Below, piece by piece: positions 1 to 64,000 of a DNA stretch of 64,000 nt. The position numbers and the translations under genes were made by a program. The notes below the pieces were generated by a model that did not search any database, had not been told where the DNA came from, and saw only the letters and a program-made list of their open reading frames with translations. The number at the start of each line of letters is the position of its first letter. Positions within the stretch are counted from its first letter, which is position 1. Origin of the DNA: an uncultured Chloroflexia bacterium. Its GTDB lineage: Bacteria; Chloroflexota; Limnocylindria; Limnocylindrales; CSP1-4. The stretch spans positions 32,001 through 96,000 of the forward strand of contig CAVTHS010000014.1 in the NCBI GenBank assembly GCA_963734535.1, written 5' to 3'.

Positions 1-537
1 CTCGGTCATGGACAGGTCCTCGTCGTCCGACGGGACGCGGCGCCCGGATACCGTGGATGCCCGCTCGACCTTGGCGAGCTGCGTGATGTCCGTGAACTTG
101 TCCGCGACGTCCATCAGGTCCGAGCTGGTGTTGCCCCGGAAGCTGATGACCTCGACGCGCACGCCCATCTCCTGGACTGCACGGATCGCCGGCGCGAAGT
201 CGCCGTCACCGGAGACCACGACGGCCACGTCGAGGTTCCGGGCGGTCTTCATCATGTCGACGACCAGCTCGATGTCGAGATTCGCCTTGACCTTCCCGTC
301 CCCGTACTTCCGGATGTCCTTGCTGACGACCCGGAAGTCGTGGCGCGAGAGGAAGGAGTGGAAGTTGCGCTGGTTCTCGTTGTCCGGGTCCAGCCCGGTG
401 TATGCGTATGCCCGGACGAGATCGCGTCCGGCTGTTGCCGCCTTCAGCAGCAGGACGTAGTCGATGTCCGCCCCGGCCGCCTTGGCCGCGTAGAAGATGT
501 TCGCGACGTCCACGAAGACGGCGACGTTCTTGCCCAC
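1..537 (-). CDS. NYN domain (LabA/DUF88, PIN-like) protein, 3' end runs off window
   Basis: Not in the ORF track because it has no stop in the window. Manual translation from GTG at 537 (RBS GAGGAG upstream) gives MGKNVAVFVDVANIFYAAK...VKANLDIELVVDMM...VVVSGDGDFAPAIR...GVRVEVI, which carries the NYN motifs. Confidence 0.85.
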   Translation of the reverse strand, partial: MGKNVAVFVDVANIFYAAKAAGADIDYVLLLKAATAGRDLVRAYAYTGLDPDNENQRNFHSFLSRHDFRVVSKDIRKYGDGKVKANLDIELVVDMMKTARNLDVAVVVSGDGDFAPAIRAVQEMGVRVEVISFRGNTSSDLMDVADKFTDITQLAKVERASTVSGRRVPSDDEDLSMTE

Positions 538-623
538 GTTGACTCCTCAATGTTCTCTGGCACAGGTGCCAAGCTTCCGCTCCACACCTGCGGGCCGGGC
601 GGCGCCGCGCGCCGTGTTCGGCC

Positions 624-1088
624 TTACCCCCTGCCGGCGGAAGCCCGCTCCGCCCGGATCAGACATTCGATGCGAGGCCCCGCCGCGGCGAAGCCGAAGC
701 GCTCCCAGACGGGCAGGGCGTACCCCGCGTATCCGAGCGCCGCCTCGACGACGGTGCAGCCCTTGTTCCGCGCCGATCGGAGCAGCTCCTCGACCAGGAC
801 GCCGGTCACCTGTTCCTGGTCGTGACGCGGATCCACGACAAGGAGGTCCACGGCGCCGACGTAGCCGCCGGCGTGGACGGACGGCCGGAGGGCGAGAACC
901 GCCAGCCCGGCCAGCGCGCGAAGCGTTTCCGCGACGAGGACGCTCGCTTGCGGAAGATAGACGAGCTGCCGCAGCAGGTCACCGGCGTCGAGGGTCGCGG
1001 TCGAACCGGCGGCCGGAGCGGTCGCCGACCAGAGCGCCATCATGCGCTCGACGTCGGTGATGCGTGCTGCTCGAACCTGGTACTCCAC
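624..1088 (-). CDS. GNAT family N-acetyltransferase
   Basis: C-terminal part of ORF 624..1403: VEYQVRAARITD...VLVAE...LLVVDPRH...LVEELLRSARNKGC...WERFGF, a GNAT pattern with a degenerate acetyl-CoA motif A. Start inferred at GTG 1088. Confidence 0.7.
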   Translation of the reverse strand: MEYQVRAARITDVERMMALWSATAPAAGSTATLDAGDLLRQLVYLPQASVLVAETLRALAGLAVLALRPSVHAGGYVGAVDLLVVDPRHDQEQVTGVLVEELLRSARNKGCTVVEAALGYAGYALPVWERFGFAAAGPRIECLIRAERASAGRG

Positions 1089-1246
1089 CCGGCGGGCCCG
1101 CGACCTCGCACTTTGGATGCGACCCGGCACGTACAGTGAACGGTCCTCGGACGGGCTCGACCGGGAACCTGGCGTCGCAGCGCCGCACCGGGGCGGCGAG
1201 CGTGCATCACGCTCGGCCGGACCACGCCGGGGCGCGCGACGCCGTA

Positions 1247-1274
1247 TTGCATTCGGGTCGCTGCTGACTAATAT
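1247..1274 (+). promoter_or_regulatory. Putative sigma70 promoter of liv operon
   Basis: TTGCAT (1247-1252), 16 bp spacer, TAATAT (1269-1274): an AT-rich patch in GC-rich DNA about 180 nt upstream of livK. Confidence 0.5.
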
Positions 1275-1453
1275 ACGGCATCTCTCCGGCTGCAACGCAG
1301 GAGAGTCCAAGTGGGCCCCCGCCCGAACAAGCCCCGCCGTCCGCCACGTGCCCCTGGGGAGGGATGCGCGTCGTCCAAACGGAGACGGGGAATGCGCGAT
1401 CACCGCGGGCGACAGCCGCGCACGCAGGGCGGGGGATAGAGGAGGAGACGCTC

Positions 1454-2731
1454 ATGAAGTTCGCCCGAGTGGGTGCAGTCATTGCCGTCGCGGCAATCGT
1501 GGTTTCCGCGTGCAGCGGCAGCGCGACCCCGGCCCCGAGCGCCGCAGCGAGCGCCGCGGCCAGCGCAGGGGCGAGCGCCGCGGCGGGCAGCGTCGACGTC
1601 AAGATCGGCATCGAGCTTCCGCTGTCAGGTGCCGACCTTCCGAACGGCGATCCGACGCTCAAGGGCGTCCAGCTGGCGCTCGAGCAGATCCAGGTTCCCG
1701 GCTACAACGTCACCTTGAATGTCCAGGACGACGCGGTCAACGGCGTCCACGACCCGCAGCAGGGCGCCAAGAACATCTCGACGCTCGTCAACGACCCGAC
1801 CGTGATGGGCGTCGTCGGCCCGTTCAACTCCAACGTGGCGAAGGCCGAGATCCCGATCTCGAACGCGGCCGGCCTGGTCCAGTGCAGCCCGGCGAACACG
1901 AACATCTCGCTGACCAAGCCCGAGTTCGGCGCTCTCGACCTGCGCAAGGCGAACCCTGACAAGATCGCCTACGTCCGCGTCGCGACCACCGACGACATCC
2001 AGGGCGCGGCCGGCGCTGACATCGCCTACACGATCGTCAAGGCGCGCAAGGCCTTCGTGATCGACGACACCGAGACCTATGGCAAGGCCCTCTCCGATCA
2101 GTTCGTGGCCACGTTCACGAAGCTGGGCGGCACGGTCATCGATGGTGGATCGCACGGCGTTCCCAAGTCCGGCCAGGGCGACTTCACGAGCCTCCTCAGC
2201 CTGGCCAAGGCGCAGAACCCGGACTTCGTCTTCTTCGGCGGCGTCACCGCGACCGGAGGCGGCCTCCTCCGCAAGCAGATGGTCACCGCCGGCATGGCCG
2301 CGATCCCGATGGGCGGGGGCGACGGCCTCAGCGACGGAGCCGCCAGCGTCAAGGGCTCGTTCCTCAACCTCGCGGGTGACCAGGGCGATCCGAACACGTA
2401 CATGACGGTCGCCGCGACACACGACATCCCCAACCCGGAGAAGTTCGCCGCGGACTACAAGGCCAAGTTCAACGCAGAGCCTGGCGCCTACAGCGCTTCC
2501 GGGTATGCCTGCGCCCAGACCATCCTCGAGGCAATCAAGAACGTCGGTGGCGACCGCGAGAAGGTTCGCGCCTACGTGACCGACCCCTCCCACACCTACG
2601 ACACCGTCCTGGGCAAGTTCTCGTTCGACAAGAACGGCGACACGACCCAGCGCATCATCTCGGACTACACGTTCGACCCGGGCACGAAGGACTGGAAGTT
2701 CGTCTCCCAGAAGGACTTCGGGGCCGCCTGA
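1454..2731 (+). CDS. livK: Branched-chain amino acid ABC transporter substrate-binding lipoprotein (LivJ/K)
   Basis: RBS GGAGG then ATG 1454; lipobox VSAC; IGIELPLSG, VVGPFNS, YVRVATTDDIQG, DDTETYGKAL. Confidence 0.9.
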   Translation: MKFARVGAVIAVAAIVVSACSGSATPAPSAAASAAASAGASAAAGSVDVKIGIELPLSGADLPNGDPTLKGVQLALEQIQVPGYNVTLNVQDDAVNGVHDPQQGAKNISTLVNDPTVMGVVGPFNSNVAKAEIPISNAAGLVQCSPANTNISLTKPEFGALDLRKANPDKIAYVRVATTDDIQGAAGADIAYTIVKARKAFVIDDTETYGKALSDQFVATFTKLGGTVIDGGSHGVPKSGQGDFTSLLSLAKAQNPDFVFFGGVTATGGGLLRKQMVTAGMAAIPMGGGDGLSDGAASVKGSFLNLAGDQGDPNTYMTVAATHDIPNPEKFAADYKAKFNAEPGAYSASGYACAQTILEAIKNVGGDREKVRAYVTDPSHTYDTVLGKFSFDKNGDTTQRIISDYTFDPGTKDWKFVSQKDFGAA

Positions 2732-2809
2732 GCCGTTCGCCGTTCTGCTGAGCAACATGAGCGAGGCCGGGCGCACTCGCCTGGCCTCGCTCGATCATCC
2801 CACCCGCCG

Positions 2810-3796
2810 ATGAGACTCCGATCGCGCCGAAGCCTGCTGGTTCCGGCAGTGCTGCTGCTCCTCGCCGTGCTCGATTGGGCATACGTCGGGACCGAGCAGT
2901 TCGTGAACGCCCTGACCATCGGGGCTGTGTATGCCCTGATCGCCCTGGGCTACACGATGGTCTACGGGATCATCGAGCTGATCAACTTCGCCCACGGCGA
3001 CGTCTTCATGGTCGGCTCGTTCGTGACCTACTGGCTCCTCACGAGCCTCGGGTACAACGGCACCATCTCGGATGTGCCACTCCTCATCGTCGTGGTCCTC
3101 GGAACGTTCCTGTTCGCGATGGTGCTCCTGGGCGGGATCGGCGTGATCATCGAGCGATTCGCCTACCGGCCGCTTCGCAACGCACCCCGCCTTGCTCCCC
3201 TGATCACGGCGATCGGGGTGAGCTTCATCCTCCAGAACATCATCCAGATCTTCTTCGGGCCATCACCGGTCTCGGCCCCGCAGGTCATGGACGTCCAGGC
3301 GCGGGTGAGCATCGGCGGCGTGGACGTGTCGGTCGTCAAGCTGTTCGTGATCGGCGTTGCGTTCGTCCTGATGATCGCCCTTCAGACGTTCGTCTCACGG
3401 ACGCGGATGGGGCGCGCCATGCGTTCCACGGCCATCGACCGTGACGCGGCCCAGCTGATGGGCGTCGACATCAATACCACGATCGCGGTGACGTTCTTTC
3501 TCGGCTCGGCGCTTGCCGGAGCCGCCGGCGTGGTGCAGGTCCTGTACCTCGGAACGACCAACTTCCAGCTGGGCTTCCAGGCCGGCCTCAAGGCGTTCAC
3601 GTCCGCCGTCCTGGGCGGGATCGGCAACATCACGGGCGCTGCCCTCGGGGGCTTCCTGATCGGATTCATCGAGGTGAACAGCACGGTGGCCGGGTACGGG
3701 CGCTGGAGCGAGGCGATCGTGTTCGGCATCCTCGTTCTCGTCCTCGTCTTCCGCCCCACGGGCCTCCTGGGCCAACAGCTCGGAGAGCGGGCGTGA
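2810..3796 (+). CDS. livH: Branched-chain amino acid ABC permease LivH
   Basis: GAVYALIALGYTMVYGIIELINFAHGD; GLKAFTSAVLGGIG; VFRPTGLLG. Confidence 0.92.
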   Translation: MRLRSRRSLLVPAVLLLLAVLDWAYVGTEQFVNALTIGAVYALIALGYTMVYGIIELINFAHGDVFMVGSFVTYWLLTSLGYNGTISDVPLLIVVVLGTFLFAMVLLGGIGVIIERFAYRPLRNAPRLAPLITAIGVSFILQNIIQIFFGPSPVSAPQVMDVQARVSIGGVDVSVVKLFVIGVAFVLMIALQTFVSRTRMGRAMRSTAIDRDAAQLMGVDINTTIAVTFFLGSALAGAAGVVQVLYLGTTNFQLGFQAGLKAFTSAVLGGIGNITGAALGGFLIGFIEVNSTVAGYGRWSEAIVFGILVLVLVFRPTGLLGQQLGERA

Positions 3797-4993
3797 GCGG
3801 GCGGCGCCTCCAGGGCGGCAGCGCTCCGCTCAGGCTCCTGCCCGGCGCGGTCCGCGGCACGCATCGAGCGCTTCGCGGGCCGTCACCAGTCGCTGGCCGT
3901 CCTCGTCGGGGTGGCGCTCGTCGGCGCCTTCCTCCCGGTCATCGTCGGTGTCCCGCCGTTCTCGGGATTCGGGAACCGGAATGACTTCGTGGACGGGTTC
4001 GCGAACGCGGGGGTCTTCGTCCTCCTCGCGCTCGGGCTCAACGTGGTGGTGGGTCTCGCCGGCCTCCTGGACCTGGGCTACGCGGCGTTCTTCGCGATCG
4101 GCTCGTACGCCTACGCCTACAGCGCCTCGCCATTCTCCCACCTCGACGTCCCGTTCTGGCCGATGCTCATTGTTGGCGCGCTGATCGCGGCGACGTTCGG
4201 CATCCTGCTCGGCGCGCCCACCCTCCGCCTGCGCGGCGACTACCTCGCCATCGTCACCCTCGGCTTCGGCGAGATCGTCCCCGTTGTCTTCCTCAACAGC
4301 GACACCTACACGAACGGCACCAATGGCATCAGCGCCGTCTACCAGCCCAGCCTGTACGGCCTGGCCGGGATCGGCAGCTTCGGGTTCGGCAACCCGTGGC
4401 CCTACTACATCACGGTTCTGGCGATCGTGGCAGTCGCCATGATGCTGCTCTACCGGTTACAGGATTCGAGGCTGGGCCGGGCGTGGGTCGCCATCCGCGA
4501 GGACGAGGTGGCGGCCGCGAGCATGGGCGTCAACACCGTCACCACGAAGCTGCTCGCCTTCGCCATCGGCGCGTCCACTGCCGGACTGGCCGGCGTCTTC
4601 AACGCTTCCAAGCTCTCCCTCGTCAGCCCGGACCAGTTCGGGTTCACCGTCTCCTTCACCATCCTGGCCATGGTCGTGCTCGGCGGCATGGGCAACATCT
4701 GGGGCGTCGCGATCGGGGCGTTCGTGCTCTACGAGATCCAGAGCGTCTTCCTGAAGCAGCTGACCAACTTCGTCCACGGCATCCACCTGCCGGCGGTGGA
4801 CCTTGGATTCCTGCGCGTCGACATCTCCAGCATCGACTTCGTCCAGTACCAGTTCCTGCTCTACGGCCTGGCCCTGGTGGCCATGATGCTCCTGCGGCCC
4901 GAGGGCCTGTTCCCGAGTCGCCAGCGGAGGCGGGAGCTGCATGAATCCGCGGAGGAAGCCGCCGAGTCGAACGAGGACGTGGTGCAGGCATGA
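3793..4993 (+). CDS. livM: Branched-chain amino acid ABC permease LivM (5' part probably frameshifted; clean ORF 3911..4993)
   Basis: LGLNVVVGLAGLLDLGYAAFFAIG; LRLRGDYLAIVTLGFGEI; AIREDE; RPEGL. GTG at 3793 overlaps the livH stop. Confidence 0.9.
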
Positions 4994-5997
4994 GCGGAGA
5001 GGCCCCCAGCCTGGTCTTGTCCGCGAGCGGCGTCACGAAGCGGTTCGGTGGCCTCCTTGCAGTGAACGCGGTCGACTTCGACATTCCGGAAGGATCGATC
5101 GTCAGCCTGATCGGGCCCAACGGCGCGGGCAAGACGACGTTCTTCAACGTTGTTGCCGGCCTCTACGAGCCGACGCACGGATCAGTCCGCTTCATCGGCA
5201 ACGAGATGATCGCTCGCGGCCGCCGAGTCTGGGCCGAGCCGCTCATCTGGGTGCTCCCGACGGTCGTCGTCGCGCTCCTGGGCGCCCTTCTCGAGGTGTT
5301 GACCGGGTCCGGAGTGGCACTGGCTCTCGCAATGCTGGTCGCGCTCGGCCTCCTCATCACGATGTTCCTGCTGGCGATCGTCCGGCCACCGATCTACGAG
5401 CACATGCTGCACCGGCTCGGCATCTTCAAGAGCGCCCGGCCGAACGACATGGTGATGGCAGGGCTGGGCCGAACCTTCCAGAACATCCGCCTGTTCAAGA
5501 CGATGACGGCCCGCGAGAACGTCATGGTGGGAATGCATAGTCGGCTGCAATCGACCGTGCTCGACGCGGGGCTGCGGCTGGCGCGCCACCGGCGCGAGGA
5601 GAACGAGGCAGACGCCCAGGCGAGCCGGTGGCTGGCGTTCGTGGGGCTGAAGGGCAAGGGCGGCGAGATCGCACGCAACCTCTCGTATGGAGACCAGCGC
5701 CGTCTCGAGATCGCCCGCGCCCTTGCGAGCCAGCCGAAGCTCCTCCTCCTGGACGAGCCGACGGCCGGCATGAATCCATCCGAGACGGCGCAGATGATGA
5801 CCCTCTTCGGGCGCATCCGGACCGACCTCCACCTGACCATCCTGTTGATCGAGCACGACATGCAGGTGGTCATGGGCGTCAGCGACCGCGTGACGGTCCT
5901 CGACCATGGCGAGAAGATCTCCGAGGGAACACCGGACGAGGTCCGCCGCGACCCCCGGGTCATCGAGGCCTACCTCGGGAAGGGAGCGAGCCAGTGA
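4990..5997 (+). CDS. livG: ABC ATP-binding protein LivG with an internal hydrophobic insertion
   Basis: Walker A GPNGAGKTT, RTFQNIRLF, LSYGDQRRLEIARAL, LLLLDEP, IEHDM, VIEAYLG. Confidence 0.9.
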   Translation: MSGEAPSLVLSASGVTKRFGGLLAVNAVDFDIPEGSIVSLIGPNGAGKTTFFNVVAGLYEPTHGSVRFIGNEMIARGRRVWAEPLIWVLPTVVVALLGALLEVLTGSGVALALAMLVALGLLITMFLLAIVRPPIYEHMLHRLGIFKSARPNDMVMAGLGRTFQNIRLFKTMTARENVMVGMHSRLQSTVLDAGLRLARHRREENEADAQASRWLAFVGLKGKGGEIARNLSYGDQRRLEIARALASQPKLLLLDEPTAGMNPSETAQMMTLFGRIRTDLHLTILLIEHDMQVVMGVSDRVTVLDHGEKISEGTPDEVRRDPRVIEAYLGKGASQ

Positions 5998-6752
5998 CCG
6001 CCACGGCGGGCGCGGCCACGCCCTCCACCAGCCCGGCCCAGCAGCCGCTCCTCCGGCTGGACGACGTCAACACCTACTACGTGCATATCCACGCGCTGCA
6101 GGGGATCACCCTGGAGGTCTTCCCGGGCGAGATCGTGACGCTGCTGGGCGGGAATGGCGCCGGCAAGACGACCACGCTGCGCACCATCAGCGGAATGATC
6201 CACCCGCGCTCGGGCACCGTCCACCTGGGCGGCGACGACATCACCCACGTGCCGGCCCACAAGCTCGTCCGCCGGGGAGTTGGCCACGCGCCCGAGGGAC
6301 GCCGCATATTCGGCCGGATGACCGTCCTCGAGAACCTCCAGATGGGCGCCTACACCCGGAGCGACAAGGGCGAGCTCCAGGCGGATTTCGACCGCGTCTT
6401 CGAGCTGTTCCCCCGGCTCCGCGAGCGAAGCAGCCAGGCCGGCGGGACGCTCTCCGGTGGCGAGCAGCAGATGCTCGCGATCGGGCGTGCGTTGATGACC
6501 CACCCGACGCTCCTTCTGCTGGACGAGCCGTCGATGGGCCTCGCGCCGATCCTCGTGGAGCAGATCTTCCAGGTCATCCGCGACATCCACGCGCAGGGGA
6601 CGACGGTCCTCGTCGTGGAGCAGAACGCGCTGATGGCCCTCGGGATCGCCCACCGGGGCTACATCCTCCAGACCGGCCGGATCGTCCTCGAGGACACGGC
6701 CCAGAACCTGCGCCAGAACCCGGAGGTCCAGAAGGCCTACCTGGGCGGCTGA
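5994..6752 (+). CDS. livF: ABC ATP-binding protein LivF
   Basis: GGNGAGKTT, PEGRRIF, LSGGEQQMLAIGRAL, LDEPSMGLAP, VEQN. GTG start overlaps the livG stop. Confidence 0.92.
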   Translation: MTATAGAATPSTSPAQQPLLRLDDVNTYYVHIHALQGITLEVFPGEIVTLLGGNGAGKTTTLRTISGMIHPRSGTVHLGGDDITHVPAHKLVRRGVGHAPEGRRIFGRMTVLENLQMGAYTRSDKGELQADFDRVFELFPRLRERSSQAGGTLSGGEQQMLAIGRALMTHPTLLLLDEPSMGLAPILVEQIFQVIRDIHAQGTTVLVVEQNALMALGIAHRGYILQTGRIVLEDTAQNLRQNPEVQKAYLGG

Positions 6753-6795
6753 GCCCGCACCGCAGCCTCCATCCACGCCCCAGGTCGCGGGCGCC

Positions 6796-7226
6796 CTACT
6801 CTGGCCGAGCCCCGAACAGCTCCGCTGTGGCGAAGGCCAGTCCGACCACGCCGGCCGCAGCCAGCCAGACGCCCGGCGCGCGGTCCGGCAGCATCGTCCC
6901 GAAGCCGCCCGAGTCGAGGGCGATCCCGACCGAGCGAAGGACGAGGCCCAGCGCTGCGATCACGGCCAGGGCGGCATAGGCCCACCAGCGGTCGACGGCC
7001 ACGGGCCGGTCCCCCATCGCGTAGGGCAGGGTCACCAGCGCCAGGGTCGCGAGCGCGGCGAGGAAGGCCAGGATCCCGGCGCCGAAGAACCCGTTGCCCT
7101 CCAGGGCGGGAATCCCCTCGGCGCCGCCGGCCCGAAACCACGGCAGCGCGCAGCCGACGACGATGAGGATCGCCGACACCGTGGCGACCCAGCGCCCGCG
7201 GCCCAGCGATCGGCGGTGCAGCGACA

Positions 7227-7227
<1 letters not shown>
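6796..7227 (-). CDS. Hypothetical membrane protein (about 4 TM)
   Basis: 143 aa hydrophobic ORF (LPWF...G) translationally coupled to hpt. Confidence 0.65.
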
Positions 7228-7789
<562 letters not shown>

Positions 7790-7793
<4 letters not shown>

Positions 7794-8338
7794 GCGGTGA
7801 CCTCCGCGTCGGGCGGTGCGGCGGCCGTGAGCCGCCCGGGGGTCGTGAGCCGCGCGGCCGCGCGGGCGCGTGCCTCTGCCCGGCTGCGGCGCGGGCGCGG
7901 CTGGCTCGGAGCCGCCGCAGCGAGCTGGCTCCCGGTCCGTTCCCTGGGCGGCGTGGTCTGCCCGTCCGCCCCCGTGAGCATGCCGGCGAGCGAGAGCTTC
8001 CCGTACTTGAAGAGCAGGGCCCGGAAATCGCGCGAGTAGAGGAGCTTCACCGTGACACCCGGGTACAGCTCACGCAGCCGTCGCAGCTTGCGATTCTTCT
8101 TGCGGACCAGGCGCTGCTTGAGCGTGGTCAGCTCCAGGTAGACGTCGAGCTCCGGCAGGTAGAAATCTGGGCTGAAGCTCTCCAGCACTGCGCCGGAACG
8201 GTCGAACAGGATCGGGAACGTGTGCGGCTCGTATTCCCAGGCGACCGCGTAGAAGTCGAGGATCCGGGCGAGCTCAGCCTCGCTGGCATGGGCGAAGGCC
8301 GGGGCGGGCCGGCGACCGAGATCCGCGTCGAGAACCAT
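7790..8338 (-). CDS. Hypothetical protein with PD-(D/E)xK/TnsA-N-like nuclease-fold motifs
   Basis: SEAELARILD...WEYEP...FSPDFYLP..DVYLELTT...KLRRLRELYP. ATG 8338 is preceded by TAGACT 7 nt upstream; the stop overlaps the hpt start. Confidence 0.65.
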
Positions 8339-8431
8339 CCCGGGCAGTCTAGCCGGTCGCCTCGCGGTCCGGCCGCCACACCCGGACGGGTTCGGACGAA
8401 CCCGGACGGCGGTGGAGGACCGTGGCGAGCC

Positions 8432-8452
8432 GATACCCGGGGGGAGTATCAT
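8432..8452 (+). promoter_or_regulatory. CsoR/RcnR-type operator overlapping a -10 box
   Basis: GATAC-CCGGGGGGA-GTATC inverted repeat around a G-tract, matching CsoR/RcnR operator architecture; TATCAT at 8447-8452; directly upstream of csoR. Confidence 0.7.
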
Positions 8453-8494
8453 GACCCTGCGTCCACGAGCCACGCCCGCAGGAGATCGCCCGCC

Positions 8495-8902
8495 ATGACG
8501 ACCGAGAAGACCGCGCGTGCCGCCTCGCCGGTCGTCGCCGCGCACGCGGCATCGGTCGCCGCGCATGCCGCACCGCCGCCGGCGAGCCTGCCCGGCACGT
8601 TCCGCCACAGCTACTCGCGCGACCGCGCACAGCTGCTTCGCCGGCTCAGCCGGATCGAGGGGCAGGTCCGCGGGATCTCACGCATGATCGAGCGCGAGGA
8701 GTACTGCATCGACATCCTGCAGCAGACGAGCGCGCTTCGGGCCGCCGTCGACGCCGTCAGCCTTCTCGTCCTGGAGGACCACGTCCAGGGCTGCATCCGG
8801 ACCGCCGCCGAGCGAGGCGAGGCGGAGCAGTACGTTGACGAGGTGCTCGACGTGGTCCGCCGCACGCTCGGGCGACCCGTGCGGAGCGCATCCCGGGGCT
8901 GA
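8495..8902 (+). CDS. csoR: CsoR/RcnR family metal-sensitive repressor
   Basis: LLRRLSRIEGQVRGI.RMIE...YCIDIL.Q...LEDHVQGC with the Cys/His/Cys fingerprint; RBS GGAG. Confidence 0.88.
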   Translation: MTTEKTARAASPVVAAHAASVAAHAAPPPASLPGTFRHSYSRDRAQLLRRLSRIEGQVRGISRMIEREEYCIDILQQTSALRAAVDAVSLLVLEDHVQGCIRTAAERGEAEQYVDEVLDVVRRTLGRPVRSASRG

Positions 8903-9006
8903 GGGCGCCGCGGACCGCCATCCCAGGGCGCATCGCCGGGCGACCCCCGGGTGTCGAGGGGGTACCTTCGGCCGCCGTCGGGTGCCCGTCGGGGGGATGG
9001 CCGAAC

Positions 9007-10464
9007 GTGGTGCCCCGGCGCACCCTCGAGTTGATGATGACCACCGATCCGCCGACCGCGACGCCGGTCCGCGTGAACCTGCCGCACATCGCCGCGCCGG
9101 CCGTGTTTCGCGAGCGTCGCGCAACCTTCCGGCGAGATGAGGACCAGCTGGTCCACGAGGAGCGCGCCCTGCTTGCCCGCGCGCTCGACATCCTGGCGGG
9201 ACCGGGCGAGGCAGACGAGCAGCTTGCCGGGATCCTGGCGATGGTCGCCCGGGTCGCCGGGGCACGACGCGCGGCCGTCGTGGTCGACCAGCCGATCCGG
9301 CACGTCACCGTCGCGATCGCCCCCGGCGAGCCCGAGGATGCCGGCGCCGCGCTTGCCGCGTGGCTCGACGCGCACGCGCCGCGGTCCGCGGCACGTCGTG
9401 CGGCCGACCCTGCCGCCCCCGTCATCGTGGTCCGCGCCCGGACCGACGCCGGGGTCCCCGCGGCGAACCGGGCACTGGCCCCGGGGGTGACCAGCACCCT
9501 CGTCACGGTCGCCGGCGAGGGCGGCGTCCACCTCGGGGTGGAGCTGCCGCCCGGGACCGATCGGGCCCTGGTTGCCACGCGACTCCCCGCCTCGACCGTG
9601 CGCCACGTCCTCGTTGCGCTCTCCCTGGCAGCGAGGCGCGCGGTGGACGATCGCGAACGAGCCGAGCTTCGCGCCCGCGACACCGAGCGGACCCGCTTCG
9701 TGTCGATGGTCGCGCACGAGCTGCGAACGCCGCTGACCGGCCTGGGCGGCTACCTGGACCTGCTCCTCGAAGGGCGGGTCACAGACGCCGGCGTGGAGCG
9801 CGAGTTCCTGGAGCGAAGTCGCCGAATGACGGAAGGGATGACCGAGCTGGTCGGCGACCTCCTCGAGATGAGCCGGATCGAGGCCGGCAGCCTGGGGCTG
9901 AAGATCGCGCCCTTCTCGCTGGCCGAAGCCTGCGCGCGCGTCCTGGACGCGCTGATGCCGATCGCTGATGCCGCCGGGCTCCGGCTCGTCCGTGCGTTGC
10001 CGCCCCGCCTCCGGCCGGCCACGGGGGACCGGCGCCGGGTCGAGCAGATCATCACGAACCTGGTCGCCAACGCGATCAAGTTCACGCCGCGCGGCGGACT
10101 CGTGGAGCTCGAGGCGCGGGCCGGCTCCACGGCCGCGTTCGTGCTCGTCCGGGACGATGGGCCGGGCGTCATGATCGAGGATCGGGCGCGGATCTTCGAA
10201 CCGTTCGTGCGCCTCGACGGCCACGATCGCATCCCCGGGACCGGTCTTGGCCTGCCGATCGCGCGGGATCTCGCTCGCGCCATGCACGGAGACCTGGGCG
10301 CCGCGAGCGTGGCAGGCACCGGTTCGACGTTCGTGCTCGCGCTTCCCGGCGCGGCCGACCGGGATGGAGCCAGCGTGGCAGCCTCCCTCGCCGCCGTCCT
10401 CGACGACGAGGAGCTGGCCCTCGAGGAACAATCGGTCCTGGCCGCCCTCCGCCGACCGGCCTGA
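9007..10464 (+). CDS. Cytoplasmic sensor histidine kinase (HisKA + HATPase_c)
   Basis: H-box VAHELRTPLT, N-box NLVANAIKFT, DDGPG, GTGLGL; no TM segments seen; start uncertain. Confidence 0.88.
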   Translation: MVPRRTLELMMTTDPPTATPVRVNLPHIAAPAVFRERRATFRRDEDQLVHEERALLARALDILAGPGEADEQLAGILAMVARVAGARRAAVVVDQPIRHVTVAIAPGEPEDAGAALAAWLDAHAPRSAARRAADPAAPVIVVRARTDAGVPAANRALAPGVTSTLVTVAGEGGVHLGVELPPGTDRALVATRLPASTVRHVLVALSLAARRAVDDRERAELRARDTERTRFVSMVAHELRTPLTGLGGYLDLLLEGRVTDAGVEREFLERSRRMTEGMTELVGDLLEMSRIEAGSLGLKIAPFSLAEACARVLDALMPIADAAGLRLVRALPPRLRPATGDRRRVEQIITNLVANAIKFTPRGGLVELEARAGSTAAFVLVRDDGPGVMIEDRARIFEPFVRLDGHDRIPGTGLGLPIARDLARAMHGDLGAASVAGTGSTFVLALPGAADRDGASVAASLAAVLDDEELALEEQSVLAALRRPA

Positions 10465-10495
10465 CGGCCTTTCCGCGGGGGATCGGCCACGCGGG

Positions 10496-10536
10496 TTGTC
10501 CACATTCACTGGCGGCCACCGCGAGTTCGTGGATAA
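10496..10536. promoter_or_regulatory. Pair of DnaA-box-like 9-mers
   Basis: TTGTCCACA (10496-10504, +) and TTATCCACG (10528-10536, -), followed by TTGACA at 10542. Confidence 0.45.
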
Positions 10537-10762
10537 GCCCGTTGACACGCCGGGTGGGCCGGACGGACGATCCCAGTCCGCATCGACCGCGGACCAACGA
10601 CGGGGACCGTTGCCCGCGTGGGGCCCAGGGGAAACCCGGCCACGAACCGCGCCGGCAGCCTGAGACCGTCGATGTCACGTCGGCCGCGTGCGAGTCGAAC
10701 ATCGGCCGGGAGACGGCGCGGTCGGGAGCGAGGCCGGAGATTCCAGCTGGAGGGTCCGGAGG

Positions 10763-11537
10763 CTGCACGATCGCGCGCCGCTCCCGGCTGATCCGTCCGG
10801 GTGCCCCGCCCTTCCGGCGGATGCCCGCGTCGCCCTCGACGAGGGCCTGGCGGCGATGGGTCTCGGCAGTCTCCCGTCGCCGGCCGTGGCGGCCCTCGCC
10901 GACCACCTGCGCATGCTCCTGGCGTGGAACGCCGCCGTGAACCTGACGGCGATCCGCGATCCCCTCGCGAGCGGTGTCCGCTCACGTGCTCGACGCCCTG
11001 TCGGCGCTGCCCGTGCTCCGCGCGCGCGGCATCCGCGCGCTCGTGGACCTGGGCTCGGGCGGCGGCTACCCCGGCCTGCCGCTGGCGATCGCGCTGCCCG
11101 CCGAGCGCGCACTGCTGGTCGAATCGATCGGCAAGAAGGCTCGCTTCCTGGCGACCTCGGTCGCGGGGCTGGGCCTCGCCGGGCGCGTCGACGTCGCCGC
11201 GGAGCGGGCCGAGGCGCTGGCTGCCGACGGGCGCCACCGGGAGCGCTGGCCGGCCGTGACGGCGCGTGCCGTGGGATCCCTCGGGGACCTCGTCGAGCTC
11301 TCCTTCCCGCTGCTCGCGCCCGGCGGCATCCTCGTGGCGTGGAAGGGGCCGGCGATCGGCGAGGAGCGCGACCGGGCGATGCCCGCCCTGGCCGCGCTCG
11401 GTGGCGGCACGCTCGAGGTCATCGACGCGGCGCCGCCGGCGCCGGCGGGCCATGTCCTCGTGGTCTGTCGCAAGGCGGGCCGTACCGCTCGCGCCTGGCC
11501 ACGGCCTCCGGCGGAGCGAACCCGCCACCCGTGGTGA
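10763..11537 (+). CDS. rsmG: 16S rRNA m7G527 methyltransferase RsmG (frameshift near 10970; start uncertain)
   Basis: Frame 1: LLAWNAAVNLTAIRD. Frame 2: HVLDAL..VDLGSGGGYPGLPLAI..ES..KKARFL..RAE..VTARAV..WKG. Confidence 0.88.
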
Positions 11538-11575
11538 GCGATGGATCCACCTCGCGAGGCTGCTAGGCTCCCCTG

Positions 11576-12298
11576 ATGCGGATCGCGGTCCTCTCGGACA
11601 TCCACGCCAATCTGCCCGCGCTCGAAGCCGTGCTCAAGGCTCTCGGGCACGTCGACGCCGTCTGGCACCTCGGCGACGTGGTCGGCTACGGGCCGCAGCC
11701 GGACGAGGTCGTGGCGCGCCTGGAGGAGCTCGGCGCGGTCGGCGTGCGGGGGAACCACGACGCGGCTGCGCTCGACCCGGAGATGGCGGAGTGGTTCAAC
11801 CCGGACGCACGCCGCGCCATCGAGTGGACGGCCCGGCGGATCAGCCCGGCCACTCGTGCCTGGCTCGGCGCGCTCCCCGATCGGCGGGAGCTCGAGGGCC
11901 TGACCCTGGTCCACGGCAGTCCCCGCGACCCCACCTGGGAGTACGTGATGACGGGGACCGAGGCCCGCGCGAACCTGCCGGCGTTCGGCACGCTGCATCT
12001 CTTCCACGGCCACACGCACATTCCCATCGCCTTCCGCGAAGACGGCGGGAGGATGGAGACGCTCGGCCCGCGGGACGGCGGCTCGTTGATCCTCGACGAT
12101 CGACGGGTGCTCGCCAACCCGGGCAGCGTCGGCCAGCCCCGCGACGGCGACCCGCGTGCGAGCGCGATGGTCCTGGACACGGAGACGTCGACACTGACAT
12201 GGCGCCGGGTTGCCTACCCGATCGCCGCGACGCAGGCGGCCATGCGCGCACTCGGCCTTCCGGCTCGGCTCGTGACGCGCCTCGAACGGGGACTCTGA
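11576..12298 (+). CDS. Metallophosphoesterase (YfcE/MJ0912-like)
   Basis: SDIHAN, LGDVVGYGP, RGNHD, HGSP, GHTH, NPGSVGQPRD. Confidence 0.9.
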   Translation: MRIAVLSDIHANLPALEAVLKALGHVDAVWHLGDVVGYGPQPDEVVARLEELGAVGVRGNHDAAALDPEMAEWFNPDARRAIEWTARRISPATRAWLGALPDRRELEGLTLVHGSPRDPTWEYVMTGTEARANLPAFGTLHLFHGHTHIPIAFREDGGRMETLGPRDGGSLILDDRRVLANPGSVGQPRDGDPRASAMVLDTETSTLTWRRVAYPIAATQAAMRALGLPARLVTRLERGL

Positions 12299-12401
12299 TC
12301 GCCGGCGGCGACCGCGGCGGACCGCGGCGGTGGTATAACCATGGTCTTGCCCTCGGCCGTCGCGACAGCGCTGGCCCCTACGTTCGAGTGACAACCTTCG
12401 C

Positions 12402-14474
12402 ATGATCGGTGGTCGCCGGCCCCTGCAGGGCCGCAAGATCGGGGATCGGCGCGTCCGCGTGGATCGACCGCACTCCCCGTACTTCCGCTACACCGGCGCG
12501 GGGATGCTCACGGCGAAGGAGGCGGCGACCGCGCCGCGCACCGGCGTCGCGCTGGTCTGGTCGCACCTGCGCCGTTCTCTGTTCGGCCGTCCCCTCTCGA
12601 ACGAGGACGAGGCGGAGGAGCGCCTGCCCAAGAAGCTCGCCCTGCCGATCTTCAGCTCGGATGCGATCTCGTCGTCCGCATATGCGACGGAGGAGATCCT
12701 TCGCGTGCTCGTGGTCGCCGGGGCGGCGGCGCTCGCGCTGTCCGTCGAGGTGGCGATCGCGATCGCGATTCTTCTCACCGTCGTCTCGATCAGCTACCGG
12801 CAGGTATGCCGCGCCTACCCGTCCGGCGGTGGCGCCTACGTGGTGGCTCGCGAGAACCTCTCACAGACGGCCGGGCTGGTGGCAGCCGGCGCCCTCCTGA
12901 TCGACTACGTCATGACGGTCGCGGTCTCGACTGCGTCGGCGATCCAGCAGATCCAGTCGATCATCCCCGCCGCGTACGACTACCGGATCGAGATCGCCTT
13001 CGCGTCCATCGCCCTCATCACGATCGGCAACCTCCGCGGCCTCCGCGAATCGGGCAACATCTTCGCGTTCCCCACCTACCTCTTCGTCGCCCTCGCCATC
13101 GGGGTGGTCGTGATCGGCCTGTCGCGCATCGTCACCGGGACTGTTCCCGTGCTGCCGCCGCAGCCCGAGGTGGTACGTCCCGGCGTCGAGGTCCTGACGA
13201 TCTTCCTGCTGCTGAAGGCCTTCGCGGGCGGCTCCGTGGCGCTCACGGGCGTGGAGGCGATCGCCAACGGCGTCCCGGCGTTCAAGCCACCGGAGGCGAA
13301 GAACGCGGCCAACACCATGGTCACGATGGCGTTCCTCCTGGGGGCGATCTTCATCGGCGTCACGGTTGTCGCGCACGCGTTCGCGATCCTCCCGTCGGAG
13401 GACAACTCGGGAGGCCCCACCGTCATCGCGCTCGTCGCCCAGTCTGCCTACGGCCAGGCCTCGCCCCTCTTCTACGTCTTCCAGGGGGCAACCGCGCTGA
13501 TCCTCTTCCTGGCTGCGAACACGAGCTTCAACGCGTTCCCGCGGCTCGCCGCGATCCTGGCCCAGGACGGGTTCATGCCGAGCCAGTTCGCCTTCCGGGG
13601 TGACCGGCTGGCCTTCAGCTGGGGGATCGTGCTCCTGGCCGCCATCGCGTTCGGGCTTCTCTTCGCCTTCAACGGCGACACCCACGCCCTCATCCCGCTC
13701 TACTCGGTGGGGGTCTTCGTCTGCTTCACGCTGTCGCAGACCGGGATGGTCCGCCACTGGCTGGCCGTGCGCGAGGCCGGCTGGTGGTGGCGCGCCAGCG
13801 TCAACGCGTTCGGCGGGCTGCTCACCCTGGTGGTGCTCCTCGTGGTGGCGAGCGTCAAGTTCCGTGACGGGGCCTGGCTCGTCCTCGTCCTGATCCCGCT
13901 GCTCGTGCTCCTCTTCCAGTTCATCCACCGGCAGTACGCGACATCACGCCGGCAGCTCGCGTTGCGTCCGGACCAGGTCGTCGCTGCGCCGCATCGGGAA
14001 GAGCGCGTCGTCGTGCCGATCAGCGGACTGAGCCGGGCGGTGGTCCAGGCGGTCAACGTCGGCCGGTCGATCTCGCCCGATGTCCGGGCCGTCCTCGTCG
14101 TCGACGACCACGCCTACGCGGAGCAGGTCCGCGACGAGTGGGCGCGCCAGGTCCCGGGCGTCTCGCTGGTCATCGTGGAGTCGCCCTACCGGGCGCTGAC
14201 GGGCCCATTCCTCGCCTACCTCGACGTGCTCGACCAGGCCTGGACCCCGGACAAGGATGCGCCGATCACGTTCGTGGTGATCCCGGAGTACGTCCCGCGC
14301 CACTGGTGGGAGCGGATCCTCTACAACCAGTCCACCAGCCAGCTCCGTCGGGCGCTGCTGGGCCGCCCGAACACCGTCATCACGAACGTCCCCTATCGGG
14401 GCGAGGAACCGGCGGTCTTCGAGCGTCGTGGGCGCCTCGACCCGCACACGCCCCCGGACACCTCGGGCGACTGA
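12402..14474 (+). CDS. kimA: APC-family K+ importer, KimA/YdaO-like
   Basis: FSSDAISSSAYATEEIL, YPSGGGAY, LLIDY, GNLRG, ALTGVEAIANGV, LIPLYSVGVF, C-terminal cytosolic domain with ESPYR. Confidence 0.85.
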   Translation: MIGGRRPLQGRKIGDRRVRVDRPHSPYFRYTGAGMLTAKEAATAPRTGVALVWSHLRRSLFGRPLSNEDEAEERLPKKLALPIFSSDAISSSAYATEEILRVLVVAGAAALALSVEVAIAIAILLTVVSISYRQVCRAYPSGGGAYVVARENLSQTAGLVAAGALLIDYVMTVAVSTASAIQQIQSIIPAAYDYRIEIAFASIALITIGNLRGLRESGNIFAFPTYLFVALAIGVVVIGLSRIVTGTVPVLPPQPEVVRPGVEVLTIFLLLKAFAGGSVALTGVEAIANGVPAFKPPEAKNAANTMVTMAFLLGAIFIGVTVVAHAFAILPSEDNSGGPTVIALVAQSAYGQASPLFYVFQGATALILFLAANTSFNAFPRLAAILAQDGFMPSQFAFRGDRLAFSWGIVLLAAIAFGLLFAFNGDTHALIPLYSVGVFVCFTLSQTGMVRHWLAVREAGWWWRASVNAFGGLLTLVVLLVVASVKFRDGAWLVLVLIPLLVLLFQFIHRQYATSRRQLALRPDQVVAAPHREERVVVPISGLSRAVVQAVNVGRSISPDVRAVLVVDDHAYAEQVRDEWARQVPGVSLVIVESPYRALTGPFLAYLDVLDQAWTPDKDAPITFVVIPEYVPRHWWERILYNQSTSQLRRALLGRPNTVITNVPYRGEEPAVFERRGRLDPHTPPDTSGD

Positions 14475-14596
14475 GACGGCCGCCGACCGGCGCCCCTCGT
14501 CGAGCACGGTGGTATCGTTGAAGCCTGACGGAGCCCACCCGTCGCGGCCCGCATCTCCGGGCCCCGTCCTGCTGACCAAGAGGTCGCCCCCGCCCC

Positions 14597-15058
14597 GTGG
14601 CCGACAAGCCAGTCGCGCTCTACACCCGCGTCGTCGTCGCTCTCAACGGCGGCCCGTGCGACGATCGGATCGTCCGTCTCGTGGTCGAGACGGCACGCTC
14701 GACGAGGGCGGAGATCGTGGCCATCCATGTCGTGGAGATCGACTGGACGCTGCCCCTCGACGCCAACGTCGCCGACCGCTCGGAGAGCGCCCAGCGCGTC
14801 CTCGACTCGGCCGAGGGGATCGCCGAGCGCCTCCGCGGCACGCTCGAGCCCGTCCTGGTCCAGGCCCGCGACGTGGGTGCCGCGATCGTCGACGAAGCGG
14901 TCGAACGGGGGGCGGACCTGCTGATCGTGGGGCTTCCGTATCGGAAGCGCTTCGGCGGGGACTTCGCGATCGGGCGAACCGTCCCGTACGTGCTCAAGAA
15001 CGCGCCGTGCGCCGTCTGGGTGGTGCGCGAGCCGATGCCAGGGGAGATCCACGCATGA
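14597..15058 (+). CDS. Universal stress protein
   Basis: RVVVAL, IHVVE, AIVDEA...ADLLIVG, IGRTVPYVLKNAPCAVWVV. Confidence 0.85.
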   Translation: MADKPVALYTRVVVALNGGPCDDRIVRLVVETARSTRAEIVAIHVVEIDWTLPLDANVADRSESAQRVLDSAEGIAERLRGTLEPVLVQARDVGAAIVDEAVERGADLLIVGLPYRKRFGGDFAIGRTVPYVLKNAPCAVWVVREPMPGEIHA

Positions 15059-15543
15059 AAGCGGTCATCGTCGGCTGCGGACGGGTCGGGGGAGTCCTCG
15101 CCTCGGCGCTCGATGCGACGGGCCACGACGTCATCATCATCGACCTCCTGACCCGGGCGTTCGACCGCCTTCCGGCGACGTTCGGGGGCGAGGCCGTCCG
15201 GGCAGACGGCACGGACGAGGATGCGCTCCGCCGCGCCGGCGCCGACGGGGCGGACTTCTTCGTTGCCCTGACCGAGGGTGACAACCGCAACATCATGGCG
15301 GCGCAGCTCGCCCGCGAGGCGTTCGGAATCGGGACCGTCTACGCGAAGGTGAACGATCCGATGCGCGCGGAGGCGTATGCCGAGCTGGGAATCGGGACGG
15401 TGTGCCGGACGACGATGATGGCCGACGCGCTGCTCGGCGCGATGAAGCTCCCGGCCGGAAGCGATCCGTCGGTGCGCTCGGGCGCCGACCATGATCACCC
15501 GCCCATCGGGAATGCCGCGGCCACCGGGCAGCTGGAGGCCTGA
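15055..15543 (+). CDS. TrkA/KtrA RCK_N-only protein
   Basis: MKAVIVGCGRVG, DGTDEDALRRAG, ALTEGDNRN; ATG overlaps the USP stop. Confidence 0.85.
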   Translation: MKAVIVGCGRVGGVLASALDATGHDVIIIDLLTRAFDRLPATFGGEAVRADGTDEDALRRAGADGADFFVALTEGDNRNIMAAQLAREAFGIGTVYAKVNDPMRAEAYAELGIGTVCRTTMMADALLGAMKLPAGSDPSVRSGADHDHPPIGNAAATGQLEA

Positions 15544-15545
15544 GG

Positions 15546-16214
15546 ATGTTCGTCCTTGTCGTAGGCGGGGGGAAGGTCGGCTACTACCTGACGCGTGAGC
15601 TCTCCGAGTCCGGCCACGAAGTGGTGCTCATGGAGAAGGATCGCGGGCGAGCCGACCAGATCGCCGATGAGATCGGGTCGATCGTGGTCGCGAAGGACGG
15701 CTGCGAGGGAAGCGCCCTCGCCGACGCGGGAGCAAACCGCGCGGATGTCGTCGCCGCCGTCACCGGCGACGACGAGGACAACCTGGTCATCTGTCAGATG
15801 GCGAAGCACCATTTCGCCGTCCCGAAGACGATCGCCCGGGTCAACAACCCGAAGAACGAGCCGCTCTTCAAGCATCTCGGGGTGGACGAGCTGATCTCGC
15901 CGACCCGGATGATCCTCGGCTCGATCGAGCAGGACATCCCGGTCCACGAGCTGCTGCACCTGGCACCGCTCTCGCACGAGTTCGAGCTCGTCGAGGCGCA
16001 GCTCACCGTCGAGTCGCCCGCGGTCGGGAGGACGCTCCTGCAGCTGCAGCTGCCGAGCGGCTGCTCGGTGGTGGCCCTCGTCCGGGACGAGATCGCCCAG
16101 GCCGTGGGTCCCGATACCGTCTTCCGGGCGGGAGACAAGGTGATCGCCGCCGGCCGCGCCGAGTGCGAGCCCGCCCTCCATGGGACGCTCATCGGGGCCT
16201 TGCCGGTCGCATAG
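15546..16214 (+). CDS. trkA: TrkA/KtrA RCK_N + RCK_C protein
   Basis: VVGGGKVG, AVTGDDEDNL, IARVNNP, C-terminal TrkA_C (SPAVG..L..L..P). Confidence 0.88.
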   Translation: MFVLVVGGGKVGYYLTRELSESGHEVVLMEKDRGRADQIADEIGSIVVAKDGCEGSALADAGANRADVVAAVTGDDEDNLVICQMAKHHFAVPKTIARVNNPKNEPLFKHLGVDELISPTRMILGSIEQDIPVHELLHLAPLSHEFELVEAQLTVESPAVGRTLLQLQLPSGCSVVALVRDEIAQAVGPDTVFRAGDKVIAAGRAECEPALHGTLIGALPVA

Positions 16215-16341
16215 CCCGGCGGGTCCCGGGCGGCGTCGCGGGCCGCCTCAGGTGGCGGGGGCGCGCCGGCGCGTCGCTGGGGGTGGGCTCGCACGCCGCA
16301 ACCCAAGCGCTTCGCACCATGCTCGCCGTTCCCCGGGCCCG

Positions 16342-16508
16342 GGGCGTGCACCGGTTGATCAGTGCGACCGACGGCCGCGTCGCCGGTCGCGATCCTGCAT
16401 CACGGGCTGTGCCGCCGGACCGCCGGGCGGTCATTCGGGTCGTCGGACGCACGCTTCCGTCGTGCAGGGGCCCCCTCGCCGGTCGCAGTGGTCATGGGGT
16501 GCACACGC
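16342..16508 (+). repeat. ~165 bp interspersed element with ~25 bp imperfect terminal inverted repeats (copy 1)
   Basis: Ends GTGCAC..TGATCAGTGCGACCG and CGGTCGCAGTGGTCA..GTGCAC; aligns along its length to the reverse complement of 25147-25311. Confidence 0.75.
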
Positions 16509-16539
16509 GATCCCGTACGGACACCATCGCGCCGAACTC

Positions 16540-16569
16540 TTGACAACGACATTGTCATGGTTCCATACT
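16540..16569 (+). promoter_or_regulatory. Heat-shock operon promoter with inverted-repeat operator
   Basis: TTGACA (16540-16545), 18 bp spacer, CATACT (16564-16569); dyad TGACAA-N5-TTGTCA (16541-16557) overlaps the -35. Confidence 0.65.
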
Positions 16570-16700
16570 TTGCCCGTGTCCGGAAGGATAGCAGCCTGAT
16601 GGATCCCGTCAGGTCGACCGCGAGGCCATCGGCCCATCGTTCCGGCCACCCGCCAGCGCGGCGGGAGCCAATCCAGCCACAGCACCCGGAGGTGCCAGCA

Positions 16701-17195
16701 ATGACCATCATCCGTCGATCAAGCCCCTGGGACGACTTCTTCACGCTCCGTCGGGGCATGGAGCGGCTCTTCGACGACGACGCCAGGCCGCGGTTCTTTC
16801 GAGCGACGCTTGCCGGGGCCGAGCCGGCCCTCGACGTGACGACGAACAAGGACGAACTGGTCGTGAAGGCCAGCCTCGCCGGCTGGAGCCCCGAGGACGT
16901 GGAGATCACGCTCACCGGGAACACGCTCACGATCTCCGGCGAGCAGAAGCAGGAGGAACGCCGTGAGGAAGGCTCCTGGATCCTGAACGAGATCCGGCGC
17001 GGCAGCTTCAGCCGCACGCTGGAGCTGCCCGAGGGCCTGGTCGGCGATCGCGCCACCGCCAGCTTCGAGCACGGAATGCTCACGCTCCGCATCCCGAAGG
17101 CCGACGAGATCAAGCCGAAGCAGATCAGGATCTCGGCCACGTCGGCGCCGGACAAGCCCGAGCCCGATCTCGTCGGGGCGGGCAGCCGCCGCTGA
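16701..17195 (+). CDS. Small heat shock protein Hsp20/alpha-crystallin
   Basis: RBS GGAGG; PALDV..LVVKASLAG..DVEI..LTISGE..EIRRGSFSRTLELP..ASFEHGMLTLRIPK. Confidence 0.92.
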   Translation: MTIIRRSSPWDDFFTLRRGMERLFDDDARPRFFRATLAGAEPALDVTTNKDELVVKASLAGWSPEDVEITLTGNTLTISGEQKQEERREEGSWILNEIRRGSFSRTLELPEGLVGDRATASFEHGMLTLRIPKADEIKPKQIRISATSAPDKPEPDLVGAGSRR

Positions 17196-17207
17196 GCGGA
17201 CGGACCA

Positions 17208-17576
17208 GTGCAGCGGAGCCGGTTCGATCGGGATCCCGAGCGCCCCGTCTACGTGATCTCCGTGGCGGCCCGCATCGTCGCGGTCCATCCGCGGACGCTC
17301 CGGATCTACGAGGACGAGGGCCTGATCGAGCCGGCCCGCACGCCGACGAACATCCGCCTCTATTCAGACCACGACCTGCGCCGGATCCTGTGGATCCGGC
17401 ACCTCACCCAGGACCGGGGGGTCAACCTGGCCGGGGTCCGGATCCTCTTCGAGCTCGAAGAGCGACTCGGGGTCCGGATCCTTGAAGCCCTCTCGGACGA
17501 ATGGACTGCCGGCGACCGCGCTTCCGCGGCCACGGCCGAACCCGAACCCGAACCCGCTGGACCGCATGGGTTCTGA
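17208..17576 (+). CDS. hspR: HspR-like MerR family regulator
   Basis: PVYVISVAARIVAVHPRTLRIYEDEGLIEPART..IRLYS..GVNLAGV. Confidence 0.85.
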   Translation: MQRSRFDRDPERPVYVISVAARIVAVHPRTLRIYEDEGLIEPARTPTNIRLYSDHDLRRILWIRHLTQDRGVNLAGVRILFELEERLGVRILEALSDEWTAGDRASAATAEPEPEPAGPHGF

Positions 17577-17740
17577 CCCGGAGGATCTGACGATCGCCTG
17601 CATCGCACCGCGCCCTCGATCCGCGCAATGATCGGGATGACACCTTCCGTAGCCGCAGCGCGCCCCCGGACGGGGGCCCCGGCCATCGGGCCGGTCCCAC
17701 GAACCGGGGCGCACCAGCGTCCCAGACGCGCCAGGAGGGC

Positions 17741-20221
17741 GTGATGCCGAGAGCAAAGAAGGACGTGTCGCGACCGTCCGAGATCAGGACCCGCGAGCTG
17801 CCGCTCGTGGCCCTTCGCGAGACGGTCATCTTCCCCGAGATGATCGTGCCCCTCCAGGTCGGCCGCGAGAAGAGCGTCAACGCGCTCAACGCCGCGGTCG
17901 CGGAGGGCAGCCTCATCGCGCTGGTCACCCAGCGGCATGCCGAGATGGAGGAGATCGGCGACCCGACCGAGCTCTACCCGATCGGGACGCTCGCCAAGAT
18001 CGCCCAGGTCGTGCAGCTCCAGGACGGAACCGTCCGGGCGATCGTGCAGGGCCAGAGCCGCCTGCGCGTCCTCGGGTTCGTCTCGACCAGCCCGCATCTC
18101 GTGGCGACAGTCGAGGAGCTCCCGGACGCCTCCCCGAAGGACCTGGCCGTGACGGCCCTCATGAAGACCGTCCAGGCCCAGATGGACCAGTACGTCCAGT
18201 CGGGGGCGCCCGTTCCGCCGGAGGCGGCTGTCGCCGCGCGCAACATCACCGAGCCGGGCCTGCTCGCGGACATGGTCGCCTACAGCCCGGACATGTCGAC
18301 CGAGCAGCGCCAGGAGCTCCTGGAGACGATCGACGTCGTCGAGCGGCTGAAGCTCGTCTCGACGTTCCTCAACCGCCAGGTCGAGATCCTCGAGCTCAAG
18401 GGGAAGATCCAGAGCGAGGTCAAGTCGGAGCTCGACAAGACCCAGCGCGAATACATCCTGCGGGAGCAGCTCAAGGCCATCCAGCGCGAGCTGGGCGAGG
18501 ACGACCCGCAGCAGGCAGAGATCCACGAGCTTCGCGAGAAGGTGGAGCAGTCCGGGATGCCCGACGAGGTCCGCACGCGGGCCCTCAAGGAGGTCGACCG
18601 GATGAGCCGCATCCCGTCGGCGTCACCGGAGGTCGGCGTGATCCGGACCTACGTCGACTGGCTCGTCGGCCTGCCGTGGAACACCTCGACGGACGACAAC
18701 CTCGACATCCGCGAGGCGGCCCGCATTCTCGACGAGGACCACTACGGGCTGGACAAGATCAAGGAGCGGATCCTCGAGTACCTCGCGGTTCGCACCCTGG
18801 CCGCCACGATCCGCAGCCCGATCCTGTGCTTCGTGGGCCCGCCCGGCGTCGGCAAGACGTCGCTCGGGAAGTCGATCGCCCGCGCGATGGGCCGCAAGTT
18901 CGTCCGGATGAGCCTGGGCGGGGTCCACGACGAGGCCGAGATCCGTGGCCACCGGCGGACCTACATCGGGGCCCTGCCGGGCCGGGTGATCCAGAGCATC
19001 AAGACCAGCGGCTCGAACAACCCGGTCTTCATGCTCGACGAGGTCGACAAGCTGGGCATGGACTTCCGGGGCGACCCGTCGTCCGCCCTCCTGGAGGTCC
19101 TCGACCCGGAGCAGAACAACACCTTCCAGGACAACTACCTCGAGGTGCCGTTCGACCTGAGCAAGGTCCTCTTCATCACCACGGCCAACCTGCTCGATCC
19201 CATCCCGGCGCCCCTGCGCGACCGGATGGAGGTCGTCCAGCTGCCGGGCTACACCCAGCGCGAGAAGGTGGAGATCGGGAAGCGGTTCCTCGTCCCGAAG
19301 CAGCTCCACAACCACGGCCTGACGGAGAAGCGGATCGAGATCACGGACGACACGTTCGTGGAGCTGGTCCAGGCCTACACCCACGAGGCCGGCGTCCGGA
19401 ACCTGGAGCGCGAGCTGGCGAACATCATGCGCAAGGTCGCCCGGCAGGTCGCCGAGGGCCGCAAGCGCAAGACCATCGTCAACCGCGCGAAGCTCGTCGA
19501 CTTCCTGGGTCCGCCCCGCTTCGAGTATGGCGAGCTGGAGTCCGAGGACCAGACCGGCGCGGCGACGGGCCTGGTCGTCACGGAGGTCGGCGGCGACATC
19601 GTGGCGGTCGAGGTGACGAAGATGGAGGGCCGCGAGGACTTCATCCTCACCGGCCAGCTCGGCGACGTCATGAAGGAGTCCGCTCGCGCGGCGCTGTCAT
19701 GGATCCGCGCCAACGCCACGAAGCTCGGGATCGAGCGCGAGGTCTTCGAGAAGCACACCCTCCACATCCACGTGCCGGCCGGCGCGATCCCGAAGGACGG
19801 CCCGTCGGCCGGGATCACCATGGCCACGGCGATGGTGAGCGCCCTCACCGCCATCCCGGTCCGCAAGGACGTGGCGATGACCGGCGAGATCACGCTCCGT
19901 GGGCGGGTCCTCCCGATCGGCGGCCTCAAGAGCAAGATCCTCGCCGCGCACCTCTCCGGCGCGCGGATGGTGATCCTCCCCAGGAAGAACGAGAAGGACC
20001 TCCGGGACATCCCCGACGAGATCCGAAAGCAGATCAAGGTCGTCCTCGTCGACTCGATGGACCAGGTGCTGGACGCGGCCCTGCGGCGACATCCGCAGCC
20101 GCTCCAGCCGCGATCCCCCGGCTCCGGCGGCGACGAGAAGCTCACCGAGCCCCTCGCGGTGCCGGCTGGTCGGCCGGGCTTCCCGGCCGACCAGCCGGCG
20201 GCAATCGCGTCGGGCCGCTGA
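17741..20221 (+). CDS. lon: ATP-dependent protease La
   Basis: LON_N domain; GPPGVGKTS; [12 protein letters not shown]; PKDGPSAG catalytic Ser; GGLKSK. Confidence 0.96.
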
Positions 20222-20270
20222 CCGCGGCCCGGCCGCGGGTCCGTCCCGGGCACGGCCGAGGGAGGCGACC

Positions 20271-21318
20271 ATGGAGTACAAGGACTACTACAAGGTCCTG
20301 GGCGTCCCCACGTCCGCGACGCCGGCGGAGATCAAGAAGGCGTACCGGAAGCTCGCCCGGGAGCACCATCCGGACCGGAACGCCGGGAACAGCAACGCCG
20401 AGCGCCGTTTCAAGGAGGTCAACGAGGCGCACGAGGTTCTCGCCGACCCCGCCAAGCGGGCGCAGTACGACGAGATGGGCGTCGCACTGGCAGGACTATG
20501 CCCGGGCAGGAGCGCGGCCGGGCGGCGACCCCTTCGGACCGGGCGGTCCCTTTGCGGGCTTCGGGTCGGCAGCCGGCGCGGGCCGCGGTGCCGGCGCGGG
20601 CCGGCGCTCGGGGACGAGCGGCGCCGGCGCGTCACCCGGCGGCATCCGGTTCGAGTTCGCCGGCGACGGCGGCGACTTCTCCGACTTCTTCCGGACCTTC
20701 TTCGCCGGCGCCATGCCGGACGATCTGGGCGGGTCCGCGCCCCGTGGCGGCGGGGTCGCGGCCGGCCGGGGGTCGCGCCCGCGCGGCCACGTGACCGCCC
20801 CGCCCGCCGTCGAGGCGCAGGTCGACCTGAGCCTCGAGGATGCCTTCCACGGGGTGACCCGCCTGGTCGACGTGGACGGCAAGCGCCTGGAGGTCAAGAT
20901 CCCTGCCGGTGTCGAGACCGGGAGCCGGATCCGGCTCCGCGGTCGCGGCGGCGGAGAAGGCGCCGCTGCCCGCGACCTCGTGCTCATCGGGCGGGTCGCC
21001 CCGCACTCGGTCTTTCATCGGGACGGCGCGACGCTCACGCGCGAGCTGCCGGTGACGCTCCGCGAGTCCCTCCTGGGCGCCGAGGTGCCGGTCAGGACGC
21101 TGACCGGCCGCGTGCTGCTGCGTGTCCCTGCGGGGACCCAGAACGGGCGGGTCATCCGGCTCGCCGGACAGGGCATGCCGCGCCTCAAGGGCGACGGCCG
21201 CGGCGACCTCCACGTGAGGGTCCGCGTCATCCTCCCGGTGCTCGACGAGGCCGGGCGCCAGGCCGCGGCCGCGTTCCTGGACGTGGTCGACCAGCCCGAC
21301 CCGAGGTCGGTCGAATGA
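20271..21318 (+). CDS. DnaJ-class chaperone lacking zinc finger (CbpA-like), frameshift near 20480
   Basis: J domain [20 protein letters not shown]; G/F region with FSDFF; DnaJ_C (VKIPAGV, GQGMP) in the second frame. Confidence 0.88.
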
Positions 21319-21457
21319 CCGGCCGGCCGGAAGCCCGCGACACCGGCTCGACGCCCCTCGCGCCCGGACGCCCCGAACAGACGACCTCAAGCCCCACGCT
21401 CCACGACGCGACGCTCCCCGACCCGTCACCCGCAGCCTCGAAGGATCCGACCGCACC

Positions 21458-24206
<2,749 letters not shown>

Positions 24207-24448
24207 TCGGGGCGCCCCTGGCCGGGGGGCGGCGGAGGCGGTCGCGCGCGGCTGCCCGATGGATTCGACACGGTGACCGCTCGCGTTCGGTCAGCCCCGG
24301 GTCGCGATCGTGCCGCCCTGAGCGTTCGTCGACCGTCCTGGCCCCGTTCGCGGCCGCCTTGGCAGCCAGCGGCTTCGGGCGCGTTGGCAGCCCGGCCGCC
24401 CTGGCCGGCCCGGGCCGTGGCGCGGCGTGCGGCTCTACGATGGCGGCC

Positions 24449-25087
24449 ATGACGCCCGACGAGGTCCGAGAGCGCATGCGCGCCGCGACGCAGCCGCTCC
24501 CCCAGCCCCCGGCCTGGCTGCGCCCGGAGCGGCTCCCGGACGGCGTCCCGTTCGAGCGGCCCGCGTCGCCCGCCAACGCTCGACCCGCGGCCGCGCTCGT
24601 GCTCGTCTACCCCGGGCCCCGCGGGGAGGCGATGCTCGTGCTCACCGAGCGCGTCGACTACGGGGGCGATCACTCGGGCGAGGTGTCCCTCCCGGGCGGG
24701 AAGGTCGAGCCGGGTGACGCCGATGCAGCCGCAACGGCCCTGCGGGAGGCCCGGGAGGAGGTCGGGCTCGACGCCCGAACGGGACGGCGTCGAGGTGATC
24801 GGCCGCCTCGACGCGCTGTGGATCCCGCCCAGCAACTTCCGCGTCGAGCCGATCGTGGCCGTCGCCGCGCGGCGGCCCGCGTTCGTGGCCGGATCGCCGG
24901 GAAGTGGCCGCCATCCTCGAGACGCCCGTGAGCGGCGTTCCTGCCCGACGTCGCGCCGGTGATCGTCGACCCCGACCCGCACGGCCGGCCGATCCGGTAC
25001 GGCGCCTACCTCGTGGAGGGGCGGATCGTGTGGGGAGCCACGGCCGCCATCCTCGGCCAGCTCGGGGCCGTGCTCGGGGCGCGATAA
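24449..25087 (+). CDS. Nudix hydrolase, CoA pyrophosphatase (NudL-like), frameshifted
   Basis: [34 protein letters not shown], and later [10 protein letters not shown]; appears fused to clpB in the ORF track only through indels. Confidence 0.85.
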
Positions 25088-25146
25088 GGGCCGCGCTCGA
25101 AGTCCTCTGATGTCGGCGCGCGCATCCCCCGGGCCGCGACCGACCC

Positions 25147-25311
25147 GCGTGCACGCCCGTGACCACTGCGACCGGCGGGAACCCGGCAGTCGACGGAGTT
25201 GTGCGCCCGTTGAGCGGATCGGCGGTTGGGCGGTTGTCCGGCGCGTTCCGTGACGCAAGATGGCCGCTGGACCGATCGCCGGCGGTCGCAGTGACCAATC
25301 CGTGCACGCCC
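25147..25311 (-). repeat. ~165 bp interspersed element with terminal inverted repeats (copy 2, inverted relative to copy 1)
   Basis: Left end GTGCAC..TGACCACTGCGACCG, right end CGGTCGCAGTGACCA..GTGCAC; internal blocks (ATCyTGCrTCACGG, GCCGGAC, TCCGTCG) shared with copy 1. Confidence 0.75.
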
Positions 25312-25430
25312 GCTCAGCTCGCGGCCGTCGCTCGTCAGCTGGCGGCGCGCCGCCGGGCTGGCGGCGCCCCGCGGCCGACGTGACCGGCCCGAGCCACGGT
25401 CCCAGGGTCGGCGGCGGAAGCCGCCGGACG

Positions 25431-25931
25431 TCAGAGCGGCTCGCCCTCGGCGGCGGTCCTCGCATTCGCCGCTGCGCTCGAGGCCAGCGAGCCCTCACCC
25501 TTCGCCACGGGCAGCGGCCCATCGCCGGGGACGGCGCCCGCGTCCGCGGCGCCCGCGGTCAGCTCCAGCGCCCGGCCCTCGAGGATCCCGCGCGCGGCCG
25601 CGTCGTCTGCGCCCGCGAACTCGACCACGAACGCGCGCATCTCGGAGAGCTCCGTCCAGGCCGCATGCTCGACGCCGGCGGGCCAGAGCACGGCCTCACC
25701 GGCCGCGACCCGCGCCCGCTCGTCGGCCACCCGGACCCAGCCGCCGCCCTCCACGATCACGAGCCAGGCGCTGTTGGGGCTGGAGTGCAGGTCCATGGAG
25801 GCCCGGCGGGCGAACGCGAGCTCCGCCACGAGGCCGCGCGCGTCGGCGTGGATCACCTGGGATGCGACGCCCGTCGTCCCGTCCGGACCGTCCGGGCGCC
25901 GGTGTCCGACGCCGAAGCGGCGGATCTCCAT
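25431..25931 (-). CDS. Cupin domain protein
   Basis: MDLH...LVIVEGGGWV...AGEAVLWPAGVEH cupin motifs. Confidence 0.8.
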   Translation of the reverse strand: MEIRRFGVGHRRPDGPDGTTGVASQVIHADARGLVAELAFARRASMDLHSSPNSAWLVIVEGGGWVRVADERARVAAGEAVLWPAGVEHAAWTELSEMRAFVVEFAGADDAAARGILEGRALELTAGAADAGAVPGDGPLPVAKGEGSLASSAAANARTAAEGEPL

Positions 25932-25934
25932 CGC

Positions 25935-26363
25935 TCAGCCGCGGCGCCGCCGAGCGCGCTTCGGCCGGATCGTCGACTCGGGGTGCGCGAACTTCTGCTT
26001 CGAGTAGAAGCGGGCCTTGGCCAGCTGCTGCTGGTATCGCGCCAGCTCGGGCGGGAAGCGCACGAAGCGGACCCATGCCAGGATGCCCAGCCCGATCGGC
26101 AGGCTCACGGCGGTGAAGATGAAGTCGAAGTGGAAGACCGCGTAGACGAGGAGCAGGAAGAAGAGCGTGATCGACGTCCACAGCAGCCACTCGTAGAGGT
26201 CGAGGTACGGCTGGTGACGACGTAGCTGCCGCGTCCGGACGTTGTACAGGATCACGATCGCCACGATCCCGACCAGCGAGGAGATCCAGATCGCGTTGAA
26301 GAGGTCGGGGAAGAGCACGTCGTTGAACGCGGTGAACAGGTAATCCCAGGGAGGGAGGGTCAC
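25935..26363 (-). CDS. Hypothetical membrane protein (3 TM, basic C-tail)
   Basis: Hydrophobic ORF with typical high-GC codon usage, 3 bp from the cupin start. Confidence 0.7.
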   Translation of the reverse strand: MTLPPWDYLFTAFNDVLFPDLFNAIWISSLVGIVAIVILYNVRTRQLRRHQPYLDLYEWLLWTSITLFFLLLVYAVFHFDFIFTAVSLPIGLGILAWVRFVRFPPELARYQQQLAKARFYSKQKFAHPESTIRPKRARRRRG

Positions 26364-26556
26364 GTGGCGCGGGCCTCCGTCGCTTCGCGGGCTCGGCGGG
26401 CGCAGCGAGCGAGGCGTCCACGCCGGCGGCGCCACCACCCGGCGCCGGACGCTGAGTATGCCATGCTCGCGGCGTATACTCGCGCCCAGAGCGAGGCCGC
26501 CCGTACGCCCATGGTGGCCGGTGCCCGGGCGCGCTGACGCAGGGAGGTTGATCCGG

Positions 26557-28105
26557 GTGCGAGCCCTCCTATCGGTGGCGAACCGCGACGGGGTCAGCGC
26601 GCTCGCCCGCGATCTCGCCGGCCTCGACGTCGAGCTTTACGCCACGGACGGGACACGGGAGCACCTCCTCGCGGACGGGATCGACGTGCTCCCGGTGACG
26701 GCGCTCACGAACCTGCCACCGCTCGTCGGCGGCCTCGTCAGGACCTTCCATCCGGCCGTCTACGCGGGGATCCTCGCGCGCCGCGACCGGCCGGCCGAGC
26801 TGGCCGAGCTGGCCGAGCACGGAATCGGGCTGCTTGACATCGTCGTGGTGACCGTCAAGCCGTTCGCCCCCCAGGTCGGCGAGCGGCGCGTCCCGCTCGA
26901 CGAGGCGCTCGAGATGATCGACGTGGGCGGTACCGCCCTCCTCTCGGCCGCCGCTCGCAACCACGCGGGCGTGGCCGCGGTCAGCAGCCCGTCCTCGTAC
27001 GCGGAGGTGGTCGCGGACATCCGCGCTCGCGGCAGCGTCTCCGCGGAGCTGCGCCAGCGCCTCGCCGCCGAGGCGTTCGCGACCGTCGCAGCGCACCACG
27101 CGGAGGTGGCCGCCTACCTGAACCAGGTGACGGGGGCCACCTTCCCGCCCCACGTCTCGATCATCCTCGAGAAGGTGGCGGACCTCCCGTACGGCGAGAA
27201 CCCGCACCAGCGGGCCGCCTTCTACCGGGAGACGACGCATCGCGACGGCACGCTGGCGGACGCGGTCCAGCTCCAGGGCCGACCGCCCACCTTCAACGAC
27301 CTCCTCGACCTCGACGCGGCCTGGCTGATCGCGCGCGACTTCGGCGCCCCGACCGCGGTCGTCGTCCGCCACACTGACCCGGTCGGCCTCGCCTCGGATG
27401 ACGGACTGCCGGAGGCCTACCGGCGGGCGCTCGAGACGGACCCCGCCGCCGGATACGGCGCCATCGTGGGCGTCAACCGGCCGATGGACGGGGTCACCGC
27501 GAGCGAGATCGCCGCCGGGACCTTCGAGGCGGTCGTCGCGCCGGGCTACGACGACGCGGCGCTCGCCGCGCTCGCGGTGCGGTCCAGACCTGGAGGTCCT
27601 CCGCGTGCCGCCGAACCCGGCGCACGGGCTTCGCGACTACGGGATCGCGGCGCTCGACTTCAAGCGGATCGGCGGCGGCCTCCTCGTCGAGACGCTGGAC
27701 CACACGGGCCTGGACCGCGGGCAGCTGCGCGTGGTGACCGAGCGTCGGCCGACGCTGGACGAGCTGACCGACCTGATGTTCGCCTGGCGCGCGGCGGCCC
27801 ACGTCCGCTCGAACGCGATCGTCCTGTGTCGGAATCTCGCCACGGTCGGGATCGGCGCCGCCCAGGTGAACCGGCAGATCGCGGTCGAGGTCGCGCTCCG
27901 GCGGGCCGGCGACCGGGCCAAGCTGGCGGTCATGGCCTCCGACGCCTACTTCCCCTTCCCCGACGCCATCGCCCATGCGGCGATCGCCGGGGTCAGCGCG
28001 ATCATCCAGCCGGGCGGCTCCCGCCGGGACGAGATGGCGATCGAGGTCGCCGACCGCCACCACCTCGCCATGGTCTTCACGGGCCGCCGCCACTTCCGCC
28101 ACTAG
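26557..28105 (+). CDS. purH: PurH-family AICAR transformylase/IMP cyclohydrolase, divergent, frameshift near 27580
   Basis: RALLSV, IDVGG, YGENPHQ, SNAIV, ASDAYFPFPD, IIQPGGS.RD, MVFTGRRHFRH. Confidence 0.88.
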
Positions 28106-28753
28106 CAGGGCCCGCGCTCGTACCGAGGCTGCCGTCCGCGGCAACGCCCGGGCTCTCGGGCGTCCACGCCCCGGTGGCCCGATCCCACTCGGCCACCGGC
28201 CGAACGGCCGTCGGTCCCTCGCGCAGCTCGGCGCGTCGACGCGCGGTCGCGACGGTCTCGTCCCAGCCCGGCGGCCGCAGGCGCGGTGCCAGTTCCGAGA
28301 GGGGTGCCAGCACGAAGAGCCGCTCGCGTGCGCTTGGATGCGGGACGGTCAGCCACTGCGCGGCCGAGCGAGCGGGGTCATGGCTGCGACCGTCGGACGG
28401 CCGTTCCACGTGGATCGCCTGGCGCCCGAACACCAGCAGGTCCAGGTCCAGCGCCCGGGGACCCCATCGCGGACCGTCCCGGCGTCCGAACGCTCGCTCG
28501 AGCCCCTTGAGCGCGACGAGCAGGGCGAGCGCCGCCCGACCGGATCCCGCCCGACGGGCACGTCGAGCGCGACGACGGCGTTCCGGAACTCCGGCTGGTC
28601 GAGGACTCCGACGGGCGCCGTCGCGTAGAGCCGCGAGATACCGACCAGTCGGACGCCTGCCAGCGCGGCGAGGGCCTGGACCGCAGCCGCGAGCGCCGCG
28701 TCGGGCTCGCCGATGTTCGCCCCCAACCCGACGTACGCCCGGACACGTCCCAC
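28077..28753 (-). CDS. folK: 6-hydroxymethyl-7,8-dihydropterin pyrophosphokinase, frameshift near 28530
   Basis: AYVGLGANIG, YATAPVG..DQPEFRNAV, then LERAFGR..RWGPRALDLDLL, LTVPHP..RERLFVLAPL across two frames. Confidence 0.85.
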
Positions 28754-28783
28754 CCGGCTGCCTCCCGCGGTACCGTTTCGGGC

Positions 28784-29910
28784 ATGCCGCCCGTCGCCGT
28801 CCGCATTCTGCACGCCGAGGCGGGGTCGGCGGCCGGACCGCTGGAACGGGCCCTGATCGGGGCGCGCAGCGACCTGGCGGAGCGCCACCGGCGCGGGTTC
28901 CTCGCCGCGGGCGCAACCGACGTGCGGGTCGTCGCGGGCCCGCCGGATGGGATCCCGTTCGGCGCCCGCCTGCGCGGCCTCGCCGTCGCATGCCTGACCG
29001 GCGGGAAGGGCGGCCTGGTCGTGCTCGGCTCGGGCGCGATGCCGCTGGCGACCGCCGGGGATCGGCGCGCCTTCGTCCTCGTCGCGCGCGGCCCCGGCCG
29101 GGCCGCCCTCGCCAACAACGTCTACTCGGCCGACGTGGTTGCCCTCGGCGGACCGACGGTCGAGCGCGACCTTCGCGACCTCCCGGACCTGCCCGCCGAC
29201 AACGCCCTGCCGCGCTGGCTGGCTGAGGTCGGCGGCTGGCGGGTCGCCGGGCTCGAGCGGTGGCGACTGGGCATCGACCTCGACTCCCCGCTGGACCTCC
29301 TCCTCGTGGGACGGGCTGCCGACATGGCCGGCCTCGACCATGCGAACGTCCCCCGGGAGGCCGTCGCCGCCCGGCTGGCAGGCGTCGCGGCGATCCTCGC
29401 CGACCGGCGCGCCGAGCTCGTCGGTGGCGGGACGGACCTCGGCCGGGACGCTGCGGGCGCTCGAGCGGCGGTGCGGCGCCGCGTCCGGGCGCTGATCGAG
29501 GAGCGCGGCCTGCGGGCGTGCCAGCGGTCGGCTCTCGGCGGCGGCCCAGATGGGCCGCTTGCGAGGCCGCCGCGATCGACCCTGGGACTGCTGGTCGATC
29601 GCGACGGGCCGGAGGCGCTCGGCAGCCTCCTCGCCGGGCTCGGCGATGCCGCGGTCGTCGACACGCGCGTCCTGATCGCCCACCGGTTCGGGCGCGGACG
29701 AGGCGCGCCTGGCCGCCGGCCGAGGATCGCTTCGCCGCCGACCTGCTCCTGCCCGACCGGATCGCCGATCCGTGGCTGCGCGCCCTGATCGTCGGCCTCC
29801 GCGACGCACCGATCCCGATCCTTGCCGGCGGCCACACCCTCGTCGGGCCGGGAATCCGGCTCGTCGCGGCTCGCCGCGGGCGGCCACGCACCCGTGACGG
29901 ATCGTCGTGA
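28784..29910 (+). CDS. Hypothetical protein, CofC/MobA-like nucleotidyltransferase fold (frameshifted)
   Basis: VVLGSGAMPL, NNVYSAD, IDLDSPLDL (resembles DxDTPxDL); C-terminus LAGGHTLVGPG in another frame. Confidence 0.5.
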
Positions 29911-31067
29911 GCACGCCGGCCGAGGACGCCATCCGGGCGGAGATCGCCGCGCGGCGGGCCGATCCCATTCGCGCGTTTCATGGCGCTCGCCCTCGGCGAC
30001 CCGGTGGGCGGCTACTACACGGGGCCGCGGGCACGCCCGACCCGCGACGGCGACTTCCTGACCGCACCCGAGCTTCACCCGGTCTTCGGGGCGGCGCTCG
30101 CGCGGCAGCTCGCCGAGGCCTGGGAACGGCTGGCCCGGCCCGATCCGTTCACGCTCGTCGAATACGGGGCCGGCGCGGGGACGCTCGCCCTCGCGATCCT
30201 CGGCGGCCTCCGCGACGACCGCTCGCCGCTGGCCGACGCCCTGGTCTACGCCCCGATCGAGCTGAATCCGCACCGCCGGGCCGAGCTCGAGGATCGGGCC
30301 GCGCCGTCGGACGGCCGGGCTCCGCGTCGTCGCGGCGCGCGTCGGAGCCGGGCAGGTCACCGGAGCCGTGCTGGCCAACGAGTTCCTCGATGCGCTCCCG
30401 GTCCACGCGGTCGAGATCCGGGACGGGCAGGCCGCCGAGGTCCACGTCGGCGTCCGGCAGCGGCACGTTCACGGAGCTCCTCCTGCCGCCGTCCACGCCG
30501 GCGATCGCGGCCCGCCTCGACGCGCTCGCTGCAGGCGGCGTCATGCTCGAGGAGGGGCAGCGGGTGGAGCTCTGCCTCGCGCTCGACGGCTGGGTCGCGG
30601 ACGTGGCCGCCATGCTCTCGGCGGGCCTCGTGCTCGTGATCGACTACGGCGCGCCAGCGCCCCGGCTGTACGGCCCGCGCCACCGCGCCGGGACGCTGAT
30701 GACCTACCGCGGCCACGCGGCCGACGGGTCGCCGCGACGCACCCTATCGGGACGTCGGCGAGCGCGACATCACCGCCCACGTCGACACGACGACGCTGGC
30801 CAGGCTGCTCGCCGCGGTCGGCTTCGAGATCCTCGGCGAGACGACCCAGGCCGAGCTGCTGGCCGGCTGCGGGCTCGAGGACCTGCTCGAGCGGGAGCGG
30901 AGTCGCGCGACCGACATGGCGCGGCGCTCCTGCTTCGGACCGCCGTGATGCGGCTGCTCGATCCCCGTCACCTCGGCGGCTTCCGGGCCGTGCTCGCGGG
31001 CCGCGGGATCGCCGGTCGCGCCGCCCCTCCGCGGCCTCGCTCCGACCGGCGGGGACGGCCGGGCTGA
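29907..31067 (+). CDS. MidA/NDUFAF7-family SAM-dependent arginine methyltransferase (several frameshifts)
   Basis: FMALAL..GYY..GDFLTAPE..VFG, VEYGAGAGTLA, ANEFLDALPVH, IDYG, GTLMTY, DITAHVD spread over three frames. Confidence 0.82.
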   Translation: MSTPAEDAIRAEIAARRADPIRAFHGARPRRPGGRLLHGAAGTPDPRRRLPDRTRASPGLRGGARAAARRGLGTAGPARSVHARRIRGRRGDARPRDPRRPPRRPLAAGRRPGLRPDRAESAPPGRARGSGRAVGRPGSASSRRASEPGRSPEPCWPTSSSMRSRSTRSRSGTGRPPRSTSASGSGTFTELLLPPSTPAIAARLDALAAGGVMLEEGQRVELCLALDGWVADVAAMLSAGLVLVIDYGAPAPRLYGPRHRAGTLMTYRGHAADGSPRRTLSGRRRARHHRPRRHDDAGQAARRGRLRDPRRDDPGRAAGRLRARGPARAGAESRDRHGAALLLRTAVMRLLDPRHLGGFRAVLAGRGIAGRAAPPRPRSDRRGRPG

Positions 31068-31305
31068 CTGAGCCGGCGCGGATCTCCGGGCTCCTCCGCC
31101 GGCCGCAGAAGGCGCGACGCGCCCGACGCGCCCCACGTCGGTCGCCACGTGCCCGGAACGCTCCTGCTAGGATGCCATGGCGCGCCCGGGACCCCCGGTC
31201 ACGACGCGTGCGCCCGTCTCACCCGAGCCCCCGCCGGGTCGACGTGGACCGGCCGTCAGCCCCGCATCGGGAGTCGGCGGGCCTGCCCGGCCGCAGAAAG
31301 GTGCG

Positions 31306-31662
31306 ATGGAAGGGATCTGGTACGTCGTCGGCTTCGCCTTCGCCGGCGTCTCCTTCGTCTTCCTGACGATCGGGCTCTCGTGGCTCATCAGCCATCGGAC
31401 GCGAGGCAGCCGCGGCAAGGGCCTCCCGTACGAGAGCGGGATCGACACCTTCGGCGATACGCACGGCCGCTTCGGCGTCTCGTACTACCTCTACGCCCTC
31501 CTCTTCGTCGCCTTCGACATCGAGGTGATCTTCATCTTCCTGTGGGCGCTGGTCATCCGCGATCCGATCCCGGGCCTCCTGACGACGATGTTCCTGTTCG
31601 TCGGGATCCTGCTGCTCGGGCTCGCGTACGCGTGGCGCAAGGGCGTGCTGACGTGGCACTGA
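31306..31662 (+). CDS. nuoA: Complex I subunit A
   Basis: KGLPYESG, YYLYALLFVAFDIE, YAWRKGVLTW. Confidence 0.93.
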   Translation: MEGIWYVVGFAFAGVSFVFLTIGLSWLISHRTRGSRGKGLPYESGIDTFGDTHGRFGVSYYLYALLFVAFDIEVIFIFLWALVIRDPIPGLLTTMFLFVGILLLGLAYAWRKGVLTWH

Positions 31663-32384
31663 CCGAGCCCGGGCGCGCCCGGCCGGCGGCGTCCGAACCC
31701 GGACCTGCCGGTTCTCGGCGGCGACCCCGGACGACGCGCTCGTCGAGGCGATCGTCGTGCCCGAACGCGCTCTGGCGGCCCGAGGATCCGGCCGGCTACG
31801 GCGGCGGCGCGCTGCCGGACGACCCGCGCCTCGAGATGCGGCGCTACGACGAGTCCGGCGAGGGCCGCCGCGACGACGCTCGCTGGGGCGGCCTGGACAT
31901 TGTCCCCACGAAGGCCGACTACGTCCTGGACCTGATCCGGCTGAACAGCCTCTGGCCGCTCCTCTCGGGGCTGGCCTGCTGCGCCATCGAGATGATGTCC
32001 ACCGCCACCAGCCGCCACGACATCGACCGCTGGGGGATGTTCCCGTTCCGCGCCTCGCCGCGCCAGGCGGACGTGCTCATCGTGGCCGGGACGCTCACGA
32101 CGAAGATGGCCGAGCCGCTGGTCCGCCTCTGGGCGGAGATGCCCGAGCCGAAGTGGTGCGTCGCGATGGGCGACTGCACGTGCTCCGGCGGACGCTACAA
32201 GCGCAGCTACAGCACGGTCCAGGGGATCGACCGCGTCCTGCCGGTCGACGTCTACGTGCCGGGCTGCCCGCCCCGCCCGGAGGGCCTGATCTACGGGATG
32301 ATGAAGCTCCAGCAGCTGGTCAAGGAGCGCCGCGGCCACTGGCCCGAGCGCGCGATCGGACCCACCGTGCCGGACCAGGTGTAG
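31653..32384 (+). CDS. nuoB: Complex I subunit B
   Basis: GLACCAIEM, RASPRQAD, MPEPKW, GDCTCSGG, PVDVYVPGCPPRPE. Confidence 0.93.
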   Translation: MALTEPGRARPAASEPGPAGSRRRPRTTRSSRRSSCPNALWRPEDPAGYGGGALPDDPRLEMRRYDESGEGRRDDARWGGLDIVPTKADYVLDLIRLNSLWPLLSGLACCAIEMMSTATSRHDIDRWGMFPFRASPRQADVLIVAGTLTTKMAEPLVRLWAEMPEPKWCVAMGDCTCSGGRYKRSYSTVQGIDRVLPVDVYVPGCPPRPEGLIYGMMKLQQLVKERRGHWPERAIGPTVPDQV

Positions 32385-32387
32385 CCG

Positions 32388-32940
32388 ATGGACCGTGCCT
32401 TCCGGGCGCTCATCGAGCGGACCTTCGGGGACCTCGCTGACCGGCCCCGTGCGCCAGCGCCACGACGAGACCGAGATGCGGATCCGCCCGGGGGACGTCC
32501 CGCAGGTGATGCGGACGCTCCACGACGATCCCGGCCTGCGATTCGAGTACCTGAGCGATCTCGCCGGCGTCGACACGGGGACCGACTTCCAGGTCGTCTA
32601 CCACCTGTTCAGCGTGGTGACGCCGGACTGGCTGCGCGTCGTGGCCGACGGGATCCCGCGCGACCAGCCCCGCATCCCCTCGATCACGTTCCTCTGGAAG
32701 GGCGCGGAGTGGATGGAGCGCGAGGCGTACGACATGTTCGGCCTCGTGTTCGAGGGCAACCGCGACCTGCGCCGGATCTACATGCCGGACGACTTCGTGA
32801 GCTTCCCGCTGCGCAAGGACTTTCACCTCCCGGACGACGCGTCGCGCTCACCCGGCGGCGGCGTGCGCCCGATGGAGGACGCCGCCACCCCGGCCGACGC
32901 CGCCGCCTCCACGGTCCGCCGAACGGCCAAGGCCCGCTAG
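32388..32940 (+). CDS. nuoC: Complex I subunit C (frameshift near 32440)
   Basis: YLSDLAGVD, VVYHL, IPSI..W.GAEWMEREAYDMFG..F.G..DLRRI, PLRKDF. Confidence 0.9.
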
Positions 32941-32954
32941 CGCAGGGACCGGGG

Positions 32955-34169
32955 ATGACCACCCCCACTCGCCCCAGCCTCGACGATCCCGCCCTCACGA
33001 TCCCGCTCGAGCACGCCGGGATCTTCGAGCCGATCCCGCTTGCCCGCACGGAGCGCCAGCAGGAGTTCTACAGCCTCAAGGACGGCGAGATGCTCCTGAA
33101 CATGGGACCGCAGCACCCGTCCACGCACGGCGTGCTGCGGGTGGTCCTCAAGATCTCGGACGAGCAGGTGGTGGACCTGGACCCGGTCCTGGGCTACCTC
33201 CATCGCGGCGTCGAGAAGATCGCCGAGAACTCCGACTTCCACCACATCATCAGCCAGCTCGACCCGCTCGAGTACATCAGCTCCCTCTTCTGCGAGTGGA
33301 GCCCGGTGATGTCCTTCGAGAAGCTGCTGGACGTGGAGGTGCCACGGCGGGCGGAGTACATCCGGGTGCTGACCGGGGAGCTGAACCGGATTGCCAGCCA
33401 CATGCTGTTCCTGGGGTGGTACGCCCTGGACCTGGGCGGGATCACGCCGATCCTGTGGAGCTTCGCCGAGCGCGACGAGATCGTGGAGATGCTCGCCGCG
33501 ATCACCGGCGCCAAGCTGCTCTTCAACTACTTCCGGATCGGCGGCGTCAACGGCGACCTGAACCACGAGTTCATGAGCCGGCTCGGCGACTGGATGAGCC
33601 GGGCAGGCGAGCAGCTGAATGCCGGCATGGGCCTCCTCAACGAGAACGAGATCTTCGTTCGGCGCGCTCGCGGGCTTGGCGTCCTGGACCGCGAGACGGC
33701 CCTCCGGATGTGCACCACGGGCCCGAACCTCCGGGCGTCGGGCGTCCCGTTCGACATCCGTCGCGCCCATCCGTACAGCGTCTACCCGGAGCTGGACTTC
33801 GACATCCCGACGCGCAACGAGGGCGACTCGCTGGCCCGCTACCTGCTCCGCATGGACGAGGTCCGCCAGAGCCTCCGGATCATCGACCAGTGCCTCCACC
33901 AGATGCCCGACGGGCCGGTCATGGCGCGCCTGCCGCGTCTCCTTCGCCCGCGCCCGGGCCGCGCCTACAGCGCGGTCGAGGGACCCCGCGGCCAGTACTC
34001 GTGCTACGCCATGAGCGATGGGACGGACCAGCCCTTCCGGCTGCGGATCCACGACCCCAGCTTCCTGCACCTGCAGCTGGTCGGGCTCCTGATGCCGGGG
34101 AACCTGATCGCCGACACGATGGCGATCATGGCGTCGCTCGACCCGGTGATGGGCGGCGTGGACAAGTGA
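32955..34169 (+). CDS. nuoD: Complex I subunit D
   Basis: LNMGPQHPSTHGVLR, GYLHRGVEK, ELNRIASH, VEGPRG, IMASLDPVMGGVDK; no NiFe CxxC. Confidence 0.94.
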   Translation: MTTPTRPSLDDPALTIPLEHAGIFEPIPLARTERQQEFYSLKDGEMLLNMGPQHPSTHGVLRVVLKISDEQVVDLDPVLGYLHRGVEKIAENSDFHHIISQLDPLEYISSLFCEWSPVMSFEKLLDVEVPRRAEYIRVLTGELNRIASHMLFLGWYALDLGGITPILWSFAERDEIVEMLAAITGAKLLFNYFRIGGVNGDLNHEFMSRLGDWMSRAGEQLNAGMGLLNENEIFVRRARGLGVLDRETALRMCTTGPNLRASGVPFDIRRAHPYSVYPELDFDIPTRNEGDSLARYLLRMDEVRQSLRIIDQCLHQMPDGPVMARLPRLLRPRPGRAYSAVEGPRGQYSCYAMSDGTDQPFRLRIHDPSFLHLQLVGLLMPGNLIADTMAIMASLDPVMGGVDK

Positions 34170-34179
34170 GGATCGCCCC

Positions 34180-35517
34180 GTGATGGCCGCCTACTGGAAC
34201 CGCCTCTCGCTGGGTTCCAGGGCATTCCTCGTGATCGTCCCGGCCCTGCTCGTGGTCGGCGCGGTGCTGACCGTCGGGATCGCCGTCCTCCTCGGGCCCG
34301 TGCTCGACTTCCTGGGCGCGAACATGCCCCTGGTGCGGTTCGTGGCGGCCGCAACCGCGATCATCGTGATGACGATCCCGATCGCTTTCGTGATCATCTT
34401 CATGGAGCTCAAGGTCATCGCGGCCATCAATCTGCGCGTCGGACCGGACCGCGTCGGACCGTTCGGCAGCTTCATGTCGGTGATCCACGGCCTCAAGGTC
34501 CTCGCCAAGGAGGACTACACGCCGCGCGGCGTCGACGTCCCGATCTTCACCCTGGCGCCGATCGTCGTGTTCGCCTCGATCCCGCTGACGCTGCTGGTGA
34601 TCCCGTTCGCCCCCGGGATCTTCGGGCAGGACTTCAACATCGCCCTGCTCTACTTCTTCGCCATCGGCGGGATGAGCGTGGTGGGCCTGATGATGGCCGG
34701 CTGGGCCAGCTACAACAAGTACAGCCTGCTCGGCGCGCTGCGGGCCGCCGCCCAAGCCATCAGCTACGAGCTGCCGCTGACCCTCTCGGTGGTCGGGATC
34801 ATCATCCTGGCCGGGACCATGAGCCTGAACTCCATCGTCCAACAGCAGGCCGGGTCGCTCCTGGACTGGAACATCTGGAAGCAGCCCCTGGGCTTCATCA
34901 TCTTCTTCATCGCGGCCACGGCCGAGGCGAACCGGACCCCGCTGGACATGACCGAGGCGGACCAGGAGCTGGTGGCCGGCTTCGCCACCGAGTACTCCGG
35001 CATGCGGTTCGGGTTCTTCTTCTTCGCCGAGTACGTCAACGTGTTCGTCGTCTCGGCGCTCAGCGTCGTGCTCTTCTTCGGCGGCTGGAATGCCCCGTTC
35101 GACTGGCCGTTCCCGGTGACGCTGAGTCTCGATCCGGGCGGCCTGGGCCTCGGGCTTGTCTTCCTGATCGCGCTCGCCCCGGTGGTCGGCACGATCGTGC
35201 TGGGGCTGCCGTTCTGGCTTCTCTCGAGTCGCGTGAGCACGCTCCGGGCCCTCGTGATCGGGTTCATCCTGTTCAACATGCTGGTCGTCGGGGCGTTCCT
35301 CGGCTGGGCGTTCGTGAGCGCCGAGTGGGTTTCCGGGCTCGCCTGGATGATCGGCAAGACGTTCGTCTTCGTCTTCATCTTCGTCCAGATGCGTGGCACG
35401 CTGCCGCGCGTGCGGGTGGACCAGCTGATGAGCTTCGCCTGGAAATGGCTCCTGCCGGCGGCGCTCCTCAACATCTTCGCGACGGCCACCGCCGTCTCGA
35501 TCCTGGCGAACCGGTGA
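34180..35517 (+). CDS. nuoH: Complex I subunit H, enlarged (445 aa)
   Basis: RVGPDRVGPFG, KYSLLGALRAAAQAISYE, AEANRTPLD..EA..ELVAGF.TEYSG, RGTLPRVRVDQL..WK. Confidence 0.92.
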   Translation: MMAAYWNRLSLGSRAFLVIVPALLVVGAVLTVGIAVLLGPVLDFLGANMPLVRFVAAATAIIVMTIPIAFVIIFMELKVIAAINLRVGPDRVGPFGSFMSVIHGLKVLAKEDYTPRGVDVPIFTLAPIVVFASIPLTLLVIPFAPGIFGQDFNIALLYFFAIGGMSVVGLMMAGWASYNKYSLLGALRAAAQAISYELPLTLSVVGIIILAGTMSLNSIVQQQAGSLLDWNIWKQPLGFIIFFIAATAEANRTPLDMTEADQELVAGFATEYSGMRFGFFFFAEYVNVFVVSALSVVLFFGGWNAPFDWPFPVTLSLDPGGLGLGLVFLIALAPVVGTIVLGLPFWLLSSRVSTLRALVIGFILFNMLVVGAFLGWAFVSAEWVSGLAWMIGKTFVFVFIFVQMRGTLPRVRVDQLMSFAWKWLLPAALLNIFATATAVSILANR

Positions 35518-35527
35518 GGGCGACGGC

Positions 35528-36362
35528 ATGAGCTTCGTCCCCGGGATGGGCGTCCTCAAGGGCATGGCGCTCACGCTGCGGCGGTTCTTCGCGCCGAAGG
35601 TGACGATCCGGTACCCCGAGGTCACGCCCGACATCGCCGTCAAGTACCGCGGCAGGCTGCAGCTGCTGTACGACGAGCACGGTACGCTCAAGTGCGAGAC
35701 CTGCTTCCAGTGCGCCCAGGCCTGCCCGATCGAGTGCATCGACATGGGCGGCGTCGACACCAGGGGGCGCTACGCCGTCCACTGGGGCGCCTCCGAGACC
35801 TACGGCGAGCGGCGCGAGGAGGCGGCCCTCCGGCGCGCCGGCCGCGAGGTGCCGGACCCGACGTACGCCCGCTTCGAGGCCGTCGACACCGCCGCCGTCG
35901 ATCGCATCCTGGAGGATCACGACTACGACCCGCACCGGATGCTCTCGATCCTCGAGGCGATCCAGGCCGAGTTCGGCCGCCTCCCCGTCGCGGCGCTCAA
36001 GCAGGTCAGCTTCACCACCGGGTCGTGGTACGCGATGATCTACGGCACCGCGACCTACTACCGCCACTTCCGGTTCGAGAAGACGGTCGAGCAGGTGGCC
36101 GTCTGTCGCTGCACGGCCTGCCTGATGCAGGGCGGTGGGCGGCTGGCGGACGCGCTCGCTCGCCGGGCTCGGGACGGGGCTCGGGCGGATCACGCCGGAC
36201 GGCCGGATCCGGCTGGACTGGCTGCCCACCCACCCCGCCGGCGCGCCGGCGCCGCTCGTGACGCTCGACCGCGAGCCCCAGCCTGAGGTCACGCCTGCCA
36301 ACGCCGCCGCCTGGGCCCAGGCGCTCGTCGGGGAGCATCCCGCCACCCGGACGGTTCACTGA
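35528..36362 (+). CDS. Fusion of NuoI N-terminal half with degenerate NuoE (frameshift near 36160)
   Basis: VTIRYPE..YRG..CETCFQCAQACP (only one NuoI ferredoxin motif), then NuoE-like MLSILEAIQAEFG.LP..YGTATYY..F..VAVCRCTAC; tail ITPDG..LDWLPTHPAGAPAP in ORF 36135..36362. Confidence 0.85.
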
Positions 36363-36366
36363 GCCG

Positions 36367-37732
36367 ATGACGACGATCCTCCCGACACCGGCGGCCTGGC
36401 CGCGACCGCTGCTCGGCGATTCGCCGAGCAGCGACCCGCCCTCGGGCGACGCGCGGCTCGCCGATCCCGCCGACCTGGACGCCGCGGTCCGCGCAGGCGC
36501 GTTCGCCGGGCTGACCCGCGCGCTCCGCGATCTGGGCGCCACGCTGACGACCGCGACGATCGCCGAGTCGGGCCTTCGCGGCCGAGGCGGCGCAGGCTTC
36601 CCGGCGGCCCAGAAGTGGCGCGCCGTCGCCGCGACGCCCGGGGCTCTGCGGTACGCCGTCGCGAACGGCTACGAGGCAGATCCGGCGGGGGCCACGAACC
36701 GCCACCTGATGACGCAGCGCCCGTACGCGATCGTCGAGGGCCTGGCGATCGCCGCGCTCTCGGTCGGCGCTGAGGAGGCCATCCTCGCCGTCCGGGCGGA
36801 GTACGCGGACGCGGTCACGGCCCTGGAGCTCGCGGTCTCCGCGGCCGAGGAGGCCGGGTACATCGGCGAAGACGTCCTGGGATCCGGGCGCGCGCTCCGG
36901 ATGACGGTCCATCCCGTGCAGGGTGCCTACCTGCTGGGCGAGGAGACGGTCCTCCTCAAGGCCCTCGAGGGGCGCCGGGGCCAGCCGGAGCAGCGCCCGC
37001 CCTACCCGTCGGAGCGCGGCCTCTGGGGCCGGCCGACCCTCGTCCACAACGTGGCAACGCTCGCGGCGATCCCCTGGATCGTCGTCCACGGCTCCGATGC
37101 CTACCGCGCCATCGGCGACCCGGACGCCCCGGGGACGGTCCTCGTCCAGGTGACGGGTGCCGTGCCATCACCTGGCATCGTCGAGGTCCCGACCGCGACG
37201 CCGCTCACCGAGATCGTTGGCCTGGCGGGCGGAGTGGCGGGCGGCCGCACGCTCAAGGCCCTCCTCGTCGGCGGGTCCCTCGGGCGGGCTCCTGCCGGCG
37301 GACCTCGTGACGACCCCGTACACGTTCGGGGCGCTCCGCGCGGTCGGCGCCCATGTCGGATCGGGTTCGGTGGTGGTGGCCGACGACCGGACGTGCGTGG
37401 TGGACCTGGCACGTCTCCTGACCCGCTACTGCGCGGACGAGGCATGCGGCAAGACGATCCCGTGCCGGATCGGGCTGCGCCGCCTGTCGGAGATCGGGGA
37501 GCGGATCGCGTCCGGCCTGGCCCGCCCGACCGATCCGGGGCTTCTTGCAGACCTCGGGGCGGACATCGTGGGGAGCGCGCTGTGCGACCACGAGCGGCTC
37601 GCAACAGGGCCGCTGGCGACCGCGATGCGATACTTCGGGCCCGAGATCGACGCCCACCGCTCGGGCGTCTGCCCAGCCGGCGTCTGCGCCCCCGCCGGGG
37701 TCGTGGCCGCCGGGACCGCGCACGGAGGATAG
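36367..37732 (+). CDS. nuoF: NuoF-like flavoprotein subunit, degenerate (frameshift near 37275)
   Basis: SGLRGRGGAGFP..KW, GAYLLGEET, PPYP..GLWG.PT..NV.T, SLBB domain, then GGPSGG and EACGKTIPCRIG..SALC..CPAGVC in ORF 37157..37732. Confidence 0.85.
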
Positions 37733-37743
37733 GCACGACCGCG

Positions 37744-40404
37744 ATGGCCGACCTCATCTCCCGCCCAGCCGACCGCATCCCCGGCCCAGCGGACCTCGTC
37801 TCGACGACCCGACCCGAGCCGGTGGTCGACTCGCTGGCGGAGCGGCTCTTCCGCACGCAGTCGCCGCAGCGCCCGCAGTCCACGCCGGTCATCCGGCTCG
37901 AGGTCGACGGGCGCGCCGTCGAGGGCCGCGAGGGCCAGACGATCCTCGAGGTCTGCCGCGACAACGGGATCGAGGTCCCCACCCTGTGCTACGAGCCAAA
38001 GCTGCCGGGCTTCGGCGCCTGCCGCATGTGCGTGGTGGAGGTGGCGGGCGAGGAGCACCCGCCGATCTCGTGCTCGCGCCTGGCCGAGGCCGGGATGGTG
38101 GTCCAGACCCAGACAGAGGAGGTTCGCCGCCTGCGCCGGACCAACCTGGAGCTGATCTTCTCCGACCACAACGCGTACTGCCTGCCGCCCTGCCAGAACA
38201 AGTGCCCGAGCCACATCGACATCCCGGGGTTCCTCAAGGCGAACGCGGAGGGCGAGTTCCGCGAGTCGGCCCGGATCTTCAAGCGCACGATCCCGTTCCC
38301 CTCGATCCTGGGCCGGGTCTGCCCGGCGCCGTGCGAGGAGCACTGCCGGCGCGACGAGGTCGACGAGGCGATCGCGATCCGCGACAGCCACCGCTACGCG
38401 GGCGACCAGGTGATCCGCGCGATGCGCGAGCAGGACGTGGATCCGCCGCTCCCCTTCGAGCTGCAGCCGAAGTCCGGCAAGCGGGTGGCGGTGATCGGGT
38501 CCGGCCCGGCCGGCGCGTCCGCGGCCTACTACCTGCTGATCGCGGGCCACGACGTGACGATCTACGAGCGGGACGAGGCGCCCGGCGGCATGCTCCGTTA
38601 CGGCATCCCGGAGTACCGGCTCCCGAAGGAGAAGGTCCTCGATCCCGAGTACGAGAGCATCACGCGACTCGGCGGGCGCTTCGTCTGCAACCAGGCCCTT
38701 GGCCGCGACTTCAGCCTGGACGACCTCCAGAACCAGGGCTACGACGCCGTCATGGTGGCGATCGGCTGCTACGACACGAACAAGCTGGGGATCCCCGGCG
38801 AGGACGCCGACGGTGTCATCGACGGCCTGGAGTACCTCAAGATCGCCACGCTCGGCCTGACCTACCCGGGCCACGCCGGCACGCGGGTCGTGGTCATCGG
38901 CGGCGGCTTCACCTCGATGGACTGCTCGCGAACCTCGGTACGCCAGGGGGCGTCGGAGGTGACGCTCGTCTACCGCCGCGACATGAAGGACATGCCCGCC
39001 TCCGGCGAGGTCCACGAGGCCATCGAGGAAGGCGTCACGACGATCTTCCAGGCCGGCCCGACCCGCGTCATCGCGAACGAGGCGGGCAAGGTCACCGGTG
39101 TGGAGTTCATCCGGATGCAGCTGGGCGCCGCGGACGCCTCGGGCCGTCGTCGACCCGAGCCGGCCCCTGGCACCGAGTTCACGATCGAGTGCGACCGCGT
39201 CCTGCTCGCGATCGGGCAGGGCCCGGACCTGACCTGGATGGGTGGTGGCTCGGACGGCGTCGAGGCCACGAAGTACAAGCGCCTGCGGGCCGACGCGGTC
39301 ACCTTCCTGACCCCGCGGCCGGGCGTCTTCGGGACCGGCGACGTCCGCATGGGCGCCCAGACCGTCGTCCAGGCGATCGCCGACGGGCGCCGGGCCTCCT
39401 ACGCGGTGGACGCCTACCTGAAGGGAATGGACCTCGGCGAGATCCGGACCCGCCAGACGCTGGCGGAGCCACAGCCGGAGTTCCTTAGCATCGTCCCGTT
39501 CACGTCCGAGGTGAAAGCACCCCGCAACCGGCTGCGGACCATGCCTGCCGAGGAACGGCGCTCGAGCTACGTCGAGTACGAGATCCCGTACTCGCAGAGC
39601 GAGGCGGTGGCGGAGTCCACGCGCTGCCTGCAGTGCACCTGCGAGGCGATCGGCTTCTGCGACCTGCGCCGCCTGGGCATCGAGTACGGGACCACCCTCA
39701 AGACGCTGGAGCCGCAGAACAACGGCGGGGCCGGCTTCCGGAGCGTGACCGAGAACCGCTTCACCGGCTCCAACCACGACTACATCCGCGACGACAGCCA
39801 CGCCTTCATCCTCCGCGAGCCGTCGCGCTGCATCGACTGCGGCCGCTGCGCCAACGTCTGCGCCGAGGTCGTCGGGGCGGCCTGCTACGACTTCATGCGG
39901 ATCGGCTTCGACACCCTGGTGACCACGCCGCTCGACATGAGCCTCAACGACACGCCGTGCGTGTCGTGCGGGCGTTGCGCGGAGACGTGCCCCACCGGCG
40001 CGCTCATGCCGAAGCCGCGGATCCTCGAGAAGTACGACGTGGACGAGAGTCGCTGCATCCTGTGCGGCATCTGCGTCGACGCCTGCCCGTACGACGCGCT
40101 CCGCTGCGGCCCCGACTTCGAGCTGGCGCACGTGAGCCGCGAGGAGCCGATGATCGACCTCATCGCGATCGCGGCGGTCGATCGCGAGACGGAGATGACC
40201 TACGTTCGCCGCGAGCGCGACTGGCTGGAGCGGGCAGTCGCATCCGGCCGGGATGTCGGCGCCCGCCAGCTCCCGGTGCTCCCGGCCTCGCTCGCGGGCG
40301 GCGCGAACGGCAACGGCAGCGGTCGCGCGAGCGTCCCCGGCAACGGCCACAATGGGCACGGCCCGGCCGGCGGCGGCACCGCCGGGCACGCGCACAACCG
40401 GTAG
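37744..40404 (+). CDS. NuoG-N / GltD(NfnB)-like FAD-NAD(P)H oxidoreductase / 2x[4Fe-4S] / NuoI C-terminal half fusion
   Basis: [2Fe-2S] PTLC..GACRMC..SC; SDHNAYC; [19 protein letters not shown]; [20 protein letters not shown]; [11 protein letters not shown]; RCLQCTC..C; CIDCGRC..C; CVSCGRC..CP; [30 protein letters not shown]. Own ATG at 37744. Confidence 0.88.
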
Positions 40405-40430
40405 AGCACGCGGCGGAGGGAGAGGAACAG

Positions 40431-40964
40431 GTGCCCATACCGGAGACCGTCCCGATCCTCGGGGCCAGCTGGAGCGACGTGCTCTTCGCGGCCCTGGCCG
40501 CCGTCATGCTCGGCTCCGCGCTCCTCGTCGTGACGCTCCGCGACATCATCCGCTGCGGGCTGGCCATGATCGTCGCGTTCGGCGCCCTTGCCGGCATCTA
40601 TGTCCTGCTGGGCGCCCCGCTGGTGGCCGCCGCCCAGGTGCTCGTCTACATCGGCGCGATCGCCGTCCTCATCCTGTTCGCGGTCATGCTGACGCAGGCC
40701 AAGAACGCGCCGGTCCGGCTCGTCTTCCAGGCCCAGGCGCTGCCCGCCGCGATCGCCGCCATCGTGCTCGCGGTCATGATCGCCCTCACGGCCAGCGCCA
40801 CGGACTGGGGCGCGGTGACGAAGCGGATCGCGACCGGGACCGACGCGCTGGCGCGCCTCCTGTTCAACGCGTACATCCTCCCGTTCGAGGTCGTGAGCGT
40901 GCTCCTGCTCATGGCCGTGGTCGGGGGCATCTTCATCGCGAAGCGCGAGGGCCGGGACACGTGA
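40431..40964 (+). CDS. nuoJ: Complex I subunit J
   Basis: [39 protein letters not shown]. Confidence 0.92.
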
Positions 40965-41272
40965 GCCAGAGCCTGGACGCCTACCTCGTCGTCTCCGGGA
41001 TCCTGTTCGCGATCGGCAGCTTCGGCTTCCTCGCCCGGCGCAACGCGATCAGCATGCTCATGTCGATCGAGCTGATGCTCAACGCGGTGAACCTGTCCAT
41101 CGTGGCCTTCGGCGCCTTCATCCCGGCCCTCAACGGCACGGCCTCCGTCATCGCCCTGATGGTGATGGCCGTCGCCGCGGCCGAGGCGACGGTCGGCCTG
41201 GCGATCGTGATGGCCATCTACCGGAACCGCCGCACGCCGCTCGTCGACGAATACGACTCCATGCGCCAGTAG
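40961..41272 (+). CDS. nuoK: Complex I subunit K
   Basis: [28 protein letters not shown]. Confidence 0.94.
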
Positions 41273-41294
41273 CAGAAGAGACCGAGCCGCCCCC

Positions 41295-43298
41295 GTGTTC
41301 GCATCCATCACCCCGAGCGTGCTCGCTGCCGTGGCGGCGGGTGGAGAGACGCCCAACAGCCTGATCAACCTCGTGCCGCTGATCCCGGCCATCCCGCTCG
41401 CCGGGTTCGTCTTCACGGCGTTCTTCGGCCGGCGGATCGGGCGGCCGGCGTTCGTGCTGCCGCTCCTCGGCGTCACGGCGACCTGGCTGCTCAGCATGGC
41501 GGTCGTCTACCAGGCGCTCACCGGCGGCTTCGGCGAGAACGGGGCGGGGATCACGCTCTACCACTGGATCCCGGCGGGGGCGTTCACCGTCGACGTTGGC
41601 TTCTTCGTCGACCAGCTGACGGCATGCCTGCTCATCGTCGTGACGACGATCGGGCTGATCGTCCACCTGTACTCGGTCGGCTACATGGCCCACGACCCGG
41701 GCCGCTGGCGCTTCTTCGCCTACCTGAACCTCTTCATGTTCAGCATGCTGCTGCTCATCCTCGCCGACAACTTCCTGGTGGTCTTCGCGGGGTGGGAGCT
41801 GGTGGGCCTCTCGAGCTACCTGCTGATCGGTTTCTGGTACCCGCGGCGCTCGGCCGCGCTGGCGGCCAAGAAGGCCTTCATCGTCAACCGCGTCGGCGAC
41901 GTCGGCTTCGCGCTCGGGATCATGCTCATCTGGGTCTCCACCGGCACCCTGAACATGCGCGAGGCGTTCGACCGGATCGCCGGGCTGGACCACGGGACGA
42001 TCCTCGCGATCGCGCTGCTGATCTTCTGCGGCGCCGTCGGCAAGAGCGCCCAGTTCCCGCTCCACGTCTGGCTGCCCGACGCGATGGAGGGCCCGACCCC
42101 GGTCTCGGCCCTGATCCACGCGGCAACCATGGTCAACGCCGGGGTCTACCTGGTGGCGCGGACGAACCCGATCTTCAGCCACGTTCCGGAGGCGATGGTG
42201 GTCGTCGCGGCGATCGGCATCTTCACCGCGATCCTGGCCGCCTCGATCGCGTTCACCCAGACGGACATCAAGCGCGTCCTGGCGTACTCGACGCTGAGCC
42301 AGCTCGGGTACATGTTCGCGGCGCTCGGCGTGGGTGCCTACGTGGCCGCGATCTTCCACCTGATGGCGCACGGCTTCTTCAAGGGCCTGCTCTTCCTGGG
42401 GTCCGGCTCCGTGATCCACTCGGTCCACGACGAGCAGGACATGAACCGGATGGGCGCCCTCTGGCGGAGGATCCCCATCACGCACGCGACGATGCTGGTC
42501 GGCACGATCGCGATCGCGGGCATCCCGCCGTTCGCCGGGTTCTTCTCCAAGGACGAGATCCTGGGCGAGGCGTTCAAGCTCAACTTCGGCTGGGTCTGGG
42601 CGATCGGCATCCTGGTGGCCGGCATGACCGCCTTCTACATGTGGCGCCTGATGGGCAAGACGTTCTACGGCAAGAGCCACGTCGACCCGGCCGTCGAGCC
42701 GAAGATCCACGAGTCGACCTGGACGATGACGCTGCCGCTGATCCTGCTGGCGATCCCGTCCATGCTGCTGGGCCTCGCGCTGGGCCTGCCGTTCGGCGAC
42801 TCGATGATCACGCGCTGGCTGCACCCGGTCTTCGCCGGCGCGGAGGAGACGCTGGGCCGCACCGCGGAGCCGTTCGCGCTGTTCGGGATCGACGGGGCGC
42901 TCATCCTCGCCAGCGTGGCGGTTGCCACGATCGGGCTGGTGGTCGGGATCTGGCTCTTCGGGTTCTTCCGCCGCAGCGGACGACGCCAGACGGTGGAGGC
43001 GATCACGGCCTCGTCGGCGGCATCCCGCTTCCTGTACCGGGCGTCGCTCAACAAGTGGTGGTTCGACGACCTCAACCACCTCCTGTTCATGGTCATCGGC
43101 GGGCGCGTGGCGTACGCGCTCTGGTGGTTCGACCGGACCGTCGTCGACGGCACGGTCAACGCGGTCGGCCGGATCACCGTGGACGCCGGGGGCGGCCTGC
43201 GCCGGATCCAGACCGGCCACGTCCAGAACTACGCGCTCGGCATCGCCATCGGCCTGATCATCATGGCCGGCTCCTACCTCGTCATCGCGGCGAGGTAG
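41295..43298 (+). CDS. nuoL: Complex I subunit L
   Basis: GWELVGLSSYLLIGFW, GKSAQFPLHVWLPDAMEGPTPVSALIHAATMV, AYSTLSQLGYM. Confidence 0.95.
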   Translation: MFASITPSVLAAVAAGGETPNSLINLVPLIPAIPLAGFVFTAFFGRRIGRPAFVLPLLGVTATWLLSMAVVYQALTGGFGENGAGITLYHWIPAGAFTVDVGFFVDQLTACLLIVVTTIGLIVHLYSVGYMAHDPGRWRFFAYLNLFMFSMLLLILADNFLVVFAGWELVGLSSYLLIGFWYPRRSAALAAKKAFIVNRVGDVGFALGIMLIWVSTGTLNMREAFDRIAGLDHGTILAIALLIFCGAVGKSAQFPLHVWLPDAMEGPTPVSALIHAATMVNAGVYLVARTNPIFSHVPEAMVVVAAIGIFTAILAASIAFTQTDIKRVLAYSTLSQLGYMFAALGVGAYVAAIFHLMAHGFFKGLLFLGSGSVIHSVHDEQDMNRMGALWRRIPITHATMLVGTIAIAGIPPFAGFFSKDEILGEAFKLNFGWVWAIGILVAGMTAFYMWRLMGKTFYGKSHVDPAVEPKIHESTWTMTLPLILLAIPSMLLGLALGLPFGDSMITRWLHPVFAGAEETLGRTAEPFALFGIDGALILASVAVATIGLVVGIWLFGFFRRSGRRQTVEAITASSAASRFLYRASLNKWWFDDLNHLLFMVIGGRVAYALWWFDRTVVDGTVNAVGRITVDAGGGLRRIQTGHVQNYALGIAIGLIIMAGSYLVIAAR

Positions 43299-43304
43299 AC
43301 CACG

Positions 43305-44855
43305 GTGGACATCTCCTCCTTCCCCATCCTGAGCCTGATCATCTTCCTGCCGCTCGTCGGCGCCCTCGTGATCGCGCTCATCCCGCGGCGCAACCTCGGC
43401 GCGATCCGCGGGACCGCCCTGCTCTTTGCCCTGGCGACCTGGGTGGCGAGCCTCTGGCTGGTCCTGGGGTTCCTGCCCGGACGGAACGTCGTCGCATCCG
43501 CGGCGGGGTCGTTCCAGTTCGTGCAGACGATCGACTGGATCCCGCTCTTCGGGATCCAGTACAAGGTGGGCGCCGACGGCCTGTCGGTTGCGCTCGTGGT
43601 GCTGACCACGACCCTGTCCTGGATCTCCATCCTGGCCAGCTTCTCGCCGATCAGGGAGCGGGTGAAGGAGTACATGATCTCCTTCCTGATCCTCGAGGTC
43701 GGAATGCTGGGCGTCTTCCTTGCCCTGGACCTCTTCCTCTTCTACATCTTCTGGGAAGTCGTGCTGGTCCCGATGTACCTGATCATCGGGATCTGGGGCG
43801 GCGCGAACCGGATCTACGCCACCATCAAGTTCGTCCTGTATACGCTCGTCGGGTCGCTCCTGATGCTCGTGGCGATCCTCGCGACCGCGTTCACGTTCCA
43901 GGCCGCTACCGGCTCGTGGGTGGGTGCGTTCGACCTGGAGAAGCTGGCCGGAGCGGGCTTCGACGGCACGTTCCAGCTCTTCGCGTTCGCCGCGTTCGCG
44001 CTGGCCTTCGCGATCAAGGTGCCGATGTTCCCCTTCCACACCTGGCTCCCCGACGCGCACGTGGAGGCGCCGACCGCGGGCTCGGTGATCCTGGCGGGCG
44101 TCCTGCTCAAGCTGGGCGCCTATGGCTTCATCCGGTTCGCCATCCCGCTCTTCCCACACGGCGCGCACGTCTTCGCTCCGCTGCTGATCGTGCTGTCCGT
44201 GATCGCGATCATCTACGGGGCGATCGTCGCCCTCGTCCAACCGGACCTCAAGAAGCTGATCGCCTACAGCTCGGTCAGCCACATGGGCTTCGTGACGCTG
44301 GGGATCTTCATCTTCCAGCAGCAGGGGCTCCAGGGCGCGATCCTCCAGATGGTCAACCACGGCCTGATCACGGGTGCGCTCTTCCTCCTGGTGGGCGTGA
44401 TCTATGAACGGACGCACGACCGGACGCTGGCGAAGATGGGCGGCCTCGGCGCGGTCACGCCTGTCTACTCCGCCGCCTTCGGGTTCTTCGTCTTCGCGTC
44501 GGTCGGGCTGCCGGGACTCGCCGGCTTCGTCGGAGAGTTCCTGGTCTTCCAGGGCGCCTTCGCCTTCAACCCATGGGTGGGGGTCACGATCACGTTCGTG
44601 ATGATCCTCGCGGCCGGGTACCTGCTCTGGATGATCCAGCGCATGTGCTTCGGGCCGGTCTCGGAGTTCCTCGCGGGGCTGGGGCACCACCTGACCGACA
44701 TGCGGCCCGTGGAGATCCTGACCCTCGCGCCGCTCGGCGCCCTGACCGTGGTCCTGGGCCTGTACCCGGCCCTCGTCCTCGACCTCATCGCGGGCCCGGT
44801 CAAGGCGATCCTGGCCGCCGTCGACCCGGCCGTCGCGCTGTCCATCGGCCGCTGA
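43305..44855 (+). CDS. nuoM: Complex I subunit M
   Basis: FYIFWE, IKVPMFPFHTWLPDAHVEAPT, LKLGAYG, AYSSVSHMG, FVGEF. Confidence 0.95.
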   Translation: MDISSFPILSLIIFLPLVGALVIALIPRRNLGAIRGTALLFALATWVASLWLVLGFLPGRNVVASAAGSFQFVQTIDWIPLFGIQYKVGADGLSVALVVLTTTLSWISILASFSPIRERVKEYMISFLILEVGMLGVFLALDLFLFYIFWEVVLVPMYLIIGIWGGANRIYATIKFVLYTLVGSLLMLVAILATAFTFQAATGSWVGAFDLEKLAGAGFDGTFQLFAFAAFALAFAIKVPMFPFHTWLPDAHVEAPTAGSVILAGVLLKLGAYGFIRFAIPLFPHGAHVFAPLLIVLSVIAIIYGAIVALVQPDLKKLIAYSSVSHMGFVTLGIFIFQQQGLQGAILQMVNHGLITGALFLLVGVIYERTHDRTLAKMGGLGAVTPVYSAAFGFFVFASVGLPGLAGFVGEFLVFQGAFAFNPWVGVTITFVMILAAGYLLWMIQRMCFGPVSEFLAGLGHHLTDMRPVEILTLAPLGALTVVLGLYPALVLDLIAGPVKAILAAVDPAVALSIGR

Positions 44856-44872
44856 CGGGAGCTGCCCTTCCC

Positions 44873-46348
44873 ATGACCTGGTCGGACCTCACCGTCATCG
44901 CCCCCTTCGCGGCGGCCGTGGTCGTGGCGGCGCTCGTGATCCTCGCCGACATCGCAAGGCCCGGGAACCGGCACCTCGCGCTGGGCGTCGCCCTCGCCGG
45001 CCTCGTCGCGGTCGGTGGCCTGACCCTTTGGGCGGGCCAGGCGCCAGGCACGGCGTTCGGCGGGATGTACAAGGTTGACAACCTGACGACGTTCCTCGAC
45101 GTGGTGTTCGTGGCGATCGTGGCGATCTCGTGCCTGTTCGCGCCCGACTACCTGGAACCGCGCGGGCTGCCGATCGCGGAGTTCTCCGCGATCATCGTCT
45201 TCGCGCTCGCCGGCGCGATGCTGGTTGCCGCGTCGGCGGACCTCCTGGTCCTCTTCCTGGGCCTGGAGCTGATGGTCATCCCGGGCTACCTGCTCGCGGG
45301 CTATCACAAGCGTGACGCCCTCTCGACCGAGGGCGCCGTCAAGTACTTCCTGCTGGGCTCGTTCTCCAGCGCCATCTTTCTGTTCGGCCTCGCCTATGTC
45401 TGGGGCCTGACCGGGTCAACCCGGATCGCGGACGTGGCCGCCCGCGTCGGCGAGGTCGTCGCCGGCCAGGCGGCGCTCTCGCCGGGCCTCGCGATGGGTC
45501 TTGCCTTCCTGACCACCGGCGTCGCGTTCAAGATGGCCGCCGTCCCGTTCCACTACTGGACGCCCGACGCATACCAGGGCTCGCCGACGCCCGTCACGGG
45601 CTACCTGTCGGTGGGACCGAAGGTTGGGGCGTTCGCCGTGGTCCTGCGCGTCTTCGCGGAGGCGCTCCTCCCGCTGCGCCAGGAATGGCTGATCGTGATC
45701 TTCGTCCTGGCGGCGCTCACGATGACGCTCGGCAACCTGGTCGCCCTGACCCAGGACAACGTCAAGCGAATGCTCGCCTACTCGTCGATCGCCCACACCG
45801 GCTACATGCTGGTAGGTCTCGCTGCGTACGCGGCGGGCGTGATCCAGGGCCTCGAGGGGCTCCTGTTCTACGGCGCGGCGTACGCGTTCATGAACCTCGG
45901 AGCGTTCGCGGTCATCGCCGCGCTGCAGAAGCGCCCGGGCGTCAGCAGCCGGCTGGAGACCTTCGCAGGCCTCGGGCGGCGCGAGCCGGCCCTCGGGATC
46001 CTGATGGTGCTGTTCCTGCTGTCGCTGACCGGGATCCCGCCGACCGCCGGCTTCTTCGCAAAGGCCTACGTGATCCTGGCGGCCGTGCAGGCCGGCGGAT
46101 GGCTCACCGTCCTCGCCGTGATCGCCGTTCTCAACGCGGCGGCGGCCGCGTTCTACTACCTGCGCGTGATCGTGTACATGTACATGCGCGACCCGGCGGG
46201 CGAGCCGACGCCGGTCGGCCACGGCGCGCTGCTGCGCCTGGGCCTGGCCATCACGGCGGTCATGACCGTGATCCTGGGCCTGTTCCCCGGGCTCTTCCTC
46301 GCGAGCGTCTCGTCCGCCGCGCAGGCGATCGGAGTCGCCATCCGCTGA
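44873..46348 (+). CDS. nuoN: Complex I subunit N
   Basis: EGAVKYFLLG, FKMAAVPFHYWTPDAYQGSPTP, KRMLAYSSIAHTGY, GIPPTAGFFAK, YYLR. Confidence 0.95.
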   Translation: MTWSDLTVIAPFAAAVVVAALVILADIARPGNRHLALGVALAGLVAVGGLTLWAGQAPGTAFGGMYKVDNLTTFLDVVFVAIVAISCLFAPDYLEPRGLPIAEFSAIIVFALAGAMLVAASADLLVLFLGLELMVIPGYLLAGYHKRDALSTEGAVKYFLLGSFSSAIFLFGLAYVWGLTGSTRIADVAARVGEVVAGQAALSPGLAMGLAFLTTGVAFKMAAVPFHYWTPDAYQGSPTPVTGYLSVGPKVGAFAVVLRVFAEALLPLRQEWLIVIFVLAALTMTLGNLVALTQDNVKRMLAYSSIAHTGYMLVGLAAYAAGVIQGLEGLLFYGAAYAFMNLGAFAVIAALQKRPGVSSRLETFAGLGRREPALGILMVLFLLSLTGIPPTAGFFAKAYVILAAVQAGGWLTVLAVIAVLNAAAAAFYYLRVIVYMYMRDPAGEPTPVGHGALLRLGLAITAVMTVILGLFPGLFLASVSSAAQAIGVAIR

Positions 46349-46390
46349 CGGGGCACGAGCGGAGCGCCGCGTTCGCGCGCGGCACCGTCG

Positions 46391-47426
46391 TCAGAGGCCC
46401 GCGTGATCCTCGGCCTCGAGCGCCCGTGCCAGCGCGCGCAGCACGATCGCCGACGCGGCCGGCTCGGGCAGGATGACGTCCGCCGCGGCAACCAGCTCCG
46501 CGGGCGTCTCGCGTGCGCCGCGAACCCCCACCAGGAGGCTCGCGGCCAGGCGACCGGCGCGTGCGCTCCCCGGCCACGTGTCTGAAGGCCTCGGCATCGC
46601 TGCGGTCGTCGCCGATGACGAGCGCGGCCGTCGACCCGTGGCGCTCCAGGAGCCGCGCTACTGCCTCGCCCTTCGCCCCGGCGTCCTCCGGACGCAGCTC
46701 CACGATGCGGCGCCCCTCGAAATGCCGGAAGCGAGGGCCACGGAGCGCCGGAGGAAGCGCAGCTCCGGCCGTGGCGATGGCGGCCAGGATCCGGGTCCTG
46801 GCGGCGACGAGATCATCGGCGGCCCGGAAGTGGAACGCGACGGACGGGCCCTTCGGCTCCACGAAGAGCCACGCAGCGTCGCCGAGGATGCGCTCCACGT
46901 CGTCGCCCAGGCGTCGGGCGACCGCGTGATGGCCAGCGAGGCGCGGGTCGTGGACCACCGGCAGCCGCTCCGCGGCGATGCCGACCGGGAGGACGCCGCC
47001 CTGGCTCCCGTGATCGCCGAGGTATGTCAGCCCGCCCACGCGCACGCGGCCGGCAAGGTCCAGGGCGGCGCGCCCCGAGAGGATCGCGAGCGCCAGCCGC
47101 TCCGGTCTCCGGCGGGCGATCCGGGCGAGCCGCCGGAGCGCGCGCCGGGCAGCGGGCAGGATCGCCGGGGCGGTCGGATCCGGCGAGATCGGAGCCAGCG
47201 TCCCGTCGAAGTCGCACACGACGAGCAGCCCGCCGGGCGCGCCGACCAGGGCGCCGATGGCGGCAACCGCCCGCCCGACGGCGCCGGCATCGGGATCGCC
47301 TGGACGGGGATCAGGATCGCCCGCACCGGCAGCGCCGGCATCGGCTGCCGCCCGTCCGGTAGCGTCGTGGTCCGGACCGTCCGCGTCACGGCCGATGCCG
47401 CGTCCGCGGGCGATCCCCGAGCTCAC
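46391..47426 (-). CDS. otsB: Trehalose-6-phosphate phosphatase (frameshift near 46565)
   Basis: VVCDFDGTLAPI, ILSGR, GDHG, VEPKG.SVAFHFR, GRRIVELRP..KG, IGDDRSD.AF. Confidence 0.85.
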
Positions 47427-48124
47427 GGGGTCACCGTCACCCCGGGCAGGATCGCCTGGAGCCCGCGCGCCATCAGGTCGGCGCCGATCCCGCCGAGTGC
47501 GGCGTCGCGCACGATCCCCTGGGCGTCGATGAAGTAGTGGACCGGGAGCGCCGCCGCATCCCATGTCCGGGCGCGGGAGCCGTCCGCGTCCAGGCCGACC
47601 GGGAAGACGACGTTGAGCGACGAGACGAACGGGGCCACCGTCTCCTCGCCCTCGCGCACGTGGATCGCGACCACCACGAGGCCCGCGTCGGCGTAGCGCG
47701 CGGCGAGCCCGTTCATGATCGGGTATTCGTCGCGGCAGGGCGGGCAGTAGGTGCCCGTGAAGACCAACCACACCGGCTTCCCACGGAGCGCGGCGAGGTC
47801 GATCGTGCCGCCACCCACCTGGGGGGCGCTGAGGGGCGGGGCGGGGCGGTCGACCAGCGGGAACGGTGAGGTCGTATGGCTCGCCACGGGCGTGGCCCCA
47901 GCCCCGCCTGCGGGGGCCGTCGGGCTTCCCGACGCGTCGGTCGGGGAACTGCTCGGGCCCGATCCAGGTGGCGCGTCCGGCGATGCCGACGGCGGCGCGG
48001 CGGAGGGGGACGGGGAGACGCGGGCGACGGGCACCGGCGTCAGCGCGACGAGCGCCGCGCCGAGACCGACGGCGGCACCGACCCCGATGAGGAGCCCGAT
48101 GACGACGGCGATGAAGGTGCGCAT
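47423..48124 (-). CDS. TlpA/ResA-like membrane-anchored thiol:disulfide oxidoreductase
   Basis: N-terminal TM, Pro/Ser linker, LRGKPV..F..TYCPPC..E.P, LP..YFID..G. Confidence 0.85.
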   Translation of the reverse strand: MRTFIAVVIGLLIGVGAAVGLGAALVALTPVPVARVSPSPSAAPPSASPDAPPGSGPSSSPTDASGSPTAPAGGAGATPVASHTTSPFPLVDRPAPPLSAPQVGGGTIDLAALRGKPVWLVFTGTYCPPCRDEYPIMNGLAARYADAGLVVVAIHVREGEETVAPFVSSLNVVFPVGLDADGSRARTWDAAALPVHYFIDAQGIVRDAALGGIGADLMARGLQAILPGVTVTP

Positions 48125-48194
48125 CGCCTAGGAGGGTACCCTGTCGACCCGGTCGCCGCCCGCCTGGGACGGAACGGCAAGGCCCGCTGGTACG

Positions 48195-48911
48195 ATGACC
48201 GTTCGAATGCATCCGATCCTGCACTGGGCGCGCGGCCGCCTGCTCCCGGCCGCTCTCACCGCGGCCGGTGTCACCCTCGTCGGGGCGGGCCTGCTGACGT
48301 ACGGGACGCAGCCGCAGCCGGCCGCGCCGAGCCCGTCACCGCCGGCCTCGTCCGCCCCCCGCGCCTCCCCGACACTCCTCCCGTTCCCATCGCCGGAGCC
48401 GTCAGCCGCGATCTCGGCGAGCCCGGCGGTGGCACGGGTCGCCACGCGCGTGGTGGTGCCCGCCCTGCGGATCGACCTGCCGGTGGTGCGCCCGCCGAAC
48501 GATCCGAACCACTTCCCCTACTGCAACGTCGCCGAGTACGTTCCGACGCTGAGCCAGCCGGGCCAGGCGGGGACCACGTACCTGTATGCCCACGCCCGCG
48601 ACGGCATGTTCCTGCCGCTGCTCCTCCAGTCGCGGGTCGACAACGGGAACGCGATGCTCGGCATGCTCGTGCAGGTGTACACCAGCGACGACCGGGTCTT
48701 CCTGTACGAGATCACCCGCGTGCTTCGGCACCAGTCGGAGCTCTACACGCGGCCCGCCGAGCAGGTCGTCCTCCAGACGTCGGAGGGTCCCCGGAAGGGC
48801 GTCGCCGGCTACACCGGCCTGGTGATGATGGTCGTCGCCGACCCCGTCAGCTCCGGCCCGGCCGACCACGCCAGCGCCAACCCGACGGCGCGGCCCATCA
48901 CCTGCCAGTAG
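48195..48911 (+). CDS. Sortase-fold protein with LQTS instead of LxTC
   Basis: N-terminal TM and Pro linker; RVVVPALRIDLPV, PGQAGTTYLYAH, YEIT, VVLQTS. Confidence 0.65.
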   Translation: MTVRMHPILHWARGRLLPAALTAAGVTLVGAGLLTYGTQPQPAAPSPSPPASSAPRASPTLLPFPSPEPSAAISASPAVARVATRVVVPALRIDLPVVRPPNDPNHFPYCNVAEYVPTLSQPGQAGTTYLYAHARDGMFLPLLLQSRVDNGNAMLGMLVQVYTSDDRVFLYEITRVLRHQSELYTRPAEQVVLQTSEGPRKGVAGYTGLVMMVVADPVSSGPADHASANPTARPITCQ

Positions 48912-48941
48912 CGGGACGCGCCGCGTGGCGCGCCGGGACTC

Positions 48942-50033
48942 TCAGATCCAGTCGATCCGGCGCAGGATGGCGAAGATCGTGAGCGAGAGGACGATGATCG
49001 CCCCCGTCACGAACCAGAAGCCGACCGCCTCGGTGCGCGCGAATGCCGCCCCCGCCTCGCTCATCCCGAAGATCCCGGCAAACGCCCCGAGCCCCGCGAA
49101 GACCACCGTGATCCCGGTCAGCCGCTTCATGATCAGCGACAGGTTGTTGTTGACCGTCGAGAGGTAGACGTCGAGGGCGCCCGAGACCAGCTCCCGGTAG
49201 GAGTCGTACTCCTCGGCCAGGTGGACCGCGTGGTCGTAGACGTCCCGGAAGTAGATGACGTTATCGGGTCCGATGAGCGGCAGGGTCCGGTTCGTGAGCT
49301 GGTTGAAGAGCTCGCGCTGGGGAGCCATGACGTGGCGGATCTCGACGAGCGAGCGCTTCAGCCCGAAGAGCCGTTCCAGGGTCTCGCGCCCGGGCTCGCC
49401 GACGATCCGATCCTCGAGGTCGTCGATCTCGTCCTCCAGCCGGTCGAAGACCGGAAAGTACCCGTCGACAAGGACGTCCAGGAGGGCCCACAGCAGGAAG
49501 TCCGGACCCCGCTCCAGGAGCGGCCCGGCGCCCTCGCGAAGGTGCGGCGCGATCCACGGGTTCCAGGCCTCCGTGTGGACGGTCAGCAGGAAGGTGCGCC
49601 CCAGGACGAAGTCGATCTCATCGGTGCGGACGTCGGTGTCGTAGGCGATGGCGAAGGCGACCAGGTGGACGTGGTCACCGGTCAGCTCCAGCTTCGGCCG
49701 CTGGTTGCGCTCCTCGATGTCCTCGGCGACCAGGGGATGGAGCCCCAGCTCGGCGGCGACCGCGGCCGTGAGCTCCGGCGAGGGGTCGGTCAGGTCCACC
49801 CAGTGGCGTGAGGGCGATTCGCCCACGGCGTGCTCGAGCGCCTCGCTGCCCGTGAGCGTGCGCGAACCGTCTGCACCCCAATGCTCGACGCGGAGCGCGG
49901 TGGCCGCCTCCGTGACCAGGCCGTCAGACCAAGCCGGTGGGCCGCCGCGGCCGCTCGTCGGGGGCGTCCCCGCCGGGCCGCCCGGGGGCGTCCCCGACGG
50001 GCCGCCCTGCCCGGTCGGCTGCATCGCCGCCAT
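48942..50033 (-). CDS. corA: CorA family Mg2+/Co2+ transporter (start uncertain)
   Basis: WVDL..P, LHPLVAED, QRPK, YFRDVYDH, MKRLT, GIFGMS (variant of GMN). Confidence 0.85.
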   Translation of the reverse strand: MAAMQPTGQGGPSGTPPGGPAGTPPTSGRGGPPAWSDGLVTEAATALRVEHWGADGSRTLTGSEALEHAVGESPSRHWVDLTDPSPELTAAVAAELGLHPLVAEDIEERNQRPKLELTGDHVHLVAFAIAYDTDVRTDEIDFVLGRTFLLTVHTEAWNPWIAPHLREGAGPLLERGPDFLLWALLDVLVDGYFPVFDRLEDEIDDLEDRIVGEPGRETLERLFGLKRSLVEIRHVMAPQRELFNQLTNRTLPLIGPDNVIYFRDVYDHAVHLAEEYDSYRELVSGALDVYLSTVNNNLSLIMKRLTGITVVFAGLGAFAGIFGMSEAGAAFARTEAVGFWFVTGAIIVLSLTIFAILRRIDWI

Positions 50034-51657
50034 CCCCGTCTCCTCCCGCTCCGGCGAACGCGCGCGCGTCCGTCCCGGCCGAGAGCATACGCGGCCGTTC
50101 GCCCAGCGCGAGCGCCGCCGGGACGGCGATCGCTGTGACTCCCGCCGCGACGAGGAAGAGCACCACCATCGTCTCGGCCGCCTTGCGGGCCGCCCACGCC
50201 TCCAGCGCGTCCACCACGAGCGGGTCGTGCAGCTGCCGCGTCGCGAGCGTCGGGGGGACGATCGATCGGTAGGCGTCGGGCGACGCGTAGACCTGTGCCG
50301 AGAGCCGGCTGATGGCCGTCGAGCCATACGCGGTCAGCACGGCAAGCCCCACCGCCATCCCGATCATCCGGGCCACCGTCACGGTCGCGCTCGCTGCCCC
50401 GAAGCGGTGGCGCCCGACGGCCTCCACGGCAGCGGTCGAGCGCGGCGTCACGGTGAGGCCGAAACCGAGGCCGAAGAGCCCGCCGCCGGCAGCGACCGTG
50501 GCCAGGTGGACATCAGCCGTCCACGTCCCCATCCACGCGAGGCCGCCGATGGACGCGGCCAGGCCGACCAGCGAGACGACGCGAAGGGAGACGTGGCGGA
50601 TCAGCCAGCCCGAGGCGAGCGCTCCGACTGCGGTCGCGCCCGCGAGGGCACCCAGGGCGACGCGCTGCTGGTCCGGCCCGCCGTACAGGACACGGTCCAC
50701 GAAGACGGCGGCGCCCACGATCGCGGTCGCGAATCCGTAGCCGGTCAGGAGCGACACGAGCGCGGCAGAGCTGAAGACGCGGTCCCCGAACAGCCGCGGG
50801 TCGAGGAACGGGTCGGGCCGGCGGAGGCCGTGGATGACCGCCGCCGTCCCCGACACGACGCCGAGCGCGATCAGGCCGACCGAGAGGAACGTGGGATCGA
50901 GCCCGAACGTGCTACCCGTGCCCCCGGATTCACCGAGGAGCGTGATCCCGAGCAGGATCGCGGCGGCGGCGAACGTGAAGAGCACTGCACCCGCCACGTC
51001 GAGCCTCGCCCGCGCTCGGGGCGTGTCCCATCCGGCCGTGGCCGCCCAGGCGAGGGCGAGGGCGGCAATCCCGATCGGCACGTTGACGTAGAAGACCCAG
51101 CGCCAGGCCGGGGCGACGAGGCCGGTGATCGGCCCGCCCAGGATCCCAAGGCGCTCCAGCGCCACGTCCGGCCGGAACGCCCCGAGGATTGCCGCCCCGA
51201 GGAACGGCCCGGCCGCCATGCCGAGGAAGGTGAGCGCGCCGATGATGCCCAGCGCACGCGGGCGCGCATGCCCCTCGTAGAGATGCGAGGCCGCGGCCGT
51301 CGCGACGGGCACGAGCGCGCCTCCCCCGAGCGCCTGGACGACGCGACCGACGATCAGGCCGTCCATGGTCCCGGCGCTCCCGGCGAGAAGCGAGCCCAGG
51401 GTGAAGAACACGAGGGCTCCGAGGAAGAGGCGTCGCACGCCCCACAGGTCGGCGAGCCGACCGGCCAGGGGCATGGTCCCCACGTACACGAGCAGGTAGG
51501 CGTTGATGATCCAGCTCGCGTGGCGGAGTTCCGTCCAGGCGCCAAGGTCCGCGACGATCGCGGGGAGCGCGACCGCCGTGATCATCAGCTCCAGGCCGGA
51601 AAGGAAGACGCCGGTCCCCAGCACCGTGAGCAGGACGAGCGCGGCCCGGCGGTCCAT
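49924..51657 (-). CDS. MFS transporter, DHA2 (EmrB/QacA-like)
   Basis: VALPAI, WIINAYLL, GRLADLWG.RR, GRVVQALGGG, WRWVFYVNVPIG; about 14 TM. Confidence 0.88.
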   Translation of the reverse strand: MDRRAALVLLTVLGTGVFLSGLELMITAVALPAIVADLGAWTELRHASWIINAYLLVYVGTMPLAGRLADLWGVRRLFLGALVFFTLGSLLAGSAGTMDGLIVGRVVQALGGGALVPVATAAASHLYEGHARPRALGIIGALTFLGMAAGPFLGAAILGAFRPDVALERLGILGGPITGLVAPAWRWVFYVNVPIGIAALALAWAATAGWDTPRARARLDVAGAVLFTFAAAAILLGITLLGESGGTGSTFGLDPTFLSVGLIALGVVSGTAAVIHGLRRPDPFLDPRLFGDRVFSSAALVSLLTGYGFATAIVGAAVFVDRVLYGGPDQQRVALGALAGATAVGALASGWLIRHVSLRVVSLVGLAASIGGLAWMGTWTADVHLATVAAGGGLFGLGFGLTVTPRSTAAVEAVGRHRFGAASATVTVARMIGMAVGLAVLTAYGSTAISRLSAQVYASPDAYRSIVPPTLATRQLHDPLVVDALEAWAARKAAETMVVLFLVAAGVTAIAVPAALALGERPRMLSAGTDARAFAGAGGDGDGGDAADRAGRPVGDAPGRPGGDAPDERPRRPTGLV

Positions 51658-51688
51658 GCTTGGAGTGTAGGGGAGGGAGCCAGCACCG

Positions 51689-52198
51689 ATGCCAGCAGGC
51701 CAGGAGATCGAGCGGAAGTACCTGCTCTCGGGCGCCCCGTCGGAGGTCGAGCTGGCCGAGCTCGGCGCGCGACCGCATCGGATCGAGCAGGTCTACCTCC
51801 GGTCCGAGGACGGCTGGGTGCGGCGAGTGCGGAAGGTCGAAGCGGGCGGCATGACCCGCTACGTGGCAACCCGGAAGCGCGAGGTCGCCGGGATCGTGCG
51901 CGAGGAGCACGAAGAGGACCTGGACGCGGCCGCCTTTGACCGCATCGTCGCCGATGCGGATCCTGCGCGTCGCACGATTCGCAAGGTGCGCCACGTCTTC
52001 CCGTTCGGCGGCCACGTGATGGAGCTGGACGTCTTCGAGGTGCCGCCCGGCCTGGTCCTCCTCGAGGTCGAGCTGGAGGATGCATCGGACGTGCCGGCGT
52101 TGCCGCCGATTCTCCTCGAGCGCCTGGTCCGCGAGGTGAGCCTGGAGACTGCCTACCTGAACCACGAGCTCGCGCGCCGCCCGGCGTCGGGCGGCTGA
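51689..52198 (+). CDS. CYTH domain protein
   Basis: EIERKYL, IEQVYL, RRVRK, REEHE, IRKVR, ELDVF, LLEVEL, REV...YLN. Confidence 0.85.
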   Translation: MPAGQEIERKYLLSGAPSEVELAELGARPHRIEQVYLRSEDGWVRRVRKVEAGGMTRYVATRKREVAGIVREEHEEDLDAAAFDRIVADADPARRTIRKVRHVFPFGGHVMELDVFEVPPGLVLLEVELEDASDVPALPPILLERLVREVSLETAYLNHELARRPASGG

Positions 52199-52488
52199 TC
52201 GGACGCGCCACGACGCCGCGAGCATCGGCCGAGCCGATCCGATTCGGAGCCCGCGAGCGTGGGGGTGCGGCAAATCTCGCGTGTGGCTGCGCTTCGGAGC
52301 GTGCACCGGCTGATCCCGATCAGCTGTGCCGATCACCCGGCGACGGTTCGCCTCGCGGTACCGTCTCTGCCCAGGTTGCCTGCTGCTCCGCCATCTCGAC
52401 TCCCGACGATGCCGTCCCCGGCGTATCCGTCCACAGGCGAATCCGAACCCGCTTGACGGCGGGCATCCCGGCGCGGCACGCTCCACGC

Positions 52489-52755
52489 GTGAAGGCGCGG
52501 AACCCGGAACCTGACGACGACACCGACCTCCCGCCCACGGAGGCTGCGCGCGATCGGCGGCGAGACCACGATCTCCGCGCGGTCGAACGCGAGGGAATGC
52601 GCACCGGGCTCGCCAAGCAGTTCAAGCAGGTGCTCGACACCCAGGTCAAGCGCGGCCGCGAGGCCGACGACGATTCGCGCCTCGCCGGGGAACGCTCGCG
52701 CGCCTCGAAGAGCCCGCGCCGCCCCCACGGAACGGCGGGGCGCCCGCTCGCCTGA
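52489..52755 (+). CDS. Small hypothetical protein
   Basis: Charged 88 aa ORF with GC3-rich codons; no recognisable motif. Confidence 0.4.
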   Translation: MKARNPEPDDDTDLPPTEAARDRRRDHDLRAVEREGMRTGLAKQFKQVLDTQVKRGREADDDSRLAGERSRASKSPRRPHGTAGRPLA

Positions 52756-53017
52756 CCGGACAGGCCCGGGCCGAGGGGGCCCGAAGGACGCCGCGCTCGC
52801 GACGGAGAGTCTCCCCACCGCCCGGAGATCGGCGCGGCGCAATGCATCGGGACGGCTCGATGCCGGCTCGGCTCGGGATGGCTGCCGGGATCTCGAACGC
52901 GCTCCTGCCCGGCGCGGGCGAGCTCGATCGGACGACGGCCGAGCGGATGGTCGGCCTGGTGACCGTGACGCGCGTCTGACTGGGGTCGATGCCGCGCCGC
53001 TCCGGCCCTGTCTCGCC

Positions 53018-53054
53018 TTGACATGCGACGCAAGATGATGCAAGAATCGTGCAA
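53018..53054 (+). promoter_or_regulatory. Promoter with GCAA direct repeats (putative DeoR operator)
   Basis: TTGACA 53018-53023; GCAA at 53030, 53040 and 53051 (10-11 bp period) directly before the deoR ATG. Confidence 0.6.
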
Positions 53055-53863
53055 TGACGTGGAAGGTTCTGAGCGATCCAGCTGACACAACCGCCGCTGC
53101 CCGCGATCTCGCGCCGCAGCGCCGGCAGCGCATCCGCTCGATCGTCGATTCGCGGCGCGCCGCGCGGCTCGAGGAGCTGAGCGCGTCGCTGGGGGTCTCC
53201 CAGGCGACGGTCCGCCGTGACCTCGACGCCCTGGCGATGGAGGGCCGGCTGCGCCGCGTCCACGGTGGGGCCGTGGCGCTGGACGAGCGGCCCAGCGAGC
53301 TTCACTTCGACGTCAAGGCCGTCGAAGCCGCGGAGGAGAAGGCCCGCATCGCCGCGCGGGCCGTCGCGCTGCTCTCGCCCGACGACACCATCTACCTGGA
53401 CAGCGGCAGCACGGTCCTCGAGGCCGCGCGGCTGCTCCGCGGGTGGGACCGCCTGACGGTCGTCACGAACAGCCTGCCGGCCGCGATGGAGCTGGCTGGC
53501 CGGGGGCCGCGGCTCATCGTCATCGGGGGCGAGTTCCGCGCGACGAGCCAGGCGCTGGTCGGGCCGCTCACGCACCTCCTCCTCGACGCGCTCCACGTGG
53601 ACCGCGCCCTCATCGGGACGTTCGCGTTCTCGCTCGAGGAGGGCCTCACGACCACGGACCCGGCGGAGGCGTACACGAAAGAGCTGGTCCTGGGGCGGTC
53701 GCGCGAGGTGATCCTGCTCGCCGACAGCCGGAAGGTCGGCACGCGCTCCTTCGTGAGCTCGGGCCGGCTGGAGGCGATCGACATCCTCGTCACGGATACC
53801 GGGATCGACGAGCGCGTGGTGCGCAGCCTCGAGCGCCGGGGCGTCAAGGTGATCAAGGCATGA
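53054..53863 (+). CDS. DeoR/GlpR family regulator
   Basis: LGVSQATVRRDL..RRVHGGA, EKARIA, YLDSGST, VVTNS, LADSRK. Confidence 0.93.
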   Translation: MTWKVLSDPADTTAAARDLAPQRRQRIRSIVDSRRAARLEELSASLGVSQATVRRDLDALAMEGRLRRVHGGAVALDERPSELHFDVKAVEAAEEKARIAARAVALLSPDDTIYLDSGSTVLEAARLLRGWDRLTVVTNSLPAAMELAGRGPRLIVIGGEFRATSQALVGPLTHLLLDALHVDRALIGTFAFSLEEGLTTTDPAEAYTKELVLGRSREVILLADSRKVGTRSFVSSGRLEAIDILVTDTGIDERVVRSLERRGVKVIKA

Positions 53864-53913
53864 GCGCCGGCTCGGCCCGCTCGGGCGGGCACGGCGTGGA
53901 ATCGGAGGTCTCG

Positions 53914-56218
53914 ATGACAACGGCGGCCGCCTATCGGAGCGACCATGGACCCGACACGGCGCTCTTCGAGGAGTCCGTCGGGACCATCACGGGCTTCGCC
54001 TACGCGGGCACGCTCGCGACGGAGATCGCCGACGGCGGCATCACCGGTGCGGAGGCGCTCGAGCTGTTCGACGACATGCTCGCCATCCGCGAGCTCGAGG
54101 AGATGATCGTCCGCCTCCGGTCCGGTGGCTACGACCCGCTCCCGAGCTATGAGTACCGCGGCCCGACGCACGTCTCGATCGGGCAGGAAGCCTCGCCCGT
54201 CGGGAGCCTGCAGCCTGCTGCGGATCGACGACAACATCACGAGCTCGCACCGCGGGCATGGCGATGCGGTCGCCAAGGGCTTCGCGGCGATCCGACGGAT
54301 GTCCGACGAGGCGCTGCGCGCCCGCGTCCCGTCCTCGGCCGGCGGCACCCACGAAGAGCTGCTGGAGGCGGCGCTCGAGGAGCACGTCTACCACGTGATC
54401 GCGGAGCTGTTCGGCAAGGAGACGGGCTACAGCGCCGGCCGCGGCGGCGGGATGCACATCGGCGACTTCTCGACGGGCAACCTCGGCGCCAACGCGATCG
54501 TGGGCGGCAGCGTGCCCATCGCCACCGGCGCGGCGATGGCACATCGCTACGACCGGTCGGACCGCGTCGTGTGCTGCTTCGCCGGGGACGGCGCCTACGC
54601 CAACGGCGTGGTCCTCGAGTCGCTCAACTGGGCGGCCCAGGCGCAGTGGACGAACCACCTCGCCGGCGACAACGCGTACGGGCTCCCCGTCATCTACTTC
54701 ATCCAGAACAACCACTACGGGATGACCCACCACACGGACGAAGAGGTGATGGGAGTCCGGCACCTGGCACGCCGCGCCGCCGGATTCTCCGAGGACAACA
54801 TGCACGCCGAGACGGTCGACGGGATGGACGTTCTCGCCGTGCGCGACGCGGTCCGGCGCGCTGCCGCGCTGTGCCGGGCGGGCCACGGCCCGGTCCTCAT
54901 CGAGGCGAGCACCTACCGCTACTACGGGCACTCGCTCTCGGACCCCCGCAACGAGTACCGGACGCGCGAGGAGGAGGCCGCCTGGCGGGCGGTCGACGCG
55001 ATCGAACGCCTCAAGCTGCAGATCGTCGACGCCGGCGTGGCCGACGAGGCCGGGGTCGCGGCGGTCGAGACGAAGGTGCGCGAGCGCAACGCGCGCGCCG
55101 CGGTCCGCGCCTCGCAGGCCGCCGACCCGGATCCGGCCGAGGCCCTGAAGTACCTCTACACCGACACGGCCTCGGACGTGGTCCCCGCCGGGCGGGGCGA
55201 CGTGGTGCCGTTCGCGTCGGTCCCCCCGGCCAAGCGCGACGCGGACGGCGCGATCACCTATCGAGACGCGATCCGCGATGCGCTCGCCGAGGAGATGATC
55301 CGCGACCGCCGGGTCCTCTTCTACGGCGAGGATGTCGCCGACTACGGCGGCGCGTTCAAGCTCACGAAAGGCCTCCTCGAAGCGTTCGGGCGCGATCGGG
55401 TCTTCAACACGCCGATCTCCGAGGCCTGCATCTGCGGCACCGCCGTCGGTGCCGCGATCGTCGGCCTCCGGCCGGTCGTCGAGCTGATGTACATGGACTT
55501 CGCGCTCATGGCGTCGGACCAGATCGCGAACCAGGCCGCCAAGTGGCACTACATGAGCGGCGGCCAGGTGGAGGTCCCGCTCGTGATCCGGGCGTCCGTC
55601 GGGGCCGGCAAGGGCTACGGCGGGCAGCACAGCCAGTCGCTCGAGAGCCTCTTCACCCATCTTCCGGGCATCTACGTCATCTACCCGTCGAACCCCGCGG
55701 ACGCGAAGGGCCTCCTGAAGTCGGCGATCCGGACCAACAACCCGGTTCTCTTCGTCGAGAGCCAGGGGCTCTACCCGACGAAGGGCGTCGTCCCGGAGGA
55801 CGAGGTCCTTGTCCCGATCGGGGTCGCCCGGGTCGCGCGCGAGGGCAGCGACCTGACGATCGTGAGCTGGGGCCCGGCCGTGCCGGACGCGCTGGCCGCG
55901 GCCGATCGCCTCGAGGCCGAGGACGGCGTCGGGGCGGAGGTCATCGACCTGCGCAGCCTCGTGCCGCTCGACATGGAGACCGTCCTCGCGTCCGTCCGCA
56001 AGACCGGCCGCTGCGTCGTCGCGAGCCAGGCGATCCTGGTCGGCAGCTACGTCAACGAGATCGTCGCGCGCATCCAGCTCGAGGCCTTCGACTTCCTCGA
56101 CGCGCCGGTCGCGCGGATCGGCGCGCAGGCCGGGATCTCGCCGCAGGCCGAGAGCCTGGAGCGGGCCTTCCTGCCCAACGCCGGCGACATCTACGCCGCG
56201 GCGAAGGGCCTCCTGTGA
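53914..56218 (+). CDS. Fused E1 alpha/beta 2-oxoacid/acetoin dehydrogenase (TPP-dependent), frameshift near 54210
   Basis: HVSIGQEA, HRGHG, GRGGGMH, GDGA..NNHYG, YRYYGHS; beta part GEDV, TPISEA, ELMYMDF, QHSQS, VIDLRSLVPLD. Confidence 0.88.
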
Positions 56219-56273
56219 GCGGGGCGCACGTCGCTTCACGGCGTCCGCTGACGAGAGAGAAGAGGACCCAGCC

Positions 56274-57633
56274 ATGGCGCACGCGATCCTCATGCCGAAG
56301 CCCGGCCAGATGACCGAGGAATGCACGGTCATCGCCTGGCACAAGAAGGAAGGCGACCCGGTCAAGAGGGGCGACATCCTCTTCGAGATCGAGACGGACA
56401 AGTCCACCATGGAGGTCGAGGCGTTCGACGACGGCGTCCTCCTCAAGATCGTCGCTGCCGAGGGCGCCACCGTCCCGGTGAACACCGTCACCGCCTACGT
56501 CGGCCAGCCCGGCGAGGCGATCCCGGAGGCGGCGCCGGCCGCCGTCCCGGCCGTTCCCGCGGCCCCGGCACCGACCGCCCCGCCGCCTGCCCTCGTGGCC
56601 GAACCCGCGGCCGCGCCGGCTCCATCGAGAGCTGCTCCGGCTTCATCGAGCCTCGTGCCCGCTCCGGCGCGCGGAGGCCGCAACGGGAGACCGCCTGCGG
56701 ATCAGCCCGCGCGCGAGCCGTGCGGCGGCCGAGGCGGGGATCGATCCCCGCACGATCCCCGGCAGCGGCCCCGGCGGACGGATCACCGAGCGCGACGTCC
56801 TGGCCGCGGTCGCCGTTCCGGCGCCGATCGCAGCACCCAGCCCAGCGAGAACCAGCCCCGTCCAGGCGGCCGCCGCCGCCTCGACGGCGAGGAGCATCGG
56901 TGCCCCAGCGGCTGCTCCGCTCACGACCGGCCCGGTCGACGGCGAGGAGGAGCCGCGGCCGCTCAGCCGGATGCGCCGGGTCATCGCCGATCGCCTGACC
57001 CAAAGCTGGACGTCGACGCCGCACTTCACCGTGACCGTCGCAGTGGACGTGACCCGCCTGCTCGCGCTCCGCGCGGAGCTCAAGGCCGCCGGCACGAACC
57101 TCACCGTCACGGACTTCGTCCTGGCAGCCACCGCCCAGACGCTCGCCGAGTTCCCGGACGTGAACTCCCGGACCGACGGCGTCTCGGTCTGGACCCGTCG
57201 TCGGGTTCACCTCGGCGTGGCCGTGGCGCTGCCGGGAGGCCTGGTCGTCCCCGTGATCCGGGACGCCGATCGACTGTCCATCGGCGAGCTCCACGAGCGG
57301 GCGGTCGCGCTGGCAAGCGCGGCACGCGAGGGCACCCTCCCCGTCGACGAGATGACGGGCAGCACGTTCACCGTCTCCAATCTCGGCATGTTCGGGGTCG
57401 AGGAGTTCAGCGCGATCATCAACCCAGGCGAGGCGGCGATCCTCGCGGTCTCCAGCGCGATCCCCACGGCGGTCGCGATCGGCGACGGGCTGGCCGTGCG
57501 GACGATCATGAAGCTCACCCTCTCCGCTGACCACCGCCTCGTCGACGGCGAGATGGGGGCGCGCTTCCTCGGCGCCCTCCGGCGCCGGCTCGAGGACGCC
57601 GGGTCCTTCCGCCAGGAGGCGCTGAACGCCTGA
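56274..57633 (+). CDS. Dihydrolipoamide acyltransferase E2 (frameshift near 56690)
   Basis: Lipoyl EIETDKSTMEV, E3-binding GSGPGGRITERDV, STFTVSNLGMFG, DHRLVDG. Confidence 0.9.
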
Positions 57634-57799
57634 CTCGCGCGCCCGGACACGGGGCCCGCGGAGGATGGACCAGTCGGCCTTGTCGCGGCCGCCTGTCACC
57701 GGGGAAGATACGGGTGGCAATCCTCGTCGCCCGATCGGCGACCCCGGCGCCGAACGGGCCGGGTATCGGGCCAGAGCGAAGTCGACTGGGAGGAGCAGC

Positions 57800-58741
57800 A
57801 TGATCCTCGTCACCGGGGAAGCGCTCATCGACCTGGTTCCCGCGACCGCCTGCGACGAGCCTGCCTACGTCGCGCGCGCCGGCGGGTCCTCGTTCAACGT
57901 CGCCATGGGCCTTGGCCGGCTCGGGGCTCCCGTCGGGTTCCTGGGACGGATCTCGACCGACCGGTTCGGAAGGATGCTGCGCGGCCGCCTCGAGGCCGAC
58001 GGCGTGGACTGCTCGCTCGTGGAGGACGGCGACGAGCCGACGACCCTGGCGGTGGTCCAGATCGAGGCGGGCAGCGAGCCGGTCTACGTGTTCTACGGCG
58101 AGGGCACCGCGGACCGCATGTTCGGCACCGATCACGCTCTGGCCGAGCTCCCGGACGAGGTGACCGCCCTCCATCTCGGCTCGATCTCCATGGTCCGCGA
58201 GCCTGGCGCGTCGGCCTTCGAGGCCCTCATGCGCCGCGAGCATGGGCGCCGCGTTCTGACCCTGGATCCGAACATCCGGCCCAGCCTCGTGGGCGAGAGA
58301 ACGGCGTACCTCTCGCGCCTCGAGGGCTGGGTCTCCCTGGCCGACATCGTCAAGGTCAGCCAGGCGGACCTCGAATGGCTCTACCCGGGAGCTGAACCCG
58401 ACTCCGCGGCCGCGGCGTGGCTGGCGCGCGGCCCGGGTCTCGTGGTCGTGACGAGGGGCCATGACGGCGTCCTCGGCATGACAGGCCGGGACCGTGTCGA
58501 GGTCGCCGGCACGCAGGTCGTCGTCTCGGACACCGTGGGGGCCGGCGACTCGTTCACCTCGGGCCTCCTTGCCTGGTTGCACGAAGCCGGCAGGCTCGAA
58601 CAATCGAGCATCCGGGAGATCCCGGCGGAGGAGCTGCGCGACTGCCTGGCGTTCGCGAACAGGGCCGCCGCGATCACCTGCACCCGGGCAGGCGCCCAGC
58701 CACCCACCCGCGCCGAGATGGACGCCTCGAACCCGGCCTGA
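57800..58741 (+). CDS. PfkB family carbohydrate kinase (fructokinase-like)
   Basis: GEALIDL, GGSSFNVA, LDPNIRP, IVKVS..D, DTVGAGDSF. Confidence 0.9.
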   Translation: MILVTGEALIDLVPATACDEPAYVARAGGSSFNVAMGLGRLGAPVGFLGRISTDRFGRMLRGRLEADGVDCSLVEDGDEPTTLAVVQIEAGSEPVYVFYGEGTADRMFGTDHALAELPDEVTALHLGSISMVREPGASAFEALMRREHGRRVLTLDPNIRPSLVGERTAYLSRLEGWVSLADIVKVSQADLEWLYPGAEPDSAAAAWLARGPGLVVVTRGHDGVLGMTGRDRVEVAGTQVVVSDTVGAGDSFTSGLLAWLHEAGRLEQSSIREIPAEELRDCLAFANRAAAITCTRAGAQPPTRAEMDASNPA

Positions 58742-59008
58742 CGACGGACCAGCCGCTGGGGCGTTTCTCCGTGTTCCACCCCTGCCATCTGTTGCCGGGC
58801 TGGCCCGCGCGCCGGAACCTGTTAGGCCCGGCATCGCGGTTGCGCCACGCCTCGGCGGCACGTGGGGTGTGCGTGCCACAGACGCAACTGGAGGTCCCAT
58901 CCCGGCACCTCCGGGCGCTGACAGCGCCATGGGGGCCCGGGTGGGAACGACATGGGCATTCCGGATCTGCACCACGAGGAGACCCTCTGGACAAAGCCCA
59001 AGGAGACA

Positions 59009-59036
59009 TGGTAACGTTACCACGCTAACGTTACCA
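59009..59036. promoter_or_regulatory. Tandem LacI-family operators
   Basis: Perfect palindrome TGGTAACGTTACCA (59009-59022) directly followed by CGCTAACGTTACCA (59023-59036), upstream of a LacI gene. Confidence 0.85.
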
Positions 59037-59084
59037 CTCGGCGCTCGGAAGCCGCCGACGGTAGCTTCTGATGGAGCCGAGTCG

Positions 59085-60131
59085 GTGCCAACAATCGTCG
59101 ACGTCGCGAGTCGAGCCGGAGTCTCCGCCATCACCGTTTCTCGTGTCGTGAACAACTCGGGCCCGGTGAGCAGCCAGGTTCGAGCTCGAGTCGAACAGGC
59201 CATCGCCGAGATCGGATACGTGCCCAACTCGGTTGCCCGGAGCCTGCGCTCAAAGCGGACCGACACGATCGCGCTGGTCCTCACCGACATGACGAACCCG
59301 TTCTTCACCACGGTCGCGCGGGGAGTGGAGGACGCGGCAAGCGACGCCGGCCTCATGCTGTTCATCTGCAACACCGACGAGCGCGATGCGGACGAACAGC
59401 GCTATGTGCGGATGATCCTGCAGAGGCAGGCGGACGGGATCCTGCTCGTGCCGGCTCGGGGCGGCGTGGCGGCGATCAAGCAGTGTCGCGATCACGAAAC
59501 GCCCGTCGTCGTCATCGACCGACGGCTCAGGGAAGGCGTCGCGGATGTCGTTCGTGCCAATTCGAAGGGGGGAGCACTTGACCTGGGCCGGTTCCTCGTG
59601 TCACTCGGGCACGCGAGGGCGGCGGTGCTGAGCGGGCCCCGATCGGTGTCAACCGCCGACGACCGGGTGGCCGGCTTCCGTGCGGCGTTTGCCGAGGCGC
59701 ACCAGGCTGAACCCCCACGCGTCTTCCGGGGCGAGTACACGATCGAGAGCGGACGCGCGATGGCCAGGCAAGCGATGGCCGTGACCCCTCGCCCGACGGC
59801 GCTCTTCGCGGCAAACAACTTCATCGCGATCGGCGTCCTGCAGGAACTCGACGAGATGCATGTCCGCGTGCCGGAAGACGTCGCCGTGGTGGCCTTCGAT
59901 GACCTGCCGCCAGCCATGGTGACGTTTCCCTTCCTCACGGTGGCGGCCCAGCCGGCCTACGAGATGGGACAGCGGAGTGTCGCCATGCTGCTCGATCGCA
60001 TGTCGGCCGGCGCGACGGAGAAGTTCCACGAAGTCATCCTCCCCACGCAATTGGTGGTTCGGCGCTCGAGCGGGGACGTTCTCAGGAAGGAACGGAACCC
60101 GGATTCCCGGTCGGCCGTCGGCGCCCGCTAG
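59085..60131 (+). CDS. LacI family regulator
   Basis: PTIVDVASRAGVSAITVSRVVN, GYVPN..ARSL, NPFF, VPEDVAVVAFDD. Confidence 0.93.
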   Translation: MPTIVDVASRAGVSAITVSRVVNNSGPVSSQVRARVEQAIAEIGYVPNSVARSLRSKRTDTIALVLTDMTNPFFTTVARGVEDAASDAGLMLFICNTDERDADEQRYVRMILQRQADGILLVPARGGVAAIKQCRDHETPVVVIDRRLREGVADVVRANSKGGALDLGRFLVSLGHARAAVLSGPRSVSTADDRVAGFRAAFAEAHQAEPPRVFRGEYTIESGRAMARQAMAVTPRPTALFAANNFIAIGVLQELDEMHVRVPEDVAVVAFDDLPPAMVTFPFLTVAAQPAYEMGQRSVAMLLDRMSAGATEKFHEVILPTQLVVRRSSGDVLRKERNPDSRSAVGAR

Positions 60132-60192
60132 GGGCACCGCATCCGTGATCCAGTCGGCGACTCGAATGACGTGGCATGAAAGGTGAAGTGAA

Positions 60193-61254
60193 ATGACCAA
60201 CGGGACCGGCGGCCAGGTGCTTGGCAGCGACATCGAGCGTAGCCTCGATCGCGACGACCTCATCGTCATTACGGGCGCCGGCGGGTTCATCGCGGGCTCG
60301 CTCGTCCGGTACTTCCACGACCTCGGCTACACGCGGATCCGGGCGATCGACCGGAAGCCGCTCCCCGAGTGGTACCAGCGCGTGCCCGGCGTGGAATGCC
60401 TGTCGATGGACCTGAGCCACGAAGCCAATGCGATCCGGGCGGTGGAAGGAGCCACCGAGGTCTACAACCTCGCCGCGGACATGGGCGGGATGGGGTTCAT
60501 CGAGCAATTCCGGGTGGAATGCCTGCGCAGCATCCTCGTCAACACGCACCTGACCGAGGCGTCCTACCGGGCCGGCGTGAAGCGATATTTCTTCTCGTCG
60601 TCCGCCTGTGCCTACAACACGGACCTCCAGAAGTCGCCCGACGTGATCGCGCTCAAGGAGTCCGACGCCTATCCGGCGATGGCCGAGCGTGGCTACGGAT
60701 GGGAGAAGTTGATCTCGGAGATGTTCTGCCAGGAGTACTGGGCGGAGCGCGGCCTCGAGACGCACATCGCGCGCTTCCACAACATCTACGGGCCCAATGG
60801 GACCTGGTTCGGCGGCCGGGAGAAGGCGCCCGCGGCGATGTGTCGCAAGGTGATCGAGGCCCAGGACACCGGCGACCTCCGGATCCAGATCTGGGGCGAC
60901 GGAAGCCAGACGCGAAGCTTCTGCTACATCGGCGATTGCGTGGTCGGGATTGACCGGATCATGCACTCCGAGGCGCTGATCGCGACCCCGATCAACCTCG
61001 GCTCCAGCGAGCTCGTCTCGATCAACGACCTCGTGTCGATCGTCGAGGAGATCGCGGGCGTGACGCTGGAGCGGTCCTACGATCTCGACGCCCCCAAGGG
61101 GGTGGCCGGTCGAAACAGTGACAACACGTTCATCCAGAGCGTCCTGGGCTGGGAACCTCGGACGCCCCTTCGTGACGGCATGGCCGCCACGTATGCCTGG
61201 ATTTCCGAGCAGTTCGCCGCCCGCAAGGCCGGCAAGGCAGTGGTGGAGGGCTGA
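60193..61254 (+). CDS. NAD-dependent NDP-sugar epimerase, GDP-mannose 3,5-epimerase-like
   Basis: TGAGGFIA, NLAADMGGMGFI, SSSAC.Y, YGWEK, RFHNIYGP, GGREKAPAAMCRK, WGDG.QTRSF, GV.GRNSDN. Confidence 0.88.
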   Translation: MTNGTGGQVLGSDIERSLDRDDLIVITGAGGFIAGSLVRYFHDLGYTRIRAIDRKPLPEWYQRVPGVECLSMDLSHEANAIRAVEGATEVYNLAADMGGMGFIEQFRVECLRSILVNTHLTEASYRAGVKRYFFSSSACAYNTDLQKSPDVIALKESDAYPAMAERGYGWEKLISEMFCQEYWAERGLETHIARFHNIYGPNGTWFGGREKAPAAMCRKVIEAQDTGDLRIQIWGDGSQTRSFCYIGDCVVGIDRIMHSEALIATPINLGSSELVSINDLVSIVEEIAGVTLERSYDLDAPKGVAGRNSDNTFIQSVLGWEPRTPLRDGMAATYAWISEQFAARKAGKAVVEG

Positions 61255-61259
61255 TCCTG

Positions 61260-62135
61260 ATGCCGCGTCCGCCCGACGGGACCCCTGGGGGACCCGACGG
61301 CGCGATCGACCGTGCCGGGGCCGACCGGCCGGTTGATGCGACGTCGCCGACGCCGGGGTTTGACGACGTGATCGGCCGCCTGCCGTACCGCCTCCAGCTC
61401 GCCGGCGGGTGGATCGACCAACCCTTCGTGTCCGCATGCAACCCGGAACCGCCGGGCTCCATGGTGGTCGTATCGCTGCAGCCGTCACTCCGCTTCATGG
61501 ACCGGAGTGGCATGGCCACCGGGACGCGAGCACGCGCGTTCGCGCTGTGGGGCGACCAGGTGCCTCCGAGCCCCGAACCGATGGCCCTGGTCCGAGAGCT
61601 CTATACCGCCGAGAATGCGGGGCAGGCGGAGCCGTCCGGCTCACAGGACATGATCGGGGTGATCTATCCGGGCGTGAGCCGCCTCGACTACGACGCTGCT
61701 GTCGACGGCGGCTGGTTTCCGAGCCACATCGAGTCCAGCCGCGATGAGGGTGTGGCGCGGTGGCTGGAGACGCGGATTCACCTGATCGCCGTGGCGCCGC
61801 GACCTCCGGGGTACGGGCCCCTCGGGGTGAAGCGAATCGATCCGGAATGGGTTCGCCGACTGGGCCAGAGCGGCAAGGACTGCTTCGACGCCATCGTCGG
61901 GCACGACCTCGCGTCGCTGGGCGCCTCCATGAACGAATGCTCCCGGTGCTGGGATGCGCTCCTGCCCCACACGCTGGCCCACCCCACGATCACCGTCGAC
62001 CTCAAGGCGCTCCTCGCCTGGTACCAGGCGAGATACGCCGGCGCGATGTACTCCGGTTGCGGTGGCGGTTATCTCGTCGTCGCATCCGCCGAGGACGTGC
62101 CCGGATCCTTCCGGATCTCGGTCAGGACGGAGTAG
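61260..62135 (+). CDS. GHMP-family sugar kinase (HddA/fucokinase-like, divergent)
   Basis: PYRLQLAGGWIDQP, SGMATGT, SGSQD, YSGCGGGY. Confidence 0.7.
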   Translation: MPRPPDGTPGGPDGAIDRAGADRPVDATSPTPGFDDVIGRLPYRLQLAGGWIDQPFVSACNPEPPGSMVVVSLQPSLRFMDRSGMATGTRARAFALWGDQVPPSPEPMALVRELYTAENAGQAEPSGSQDMIGVIYPGVSRLDYDAAVDGGWFPSHIESSRDEGVARWLETRIHLIAVAPRPPGYGPLGVKRIDPEWVRRLGQSGKDCFDAIVGHDLASLGASMNECSRCWDALLPHTLAHPTITVDLKALLAWYQARYAGAMYSGCGGGYLVVASAEDVPGSFRISVRTE

Positions 62136-62141
62136 GGAACG

Positions 62142-62996
62142 GTGACCGACACGGCGCCGTCAGCCCGCGAGGTCGCCGAGGCGACACGTCGGGTCGTGGT
62201 CTCTCGGAGCCTTGACAACCTGCAGTCCCAGGACGTGCGGTTCCTCCAGGAGGCCGCGCGGCTGGGGAGCGTCCGCCTCGAACTCTGGTCCGACGCGCTG
62301 GTGCGGTCCATGACCGGGCGCCCACCCTTCTTCCCGGAGCAGGAGCGGCTCTTCCTCGCGCAGGCGCTGCGCGATGTCGACAGTGCCGCCGTGGTGGAGC
62401 GACCCACGCGCGCGACGCTGCCGGACCTCGCGGGCCGCGTGGCCACGCTGGCCGTCCCGGAGGCCGAGGATGACCCGGATCTTCGCGCCCGTTGCCTCGC
62501 CCTTGGCATCGACTACCGCGTCATCGAAGCCGACCAGCTGGCTGGCTTCCCACCGGTGAGCGAGACCCCCGCTGCCCCGCGCGGCGGGAAGCGGGTCGTG
62601 GTCACCGGCTGCTTCGACTGGCTCCATTCGGGCCACGTCCGGTTCTTCCTGGATGCCGCCGCGCACGGCGATCTCTACGTGATCGTGGGCAGCGACGACA
62701 ACGTCAGGCTCCTCAAGGGCCCCGGGCATCCGCTGCGGGGTCAGGAGGAGCGCCGGTACATGGTCCAGTCCGTGCGCTGCGTGCGCCGCTGCCTGGTCTC
62801 GACCGGCACGGGCTGGATGGACGCCGAGCCCGAGATCGAGGCGATCGCGCCGCACGTCTACGTCGTGAACGAGGACGGCGACCAGCAGGAGAAGCGCGAC
62901 TTCTGTCGGGCCCACGGCCTGGACTACCTGGTGCTCGAGCGCAGGCCGCACGCGAACCTGCCCCGGCGAACCAGCACCGAGCTGCGCGGCTACTGA
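62142..62996 (+). CDS. Cytidylyltransferase-family (HxGH) nucleotidyltransferase, tandem domains
   Basis: C-domain VTGCFDWLHSGHVRF..GSD..LKG..ER..YVVNEDG..RTST; degenerate N-domain SLDNLQSQDVRFL..PFFPEQER. Confidence 0.78.
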   Translation: MTDTAPSAREVAEATRRVVVSRSLDNLQSQDVRFLQEAARLGSVRLELWSDALVRSMTGRPPFFPEQERLFLAQALRDVDSAAVVERPTRATLPDLAGRVATLAVPEAEDDPDLRARCLALGIDYRVIEADQLAGFPPVSETPAAPRGGKRVVVTGCFDWLHSGHVRFFLDAAAHGDLYVIVGSDDNVRLLKGPGHPLRGQEERRYMVQSVRCVRRCLVSTGTGWMDAEPEIEAIAPHVYVVNEDGDQQEKRDFCRAHGLDYLVLERRPHANLPRRTSTELRGY

Positions 62997-63131
62997 TGTG
63001 CTCCGATGACCGCGGGTGCGTGATCGCCGCCGGCCCTCGCTCGTCGGGCCGCTCGCCGACCAGGAAGCGGACGCGTGAAGAGGCAGCCGAGTGAAGACGG
63101 CAGCCCGCCCCCGGGACCGGGGAATCGATCG

Positions 63132-64000
63132 ATGTACGCGGTGATCCTGGCGGGCGGCGGTGGAACGCGCCTCAGGCCGCTCTCGACCGTGGATCGCCCA
63201 AAGCCGTTCCTTCCGCTGCTCGGGGACCGGTCGCTGTTCCAGCGGACGGTCGACCGTGTCCGCGGTGTGGCGGATGGTGGCGTGGCGGTGGTTGTCAACC
63301 AACGCCACGCGCCGCTCGTACGGGACCAGGCACGGGGTGTGACGGTGCTCGAGGAGCCGACCGGGAGGAATACCGCTGGAGCGATCGCACTGGCCACGCT
63401 CGCCCTCGACGCGCCCGATGATGCGATCATGGTCGTCCTGCCGGCGGACCACCAGGTGGCAGACGAGCCGACCTTTCGGACGGTCCTGGCTGACGCCGCG
63501 GCGGAGCTTGCGCCGGGTTCGTTCGGGATCGCCCGCCCGCTGGTCACGCTCGGCATCCGGGTCACCGGGCCCGCGACCGACTACGGCTACCTGGTCCCCG
63601 ACCTCGACCGCGCCGGATCGGGCCGGCTCTCGGCCCACCCACTGAGCCGCTTCGAGGAGAAGCCGGATCGCGAGTCGGCCGCGCGGCTCGCGCGGGAGCC
63701 GGGAATCGCCTGGAACGCAGGCATCTTCCTCTGGCAGAGGGGCGCGATCCGGGCCGCCCTCAACGACTTCGCCCCCGACGTCCTCGGCGCGGTGGAGCTG
63801 GCGTATACGGCGGGTCGGCTCGACGCGGCGTACCCGGCGGTCCGCTCCACCTCGATCGACTATGCCGTGATGGAGCAGGCGGCCCGGGCCGGGATCGTGG
63901 TCATGGCCGCGATGGACGTCGGCTGGAGCGACCTCGGGACGTGGACGGCGCTGCTCGGCGCGCTCGGCGCCCCAGGGTCCGGATCGGTCGTCGAGCCGGG
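63132..64000 (+). CDS. manC: Mannose-1-phosphate guanylyltransferase, partial (runs off window)
   Basis: Manual translation MYAVILAGGGGTRLRPLS..PKPFL..EP.GRNTA..LPADH..YGY..FEEKP..WNAGIF..SIDYAVME..GWSDLG. Confidence 0.88.
   Translation, partial: MYAVILAGGGGTRLRPLSTVDRPKPFLPLLGDRSLFQRTVDRVRGVADGGVAVVVNQRHAPLVRDQARGVTVLEEPTGRNTAGAIALATLALDAPDDAIMVVLPADHQVADEPTFRTVLADAAAELAPGSFGIARPLVTLGIRVTGPATDYGYLVPDLDRAGSGRLSAHPLSRFEEKPDRESAARLAREPGIAWNAGIFLWQRGAIRAALNDFAPDVLGAVELAYTAGRLDAAYPAVRSTSIDYAVMEQAARAGIVVMAAMDVGWSDLGTWTALLGALGAPGSGSVVEP

Follow-up and report, generated by a model that had tools for sequence, protein, structure and literature searches.

Does NADH still enter respiratory complex I at its usual site in this organism, or do electrons arrive from another donor? 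The window, meaning the whole 64,000-nucleotide stretch that was analysed, comes from a soil Chloroflexota bacterium (Limnocylindria), and its NuoE- and NuoF-like genes lie within a nuo operon. A first-pass annotation, made from the sequence alone, had reported that both proteins lost cofactor ligands, and proposed that the NADH entry site is switched off and that a GltD-like domain of the same operon is the true electron entry.

An Nfn-Bfu-type module spliced into NuoI

Genes of the operon follow one another as A, B, C, D, H, [I-N::E], F, [G'::I-C], J, K, L, M, N, and all features described below lie on the plus strand. A, B, C, D, H, J, K, L, M and N were assigned from the list of open reading frames, H and D with the backing of Pfam and the rest by eye; nuoH (34180..35517; open reading frame list and a PF00146 match) adjoins the module on its upstream side. 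Genes for the membrane and quinone modules are contiguous, which places the locus in a respiratory complex I. Other NuoH and NuoD matches, on contig C2, were considered as a second complex I and rejected: they are part of a group-4 [NiFe] hydrogenase whose end reads DPCISCTER and which has hyp-like genes in its vicinity (by eye). The nuo operon was shown to encode the sole predicted complex I of this Limnocylindria bacterium. Two paralogues within the same genome retain all canonical motifs. PntB was found in 5/5 genomes examined, and the NDH-2 model PF22366, a model of low sensitivity that matched just 3/14 control genomes, matched 0/5. G+C content reaches its operon maximum, 0.749, at 36001-38000.

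Instead of a single NuoI with two CxxCxxCxxxCP motifs, the locus carries the motifs in two polypeptides, about 4.3 kb apart. The N-terminal half (35528..35800), with the first motif CETCFQCAQACP, continues in frame into the NuoE-like domain, and residues 9-81 of an intact orthologue align to residues 7-79 of the NuoI chain 8e9g_I. This fusion is kept in the 17 genus orthologues aligned, so E is not a separate subunit. The C-terminal half (40012..40239, second motif at 40054-40089) forms the C-terminal end of the G' fusion protein; its longest single matches were the second halves of NuoI/NDUFS8/TYKY chains, for example 8qby_I (residues 93-143 of 163, 5e-15). Three gene products result: the NuoI N-terminal half joined to E, F, and a NuoG-N/GltD/4Fe-4S protein joined to the NuoI C-terminal half.

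G' (37744..40404) was delineated by Pfam and by alignment to NfnA. It consists, in order, of a NuoG-type [2Fe-2S] domain, a GltD-like FAD/NADPH domain with two [4Fe-4S] sites, a NuoG N4-type [4Fe-4S] region and the NuoI half. Residues 49-781 align to residues 3-699 of the 1178 in NfnA (9bov_A, 1.4e-162), and the GltD part agrees with NfnA in its FAD, GGG..D and YRR motifs and in every cluster Cys. G' thus has the GltD-like NADPH domain of an Nfn-type BfuA, and NfnA of Caldicellulosiruptor has been found biochemically to oxidise NADPH (PMC11829005). The Fdh-like C-terminal domain of NfnA/StnC is absent; the alignment stops at 699 of 1178, and the NuoI half stands in its place.

E and F had been taken for ordinary NuoE and NuoF, a view that alignment to solved structures does not sustain, both being closer to Bfu-type subunits. 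The NuoE-like (BfuC-like) domain (35801..36362, ending with TGA at 36360-36362) scores 50.4 bits with PF01257 against a cut-off of 24.8, over residues 125-213 of the window's open reading frame, and its best solved relatives are the NfnC/StnA-type subunits 9bov_C, 9n5u_C and 8oh5_A. The NuoF-like (BfuB-core-like) gene (36367..37732) runs from ATG at 36367 to TAG at 37730-37732 and matches PF01512 (134.1 bits), SLBB and PF10589 (64.5 bits). For F the best solved relatives are the NfnB chains 9n5u_B (6.7e-100), 9bov_B and 8oh5_B, ahead of the complex I NuoF 8e9g_F (4.8e-83). A 460-aa F orthologue aligns to residues 126-537 of the 602 in NfnB alone, with about 13 residues past its C-terminal CPAGVC, and F therefore lacks the extra N- and C-terminal cluster domains, including the B2-B5 cluster/Zn domains of BfuB. 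Both E and F are broken by an extra base in the window, as taken up below.

These comparisons show an NfnABC/StnABC-like input module, of the Nfn-Bfu type, spliced into the NuoI of complex I. NfnABC and StnABC (PDB 9BOV/9BP5, 9N5U, 8OH5) are the best solved relatives of E, F and G', and share the three-part plan of a NuoE-like, a NuoF-like and a large subunit; the last, like G', has a [2Fe-2S] domain at its N-terminus and contains both a GltD-like FAD/NADPH insertion and [4Fe-4S] clusters of the NuoG type. In contrast to those enzymes, the module here sits inside a nuo operon with both ends fused to NuoI halves, has no Fdh-like domain, and has an F without the N- and C-terminal cluster/Zn domains and without the residues that mark bifurcation. 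Ligands of C1 and B1 are changed, as is the position of Asp-195, and the Lys ligand of cluster A7 is His. The architecture is shared by 43/44 genomes of family f1, 6/6 of f2 and 49/50 of f4. A search with the I-N::E fusion as query returned 53 clusters at 1e-30, many of them fragmentary, and no further architecture.

Metal and flavin sites of E and F

The motif readings of the first-pass annotation were confirmed for both proteins, although the ligand sites are not simply depleted. In E, CRCTAC (36104..36121) is retained and holds the first Cys pair of the N1a/C1 site together with an extra middle Cys, where canonical homologues have C-x4-C without it. In alignment to canonical homologues, LPTHPAG (36222..36242) replaces the second pair (C-x3-C) of the [2Fe-2S] site. 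The four-Cys pattern C-x4-C ... C-x3-C is thus present in its first pair, with T-H-P-A-G for the second. CxCxxC occurs in 120/120 of the nearest E clusters, and the second-pair region contains His in 119/120 and Cys in 14/120. E has therefore lost two Cys as claimed, but has also gained an extra Cys and a His. The E changes recur in all 17 genus orthologues aligned. The E cluster domain is missing altogether from four sister genera (g3, g4, g7 and g9) and from family f3, and is dispensable.

The N3/B1 motif of F lies in YCADEACGKTIPC (37427..37465), where alignment and cluster counts place Thr (ACG) at the central Cys; C-G-K-T-I-P-C ... C keeps three of the four Cys of CxxCxxC ... C. ACG differs from TGY by more than one base, in agreement with the earlier description of CGKTIPC as a multi-base substitution. 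None of the 120 nearest F clusters has the canonical second Cys: Thr is found in 111, Ser in 7 and Ala in 1, with 1 unmatched by the pattern. The F changes, too, recur in the 17 genus orthologues aligned. By cluster counts, the fourth N3 Cys is followed by Asp-His-Glu (ALCDHER, 37577..37597) rather than the canonical Gly-x-Gly, with His at +2 in 115/120 and Glu at +3 in 117/120. Cys-[Asp/Ala]-His-Glu co-varies with loss of the central Cys, and genus g10 and family f3, which have canonical CxxCxxC and the same architecture, keep C-G-x-G. Here again the claim of lost ligands holds for the central Cys but leaves out the co-varying residues gained. With three Cys, a site can nevertheless support a functional [3Fe-4S] or [4Fe-4S] cluster. 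The spare upstream Cys of YCADEAC, pointed out earlier, was considered as a conserved fourth ligand and rejected: the position is Cys in 57, Gly in 51, Ser in 7 and Ala in 4 of 119. The F tree leaves the f1/f2 genera as an unresolved polytomy and places f3 on a long branch, so the number of independent N3 Cys losses cannot be fixed; at least two events would be needed, one to Ala in f4 and one to Thr or Ser in f1/f2, where g10 is canonical.

Around the flavin, NGYEADPAGATNR (36664..36702) stands in place of NADEGDPGAFMDR; Tyr takes the place of the Asp adjoining FMN, and Gly and Thr that of the Bfu signature residues Ala and Met. In Tsi NfnB numbering, Asp-195 has been proposed to stabilise the FMN semiquinone, and A201, M203 and F281 to mark bifurcating BfuB (PMC12018979, in excerpt). 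Aligned with NfnB, F has Tyr at Asp-195 and Gly, Thr and Tyr at the three signature positions. The acidic loop reads NGYEADPA in 69, NGYGADPA in 27 and NGYEADPG in 9 of the 120 nearest F clusters; the canonical loop N-A-D-E-[GS]-[DE]-P-G was not seen in these 120, 6 of which fell outside the search pattern. GAYLLGEET (36922..36948; alignments) keeps GEET with Leu for the Cys of CGEET, a minority form, since 100/120 clusters have GAYMLGEET. Both loops had been read correctly in the first pass. The glycine-rich FMN/NADH loop GRGGAGFP (36580..36603), with its adenine-stacking Phe, is retained by alignment (contacts per PMC11829005), and GLRGRGG[AG]G[FY]P is found in 97/120 nearest F clusters.

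The check proposed earlier, whether the substitutions are fixed and under purifying selection, came out positive. Genus-wide median dN/dS was 0.18 for NuoI-N, 0.25 for E, 0.28 for F and 0.12 for the first ~345 residues of G', and the values for E and F place both under purifying selection. A sister family whose genomes measure about 1.1 Mb shares the motif changes. The missing Fe-S ligands are, on this pattern of conservation, an old, selected remodelling, and neither decay nor sequencing error; the ligand sites of E and F look like remodelled metal sites rather than empty ones. All three elements of the putative bifurcating FMN-B1-C1 site were shown to be changed, with replacements that are themselves conserved. 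Because F has neither the extra Bfu cluster domains nor the Bfu signature residues, the module was shown to bear the marks of a predicted non-bifurcating form.

Candidate routes of electron entry

NADPH entry through the GltD-like domain is the best-supported route, given the FAD and NADPH motifs that it shares with NfnA. We favour, at slightly better than even confidence, an arrangement in which E and F are intact parts of an Nfn-Bfu-type module spliced into NuoI, with NADPH input via GltD and E/F as a side branch. Hydride from NADPH would enter mainly at the FAD of the GltD-like domain; electrons would then pass its two [4Fe-4S] clusters to a His-ligated N5-like cluster, and continue through the reassembled NuoI clusters to N2 and quinone, which would power proton pumping. 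E and F, under purifying selection, would form the side branch and a scaffold for the N-terminal part of G', perhaps with an NAD(H) site of auxiliary or regulatory function whose metal centres are altered, and not a canonical NADH dehydrogenase site. In StnABC, loss of the StnA [2Fe-2S] cluster abolishes bifurcation and leaves NADPH:viologen activity, which StnC carries, at the wild-type level (PMC10482914, in excerpt). Observations that count against the favoured arrangement include the NADH contacts that F keeps, a PF01512 score of F (135.9 bits) near those of the canonical paralogues (141.5 and 162.6), and the four-Cys N3 of g10 and f3.

The original proposal therefore stands in part. A GltD-like domain as the true electron entry agrees with the motifs kept relative to NfnA, and its other half, that E and F are switched off, is plausible but unproven, because F keeps most NADH-contact residues and because the streamlined sister-family genomes have no other NuoF homologue. 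F is present in 16/16 of those genomes (1.0-1.4 Mb), and no second NuoF homologue was found in them; if F were inactive there, NADH would have to reach the chain otherwise. Likewise, the suggestion that E and F serve as scaffolds or have altered chemistry gains from the absence of the E cluster domain in four genera and one family, and is tempered by metal sites that are remodelled and NADH contacts that are kept.

These same facts lend some weight to a dual-donor complex I, which we consider possible but doubtful. F would bind FMN and oxidise NADH via a modified N3, either a [4Fe-4S] cluster with three Cys plus Glu or His or a [3Fe-4S] cluster; GltD would add an NADPH entry, and the E cluster would be off-path and dispensable. 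N1a is off the main electron path in canonical complex I, so its loss need not stop NADH oxidation. Most NADH contacts of NfnB are kept in F (the glycine-rich loop with its aromatic residue, the Lys, GEET, the PP[Y]P aromatic and loop 3), the Pfam score is near that of the canonical paralogues, and F is under purifying selection and universal in the ~1.1 Mb genomes that have no other NuoF homologue. Furthermore, the N3 replacement residues His and Glu are conserved as ligands would be, and N3 has four Cys in g10 and f3. However, the Asp adjoining FMN is Tyr across the class, and Met in f4. NNVET is changed to HNVAT in a segment that varies between lineages, and some genera have other residues at the adenine-stacking positions (PPHP in g4 and g7, PPQP in g9, Leu in loop 1 of g5). 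In the NGYGADP, NAYQSDP and NLMAADP lineages the E-x-[D/E] triad has also lost its first Glu.

A different possibility is that E and F are true pseudogenes in this strain, with both frameshifts genuine and the N-module decaying. The first-pass annotation had held that the substitutions are not indel artefacts, which is correct for the motifs, but each gene in the window contains one extra base that had been read across unremarked. E changes frame at about 36160 before it reaches its TGA at 36360-36362; F, which extends from 36367 to the TAG at 37730-37732, shifts near 37272-37276. Both extra bases (36159..36162 in E, 37272..37276 in F) were located by blastn against a 94% identical relative. 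We checked them with read-derived contigs of the public runs X1, X2 and X3, X7 giving no usable cover at either site. The extra bases are omitted in all covering contigs of the three runs, with X1 depths for the missing base of 11.7/11.7 at 36159 and 13.6/13.6 at 37272 and an X3 depth of 38.4/38.4 at 37276. The 17 genus genomes have intact open frames (468-531 aa). Given these absences and the intact frames in relatives, the two extra bases are probably assembly errors, and E and F were shown to be intact genes in nature. In favour of decay, both shifts lie within the 1.9 kb of E and F, in the segment of the operon's highest G+C (36001-38000, 0.749), while the other nuo ORFs are apparently intact; moreover, X1 differs from the window at 8 further bases over 2.2 kb and may represent another strain. 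Yet no covering contig of three runs carries the extra bases, relatives up to 94% identical have intact frames, and neither gene contains a stop or any lesion beyond the two bases. At 37270-37277 the window reads like a merge of two strain variants, and another gene of the assembly likewise appears frame-broken. We regard pseudogenes as improbable.

Least probable of all, and very unlikely in our view, is a module that has kept bifurcation or confurcation in the manner of the predicted Nuo-Bfu complexes and couples NADPH, NAD(H) and quinone or ferredoxin: it would fit descent from Nfn-Bfu and the earlier prediction of Bfu modules within nuo clusters (PMC9304861, in excerpt), but F lacks the B2-B5 domains said there to be common to all true Bfu members and the A201, M203 and F281 signature (PMC12018979, in excerpt), and the C1 ligands or the entire C1 domain are gone, when a cluster deletion in Stn ended bifurcation (PMC10482914, in excerpt).

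Relation to known systems and significance

The favoured NADPH-fed module resembles the canonical complex I N-module (2FUG, 8E9G) in its Pfam families, nuo operon position, NuoF core length and the Tyr of GAY..GEET, and a role at the tip of the peripheral arm is likely to be common to both. It differs in having 2/4 N1a Cys and 1/4 N3 Cys substituted, an altered NADE loop, a split NuoI, and a G' with a GltD insertion and no molybdopterin-like domain; sequence similarity to canonical complex I subunits is below that to Bfu subunits. In Geobacter, Deferribacteres, Planctomycetes and Nitrospirae, the predicted Nuo-Bfu complexes likewise have a Bfu-related ABC module in the middle of a nuo cluster, replacing NuoEFG, but their BfuB is of the full bifurcating form and a GltD domain is missing (Schut et al. 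2022, PMC9304861, in excerpt). The present locus, in contrast, combines a non-bifurcating kind of B subunit with an Nfn-type A subunit and has a NuoI that is split and fused.

As in Campylobacter and Helicobacter complex I, canonical NADH entry would have been abandoned for another donor. In those bacteria NuoE and NuoF are replaced by unrelated proteins, whereas this operon retains its E and F homologues in remodelled form, with a GltD-like flavoprotein domain as the new donor site. Campylobacter jejuni is without a functional N-module and relies on flavodoxin (PMC12361115, in excerpt); the text of that source contains no mention of 'Chloroflex' or 'NADPH'. Our literature search, Limnocylindria NADH dehydrogenase included, found no description of this complex I variant, and PMC4758237 has only an mbx-like operon with a GltD-like protein in NuoI's place.

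The locus indicates that NuoI, a core complex I subunit, can be split and joined to an input module. The clade is also a natural mutant series in which all three elements proposed in 2025 for the Bfu bifurcation site are altered, and which spans lineages with a four-Cys N3, lineages free of the E cluster domain, and Thr or Ala variants. More tentatively, Limnocylindria may possess a proton-pumping NADPH:quinone oxidoreductase, perhaps reversible (NADPH from quinol and proton-motive force), built by an Nfn-Bfu splice into NuoI. Its FMN/B1/C1 site would now be redox-silent or consist of re-tuned metal sites (3Cys-His, 3Cys-Glu/His, perhaps Zn), serving as a scaffold or an NAD(H)-sensing cap and not as the electron entry. 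Limnocylindria (formerly Ellin6529) occur in soil, permafrost, peat and river metagenomes, according to run labels. Database labels for these genes are plain NuoE/NuoF or 'NAD(P)H-dependent oxidoreductase subunit E', so metabolic models would assume an ordinary NADH dehydrogenase; the sequence points instead to a complex I that would be fed by NADPH via a GltD-like flavoprotein.

Architecture of the operon and its split NuoI

The nuo operon occupies 31.1–46.3 kb of the window, with the gene order A, B, C, D, H, three unusual genes, J, K, L, M, N. Gene i (from 35528) encodes the N-terminal half of NuoI in its first 91 residues, with one CxxCxxCxxxCP motif, and a NuoE-like domain in the remainder (E; PF01257, 50.4 bits). 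Gene ii (F, from 36367) is NuoF-like (PF01512, 134.1 bits; SLBB; PF10589, 64.5 bits), and gene iii (G′, 37744–40404) joins a NuoG-type [2Fe-2S] domain, a GltD-like FAD/NAD(P)H domain (Fer4_20, Pyr_redox_2), a NuoG N4-type [4Fe-4S] region and a terminal 4Fe-4S motif. Within the operon, G+C content peaks over the E/F stretch (36001–38000) at 0.749, with 0.674 and 0.702 in the flanks. The assembly comprises 3.2 Mb in 14 contigs (completeness 89.9%, contamination 7.1%, ~70% G+C). Because its remaining NuoH and NuoD matches belong to a group-4 [NiFe] hydrogenase, the nuo operon is the only complex I found in this 90%-complete genome. A membrane-bound group-4 hydrogenase cluster lies at 246–251 kb of contig C2, with a large subunit ending in DPCISCTER and adjoining hyp-like genes. 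PntB, a subunit of proton-translocating transhydrogenase, is encoded on contig C11 (85457–86851) and in four relatives (5/5 genomes tested, three of them 1.1–1.4 Mb); its presence fits, without proving, an NADPH-fed chain.

Residues 9–81 of the gene i product align with NuoI 7–79 (8e9g_I). For the last part of G′, the highest whole-sequence scores come from polyferredoxins through summed repeats; the longest single matches are the second halves of >30 NuoI/NDUFS8/TYKY sequences (e.g. 8qby_I, 93–143 of 163, 5e-15). NuoI is thus split over genes i and iii, and the module sits within it. By sequence comparison, E, F and G′ are all closest to bifurcating (Bfu-type) transhydrogenases: Caldicellulosiruptor NfnABC (9BOV/9BP5; PMC11829005), Thermococcus sibiricus NfnABC (9N5U; PMC12018979) and Sporomusa StnABC (8OH5; PMC10482914). 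An intact F orthologue matched 9n5u_B (NfnB, 6.7e-100), 9bov_B (1.4e-97) and 8oh5_B (1.8e-96) better than complex I NuoF (best 8e9g_F, 4.8e-83; Thermus 2fug_1, 7.5e-66). The best matches of G′ were 9bov_A (NfnA, 1.4e-162; G′ 49–781 on 3–699 of 1178), 9n5u_A (2.7e-141) and 8oh5_C (2e-140), and those of E were 9bov_C (7.3e-13), 9n5u_C (2.4e-11) and 8oh5_A (3.1e-11). Unlike NfnA and StnC, which carry an Fdh-like domain termed a non-functional remnant in the papers on both enzymes, G′ has the NuoI C-terminal half in its place. At 38383–38406 (DSHRYAGD), a His of G′ aligns with K170 of NfnA/StnC, the Lys ligand of the FAD-proximal [4Fe-4S] cluster A7/C7, and an orthologue from the sister family f2 also has His; in the published enzymes, K170 mutants showed lower activity or none.

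Conserved ligand changes and the bifurcation site

F homologues were found in 40 of the 41 genomes searched, comprising the genus and f2. Matches were full length in 17 genus genomes (67–94% identity, open frames of 468–531 aa) and broken in four few-contig assemblies (G016, G018, G006, G020), while f2 had exactly one match in each of 16/16 genomes (1.0–1.4 Mb, 52–60% identity). We aligned 17 orthologues each of E and F, excluding two loci with broken F frames (L022, L023); the E filter missed L006 and L008, of which L006 was recovered afterwards. The same replacements are present throughout. Median pairwise dN/dS within the genus was 0.25 for E and 0.28 for F, against 0.18 for NuoI-N and 0.12 for the N-terminal ~345 residues of G′ (105–120 pairs per gene; one E pair with high dS left out), so E and F are constrained, more loosely than their neighbours. 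The lost ligands reported in the first-pass annotation are accordingly fixed and under purifying selection.

For each protein, motifs were counted in its 120 closest database clusters. E has CxCxxC in 120/120, and its second-pair region contains His in 119 and Cys in 14. In F, the N3 motif reads C-G-K-T-x-P-C in 111 (Ser form, 7; Ala form, 1; pattern failed on 1), and the canonical second N3 Cys occurs in 0/120; the fourth Cys is followed by His at +2 in 115 and Glu at +3 in 117. The acidic loop reads NGYEADPA in 69, NGYGADPA in 27 and NGYEADPG in 9. The position upstream of the N3 motif at which the first-pass annotation noted a spare Cys is Cys in 57, Gly in 51, Ser in 7 and Ala in 4 of 119.

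Since the replaced positions are themselves conserved, these changes are not plain loss. E has gained the middle Cys of CxCxxC, and a conserved His adjoins the former first-Cys position; at this His site genus g10 has A-C-H-G and family f4 has Asp. The Cys-to-Thr/Ser/Ala change in F accompanies C-[D/A]-H-E-R in families f1 and f2 and C-[K/R]-L-E in f4; canonical CxxCxxC is confined to g10 and family f3, both of which retain C-G-x-G. CxxXxxC motifs are typical of [3Fe-4S] clusters. In Caldicellulosiruptor NfnB, 3Cys-His and 3Cys-Glu sites hold Zn (PMC11829005). We regard the altered sites as putative metal centres.

The papers on the Nfn enzymes place bifurcation at a flavobicluster made up of FMN, B1 (equivalent to N3) and C1 (the cluster of NuoE), and give the electron path as FAD-A7-A6-A3-A2-A1-B1 (PMC11829005; PMC12018979). 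In E, two of the four C1 Cys are gone, as is the central B1 Cys in F. Asp-195 of T. sibiricus NfnB, proposed to stabilise the FMN semiquinone (PMC12018979), is, counted on the alignment, the Asp of N-A-D-E, which is Tyr in F; A201, M203 and F281, said to mark bifurcating enzymes (PMC12018979), are Gly, Thr and Tyr. The alignment of F with NfnB spans just 126–537 of its 602 residues, so F lacks the B2–B5 domains, which are reported to be present in all true bifurcating members and absent from non-bifurcating relatives (PMC9304861). When StnA was deprived of its [2Fe-2S] cluster, neither bifurcating activity remained, but NADPH:viologen activity stayed at the wild-type level (PMC10482914). Judged by these alignments, the bifurcation site is dismantled in the E/F module.

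The NADH site and the reading frames of E and F

Most NADH contacts listed for Caldicellulosiruptor NfnB (PMC11829005) are kept in F: loop 1 (GLRGRGG[AG]G[FY]P) in 97/120 clusters, the Lys of KW in 115/120, GEET, loop 3 and the PP[Y]P aromatic position (74 Tyr, 20 His, 3 Phe, 1 Trp, 22 unmatched). The PF01512 score of F (135.9 bits) is near those of its paralogues (141.5 and 162.6), and the 16 f2 genomes searched contain no second NuoF homologue. Against a working site stand the Asp-to-Tyr change, the replacement of NNVET by HNVAT in a segment that varies among lineages, the absence in many genera of the Glu that opens the triad close to the nicotinamide (PMC11677225; PMC8357420), and altered stacking residues (His in g4 and g7, Gln in g9, Leu in g5). 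On balance, a non-canonical or silent site is somewhat favoured over a functioning NADH dehydrogenase site. The earlier suggestion that NADH entry is switched off is plausible in view of these substitutions; the retained contacts and the single NuoF of f2 speak against it.

Two paralogues in the same genome retain every canonical motif: a HydB-like gene on contig C2, in a set with NuoE-like and NuoG-like genes whose motifs are canonical throughout (27–30 kb, L030), and a NuoF::GltD fusion on contig C6 (258.5–262 kb), a single ORF in which a canonical NuoF core is joined to a thioredoxin-like and a GltD-like domain. The fusion would give this genome a second NAD(P)H module, by its looks a soluble one.

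All motifs quoted in the first-pass annotation were found at their positions; it says nothing of the frame breaks that E and F carry in the window. E switches frame near 36160 (stop TGA, 36360–36362) and F near 37272–37276 (stop TAG, 37730–37732). A 1345-aa ORF over this stretch was rejected as a read-through artefact of G+C-rich DNA. Compared with a 94% identical relative (L005; 2456/2613 identities), the window carries a single additional base at each break, and the sole further gap in the coding region is an in-frame 18-base difference. This lies near 36630, in the N-terminal region of F, and is an AATPGG-type repeat unit; the length of the N-terminal ~60 residues of F differs among members of the genus. 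We also compared contigs from public sequencing runs with 35400–38000. Run X1 covers 0.80 of the words, with contigs of 1133 and 1079 bases (6 and 2 other mismatches), and lacks one base at 36159 (depth 11.7/11.7) and at 37272 (13.6/13.6); in X2 and X3, all covering contigs lack one base at 36159–36162 and 37275–37276. X7 gave no usable coverage at either break. With the extra base deleted, E reads ...ADALVAGLGTGLGRITPDG... and F reads ...LVGGPSGGLLP..., both in agreement with orthologues, and the window near 37270 resembles a merge of the X1 and L005 variants. The breaks are probably assembly errors; a genuine strain-specific frameshift keeps a small probability, since X1 could represent either the sample of origin or a near-identical strain. 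The NuoE-like part of L030 also shows an apparent frame change, exactly at the expected second Cys pair, possibly a further assembly indel.

Distribution and relation to known systems

The clade is named in our sources as Chloroflexota, Candidatus Limnocylindrales. The NuoI-N::E protein was matched in 131/151 genomes drawn from the class, including five unpublished ones (G102, G122, G126, G131, G157): 43/44 in f1, 6/6 in the f2 draw, 49/50 in f4 (identity about 40%) and 32/49 in f3 (about 30%). E is reduced to its N-terminal helical domain, without the cluster domain, in g3, g4, g7, g9 and f3. At two f3 loci (L041, L043), NuoI-N::E (helical only), F and G′::NuoI-C directly follow nuoD, and the ORFs 3′ of G′ look unlike nuoJ–N. 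F from these loci retains all four Cys of N3 and lies on a very long branch of the F tree, in which the f1 and f2 genera are not resolved.

Nuo-Bfu complexes were predicted earlier (PMC9304861), and in an mbx-like operon a GltD-like protein stands in for NuoI (PMC4758237). In the literature searched, of incomplete coverage, we found no description of the module architecture or of its ligand changes. The E/F/G′ system falls with complex I and the Bfu family, as a variant of both. The Nuo-Bfu predictions and the Nfn/Stn structures were already known; within this search, the split-NuoI architecture and the ligand changes are apparently new.
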